From: Gemelliphila palaticanis
Lineage (GTDB): Bacteria > Bacillota > Bacilli > Staphylococcales > Gemellaceae
DNA length: 24,000 bases
Strand: one strand, 5' to 3'
NCBI RefSeq assembly: GCF_013415235.1
Contig: NZ_JACBYF010000001.1
Both the position numbers and the translations under genes were made by a program. The notes beneath the pieces are model-generated. The model made no database searches. It saw only the letters and a list, made by a program, of their open reading frames with translations, and had not been told where the DNA came from. Positions 1 through 24,000 of the stretch are shown piece after piece. How positions within the stretch are numbered: position 1 is the first letter of the stretch; each line of letters starts with the position of its first letter.

Positions 1-364
1 GATAATCACTATTTATTAGTCTATCAATATTATCCTTACCCAAATTTTCTACTTTTGCAATCATATTTTTAAAGTATATTAAATGATTATAGGCCTCTAT
101 TTTTTCTAGACCTTTAAGTATATAGCTATTTATATTACTATCCCATTTTGATTCTATTACAAATCTTGAAAAATTCCCCTTTTTCATTTCTTGGTCGTAA
201 TAATCAACATAATAACTATAAATAGCATCATCATGAATTTGATCAATACTAGTTCCTTCAGATAATAGAAGTTTTACAAAAGTATTATTTGAATAAATTA
301 TATCATAATGTTCTTCGCTATTAAAAGATTTTTCTGATACAAATATTTTTGTTAATTTTTTCAT
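1..364 (-). CDS. Hypothetical protein. Only the N-terminal ~121 aa are visible because the C-terminus runs off the left edge. Weak resemblance to DUF4375/DMP19-like proteins.
   Basis: Minus-strand ATG at 362-364 is preceded by AAGGAG (370-375) and lies 14 nt after the ACT-gene stop. The frame stays open to position 1. My translation: MKKLTKIFVSEKSFNSEEHYDIIYSNNTFVKLLLSEGTSIDQIHDDAIYSYYVDYYDQEMKKGNFSRFVIESKWDSNINSYILKGLEKIEAYNHL... It is missing from the ORF track because it is truncated. Confidence 0.55.
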   Translation of the reverse strand, partial: MKKLTKIFVSEKSFNSEEHYDIIYSNNTFVKLLLSEGTSIDQIHDDAIYSYYVDYYDQEMKKGNFSRFVIESKWDSNINSYILKGLEKIEAYNHLIYFKNMIAKVENLGKDNIDRLINSDY

Positions 365-378
365 AAAATCTCCTTATA

Positions 379-825
379 CTATATGCTAAATCCTATAACT
401 TTAACTTTATTTACATATTTTAAATTTTCTAATTTTAACTTTAATTTTTCTATAGTAGTTAGTTCTAAATTTATATTTAAGGAAAAAATAATTGTTGCAC
501 TATTACTTATTGGTACTGTCTGATGTATAGTTATAACGCTACATTTTTCTTCATTAATTATATTTAAAATTTTGCCTAATATACCTGGTATATCATCGAC
601 ATTTACTGACATAGATAAAATAGATTCTTTTTTAAAATCCTGTACAGGAAATATTGTATCTTTATATTTATAAAAAGCACTCCTACTTAAATCAAATTTT
701 TTTGTTGCTTCTAATATTGATAATTTAGGATCATCCTCCAATGCACTTTTTATTTTTATTGTTTTTTGAACTGCCTCAGGTAGTACATCTTCCCTAATTA
801 TATAATAATTTTTATTGCTATCCAT
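379..825 (-). CDS. ACT domain-containing protein (UPF0735 / PheB-like), 148 aa
   Basis: The N-terminus YYIIREDVLPEAVQKTIKIK...LSRSAFYKYKD plus a C-terminal ACT-like region is typical of the PheB-like protein found downstream of obg in Firmicutes. The track start at 855 overlaps obg by 23 nt. The ATG at 823-825 has a GGAG about 10 nt upstream, inside the obg 3' end, so I prefer 825. Confidence 0.8.
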   Translation of the reverse strand: MDSNKNYYIIREDVLPEAVQKTIKIKSALEDDPKLSILEATKKFDLSRSAFYKYKDTIFPVQDFKKESILSMSVNVDDIPGILGKILNIINEEKCSVITIHQTVPISNSATIIFSLNINLELTTIEKLKLKLENLKYVNKVKVIGFSI

Positions 826-832
826 AAAAATT

Positions 833-2140
833 TTACTCCACGAATTCGAATTCACCTTTTAGTATTTTAACTGTATCACCATTTGAACATCCTCTGGCTC
901 TTAATGCATCATCTGCCCCCATAGAACGCATTTGTTGAGCAAATCTTCTAACAGAAGCATCTCTATTAAAGTCTGTCATTAAGAACGCTCTTTCTATACC
1001 AGGTCCACTTACTACATATGCTCCTGTATCATCACGAGTTATAGTGAATGTTTCATCTTTAGGTTTATGTTTATAAAGAACTCTATTTTCTAAGCTTTCT
1101 TCATCTTCTAATTCTACTTCATAAAGCATATTAGGATCTGTATTTTCTAATATATCGCTAATAGTATAAAGAAGTTTATCTATATTTTCTCTAGTGAATG
1201 CTGAAATTTCTATAATATCTACTTCTTCTCCTGATTTTTTTAGTTCCTCTTTAAACTTAATCAGATTTTCTCTAGAATCTGGCATATCCATTTTATTGGC
1301 TACTACTACTTGTGGTCTTTCCAATAAACGCATATTATATTCTTCTAGTTCTTTGTTTATTATTTTATAATCTTCATAAGGATTTCTACCATCTGTTGCT
1401 GACATATCTATAACATGGACTATTACTTTTGTTCTCTCTATATGCCTTAAAAATTGATGTCCTAATCCTACTCCCTGACTAGCACCTTCAATTAAACCTG
1501 GTAAATCTGCCATTACAAAACTCTTGTGATCTTTAGTTTCAACAACACCTAAATTAGGAACTAACGTTGTAAAGTGATAATCTGCTATTTTAGGTTTAGC
1601 TTTTGAAGTTATTGATAGTAATGTAGATTTCCCTACTGATGGGAATCCAACTAATCCAACATCTGCCATAAGTTTAAGCTCTAAAGTTAGATTTCTTTCT
1701 TCTCCGGGTTCACCATTTTCTGCTATTTCTGGAGCTGGATTTGATGGTGTTGCAAATCGACAGTTACCTCGTCCTCCACGTCCTCCTCTAGCTACTATAA
1801 CTTCTTGTTCATGTTGAGTTAAATCTGCTAGTATTTCTCCAGTATCTGTATCTTTTATTACTGTGCCTGGTGGTACTATAAGGTATAAATCTTTTGATTT
1901 TCTACCATGCATACCTTTACTCATACCATTTTCTCCATTAGGTGCAACGAATTTTTTTTGATATCTATAGTCCATAAAAGTTCTAAGACCTTCATCAACT
2001 TTAAATATTACATTAGCTCCTTTTCCTCCATCTCCACCTGCTGGACCACCTTTTGGTACATATTTTTCTCTTCTAAATGCTACTAGTCCATTTCCTCCAT
2101 CTCCGGAACGGACATATATTTTGACCTCATCTATAAACAT
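833..2140 (-). CDS. obg: GTPase Obg/CgtA
   Basis: 435 aa. The Gly-rich N-terminal Obg fold is present ([18 protein letters not shown]...[11 protein letters not shown]). G-domain motifs [18 protein letters not shown] and NKMD are present, followed by a C-terminal TGS-like/OCT domain. Confidence 0.97.
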
Positions 2141-2203
2141 ATTTTTTCTCCTATAATAATTAATAAAATATCAACAATAATTAACTAAATTTTTAATCAA
2201 TTA

Positions 2204-2212
2204 ATTATATCA
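2204..2212 (-). promoter_or_regulatory. Candidate extended -10 promoter (TGATATAAT) for obg
   Basis: The minus strand reads TGATATAAT about 65 nt upstream of the obg ATG and just downstream of the tRNA-cluster terminator. No good -35 element. Chance matches are common in AT-rich DNA. Confidence 0.35.
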
Positions 2213-2221
2213 TAACTTTAA

Positions 2222-2265
2222 TGCAAAATAAAATGCGGCATAATGATAAAACTCATTATCCGCAT
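2222..2265 (-). terminator. Rho-independent terminator after the tRNA cluster
   Basis: Hairpin 2233-2246 / 2253-2265 (AUGCGGAUAAUGA ... UCAUUAUGCCGCAU on the minus strand, one bulged C). It is followed on the minus strand by UUUUAUUUU. Confidence 0.75.
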
Positions 2266-2274
2266 ATCTTTTTA

Positions 2275-2348
2275 CTCCACAGGCAGGACTCGAACCTGCG
2301 ACCCTCTGATTAACAGTCAGATGCTACTACCAACTGAGCTACTGTGGA
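2275..2348 (-). tRNA. tRNA-Asn (anticodon GTT); CCA not encoded
   Basis: Minus strand: TCCACAGTAGCTCAGTTGGTAGTAGCATCTGACTGTTAATCAGAGGGTCGCAGGTTCGAGTCCTGCCTGTGGAG. The acceptor stem is 7 bp, the anticodon loop is CTGTTAA and the T-loop is TTCGAGT. The 3' flank is TAA, not CCA. Confidence 0.9.
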
Positions 2349-2352
2349 TAAA

Positions 2353-2445
2353 TGGAGGAGGAAAGGGGATTCGAACCCCTGCGAGCTTTTACACTCCTGT
2401 CGGTTTTCAAGACCGATCCCTTCAGCCGGACTTGGGTATTCCTCC
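2353..2445 (-). tRNA. tRNA-Ser (anticodon TGA), class II with a long variable arm; CCA encoded
   Basis: Minus strand: GGAGGAATACCCAAGTCCGGCTGAAGGGATCGGTCTTGAAAACCGACAGGAGTGTAAAAGCTCGCAGGGGTTCGAATCCCCTTTCCTCCTCCA. The acceptor pairs GGAGGAA/TTCCTCC and the anticodon loop is CTTGAAA. Confidence 0.9.
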
Positions 2446-2456
2446 TAAATAAAAAA

Positions 2457-2530
2457 TGGAGCGGGTGATGAGAATCGAACTCACAACATCAGTTTGGAAG
2501 ACTGAGGTTTTACCACTAAACTACACCCGC
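2457..2530 (-). tRNA. tRNA-Gly (anticodon TCC); CCA encoded
   Basis: Minus strand: GCGGGTGTAGTTTAGTGGTAAAACCTCAGTCTTCCAAACTGATGTTGTGAGTTCGATTCTCATCACCCGCTCCA. The acceptor pairs GCGGGTG/CACCCGC and the anticodon loop is CTTCCAA. Confidence 0.9.
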
Positions 2531-2571
2531 TTACTACAAATATTTAATTGTCTTAAAAACTTACATATATA

Positions 2572-2600
2572 ATTATATAAAAACAAAAAGAAAATGTCAA
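2572..2600 (-). promoter_or_regulatory. Sigma-A type promoter for the tRNA cluster (TTGACA, 17 nt spacer, TATAAT)
   Basis: The minus strand reads TTGACA (2595-2600), then a 17-nt spacer, then TATAAT (2572-2577). Both hexamers match consensus perfectly. The promoter lies about 40 nt upstream of the tRNA-Gly 5' end. Confidence 0.65.
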
Positions 2601-2623
2601 TAGTTTTTTTCATTTTTTTTATT

Positions 2624-2667
2624 TTTTTACAGAAACTTTATAATTAGTTATAAAGTTTCTGTAAAAG
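2624..2667. repeat. Perfect 16-bp inverted repeat (about 20 bp counting flanking T/A pairs) just 3' of lysS
   Basis: TACAGAAACTTTATAA (2628-2643), a TTAG loop, then TTATAAAGTTTCTGTA (2648-2663). The long T-runs lie on the wrong side for a canonical terminator of minus-strand lysS. Confidence 0.6.
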
Positions 2668-2674
2668 TTATATG

Positions 2675-4237
<1,563 letters not shown>

Positions 4238-4365
4238 TTATTATATTTTTTACAAAATAATTATACAAATACGTAACATAAAACAAAAACGTACATTAAA
4301 ACAAAAAAAATCTAAAATAACAAAAATAAACATTTAATTTACGCACAATTAATTTATGGAAGTGG

Positions 4366-4393
4366 TTGAAAAAAATATTTTATATGTTAAAAT
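4366..4393 (+). promoter_or_regulatory. Candidate promoter for the surface nuclease gene
   Basis: TTGAAA (4366-4371), a 16-nt spacer ending in TGT, then TAAAAT (4388-4393). AAGGAG at 4416-4421 lies 9 nt before the ATG. Confidence 0.45.
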
Positions 4394-4430
4394 TGTAATG
4401 TACAAACTTTTTATTAAGGAGATATAATAA

Positions 4431-7232
4431 ATGAAAAACAAAAAACTTTTATCTATTTTATCTGCAAGCTTAATAGCTAGTAGTTTTATGATACCTCAAA
4501 TAAATCAAGACTATAAATTAATAGCGAAAGCAGAAGAAAACTCTCTAGATAAATCTAATATGAGCATTGGGAAAATTGTTAATGTTACAGGAACAATAGC
4601 TTCTGAAATAGGAAAATTTGGAGGGCAAGGTTTCTATTTACTGTTAGAAAATAATCAAGGTATCTACGTATATCCTGGGAAAAATGAAATTAATTCTGAT
4701 GCAAAAAAAGGAGATAAAGTCTCTTTTACTGCAAAAGTATCTGAATATAATGAAAATTTACAGTTAACTAAACTATCAAGCTTCAAAGTAATAAGCGAAA
4801 ATCAAAATTTATTAGAAAACAAAGTTACAATAAGCAACATAAACGATTCACTACTAGATAAAGAAGTAACTGTAGAAAATTTAAAAATTTCAAATATAAA
4901 ATCTCAAGGGAAATATAAGAATACTGTATTTAATGTAACAGATGATACAGGAAGAAGTATAGAAGTATTTGTTGATAATAGAGCTTTAGGAAATTATGAT
5001 ACATTATCTCCTACTCTTAATTCATTAGGTGATAAAGTAAAAATAACAGGATTTGTAACTAAATTCAAAGGTAAATATCAATTAAAACCTACAGTTTCAT
5101 CTGACATATCAGCAATTAATTCTAATGAAAAACCAGAAACAGAAGTTAACAACGAAACAAATAATAATGAGGAAAATATAAACAAAGTTAATAATATCGG
5201 AGAAATTCAAGGTGAATCTCATAAATCTCCAAAAGAAAATCAAAAAATCACTGTAGAAAATGTTATCGTAACTAAAAAAGATGGAAATAAAGGATTCTAT
5301 GTCCAAGATTTAAACCCAGATAATAATCCTAATACTTCTGATGCTGTATATGTTATTAGTAAAGAAAAAGTTAAAGTAGGAGATGTAGTTTCTATCAAAG
5401 GTATAGTTAAAGAAAACTATGGTCAAGGGTATGCTGAAAAATTTAAAACAGATTTAACTATAACTCAAATAGAAGCTGTTGAAAATGGTGTAGTAAAGAC
5501 ATCTACAGCTGAATTACCTACTCCTCTAATTTTAGGTAATAACATTCCTAAAAAAAATATAGACAACGATAACCTTACTACATACCAACCAAATGAAGAC
5601 GCAATAGATTTTTGGGAAAGTATAGAGGGTATGAGAGTTGTTGTTGAAAAACCGACGATACTAGGACCACAAAAATACGGATATGTTTATACACTACCTT
5701 ATAACTACGAAGGACTAGAAAGAAATAATGCAGGAGGGATTTCTTTACAAGAAGGATTTAACAATACTGAAATAATACCTATTATTGTAGGAAATAAAAA
5801 ATATAGGGCTAAAGCTAAAGATAGATTTGACGGAAATGTTATAGGTAATGTAACTTATGATTATAGCGAATATAAAGTAGATGCTACTGGTTCTAAATTA
5901 CCTAAAAAAATAGATGGTAATCTAGAAAGAGAATCTTCTAGCATTATATTTGATGAAAATAAACTTACAATAGCTTCATATAATATAGAAAACTTTTCTG
6001 CAAATAACTCAACTAAAGAAACTCCAGATAGTAAAGTAACTAAAATAGCAGAATCATTTATAAATCAAATAAATACACCCGATATTATATCTCTAATTGA
6101 AGTACAAGATAATAATGGTACTGTTAATGACGGTACTACAAGTGGGGTAGAAAGTGGTAATAGATTAGCTAATAAAATAAAAGAGTTAGGTGGACCTACT
6201 TATAAATATGTAGAAATAGCTCCTAATGATAACGAAGATGGGGGAGCTCCTGGTGGAAATATAAGGGTAGCATACTTATACAATCCTGAAAGAGTTAAAT
6301 TATCTGAAAAAGAAGTAGGTGAGGCTTTAGAAGCTGCTACTTTCTCTAATGGAGAATTATTAAAAAATCCTTCAAGAATTAATCCTAGTAGCCCTGCTTT
6401 CAAAAGTACTAGAAAATCTTTAGCTGCTCAATTTGAATTTAACGGTGAAAAAGTTATAGTAATAAATAATCATTTAAGTTCTAAACGTGGCGATTTGCCT
6501 CTTTATGGTGCAACTCAACCTGCTACAGAATCATCTCAACTATCTAGAATTAAACAAGTAGCAGAAATTAGAAATTTTGTTAATGAAGGACTTAAACAAG
6601 ATCCTAATTTGAAATTTGTTTTAACTGGGGATTTTAACGACTTTGAATTTTCAAAAACAATAAGAGAGTTAGAAAAAGATGGTAATATAACTAACCTTAT
6701 GTCGCTTCACGAAAAATCTGATAGATACTCTTATTTCTATAGAGGTAATAACCAAAGTTTAGATAACATTCTTGTTTCTAATAATATGCTAAAAAATGTA
6801 AAATTTGATGCTATTCATGTAAATTCATCATTCATGGAAGAAGATGGTAGAGCATCTGATCACGATCCACTTATAGTTCAGATATCTTTTGATAAAAAAC
6901 AAGAAGAAAATAAAGTAAGCAAAGGTACAGGAGTTACTCACGAAAAACCTGAAGTTCACTTTAACAATGGAAAAGGTGTTACTCACGAAAAAACTAAATA
7001 TAATATTATAAAGGACAATAATAAAAACAATAATATTAAAGGTGTTGAACTAGTAGATACATCAAAAGATAAACAAAACCTAGAAATTGTTAAAGACCAT
7101 AAAGAAAATAGCAAAGAAAAATCAAGTAAAACTCTTCCTGCTACAGGAATAACAACTAATTCATCTTTATTAGGATTAATAATTATGGCTATAGTAACTT
7201 TTTCATACTTAGTTAGAAGAAAAACAAAATAA
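4431..7232 (+). CDS. Cell-wall-anchored extracellular nuclease with N-terminal OB-fold repeats, an endonuclease/exonuclease/phosphatase (EEP) domain and an LPATG sortase signal (SpnA/SsnA-like architecture)
   Basis: Signal peptide MKNKKLLSILSASLIASSF. EEP motifs are LTIASYNIENF, DIISLIEVQD, NNHLSSK, LTGDFND and ASDHDPLIV. The C-terminus has LPATG, then a hydrophobic segment, then RRKTK. Repeated OB-like modules are present (GKxxNVTG...YxGxYQLxP). Confidence 0.85.
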   Translation: MKNKKLLSILSASLIASSFMIPQINQDYKLIAKAEENSLDKSNMSIGKIVNVTGTIASEIGKFGGQGFYLLLENNQGIYVYPGKNEINSDAKKGDKVSFTAKVSEYNENLQLTKLSSFKVISENQNLLENKVTISNINDSLLDKEVTVENLKISNIKSQGKYKNTVFNVTDDTGRSIEVFVDNRALGNYDTLSPTLNSLGDKVKITGFVTKFKGKYQLKPTVSSDISAINSNEKPETEVNNETNNNEENINKVNNIGEIQGESHKSPKENQKITVENVIVTKKDGNKGFYVQDLNPDNNPNTSDAVYVISKEKVKVGDVVSIKGIVKENYGQGYAEKFKTDLTITQIEAVENGVVKTSTAELPTPLILGNNIPKKNIDNDNLTTYQPNEDAIDFWESIEGMRVVVEKPTILGPQKYGYVYTLPYNYEGLERNNAGGISLQEGFNNTEIIPIIVGNKKYRAKAKDRFDGNVIGNVTYDYSEYKVDATGSKLPKKIDGNLERESSSIIFDENKLTIASYNIENFSANNSTKETPDSKVTKIAESFINQINTPDIISLIEVQDNNGTVNDGTTSGVESGNRLANKIKELGGPTYKYVEIAPNDNEDGGAPGGNIRVAYLYNPERVKLSEKEVGEALEAATFSNGELLKNPSRINPSSPAFKSTRKSLAAQFEFNGEKVIVINNHLSSKRGDLPLYGATQPATESSQLSRIKQVAEIRNFVNEGLKQDPNLKFVLTGDFNDFEFSKTIRELEKDGNITNLMSLHEKSDRYSYFYRGNNQSLDNILVSNNMLKNVKFDAIHVNSSFMEEDGRASDHDPLIVQISFDKKQEENKVSKGTGVTHEKPEVHFNNGKGVTHEKTKYNIIKDNNKNNNIKGVELVDTSKDKQNLEIVKDHKENSKEKSSKTLPATGITTNSSLLGLIIMAIVTFSYLVRRKTK

Positions 7233-7237
7233 AAAAA

Positions 7238-7280
7238 TTAGTACAGTAAGGTAATAAACCCTACTGTACTAATTTTTTTA
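7238..7280. terminator. Bidirectional rho-independent terminator shared by the convergent nuclease and regulator genes
   Basis: The stem TTAGTACAGTA (7238-7248) pairs with TACTGTACTAA (7262-7272). There is an A-run upstream and a T-run downstream. The distal arm overlaps the last codons and stop of the regulator gene. Confidence 0.7.
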
Positions 7281-8865
7281 TTTTTTCATTAACTTCTTTT
7301 AAAGTGTCATCTGATAAATATTCTTTTAAAACATTAATTATACTTTCTTGCAATTCTGTATTTAAATAATTATAATTCATATTTTGTGTGAATTTTATTA
7401 TTTTATTTATATCATCTGTAGTTATTAACGGAGAAACTAATACATTAGGAACTTTACTATCAATGGGATTAGTAGTAATTATAAAATCTATATCTGTATA
7501 GTTATTATAATCTTCTTCATTAGTAACTCCTACTATATTACAATTAGTTAAGTAATACTTACATTGACTAACCAATAGTTTTCTTATAGAATACTGCTCA
7601 GATGTAACTATTAAAGCTTTTTTGATTGTATTTATTTTTTGTTTACTATTTAAAAGTTCTGCTCCAAAATGTAAACTTATATATGATATTTCTGAATTAG
7701 TAAATTTTAAAGAATACATACTTTCTAAATATTTTATACTTTGCTTTGTTATCAAGTATACATCTTTATATTTATTTATAATTGTATCAGTTAAACTATT
7801 ATTAGTAACTATATTATATTTTTTTCTAAACAGTAATGTTTTAAAATGTGTAATTAACCTATCTATTAATTTGTTTTTACTTTCAAAATATACTGCTGAA
7901 TTTTTTTCAAATATATCTACAAAAGTACTTAAATTTTCTCTTAAGTCCTCATAATCACTACTACTATTATGAATATCCGAATCTTTTTTTAGACATAAAA
8001 CTATAGTAGCTAATATTATTTGTTCTTCTTCGCTAAACTCTAAATCATAAATATTATTTAATTCAAATAATATTTTATCAATAAATTTGTATTCTAATCT
8101 TTCTTTTATTATATTATGATTATCTAGGTTTATACCATTAATAGACTTTTTATAAGACATTACTAAATAAGGGAATGTGAAAATAAATTTCTTTTTTTCT
8201 ATAAACGTTATTTCTTTTCCAATTATATATAAATTATTTTCTATTAATGAAGATAATGTTATATAAAAAGATGTTCCAAACATTATATTATTTTTATATA
8301 ACGCTGAATTTATTTTATATTTCAATTTTTCGTTTTTATAACTATATAATTCATTTAATAAACTATATAGATATTGTATTTTTACTAGTTCATCTCCATT
8401 AATAAAATAACCACTTTTTTTATTAACAGACAATGATAAATTAAAATCCGTTTTTTCAATATTATTTTTTATATCTTTTAGATCATTTACTATAGTATTT
8501 CTACTAACACTACACATTTCCATAAGTAATTCAATTATTACTTTATCAGGATATGTACATATTAGTATCGAAATAAATAATTGCCTTTCTTCTACACTTA
8601 GAAAATAATTGTTATTTTCATAGTTAGATATTAGTCCCCTTAAATAATCCTTTTGTTTATTATCAATACTGATACCCAATTTACTAGCATTTTGAATCTT
8701 ATCACATAATCTATCTTTCTCAATTTCAAAATTTATTTTTTCCAAATTATAATATATTACTCTTCTATTTTGATCCAATTCTTTAGCAATTTTAGTTACA
8801 GTAACTGAATCTTTTAGCTCTATAAAATATTCTATTAAGTCATAAAGTTTTTTATCAATTAGCAT
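7261..8865 (-). CDS. BglG/PRD-family transcriptional regulator (N-terminal winged HTH, PRD region, EIIB-like C-terminal region); likely the ula regulator
   Basis: 534 aa. The N-terminus VTVTKIAKELDQNRRVIYYNLEKIN looks like an HTH. The central repeated helical region is consistent with PRDs. The gene sits directly downstream of ulaF. The family call rests on architecture and context, not on strong motif matches. Confidence 0.7.
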   Translation of the reverse strand: MLIDKKLYDLIEYFIELKDSVTVTKIAKELDQNRRVIYYNLEKINFEIEKDRLCDKIQNASKLGISIDNKQKDYLRGLISNYENNNYFLSVEERQLFISILICTYPDKVIIELLMEMCSVSRNTIVNDLKDIKNNIEKTDFNLSLSVNKKSGYFINGDELVKIQYLYSLLNELYSYKNEKLKYKINSALYKNNIMFGTSFYITLSSLIENNLYIIGKEITFIEKKKFIFTFPYLVMSYKKSINGINLDNHNIIKERLEYKFIDKILFELNNIYDLEFSEEEQIILATIVLCLKKDSDIHNSSSDYEDLRENLSTFVDIFEKNSAVYFESKNKLIDRLITHFKTLLFRKKYNIVTNNSLTDTIINKYKDVYLITKQSIKYLESMYSLKFTNSEISYISLHFGAELLNSKQKINTIKKALIVTSEQYSIRKLLVSQCKYYLTNCNIVGVTNEEDYNNYTDIDFIITTNPIDSKVPNVLVSPLITTDDINKIIKFTQNMNYNYLNTELQESIINVLKEYLSDDTLKEVNEKIKKLVQ

Positions 8866-8887
8866 AATTATATATCCTTATTATCAC

Positions 8888-8915
8888 AAAAAAAGAGCCG
8901 ATAAGCTCTTTTTTA
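8888..8915. terminator. Weak AT-rich hairpin with flanking A/T runs between ulaF and the regulator gene
   Basis: AAAAGAGC (8891-8898), a CGATAA loop, then GCTCTTTT (8905-8912). On the minus strand it is followed by TTTTTTTG. The GC core is only 4 bp. Confidence 0.5.
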
Positions 8916-8953
8916 TTTACATTAATTCTAGCACTATAAACTCATTTTGTAAA

Positions 8954-9655
8954 CTATTTCTTTTTCTGTCCGTAATAAGCATTTGCTCCGTGTTTTCTCA
9001 TAAAATGTTTTTCCAATAAATATTGATCTACTCTTTTAACATCTCTATTTATTTGTTCTGTTTTTCTTGCCATTTTAGCAACCTCTTCTAACACAACAGC
9101 ATGATAAACAGCTTCTTCCGGAGTTTTCCCCCATGTAAATGGACCATGATTTCTAACTACAATACCAGGAACATAATCAGGATTTATATTTCTTTCTTTG
9201 AATGTTTCTATAATTACTGTTCCTGTTTCTTTTTCATAATTACTATTAACTTCTTCTTCAGTTAAACTTCTAGCACAAGGAATATCCCCATAGAAATAAT
9301 CTGCATGTGTTGTTCCATAAGAAATTATATCTCTTCCTGCTTGTGCCCACGCTACAGCTTCTTCAGAATGTGTGTGCACAACTCCACCTATGTTATCAAA
9401 TTCTTTATATAATTCTAAATGTGTTTTTAAATCACTTGATGGATTCAAATCACCTTCTACTATATTACCTTCTAAATCAACTATAACCATGTTTTCTGGT
9501 GATAATTCTTCATATTTTACCCCAGAAGGTTTTATCACAACAAGACCTTTTTCTCTATCTATTCCACTAACATTTCCCCAAGTGAATTTTACTAATTCTT
9601 TTCTCTGTAGGTCCATATTAGTTTCATAAACTCTTTTTCTTAAATCTTCTAACAT
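8954..9655 (-). CDS. ulaF: L-ribulose-5-phosphate 4-epimerase (class II aldolase/epimerase family)
   Basis: 233 aa. Motifs typical of AraD/SgaE/UlaF are present: [20 protein letters not shown]. Its ATG overlaps the ulaE stop (TAATG). Confidence 0.9.
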
Positions 9656-10509
9656 TATATTAACCCCGCTTTTTCAAGTTTTGGTAATAGATATTGTTTA
9701 GCTACTTCAATTTCTTTTTCTGGATTATCGCTATTTTCTGACCACATTTCTATTAAAAATGGTCCATTATAATCAATAGACTTAAGTATCTCAAAACATT
9801 TATCAAAATCTACACATCCTTCACCAAAAGGTACATCTCTGAACTGCCCTTTACTTTCATGTGTTACTGGATATGTATCTTTTAAATGTATAGCACTAAC
9901 ATGATTTTTACCTAGTATAAACTCTGATTGTATGTCGTTGTGCCAAGCACTTAAATTTCCTAAATCTGGATAAACCATAAGCCACGGACTATCTACTAAT
10001 TTAGATATAGCTAAGTGCTTTTCTATACTGTTTATAAATGGATCATCCATTATTTCTATAGCTAGTGTTACTTGTTTTTTGGCAGCCATAGCTAAAGATT
10101 TTTTTAAATTTTTTATAAATCTAGCTCTCGTTTCAGGACTTTTTTCTTCGTAATAAACATCATATCCTGCTAATTGAATAGTTCTAACTCCTAAATCACT
10201 AGCCAGTTCTATACATTTTTCCATTAATTCTAATGATTTATTTTCTATTTCTGGATCATTTGATCCTAAAGGAAATCTTCTGTGCCCACTAAAACAAATA
10301 GATGGTATTTGTACTCCTGTTTCGTATATAGCTTTTACTATATCTAATCTTTCTTCTTTAGACCAATCCAATCTTGCTAATCGAAAATCTTGCTCATCTA
10401 TACTCATCTCTACAAAGTCGAATCCTAATTTTTTAGCAAAATTTAACCTTTCAAGCCAAGTTATATTTTTAGGTGTAGCTTTTTCATATATACCTATTGG
10501 TCTTTTCAT
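9655..10509 (-). CDS. ulaE: L-xylulose-5-phosphate 3-epimerase (TIM-barrel, xylose isomerase-like)
   Basis: 284 aa from [11 protein letters not shown], the same length as E. coli UlaE. A GGGGGT RBS lies 8 nt upstream, within the ulaD 3' end. The track start at 10533 would overlap ulaD by 20 nt. Confidence 0.9.
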
Positions 10510-10513
10510 AATA

Positions 10514-11152
10514 TTACCCCCAAATTCTTTCAATTTCTGCTTTGAAATCTATTGCAGCTTGTCTTTGATCTTCTGCAGCTGTTATACCTCTTCCTGTAAT
10601 AAATGTATATACATCCAGCCCTCTAAACAACTCTAGTGTTTCTTTAGACAATCCACCTGTAACAGATACTTTGAATCCCATATCTATAAGTTTTTTAACT
10701 TTGTTTAAATCATTTTCTCCCCAAGTTTCTCCACTTAAAAGAGCGTCTCTACTTTGATGATATATTGCCTGATCTATTCCTGCTGCTAACCATTGCTCTG
10801 CTTCTTCAAATGTCCAGTTTCCATAAAGTTCTACTTGTAATGTTCCAATTTCTTTTTGAGCTGCTTTCATTGTAGGTATAGTTGCACAGCATATAACTGT
10901 CATTATATCTGCTCCTGCTTCTTTACAATTTTTAGCAACCGTTCCGCCTGCATCTGCACATTTTGTATCAGCTATTAATTCTTTGTCAGGATATAAAGCT
11001 CTTAAACATTTAACAGCTTTCATTCCATCTGCAAGACAAAGTATTGTTCCTGCTTCTATTACATCAACAACATCTCCACATGCTTTTATTGATTCTAATG
11101 CACTTTCTATAGTATTGTTATCTAATGCTACTTGTAATTTTGGTATTGTCAT
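10514..11152 (-). CDS. ulaD: 3-keto-L-gulonate-6-phosphate decarboxylase
   Basis: 212 aa. The N-terminus MTIPKLQVALDNNTIESALE closely parallels E. coli UlaD (LQVALDN...). OMP-decarboxylase-like fold. Confidence 0.92.
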   Translation of the reverse strand: MTIPKLQVALDNNTIESALESIKACGDVVDVIEAGTILCLADGMKAVKCLRALYPDKELIADTKCADAGGTVAKNCKEAGADIMTVICCATIPTMKAAQKEIGTLQVELYGNWTFEEAEQWLAAGIDQAIYHQSRDALLSGETWGENDLNKVKKLIDMGFKVSVTGGLSKETLELFRGLDVYTFITGRGITAAEDQRQAAIDFKAEIERIWG

Positions 11153-11172
11153 TTTATTTTCTCCTTCTATTA

Positions 11173-11652
11173 TTAATTCGCAAATCCTTGTAAATAAGGA
11201 CTATCTTTTGTTTCATCTATCATTGAATATATTTCTTCTTCTGATTTAGCTGCGATCATTCTATCTATAGAATTTTCTAATTCTAAAAGTGCTATAATTT
11301 GTGGTATAGCTACAGAAGCATGAATTTCTGATGAAGTTGCCGCTAAAGCTATTAATACTGATGCAGGTTTACCATCTGAAAAAGTTACTGGTTCTTGTAG
11401 TGTTATCAAACTAAATGCGTCTTCTTTTACCCCGTCTTCTGGTCTTGCGTGTGGCATAGCCATTCCAGGCATAAGTAAATAGTAAGGTCCAAACTCTTCT
11501 GTAATTCTAAGAATAGCATCATAATATCTTTCTTCTACTGCTCCACTTTCTATAAGTGGATTTACTGCTAATTTAACCGCCTCTTGCCAAGTATTTGCAG
11601 ATAGCCCTAACTTAACAGAATTATTTTTGATTAAAGATTCTTTTAGTGTCAT
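11173..11652 (-). CDS. ulaC: PTS ascorbate-family EIIA component
   Basis: 159 aa. It has the PTS EIIA type-2 signature around the phosphorylatable His (GMAMPHARPEDGV). It lies within the ula cluster. Confidence 0.88.
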   Translation of the reverse strand: MTLKESLIKNNSVKLGLSANTWQEAVKLAVNPLIESGAVEERYYDAILRITEEFGPYYLLMPGMAMPHARPEDGVKEDAFSLITLQEPVTFSDGKPASVLIALAATSSEIHASVAIPQIIALLELENSIDRMIAAKSEEEIYSMIDETKDSPYLQGFAN

Positions 11653-11679
11653 AATTTTCTCCTATTTTTCTAATTTAAA

Positions 11680-11706
11680 AGGTTATGGAGTTCCCCCCCA
11701 TAACCT
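11680..11706 (-). other. Intra-operon RNA hairpin between ulaB and ulaC
   Basis: A 9-bp stem, AGGTTATGG (11680-11688) pairing with CCATAACCT (11698-11706), with a C-rich/G-rich 9-nt loop. On the minus strand it is followed only by TTTAAATT, a weak U-tract. Confidence 0.4.
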
Positions 11707-11717
11707 CCTCTTGTATA

Positions 11718-11996
11718 TTAAAGTACTGCTTTTAATTTTTCAGTAATTTCATTATCGTCCATTAGATTGTCTAATCCAACTAATTTTCCTTGTGTTCTTC
11801 CTTCTACTTCATGTATTAAGTGTTGAGAAGCTACTACTATATCATAGCTACCAGCTACTCCCTTCGCTTCCCCCACACTACAAAAATCTACTTGGAATCC
11901 ATTTACTTCTAGTTTACGTAATGCATTTTCTATTTTCATTTTTATTACCATACTAGAACCCATTCCATTTCCACACGCTGCTAATACTTTTAACAT
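11718..11996 (-). CDS. ulaB: PTS ascorbate-family EIIB component
   Basis: 92 aa from MLKVLAACGNGMGSS, which contains the active-site Cys motif. A GGGAGGA RBS lies 8 nt upstream of the ATG at 11994-11996. The track start at 12023 adds 9 aa with no RBS. Confidence 0.88.
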   Translation of the reverse strand: MLKVLAACGNGMGSSMVIKMKIENALRKLEVNGFQVDFCSVGEAKGVAGSYDIVVASQHLIHEVEGRTQGKLVGLDNLMDDNEITEKLKAVL

Positions 11997-12047
11997 AATT
12001 TTTTTCCTCCCAAATGTATACAATTTATATAATTTTTTACAAACTTA

Positions 12048-13508
12048 TTAGTTATTTCCTTCTGCTCTAAAATATGCTTCTTTATCTTTTGCTCTAGCAT
12101 ATTGTAATTGTGGTATTACTATTAATATTATTGCTACTAAAGCAATTCCCACATATCCTATATTTTTCATTATGAATCCAAAGAATGGCCAAGCTGTTGC
12201 AAAGTCTATATTTCCGTGCCATCCACCTGCTAATTGGAATAATCCTACTGCTGCTGCTCCACCTAGTACTTGAAGAACTCCACAAATTGCAGTAACTATA
12301 ACTGCTGCTTTAACTCCTCCTCGTTTATCTGCATAAACTGCAAGAGTAGCATTATCAAAGAATACCGGAACGAATCCTGTAATTATAAGTATAGGTGACT
12401 TAAATACTACTAATAGAGTAATCATTGTTAACTGAGCTACTAACCCTGTTGCAAATCCGAATAAAATAGCATTTGGATGTGCAAAGTTGTATGATGCTGC
12501 ACAGTCTACAGCTGGTAATGATCCAGGTAATAATCTGCTTGATATACCTTGGAAAGCTTGAGTAAGTTCTGTAACGAACATTCTTACCCCCATCATTAAT
12601 ATTGCAAGATATACAGAGAATTTTAATGATGTTGATAAAATATAAGTTCCATACCATACTTTTTTATCAAATAAAACTCCCGCTACTGCTTTATCACCTG
12701 TTAGTTCTACTAATTTTGGATCTGACATTAAATCTGGCCCTAAGAAAAGTAATATCGCTCCGAAAAAGAATAGCATTAAAGTACCTGTAGCTACAACGTT
12801 ATCATGGAATATTGATAATGCTTTTGGTAATTTAATATCAGCTACTCTCTTATTAGGATTTCCTACTTTAGCAGCTATTTTATCTGCAACCCAGATTGAA
12901 AACATTTGCTGATGACCAATAGCAAATCCTGAATTGTTAGTTAATCTTTGTGTTGGTTCAACTGTTAAATTAGAACCTGCTCCCCAATAAAGTCCTACAA
13001 GTAACCCTACTAAAACTGTTCCTGTTGTATTTCTAAGTTCAGGAAATACTGAAAACATAATCCATGTAACAGTTGTAGCTTGTTGTAACATAACATGTCC
13101 TGTAATAAATAGAGACCTTACTTTAGTAACTTTTCTAAATATAATTAATGTTATGTTAACTGCAAAACCTATACATAAAGCTATCATTGTATTTGAAGCA
13201 GATTGTCCTATTCCTTTTAATGCAGAGTTTACAGCTGCTAATCCGAAATAAGGGTCAATAACTGCTGCATCTATTTCAAATTTAACTTTAAGTGCTGCAA
13301 GTATAGGTCTAAATGTCGTTACAAGACCTCCAGCCCCTACAGAAAGAATCATAAAACCAACAGTAGCTTTTAAAAACCCTGCAAAGCTATCATAAATAGG
13401 TTTTTTTAATAGCATATAACCTACAAATACTATTATACCTATAAAGAATTCTGGTTTAGTAAGTATATTAGTTACAAACCAGCTTAATACTTTTAATAAT
13501 ACATCCAT
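12048..13508 (-). CDS. ulaA: PTS ascorbate-family EIIC permease
   Basis: 486 aa polytopic membrane protein with SgaT/UlaA-like length and composition. It is the first gene of the ulaABCDEF cluster. RBS AAGGAGGA. Confidence 0.92.
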   Translation of the reverse strand: MDVLLKVLSWFVTNILTKPEFFIGIIVFVGYMLLKKPIYDSFAGFLKATVGFMILSVGAGGLVTTFRPILAALKVKFEIDAAVIDPYFGLAAVNSALKGIGQSASNTMIALCIGFAVNITLIIFRKVTKVRSLFITGHVMLQQATTVTWIMFSVFPELRNTTGTVLVGLLVGLYWGAGSNLTVEPTQRLTNNSGFAIGHQQMFSIWVADKIAAKVGNPNKRVADIKLPKALSIFHDNVVATGTLMLFFFGAILLFLGPDLMSDPKLVELTGDKAVAGVLFDKKVWYGTYILSTSLKFSVYLAILMMGVRMFVTELTQAFQGISSRLLPGSLPAVDCAASYNFAHPNAILFGFATGLVAQLTMITLLVVFKSPILIITGFVPVFFDNATLAVYADKRGGVKAAVIVTAICGVLQVLGGAAAVGLFQLAGGWHGNIDFATAWPFFGFIMKNIGYVGIALVAIILIVIPQLQYARAKDKEAYFRAEGNN

Positions 13509-13615
13509 GTATTACATCCTCCTTAATTTAATTTTAAAAAATGAATGTTTCGATTACATATTTTATTTTATATTAAGTTTAAAAATAAAAAAATACCAAT
13601 TAAGTAACAGATATA

Positions 13616-13723
13616 TGTACAATTTTTATTTAATAACATTTGTATATTATCAAAAAATATCATTATATAGTAGAAAAAATTAAAAAATTATTTTTTCAAA
13701 ATGTGTACAATACTTTGTACAAT
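13616..13723. promoter_or_regulatory. Three copies of TGTACAAT (palindromic TGTACA core) in the ulaA/ulaG divergent control region; candidate operator sites
   Basis: Exact 8-mers at 13616-13623, 13704-13711 and 13716-13723. The last two are direct repeats 12 bp apart. Confidence 0.35.
13695..13723 (+). promoter_or_regulatory. Candidate ulaG promoter (TTCAAA, 17 nt spacer, TACAAT)
   Basis: The hexamer spacing is exactly 17 nt. The -10 element overlaps one TGTACAAT copy. The promoter lies about 80 nt upstream of the ulaG ATG. Confidence 0.35.
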
Positions 13724-13807
13724 AATTGGACTTTTTTTAAAAGTTCTTATGAAATATACTTAAGTTAACAAACGATGTAAATTAATATAAAAATGGAGGA
13801 CAATTAT

Positions 13808-14899
13808 ATGTCAAAAGTAAATGAGATAACTAGAGAATCTTGGATTCTTAGCACATTTCCAGAATGGGGAACTTGGCTTAACGAAGAAATAGAAAGTGAA
13901 GTAGTTCCTGAAGGTAACTTTGCTATGTGGTGGCTAGGATGTGTAGGAGTTTGGATTAAAACTCCTGGTGGTGCAAATATTTGTATGGATTTATGGTGTA
14001 GCCGTGGTAAAAGTACTAAAAAAGTTAAAGACATGGTTAGAGGACACCAAATGGCTAACATGGCTGGAGTTAGAAAACTTCAACCTAACTTACGTGCACA
14101 ACCTATGGTGTTAGACCCATTCGCTATTAATGAAGTTGATTTTATTCTTGCATCTCACTACCATAGTGACCATATAGATGTAAATGTAGCTGCTGCTATA
14201 GTAAATAATCCTAATCTTGATCACGTTAAATTTGTAGGTCCTTGGCATTGTACTGAACTATGGAAAAAATGGGGAGTACCTGAAGAAAGACTTATCACTG
14301 TTAAACCTGGAGATGTAGTTAAAATAAAAGATGTAGAAATACATGCTCTAGACTCATTCGATAGAACATGTTTAGTTACTCTTCCTGTAGAAGGAGCTGA
14401 GGCTCAAGGTGGAGAATTAGCTGGTCTTTGCCCATCTGATGAAGAAATGGGAAGAAAAGCAGTAAACTACGTATTTAAAACTCCTGGTGGAAATATTTAT
14501 CACGGTGCTGACTCTCACTATTCTATTCAATTTGCTAAACACGGTAAAGAGTTCGATATAGATGTAGCACTTAATAATTACGGAGAAAATCCTGTAGGTA
14601 TAGCAGATAAAATGACTTCTATAGATCTTCTTAGAATGGCTGAATGTCTAAGAACTAATGTTATAATTCCTGTTCATCATGATATATGGACTAACTTTAT
14701 GGCAAGTACTCAAGAGATAATTGATTTATGGAGAATGAGAAAAGATAGATTACAATATAAATTCCATCCATTTATTTGGGAAGTTGGTGGAAAATATGTT
14801 TATCCACAAGATAAAGATTTAATTGAATATCACCACCCACGTGGATTTGATGATTGCTTCGAGCAAGAGCCTAACATCCAATTCAAATCAATGCTATAA
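13808..14899 (+). CDS. ulaG: L-ascorbate-6-phosphate lactonase (metallo-beta-lactamase superfamily)
   Basis: 363 aa from [29 protein letters not shown]. It is near-collinear with E. coli UlaG ([27 protein letters not shown]..., C-terminal PRGFDDCF). GGAGGA at 13795-13800 lies 7 nt before the ATG at 13808. The track start at 13793 lies inside the RBS. Confidence 0.93.
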
Positions 14900-14902
14900 A
14901 AT

Positions 14903-14946
14903 AAAATCTTATGCAACAAAATGAAGTTGCATAAGATTTTTTGTTT
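14903..14946. terminator. Rho-independent terminator after ulaG, probably bidirectional and shared with the convergent permease gene
   Basis: A 14-bp stem, AAATCTTATGCAAC (14904-14917) pairing with GTTGCATAAGATTT (14926-14939). It is followed by TTTTGTTTG and has an A-rich 5' flank. Confidence 0.8.
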
Positions 14947-14966
14947 GTTTAATTATCTATTAACTA

Positions 14967-16286
14967 TTATTTCTTTGGCTCAGGTATTATTTTATTCATT
15001 ATAATAGCTACAATTGCTCCTATTGCTATCGGTGAACCAAGTAAATATTGTACCATATGAGGAGTCGATTCTACAACTTCTTTAGGTATAAATAATAATC
15101 CTATAGCAAAAATTAGTGGTAATCCTATGATATATAATTCTCTTTCATTAAATTCTGCATTTTTTACTACTCTAAAACCATTAAGCATTATTATCATACA
15201 AACTACAGCAAAAACTCCTCCTATTACTGCCGATGGGATAGAATTAATAATTGCTGCTAATTTTCCTAAAAATGAAAGTAATATAAACCAACCAGATGCA
15301 AAAATAAAAACTTTTTTACTCGCAATACCTGTTATAGAAATAATACCTGCATTTGTTGAATATCCTGTTACTGGAGTTGATCCTACTAGCGCAGAAACTA
15401 AACAACCAACACCTTCACCTATAACTCCTTTATTAACTTGAGTATCTGTCAAAGGTTCATTTATTACCGAACTAACTGCATACCACGTACCTGTAGTTTC
15501 TGCTAATAAAACCATATAAATAACAATCATAGTTAAAATAGCTGCTCCATTAAAACTAATATCATAATTTATAAAAGCAAATTTAGGAAAACTGAAGAAA
15601 CTTGCTTCTGATATAGCTTTTGTACTAAATCCTCCCATCAAATAAGCAGAAAATGTTCCTGCACCTAATGCTAAAATTACAGAACTAATTTGTAACAATC
15701 TACTATATTTTTTAAAATATGTTCCTATCGTAGAGAATAAAACTAAAGTAGTGGCTGTTATCAATGCTAATGTAATATTTTGATTAATTGATAGAGTTTC
15801 ACTGGCAACATAAATATTACTATTAAATGCTGCGGGTAACAAAGTTAAACCTACAATCATTATTATTGTTCCACTTACTATAGAAGGAATATAGTTTCGA
15901 ACTATATATTTATATATACCTGAAAAACCTAGTAAAATAACTAGTAAAGCGCCAATAATACTAGCCCCTAAAACACTACCCATTCCATTTGAGCCGATAT
16001 ATATTCCTATAATTGCTCCAATTGGTACAAATGAAGGACCTTGACAAACAGGAAGTTTTAAATAAAACAATACTTGAATAAGTGATGCTAACCCTGCTGC
16101 TAAAAATGTTGATTGAATAAGTCCAGTAGCATCTCCTGCAGTCATAGCTAACGCTGTTGCAATAATAAATGGTGGTACGTAAATATCCATAGCTAAAACA
16201 TGCTGTAAACCTAAAATTGATGCTTGTGAAAATGGTATATTATCGTTAACTCCAATTGTTAAATTATTTTTTCTTCTATTACTCAT
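14967..16286 (-). CDS. NCS2-family nucleobase permease (xanthine/uracil/guanine type)
   Basis: 439 aa with about 12-13 hydrophobic segments and composition typical of the xanthine/uracil permease family. It lies 12 nt downstream of guaD, with an AGGGGG RBS. Confidence 0.8.
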   Translation of the reverse strand: MSNRRKNNLTIGVNDNIPFSQASILGLQHVLAMDIYVPPFIIATALAMTAGDATGLIQSTFLAAGLASLIQVLFYLKLPVCQGPSFVPIGAIIGIYIGSNGMGSVLGASIIGALLVILLGFSGIYKYIVRNYIPSIVSGTIIMIVGLTLLPAAFNSNIYVASETLSINQNITLALITATTLVLFSTIGTYFKKYSRLLQISSVILALGAGTFSAYLMGGFSTKAISEASFFSFPKFAFINYDISFNGAAILTMIVIYMVLLAETTGTWYAVSSVINEPLTDTQVNKGVIGEGVGCLVSALVGSTPVTGYSTNAGIISITGIASKKVFIFASGWFILLSFLGKLAAIINSIPSAVIGGVFAVVCMIIMLNGFRVVKNAEFNERELYIIGLPLIFAIGLLFIPKEVVESTPHMVQYLLGSPIAIGAIVAIIMNKIIPEPKK

Positions 16287-16298
16287 AATTGCCCCCTT

Positions 16299-17663
16299 TT
16301 ATTTTTTATGAACTAAATTACCTTGTACGTAAACTTCTTTTATATTTTCTACTGTTGCTAAATAAATAATCTTTTGTAATAGATGCTCTTTTTTAGGAAA
16401 TACACCAAAGTCAGATAAAATATTATTTTTAGCTTTTGTATCAATTACCTGCAAATCACATATATACCCTTTTTCAATCTTACCTAAAGGTAATTGTAGT
16501 GATTCTCCTCCTCCTGTAGTTGCTAAATAAAATGCTTCAATTACTGATATACGTGAATTAGAAACACCTCTTTCACAACTACATTTTTTAGCATCTACTC
16601 CATCTTCTAACATACGAGATACCATAACTGCATGTCTTATATTCTCATATAAACTAGGAGAAAAACCTCCTGAAATGTCAGTTCCTAAACCAATATCAAC
16701 ACCTTGAGATTTAAGTCTTTTTACTGGTAATACTGCATTAGCAAAGTAAGAGTTTGAAATAGGACAATGCCCCACAGCAGTTCCTGTTTTCGCAAATATT
16801 TCTCCATCTTCTTCATTAAGAAAATTACAATGTGCCATAACTGATTTTTTCCCTAGAAGTCCAAATTTTTCAAGAACTTCTGTATCACGTTTACCGAATC
16901 TTTCTTTTACAAAGTCATGCTCCCATTGTCCTTCACTACAATGTGATTGTACATAAGTATTATATTTTTTAGCTAGCTTTCCTAAGCCAAGTAGGGCTTC
17001 ATCTGTGCAACTAGGAACAAATCGTGGAGTAATTACTGGATAAACTCCTTGAATACAATTTTCTGCTACTTTTTTTACATCTAAAATAAATTTTTCTGTA
17101 TTATCAAGTGCTTCAGAAGTAGATTTATCTCTATAAAAATCAGGATTCATAACAGGATCATCCATTACTACTTTTCCTACTAAGCCTCGTTGTCCTAATT
17201 TAGCACAAATTTTTGCTAATTCTAGACTAGCTTCATTATGAATAGTTGCAAAATACATTGCTGTTGTAGTTCCTCGAGCTAAATATTGCGTAACTAAATC
17301 TGTATAAACTTCTCTAGCAAAATTAATATCAGAATACTTTGCTTCTAATGGAAATGTACATTCATCTAACCAAACATTTAATGGTTCATCTAATGCCATT
17401 CCTGCTTGTGGCCATTGAGGAGCATGAACATGAAGATCTACAAAACCTGGTAAAAAATATTCTCCATCAGATAATTCTACAAATTCATAATTATTTTTTG
17501 CATAAATTAATTCTTCTTCATAATTTTTATTATCTTTATTTACTATTTCACTTATAATTCCATTTGAATCAACTTTTATAAGTACATCTTCTAAAAACTC
17601 TAGTTTGCCATATTCTTTTGTGTGAAATGCTGAGCCTTTAAAAGCTTTTTTTATAGTATTCAT
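16299..17663 (-). CDS. guaD: Guanine deaminase (amidohydrolase superfamily)
   Basis: 454 aa. Metal and catalytic motifs are present: PGFVDLHVHAPQ, HCSE and LGTDISGG. It is paired with a nucleobase permease. Confidence 0.82.
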   Translation of the reverse strand: MNTIKKAFKGSAFHTKEYGKLEFLEDVLIKVDSNGIISEIVNKDNKNYEEELIYAKNNYEFVELSDGEYFLPGFVDLHVHAPQWPQAGMALDEPLNVWLDECTFPLEAKYSDINFAREVYTDLVTQYLARGTTTAMYFATIHNEASLELAKICAKLGQRGLVGKVVMDDPVMNPDFYRDKSTSEALDNTEKFILDVKKVAENCIQGVYPVITPRFVPSCTDEALLGLGKLAKKYNTYVQSHCSEGQWEHDFVKERFGKRDTEVLEKFGLLGKKSVMAHCNFLNEEDGEIFAKTGTAVGHCPISNSYFANAVLPVKRLKSQGVDIGLGTDISGGFSPSLYENIRHAVMVSRMLEDGVDAKKCSCERGVSNSRISVIEAFYLATTGGGESLQLPLGKIEKGYICDLQVIDTKAKNNILSDFGVFPKKEHLLQKIIYLATVENIKEVYVQGNLVHKK

Positions 17664-17692
17664 AATTACCTCCTTGTGGTTTTATATTCGTT

Positions 17693-17721
17693 ATTTTAAC
17701 ATATATATTAGTTTTTATCAA
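17693..17721 (-). promoter_or_regulatory. Candidate guaD promoter (TTGATA, 17 nt spacer, TAAAAT)
   Basis: On the minus strand the hexamers sit at 17716-17721 and 17693-17698. The leader to the AGGAGG RBS and ATG would be about 20-25 nt. Confidence 0.4.
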
Positions 17722-17755
17722 CAAATAATTCGTTAATCGATGTATTTTTATTTCT

Positions 17756-17779
17756 ATATGCTAGTCAGCATATTTTTTT
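17756..17779 (+). terminator. Terminator-like hairpin plus T-run oriented on the plus strand, with no plus-strand gene upstream
   Basis: ATATGCT (17756-17762), an AGTC loop, then AGCATAT (17767-17773), followed by T6 (17774-17779). On the minus strand the run is A, so it is not a terminator for the ComK-like gene. Confidence 0.35.
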
Positions 17780-17999
17780 AAAACGTTAAAACCGTACTTT
17801 TTCTCGTTGTTTAAAATTAAAAAGACATACTCCTGTTGAATTCAGAAATATGCCCAATACTAATATTTAATTTTTATATCCAATTAATTGGGGTCATCAC
17901 AATAATGCCATCTTATTTTTAAAACAAATATTAAAATTCTCATTGAATAGTATTTTTACAATATAATTAATTTTATAGTAATATTAATAAAAATAACAC

Positions 18000-18536
18000 C
18001 TAAATATAAATATTACTTGTAGTTATTCTTTTTCTTATTTTATCTATCTCGTATTTTAAAGCTGCTCCTTCTCCCCATTTTGCCATAAAATTTTTATAAT
18101 TTATATCCAATTTTATTTTTTGACCATCTTGAAAAATTAGCTCTATAAATTTATTTTTTTTATCTATTAAAACATTGTGGGGATTTAATGAAATAAAATT
18201 CATATTTAACCAAATACTGCCTTCATTATCATTGTTAGTACTTCCAAAAGGTAGCCAAATACTTCCGTATTCATCGTTTACTAATATCGGTATTTTTTTA
18301 TCGCATAAAATAATTTTTTTCGTTTTTTTGCTACAATACGCATAATCATCGTTATTGTATAATTCGCATATAACATTAATTATTTTTGATGGTTTAGAAT
18401 CTATTAATAAAATATCACTATCGTTACAGTATACTTCTGATACAAGTATTCCTAAATTATCATAATAGCATTTTATAGCCATAAAATCATATTTTTTTAA
18501 TAATACCGTTAAATCTTTAGTAGAATAATAATTCAT
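18000..18536 (-). CDS. comK: ComK-family protein (competence transcription factor-like)
   Basis: 178 aa. Three blocks are collinear with B. subtilis ComK as I recall it. SKPSKIINVIC aligns with MKPLQIVDRSC. KKIPILVNDEYGSIWLPFGS...SIWLNMNFI aligns with HKPPIMVDPSNQIFLFPTLS...GWISHVHV. IELIFQDGQKIKLDINYKNFMAKWGEGAAL aligns with TEVTFSNGKTMELPISYNSFENQVYRTAWL. Confidence 0.6.
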   Translation of the reverse strand: MNYYSTKDLTVLLKKYDFMAIKCYYDNLGILVSEVYCNDSDILLIDSKPSKIINVICELYNNDDYAYCSKKTKKIILCDKKIPILVNDEYGSIWLPFGSTNNDNEGSIWLNMNFISLNPHNVLIDKKNKFIELIFQDGQKIKLDINYKNFMAKWGEGAALKYEIDKIRKRITTSNIYI

Positions 18537-18556
18537 ATATACTCACCTCTACTAAA

Positions 18557-18565
18557 ATTATATCA
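18557..18565 (-). promoter_or_regulatory. Candidate extended -10 (TGATATAAT) for the ComK-like gene
   Basis: The minus strand reads TGATATAAT about 20 nt upstream of the ATG at 18536. The leader would be very short, running into the AGAGGTGAG RBS. Confidence 0.3.
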
Positions 18566-18592
18566 AAACATATAATTAAATTCTATAAAAAA

Positions 18593-18676
18593 ATAGACGA
18601 GGTTTAAACTAAATTCAAAACATTACTAATATTAATTTTAAAATCTTAATAATGATTTTTTATCTACCTCGTCTAT
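18593..18676 (-). terminator. 11-bp inverted repeat with a 62-nt spacer, followed by a T-run; probable atypical terminator of the rho operon
   Basis: ATAGACGAGGT (18593-18603) pairs with ACCTCGTCTAT (18666-18676). On the minus strand the 3' arm is followed by TTTTTT. The structure starts 14 nt after the stop of the TGA-containing ORF. Confidence 0.45.
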
Positions 18677-18689
18677 AAACTATTTTATT

Positions 18690-18980
18690 TTAAAAGAATA
18701 AAGATATACCATGTACTGTAAGTGATTTTAAGAATAAAAATCCTTCCATAGCTATAGTTAAATGTTCTTCTTTTAATTTTACACTCTTATGCACATATAT
18801 TTCTAATTCTTCAGTTGAGAAATGATTATACTCATCTAATTTTTTGGGTTTACCTACTGTCACAGTAGCTACATTTTGAGGTCCGCCTCAACAACTAAAT
18901 GCTTTTACTGATATAGATAATTCTTTTATATTTTTTTTTGATATATATTTTTTTGCATCATCTTCTATTATAAATTTCAT
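18690..18980 (-). CDS. Candidate small selenoprotein (96 codons) with in-frame TGA at 18888-18890 in a Cys-Sec-Gly-Gly-Pro context; HesB/IscA-like
   Basis: My minus-strand translation: MKFIIEDDAKKYISKKNIKELSISVKAFSC[TGA]GGPQNVATVTVGKPKKLDEYNHFSTEELEIYVHKSVKLKEEHLTIAMEGFLFLKSLTVHGISLFF, ending in TAA. AAGGAG lies 7 nt upstream of the ATG (18978-18980). The ATG is 2 nt after the upstream gene's stop. After the TGA, 65 stop-free codons continue in the same frame. Confidence 0.6.
18854..18890 (-). promoter_or_regulatory. Candidate bacterial SECIS region downstream of the in-frame UGA
   Basis: In the mRNA, UGAGG-CGGA-CCUCA (18890-18877) is a 5-bp stem that includes the UGA. A second hairpin, CUACUG-UGA-CAGUAG (18868-18854), places a G-containing apical loop about 26 nt after the UGA. 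Confidence 0.4.
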
Positions 18981-18982
18981 TT

Positions 18983-19630
18983 TTACTCCTTTATAAAATC
19001 TTCATATGTATAATAAATTTTAGTATCATTTTTTAAAGTATAATAAATCATTGTTTTTGCTAAATTTTCTACTTTTATAGGTTTGTAATTAATAAACTTT
19101 CCAAAAAATAAATTTGATAATACTGGTAAAATTTTCATACCAAAACTTTCTAATATTCTATTATCATTTCTTTTAGCTATTAGTAGTGATGGTTGAAATA
19201 TTCTCAAATAATTTATTCTCAATTTTTTTAGACTTTCTTCTAATAAGCCTTTTGTATTAAGATAGAAATTACTACTATTAGAATTTGCCCCTATTGAAGA
19301 TACAATATTAAAACTATTAACTCTATTTTCACACAATTTAGCAACATTTATAATATAAGTATAATCTACTTTAAATTGATTTTCTTTTGTTTTAGCAACT
19401 TTTATAGTAGTCCCTAATGCACAATATACATCAGCGTTATTTAAAATTTCTAAATCAAATTTAATATTTTCAAAATCTATAACAATAGGAATAAAATCAC
19501 CTTTATTCGAAATATTAAGAATAGACTTCCTACCTAAAACATATATTTCACTATATCTAGGCTCTAATAAAATATTTTTTAATAATTCTTTACCTACAGC
19601 TCCTGTAGCACCTAAAATTACTGCTTTCAT
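18983..19630 (-). CDS. NAD(P)H-binding Rossmann-fold protein (atypical SDR-like)
   Basis: 215 aa. The N-terminus MKAVILGATGAVGKELL carries the GxxGxxG dinucleotide-binding motif. The specific function is not inferable. Confidence 0.75.
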   Translation of the reverse strand: MKAVILGATGAVGKELLKNILLEPRYSEIYVLGRKSILNISNKGDFIPIVIDFENIKFDLEILNNADVYCALGTTIKVAKTKENQFKVDYTYIINVAKLCENRVNSFNIVSSIGANSNSSNFYLNTKGLLEESLKKLRINYLRIFQPSLLIAKRNDNRILESFGMKILPVLSNLFFGKFINYKPIKVENLAKTMIYYTLKNDTKIYYTYEDFIKE

Positions 19631-19640
19631 AATTATATTT

Positions 19641-20273
19641 TTATATAAAAGTAGTTATTTTTTCAGCAGGTAATCTATAAGTTTCTCTACCTTCTTTTGC
19701 TGGTTTTCCAATAGCTACTATCATAACTGGTACATATCTTTCTTTATCGAACCCTAGTGCTTCAACAATATTCTTATGATCAAATCCACCAATCGCATTT
19801 GTTTCATATCCGTGTGCTCTAGCAACAAGCATTAACTGCATAGCTGCTAAACTAGAATCAATTTTTACAATATCATTCATTTGAGACTCAGTAAGACTAT
19901 CATACAAACCTACAAAATTAGGAAGAATTTGCTCTTTAACTTCTTTTGGCATATACCCTTTTTCTACTGCTTTTGTATATATTTCTTCTGCATATTCTTG
20001 AGGATTTTTATCTCCTAATATAACTATCATAGCTGATGACGTATCATTTTGTCTTTGATTGAATGAAACTAATGGTCTTAATTTATTTTTACCTTCTTCT
20101 GTATCTACAACAACAAATCTCCAAGGTTGGAAATTTAAAGAAGATGGAGCTGTTACAGTTTCGTTAATAATTTCTGTAAGTTCTTCTCTAGAAATTTTTA
20201 AATTAGCATCGAACTCTTTAACTGATCGTCTTTCTAACACTATATTTTTAAAATCATTATTTATTATAGTCAT
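19641..20273 (-). CDS. Nitroreductase-family (FMN-dependent) oxidoreductase
   Basis: 210 aa. Nitroreductase-family features are present: RRSVKEF near the N-terminus and PSSLNFQPWRFVVV. RBS AAGGAG. Confidence 0.85.
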   Translation of the reverse strand: MTIINNDFKNIVLERRSVKEFDANLKISREELTEIINETVTAPSSLNFQPWRFVVVDTEEGKNKLRPLVSFNQRQNDTSSAMIVILGDKNPQEYAEEIYTKAVEKGYMPKEVKEQILPNFVGLYDSLTESQMNDIVKIDSSLAAMQLMLVARAHGYETNAIGGFDHKNIVEALGFDKERYVPVMIVAIGKPAKEGRETYRLPAEKITTFI

Positions 20274-20306
20274 TATTATTCTCCTTAAATATTAATTATT
20301 TTATTT

Positions 20307-20900
20307 TTAAAAATTTAATTTAGCATCGTTTAATCGTCTATCATATCCATTTTCAATTAAATCAACTTTTCCATTATCTGGGTCTATTACTAAACCATGA
20401 ACGTAAACATTTTTAGGAATTAAAGGATGATTAACGATTAAATCAATATCGTGTTTTACGCTATCTTTTACATCCTCAAATCCTTGTAACCATTCTTTTA
20501 AATCGATACCAGAGTATTTTAATATTTTAAATGTTTCATCCGAAACTCCTCTTTTCCACATTTCTTTTATTAAACTATTTGTATCTATATTTTGCATACC
20601 ACAGTCATAATGACCCATAACTATAATTTCTTCTGCTTTTAGTAAATAAACAGCTATTATTAAACTTCTTAAAATAGATCCGTAAGGGTGACTTAATATA
20701 GCCCCTGCATTTTTTATTACTTTTACATCTCCGCTACTTAAATTTAACGATTTTGTAGCTAACTCTACTAATCTAGTATCCATACAAGTAACCATAACTA
20801 CTTTTTTAGCAGGATATTTATCTTCTGTAAGATATTCTTTATAGTCTTTATTTTCAACAAATTTCTTATTATATTCTAATATTTCTTCTAATAGTCTCAA
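20307..20900 (-). CDS. Beta-class carbonic anhydrase; TTG start
   Basis: 197 aa. The zinc ligands and catalytic dyad are present as CMDTR and HYDCG. The start codon is TTG (20898-20900), with AAGGAG 8 nt upstream and immediately after the rho stop. The next in-frame Met would delete conserved N-terminal sequence. Confidence 0.88.
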   Translation of the reverse strand: MRLLEEILEYNKKFVENKDYKEYLTEDKYPAKKVVMVTCMDTRLVELATKSLNLSSGDVKVIKNAGAILSHPYGSILRSLIIAVYLLKAEEIIVMGHYDCGMQNIDTNSLIKEMWKRGVSDETFKILKYSGIDLKEWLQGFEDVKDSVKHDIDLIVNHPLIPKNVYVHGLVIDPDNGKVDLIENGYDRRLNDAKLNF

Positions 20901-20912
20901 TAAATATTCTCC

Positions 20913-22184
20913 TTAATTTTTATCTATAAATTTCATTAATTCTTCTACATATTCTTTATTTGAATTATATTTTTTCAGGTGGTTAAGAACTCCTATTGTA
21001 GGTTCACTAACCTCTGATAACTTAATTCTAGTATTAGTAATGACCGCTAATTCTTCTTTATTTAGAAGTAAATCTTCTTTTCTAGTTGAACTTTTAGAAA
21101 AATCTATCGCTGGAAAAATTCGTTTTTGTGCTAAATCAGGAGATAAAACTAACTCCATATTTCCGGTACCTTTAAATTCTTCAAAAATTAAATCATCCAT
21201 TCTAGAACCTGTATCAACTAGTGCTGTAGCAATAATTGTCAAACTGCCTCCACCTTCAACATTTCTTGCTGCTCCAAAAAATGCTTTTGGTTTGTTTAAA
21301 CTATAAGGGTCTACTCCTCCAGACAATACTTTTCCACTACTTGGCAGAACTATATTATATGCTCTAGCAAGTCTTGTTATACTATCCATTAAAATTATAA
21401 CATCTTGCCCTAACTCAACTCTTCGTTTAGCATGTTCAATAACTAACTCTGCAACCTTAACATGATTTTCTGGTCGCTCGTCAAATGTAGAGCTAACTAC
21501 ATCTGCTCCTTGTACTGATCTTTCCATATCAGTAACTTCTTCTGGACGCTCATCTATCAATAATATTATCAACTTCTTATCAGGATAATTTTTTCTAATA
21601 GAATTGGCTATTTCTTTTAAAAGAGTCGTTTTTCCTACTTTAGGAGGAGCAACAATAAGTCCTCTTTGCCCAAATCCTATAGGCGCTACTAAATCTATAA
21701 ATCTAGTAGATAATTTCTCTTTAATTGTTTCTAATTTTATTTTTTCATTAGGATAAATTGGTGTTAAGGCCTGAAAGTGTGGTCTAGATTTTATCTCTTC
21801 TGCATTAACTCCATTAATAAAATCTACTTGTAAAAGACCGTAATACTTTTCATTTTCTTTTGGTTTTCTAACTTTACCAGTAACTTCGTCTCCTTTTTTT
21901 AGCTCAAATCTCCTTATTTGAGAAGCAGATATATAAATGTCAACTTCTCCTTTATTGTAGTTTACTGTTCTTAAAAAACCAAAACCTTGCTCCGGATGAA
22001 TATCATCTAGTACTCCAGATAAATAGTAGTTACCATCTTTTTCCATTTCTTTTTCTAAGATTGCAAGTACTAACTCTTTTTTATTTAGTGTAGAATATCT
22101 TGTTATACCAAATTCTTTAGCTTTTAAAGTAAGTTCTTTGGTTGTTTGAGTCTTGTATAAATCGTCAAAACTTTTATAATTCAT
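20913..22184 (-). CDS. rho: Transcription termination factor Rho
   Basis: 423 aa with an N-terminal Rho_N/CSD-like RNA-binding domain. Walker A is [15 protein letters not shown]. The remaining ATPase domain motifs are present. Confidence 0.97.
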
Positions 22185-22233
22185 TTAATCACTCTTTCTA
22201 ATATTTTATAATACTACTATTTTATCACAAATT

Positions 22234-22280
22234 GAAATAAAAATAGATGGATATGAATTTTAAAATTCATACCCATCTAT
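22234..22280 (-). terminator. Rho-independent terminator after the globin gene, separating the metK-globin unit from rho
   Basis: A near-perfect hairpin of about 17 bp spans 22243-22280. Its single mismatch is A·C in plus-strand RNA but G·U in minus-strand RNA, which fits minus-strand function. It is followed on the minus strand by UUUUAUUU. Confidence 0.8.
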
Positions 22281-22288
22281 ATATAACT

Positions 22289-22654
22289 CTAATTAGTTTT
22301 CACAGTATTTATCATATGCATTCCTAACATTTTTATCTTTTTATTTAAAAAATATTTAATAGAACTATCTAACTCTATTTTGTCTATTGCTTTTTCAAAA
22401 TCTTCTATCCAATAATGAGCTACTTCTTTAGATATAGGAAAATTCATATGTTTTTCTTTTAAATCTGGCATTTTCATTATATTAGTAGGAGCACCTAAAA
22501 AGATTCTAAAAAAAACTTTTTGCTCTTTTTTTACATTTTCAAAACCATCATGGAATAAAAGGTTTATCCTATCATCATTAGCGATAATATCATCATATAA
22601 TACATCTATTAATAAATCTATTTTTTCTTCACCTATTTGTTCATATAAATTCAT
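22289..22654 (-). CDS. Truncated (2-on-2) hemoglobin-like globin
   Basis: 121 aa. The pattern is LYEQIGEEKIDLLIDVLYDDI...KEQKVFFRIFLGAP...KHMNFPISKEVAHYWIEDFEKAI, which matches the bacterial-like globin layout including the proximal His context. The Gly-Gly motifs are degenerate. Confidence 0.65.
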   Translation of the reverse strand: MNLYEQIGEEKIDLLIDVLYDDIIANDDRINLLFHDGFENVKKEQKVFFRIFLGAPTNIMKMPDLKEKHMNFPISKEVAHYWIEDFEKAIDKIELDSSIKYFLNKKIKMLGMHMINTVKTN

Positions 22655-22661
22655 ATACTAC

Positions 22662-23840
22662 CTACTGTAACAATTTTTTAAATATTTCTACTTTATCTAG
22701 CTTTTCCCAAGTAAAGTCTTCGTCATTTCTTCCAAAATGACCATAAGAAGCGGTTTTACTAAATATAGGGCGTCTTAATTCTAAAGTTTCAATTATACCG
22801 TTTGGTGTTAGTCTAAAGTTTTCTTTTATGACTTTTACTATATCTCCTTCATCAACTTTAGCTGTACCAAAAGCATCTATAAATATTGATACTGGATTAG
22901 CTACACCTATAGCATAAGCAAGTTGTACCTCAACTTTATCGCATACTCCACTAGCTACAATGTTTTTAGCTATATATCTTGCCATATATGCTGCTGAGCG
23001 ATCTACTTTAGTAGCATCTTTACCACTAAATGCTCCTCCTCCATGACGAGCATATCCCCCATAAGTATCAACTATAATTTTTCTTCCTGTTAAACCAGCA
23101 TCTCCTACAGGTCCACCTATAACAAATCTACCAGTAGGGTTTATAAAATATTTTGTATTTTCATCTAATAACTTTTCATCTAGACAAGGTATTATTACAT
23201 GCTCTTTTATATCTTTATGTATTTGTTCTTGTGATATTTCTTCGCTATGTTGAGTTGATACTACTACTGTATCAATTCTAGTAGCTACATTATTAAGATC
23301 ATATTCAACTGTAACTTGAACTTTCCCATCTGGTCTTAAATATGGTAAAGTTCCATTTTTTCTAACTTCTGCTAATCTATAAGATAATTTATGACTTAAA
23401 TATATAGGTAAAGGCATATAGTCACTAGTTTCATTAGTAGCGAAACCAAACATTAATCCTTGATCCCCTGCTCCAACTTCTCCGTCTTCTTGTCCTTTTG
23501 TTTCTACTGCACTATCTACTCCCATAGCTATATCTGATGATTGTTTATCTAGTGCTACTAGTACTGATATTGCATCTCCAGAATAACCACTATTTGGATT
23601 ATCGTAACCTATTTTATTAATAGTTTCTCTTACTACTTTTTGAAAATCCACATTAGCTGTTGTAGATATTTCACCTATTAATACTGCTAATCCTGTATTT
23701 ACTGCTGTTTCACAAGCTACACGACCATAAGGATCTTGTTTTAAGACTTCATCTAATACTGCATCGGATATTTGATCTGCTATTTTATCTGGATGACCTT
23801 CTGTTACTGATTCTGATGTAAATAAATATGTTTTTGCCAT
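22662..23840 (-). CDS. metK: S-adenosylmethionine synthetase
   Basis: 392 aa from [26 protein letters not shown]. The canonical MetK motifs GAGDQG and GGGAFSGKD are present. An AGAGGAG RBS lies upstream of the ATG at 23838-23840. The track start at 23921 is a TTG inside the riboswitch terminator and is spurious. Confidence 0.97.
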
Positions 23841-23873
23841 AAAAAACTCCTCTTTTTTAATTATATAATTAAC

Positions 23874-24000
23874 AAAAAAACCTCGTAATACAACGAGGTT
23901 TTTTTTGTCCTCATCGTTCAAAGTAAATCTTTGCTCAGGTTAGCACCTTAGTAAAAACTAGGTTGCTGGAGGTCATAGGGCCTTGTCCCTCACTCACTCT
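23874..24000 (-). promoter_or_regulatory. SAM-I (S-box) riboswitch with terminator expression platform; the 5' end (P1 5' strand) is cut by the window edge
   Basis: The minus strand reads AGAGTGAGTGAGGGACAAGGCCCTATGACCTCCAGCAACCTAGTTTTTACTAAGGTGCTAACCTGAGCAAAGATTTACTTTGAACGATGAGGAC. This matches the S-box core (GAGGGA..GGCCC.ATGA..CAGCAACC...AAGGTGCTAA..GAGCA...GAACGATGAG). It is followed by the terminator AACCTCG-loop-CGAGGTT plus T7 (23874-23900). Confidence 0.88.

Follow-up and report, generated by a model that had tools for sequence, protein, structure and literature searches.

The stretch of Gemelliphila palaticanis DNA analysed here (24,000 nt; hereafter the window) contains on its minus strand a reading frame interrupted by TGA, located in the 446-bp gap between the gene of a putative NAD(P)-binding protein and the ComK-like gene. 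The frame opens with ATG at 18978-18980, continues over 30 sense codons of which the last encodes Cys, meets the TGA, and proceeds through 65 further sense codons to TAA at 18690-18692. On re-reading, the coordinates given for this frame in the preliminary description were correct, as were the length of the gap and the placing of the ATG 2 nt past the upstream stop (TAA at 18983-18985), but the AAGGAG, reported there as 7 nt upstream of the ATG, is separated from it by 5 nt. The genes and coding features are the following.

18690-18980, minus strand: coding sequence of a putative CC/Se-motif selenoprotein of 96 residues (30 codons from ATG, TGA as Sec31, 65 codons, TAA)
18888-18890, minus strand: proposed Sec codon 31, an in-frame TGA kept in the orthologue and in distant family members
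18891-18893, minus strand: Cys30 codon TGT, forming a vicinal Cys-Sec (C-U) pair with the proposed Sec codon (direct reading of the sequence)
18986-18991, minus strand: Shine-Dalgarno sequence AAGGAG, overlapping the final two codons of the gene upstream (direct reading)
18983-19630, minus strand: putative NAD(P)-binding protein of Rossmann type (GATGAVG), 215 aa, with weak Pfam NAD-binding matches only
19641-20273, minus strand: nitroreductase-family gene (PF00881, 3.7e-27), 10 nt upstream of the Rossmann gene

The claim that 65 open codons directly after a stop are improbable by chance was borne out, as 0.8% of the stop-to-stop stretches reach this length at the window GC percentage of 28.7, with empirical and shuffle-based estimates in agreement. 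Moreover, the ORF at 18690-18980 was the sole TGA-split ORF in the window that was neither inside nor antisense to a known gene. Across the gap, the mechanical ORF list contained two halves only, of 30 aa and 57 aa, the latter with an internal GTG start (18861-18863). The gene had been described as missing from the ORF track, which is true of this list; however, a 96-residue gene is already called at exactly the same site in an NCBI record (GCA_053759065.1, contig JBSMTQ010000001.1). The "hypothetical protein" MBF0714695.1 (57 aa) of G. palaticanis corresponds to the C-terminal 57 residues, except for the GTG-encoded start. The UniRef name of this fragment, 'Transposase', looks like a misnomer.

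The split seen in the ORF list and in the NCBI G. palaticanis record speaks for two independent small genes, i.e. a 30-codon ORF ending at the TGA and a 57-codon ORF from the GTG, a reading which we regard as very improbable; ahead of the GTG, nothing resembling a Shine-Dalgarno sequence was noticed. The older annotation, with the 57-aa fragment only, would also suit a dead or silent gene, in which UGA terminates translation and leaves a 30-residue peptide, either after loss of the Sec machinery or because a codon that once encoded Cys mutated to TGA. The probability of this second account is low, and the 65 downstream codons without frameshift or extra stop (P about 0.008 by chance) argue against it. 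Most likely, the in-frame TGA encodes selenocysteine in a real 96-codon gene.

With U replaced by C, the product matched the NCBIfam model NF041239, "CC/Se motif family (seleno)protein", with 65.1 bits (E = 4.4e-18) against a curated cut-off of 40 bits, and the match extended over protein residues 1-91 and model positions 1-90 of 91. The RefSeq family of this name, which had been mentioned in the preliminary description, accordingly exists and is matched at full length. In the NCBIfam scan at E ≤ 1, NF041239 was accompanied by a spurious SigI match only, and TIGR01911 was unmatched. The Pfam-A scan of the protein at E ≤ 1 returned no match, because the Pfam-A copy scanned was without PF28096; this family (CC_Se_fam) is precomputed on the orthologue P0001 in a large protein collection. 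The size of 96 residues in one domain agrees with the about 90-100 residues of the family, so that HMM score, Sec/Cys motif column and size all place the protein in the CC/Se family.

On the basis of the reference sequences in the supplement of PMC12013277, the Gemella protein was 37% and 30% identical to Moorella selenoproteins 2 and 1, respectively, in ungapped alignments with U31 on U31, and the Moorella proteins scored 83-98 bits against the family profile/HMM. Both the NF041239 model and the Moorella proteins align continuously through the TGA, which is contrary to the reading as two genes. NF041239 is the Moorella family according to PMC13188914, and Peng et al. 2016 counted the CC/Se (Moorella) family in 8 organisms (PMC5029168, Table S3). 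The selenoprotein is therefore assigned to the 'Moorella hypothetical' or CC-Se family, separate from the HesB-like selenoprotein family proper. It resembles other members in its length (about 95 aa), in Sec at the same column (U31) and in the conserved G-x-P and V-Y-V landmarks, in a family where both Sec and Cys forms exist. It differs in its vicinal Cys-Sec (S-C-U-G-G-P), whereas the Moorella references and the motif given in the review are CxxU, and in its host, which belongs to Bacilli (Gemellaceae), whereas Moorella is a clostridial thermophile.

The earlier observation and its interpretation were thus upheld, and the finding is correct but already known, because the family has been published and is curated in both NCBIfam and Pfam, Sec decoding is known for the genus, and the gene is called in a public record. 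The established CC/Se selenoprotein family thereby gains a member from Gemellaceae whose motif is a vicinal Cys-Sec, and the knowledge of selenocysteine decoding is left unchanged. As a matter of quality control, mechanical ORF lists and older annotations split the gene, as illustrated by the 57-aa fragment in the G. palaticanis record. In the literature searched, experimental data on family members were not found. A reference-genome scan using the selenoprotein itself returned no relatives, and nothing was found in two scans of metagenomes, for which the patterns were chosen by the tool in the first case and designed by hand, as a degenerate pattern for GKPKKLDEYNHF, in the second.

When 1.84 billion representatives were searched exhaustively with phmmer, 82 family members were obtained, which together with the query P0001 formed a census set of 83. 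P0001, the closest full-length relative (loci L002 and L003, from two Logan runs), shared 88% amino-acid identity with the Gemella protein. Although it is stored with "W" at residue 31, its DNA has TGA at this position and both halves of the frame are intact. It had been asked previously whether orthologous loci keep TGA or carry TGY, and the relative at 88% identity keeps TGA and has no sense codon there, which speaks against a dead gene.

When the 83 sequences were aligned to the family profile, the TGA column contained Cys in 38 (29 of them as CC) and "W" in 31, while 11 were C-terminal fragments of 55-63 aa and three had neither residue. This agrees with the expectation that homologues carry Cys or Sec at the column, as TGA was present in all five "W" members whose DNA was inspected. 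Besides P0001, these were four unrelated members (L004, L007, L008 and L093) with TGA at the homologous column, and their TGA, together with that of the published selenoproteins, is further evidence against loss of function. Accordingly, the in-frame UGA is conserved in orthologues and Cys homologues occur at the same position. About a third of the family representatives (P0001, P0043, P0045, P0054, P0090 and some 26 others) have Trp entered at the Sec position, a consequence of the use of genetic code 4/25 by metagenome gene callers.

Among the 31 Sec-form motifs, CxxU (12) and U alone (10) preceded vicinal C-U (7). The vicinal C-U of Gemella type is a minority Sec form, which mirrors the dominant CC Cys form, and Cys30-Sec31 would be the Sec counterpart of the CC motif common in the family. 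The 11 C-terminal fragments are truncated calls of Sec forms; the sequence of P0093, for instance, recurs unchanged at the C-terminus of P0054. As truncations of full-length members, they count against two separate genes. Sources of the fragments include a Thermoanaerobacteraceae MAG, in which the protein already bears the name CC/Se (seleno)protein, as well as Treponema pedis and Bacillus aquiflavi.

The "W" in the Logan and ENA gene calls also bears on a third alternative, decoding of the UGA as an amino acid other than Sec, i.e. as Trp in a code-4-like manner, or as Cys or Trp by near-cognate read-through. Usage of TGA elsewhere in Gemella DNA is partly in its favour. None of the 21 genes of the window ends in TGA, as stated in the preliminary description and confirmed by the recount (TAA 15, TAG 6), and over 43 kb of the source contig (L095 and L096, 390,999-434,006) the stops of 39 called genes were TAA in 29, TAG in nine and TGA in one. 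The single TGA-terminated gene (L095 14032-14541) is located inside an integrase-bearing mobile element. In other Gemella MAGs, TGA stops numbered 0/11 in L012, and the two TGA-ended ORFs of L014 were frameshift artefacts, leaving no genuine TGA stop in either. TGA is strikingly rare as a stop in Gemella DNA, and TAG is far commoner.

The other 38 genes of the same 43 kb, however, contained 66 TGG codons and no in-frame TGA, codon 31 of the selenoprotein gene being the sole in-frame TGA, and TGA terminates at least one gene. UGA accordingly does not stand for Trp, nor is it left unassigned, and both of these possibilities (code 4, unassigned UGA) are rejected for Gemella. Moreover, the column is Cys in 38 homologues and never genuine Trp, and the CC/Se family is curated and published as Sec/Cys. 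Decoding as a non-Sec residue is accordingly given a minimal probability, and selenocysteine is preferred as the meaning of codon 31.

Sec decoding is supported at the level of the genus, as SelD, SelA and SelB were present in all five surveyed Gemella genomes (G. cuniculi, two of G. haemolysans, G. morbillorum and G. sanguinis; PMC5029168, Table S1), with 4-7 known selenoproteins per genome (Table S2 of the same study). The presence of SelA, SelB and SelD in all of these genomes counts against a gene silenced by loss of the Sec machinery. Within the 43 kb examined of the 603-kb contig, sel genes and tRNA-Sec were not found.

Two small RNA hairpins were identified downstream of or around the TGA.

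18851-18871 (core 18854-18868), minus strand: candidate SECIS hairpin CUACUG-UGA-CAGUAG, invariant in the orthologue
18876-18891, minus strand: small 6-bp hairpin UUGAGG-CGGA-CCUCAA, the 5' arm of which includes the UGA

In bacterial SECIS elements, the UGA and the apical loop are separated by about 16-37 nt, the first loop positions contain G, and the loop of the E. coli fdhF SECIS is GGUC. The candidate hairpin begins 20 nt past the UGA and has its core at +23 to +37, and its UGA loop carries G or, when read as a GUGAC pentaloop, contains GU. Between the orthologue and the window, there was one synonymous change in the ~100 nt after the TGA, compared with 14 changes in the 90 nt that precede this codon. 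All four other Sec-form loci (L004, L007, L008 and L093) had 4-8 bp hairpins starting from +17 to +23 with GU in the loop, which in L007 is GGUU. An equally good hairpin at the same offset occurred at about 6.6-6.8% of codon positions in the genes of the window, and the candidate is thus compatible with the bacterial consensus but, given a background of about 7%, neither significant alone nor conclusive. Rfam returned no match for the hairpin at gathering or permissive thresholds, and is without a suitable bacterial SECIS model. In view of its position and loop features, and of the literature on the genus, the hairpin may recruit SelB. The hairpin at 18876-18891, where the single orthologue substitution nearby (GGC to GGG) lands in the loop, could belong to an extended SECIS or could have arisen by chance.

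A stronger hairpin than that of the Gemella Sec gene was present in a Cys-form relative with TGC (L009 8001-8297, from a Clostridia MAG), in which an 8-bp hairpin of -14.5 kcal/mol occupies a SECIS-like position. This is perhaps what remains of a SECIS, as in the cases reported in PMC1794560.

The AlphaFold2 model, computed with a 62-sequence family alignment, showed one domain (pLDDT 93.9) with a strand at 2-5, a helix at 7-15, and strands at 20-30, 33-42, 51-55, 60-64, 73-79 and 86-90. Sec31-Gly32 forms the turn of the first long beta-hairpin, between strands 20-30 and 33-42 (beta2-beta3). The single domain requires both halves of the frame, and this hairpin spans the TGA, which again is contrary to two independent genes. 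In the Foldseek search against PDB, the top 11 matches were all IscA, SufA, HesB-like, DsrR or YneR proteins (probability 0.72-1.00, TM 0.37-0.56), and both model and matches agree with the previously noted resemblance of the N-terminus to the start of the HesB/IscA fold. The CC/Se family is hereby linked by structure to this fold.

The proposal that Cys-TGA-Gly-Gly-Pro occupies the Sec site of HesB-like selenoproteins was likewise supported, since hhalign of the family against TIGR01911 (HesB-like selenoprotein) gave 95% probability over 88 columns and placed Sec on Sec, with GGP following in both. Against E. coli IscA the alignment was weak (4.8% probability) and placed IscA Cys35 on Cys30, within one residue of Sec31, and the family profile returned no match among PDB sequences. 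The conserved cysteines of E. coli IscA are Cys35, Cys99 and Cys101. The Gemella protein, which ends in ..HGISLFF, is without C-terminal cysteines.

Regarding PF01521, the IscA-type fold was found in the protein, whereas on the sequence level there was no Pfam match at E ≤ 1 and the first Cys position only was shared. Regarding TIGR01911, Sec was found in U-G-G-P context at the hairpin tip, whereas the HMM was unmatched. The Gemella protein thus shares the fold and the reactive position of IscA/HesB but belongs neither to PF01521 nor to TIGR01911. Like the HesB-like selenoprotein, it is a small single domain with an N-terminal strand-helix-strand and Sec-G-G-P at the hairpin tip, but identity is 26% with no match to the TIGR01911 model at E ≤ 1, and the context is C-U-G-G-P, in contrast to A-U-G-G-P or G-U-G-G-P in the references. 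The HesB-like proteins have no Cys beside Sec, where Gemella has Cys30, and they keep C-terminal cysteines (..GSSEC, ..GCSGCGSTSSCC) which are absent in the Gemella protein. With IscA/SufA/ErpA (PF01521; 1r94, 1s98, 1x0g, 2d2a) it shares the fold (Foldseek probability 0.99-1.00, TM 0.44-0.56) and a reactive Cys/Sec at a beta-hairpin tip, within one residue of Cys35 in the weak hhalign alignment. A sequence-level match to these proteins is missing, and the C-terminal CxC ligands are absent; therefore, canonical three-Cys cluster binding is not possible.

Taken together, we consider it highly probable that the UGA of codon 31 is decoded as Sec in a SelB- and SECIS-dependent manner, and that the product is a 96-residue CC/Se protein of IscA fold with an exposed Cys-Sec pair. 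Translation would start 2 nt past the upstream stop, behind the AAGGAG, as the last gene of its cluster. At codon 31, the UGA would be read as Sec by SelB bound to Sec-tRNA(Sec), with SelB recruited by the short hairpin 20 nt downstream (core 18854-18868), and 65 further codons would follow until TAA. The product would fold like an A-type Fe-S carrier (IscA/HesB) and carry Cys30-Sec31 at the beta2-beta3 hairpin tip, with Gly-Gly-Pro as the next residues.

Mammalian thioredoxin reductase has a C-terminal Gly-Cys-Sec-Gly redox centre at the tail of a flavoenzyme. The Gemella motif is similar in that Cys and Sec are adjacent, accompanied by Gly and placed on an exposed flexible element, where a selenenylsulfide in an eight-membered ring would be possible in principle. 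The protein and its fold are unrelated to thioredoxin reductase, and the motif sits on the tip of an internal hairpin in a protein of 96 residues. By analogy with GCUG, the Cys-Sec pair might be a redox-active or chalcogen/metal-binding centre cycling via a selenenylsulfide, and this part of the interpretation is the least certain. In this respect, it might be closer to thioredoxin reductase than to a canonical Fe-S cluster site with three Cys ligands.

The selenoprotein gene is the last one in a co-directional cluster of rho, carbonic anhydrase, nitroreductase, the Rossmann gene and itself, with gaps of 12, 33, 10 and 2 nt, respectively, and the cluster arrangement is identical in L002. Since the stop of the Rossmann gene lies 2 nt before the ATG of the selenoprotein gene, these two are likely translationally coupled. 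Two further elements of the minus strand were located at the end of the cluster and at the end of the window.

18586-18676, minus strand: terminator-like element between the selenoprotein gene and comK, ending the operon (z = -2.49)
23908-24000, minus strand: SAM riboswitch RF00162 (58.2 bits), upstream of metK and cut by the window end

The terminator-like element consists of an 11-bp perfect stem (AUAGACGAGGU / ACCUCGUCUAU), the ~62 nt within this stem, which contain an inner hairpin, and U7 after it. Its start and 5' arm are identical in the diverged orthologue L002.

A conserved gene neighbourhood was rejected, as homologues of the Rossmann protein, nitroreductase and ComK were all absent beside the family members in L004-L011. 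The neighbours not being conserved, gene context gives no function, and a redox role is without support from context. We nevertheless mention, as a rather unlikely proposition, that the CC/Se family could be a repurposed IscA fold without C-terminal ligands, in which the vicinal Cys-Sec (or Cys-Cys) of the hairpin tip serves as a selenenylsulfide centre similar to that of thioredoxin reductase, or as a Se/S carrier. In Gemella, the co-transcribed and translationally coupled Rossmann protein and nitroreductase would feed this centre. If true, NAD(P)H and the selenoprotein would be connected by a minimal relay of a kind not described before.

A Rho-based scan of reference genomes, in which universal motifs dominated, returned two Gemella MAG loci only, one of which ended too early and the other (L012) was missing the block. 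Absence of the block from L012 implies that the gene is dispensable, which is in line with a dead gene, the account considered above as of low probability; it also identifies the block as a variable segment in Gemella. In the comparison of L012 5870-15261 with window positions 12000-20300, Rho was 89% and carbonic anhydrase 87% identical, and synteny stopped after carbonic anhydrase. The genes absent from L012 were the nitroreductase, the Rossmann gene, the CC/Se gene, comK, guanine deaminase and the permease.

In the window, guanine deaminase and permease genes are located at 14967-17663, 1-3 kb from the selenoprotein gene. Purine-related genes were also found near several other family members, i.e. 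a xanthine/uracil permease in L004-L006 and a PucR regulator in L008. The recurrence is loose, and a link between purine genes and the family was not supported.

Just outside the window start, L095 14032-21308 contains genes for a phage-type integrase, RepA_N, two CopY/BlaI-type repressors, a multicopper oxidase and a P-type ATPase. This region is a probable mobile element, and its gene content suggests copper resistance.
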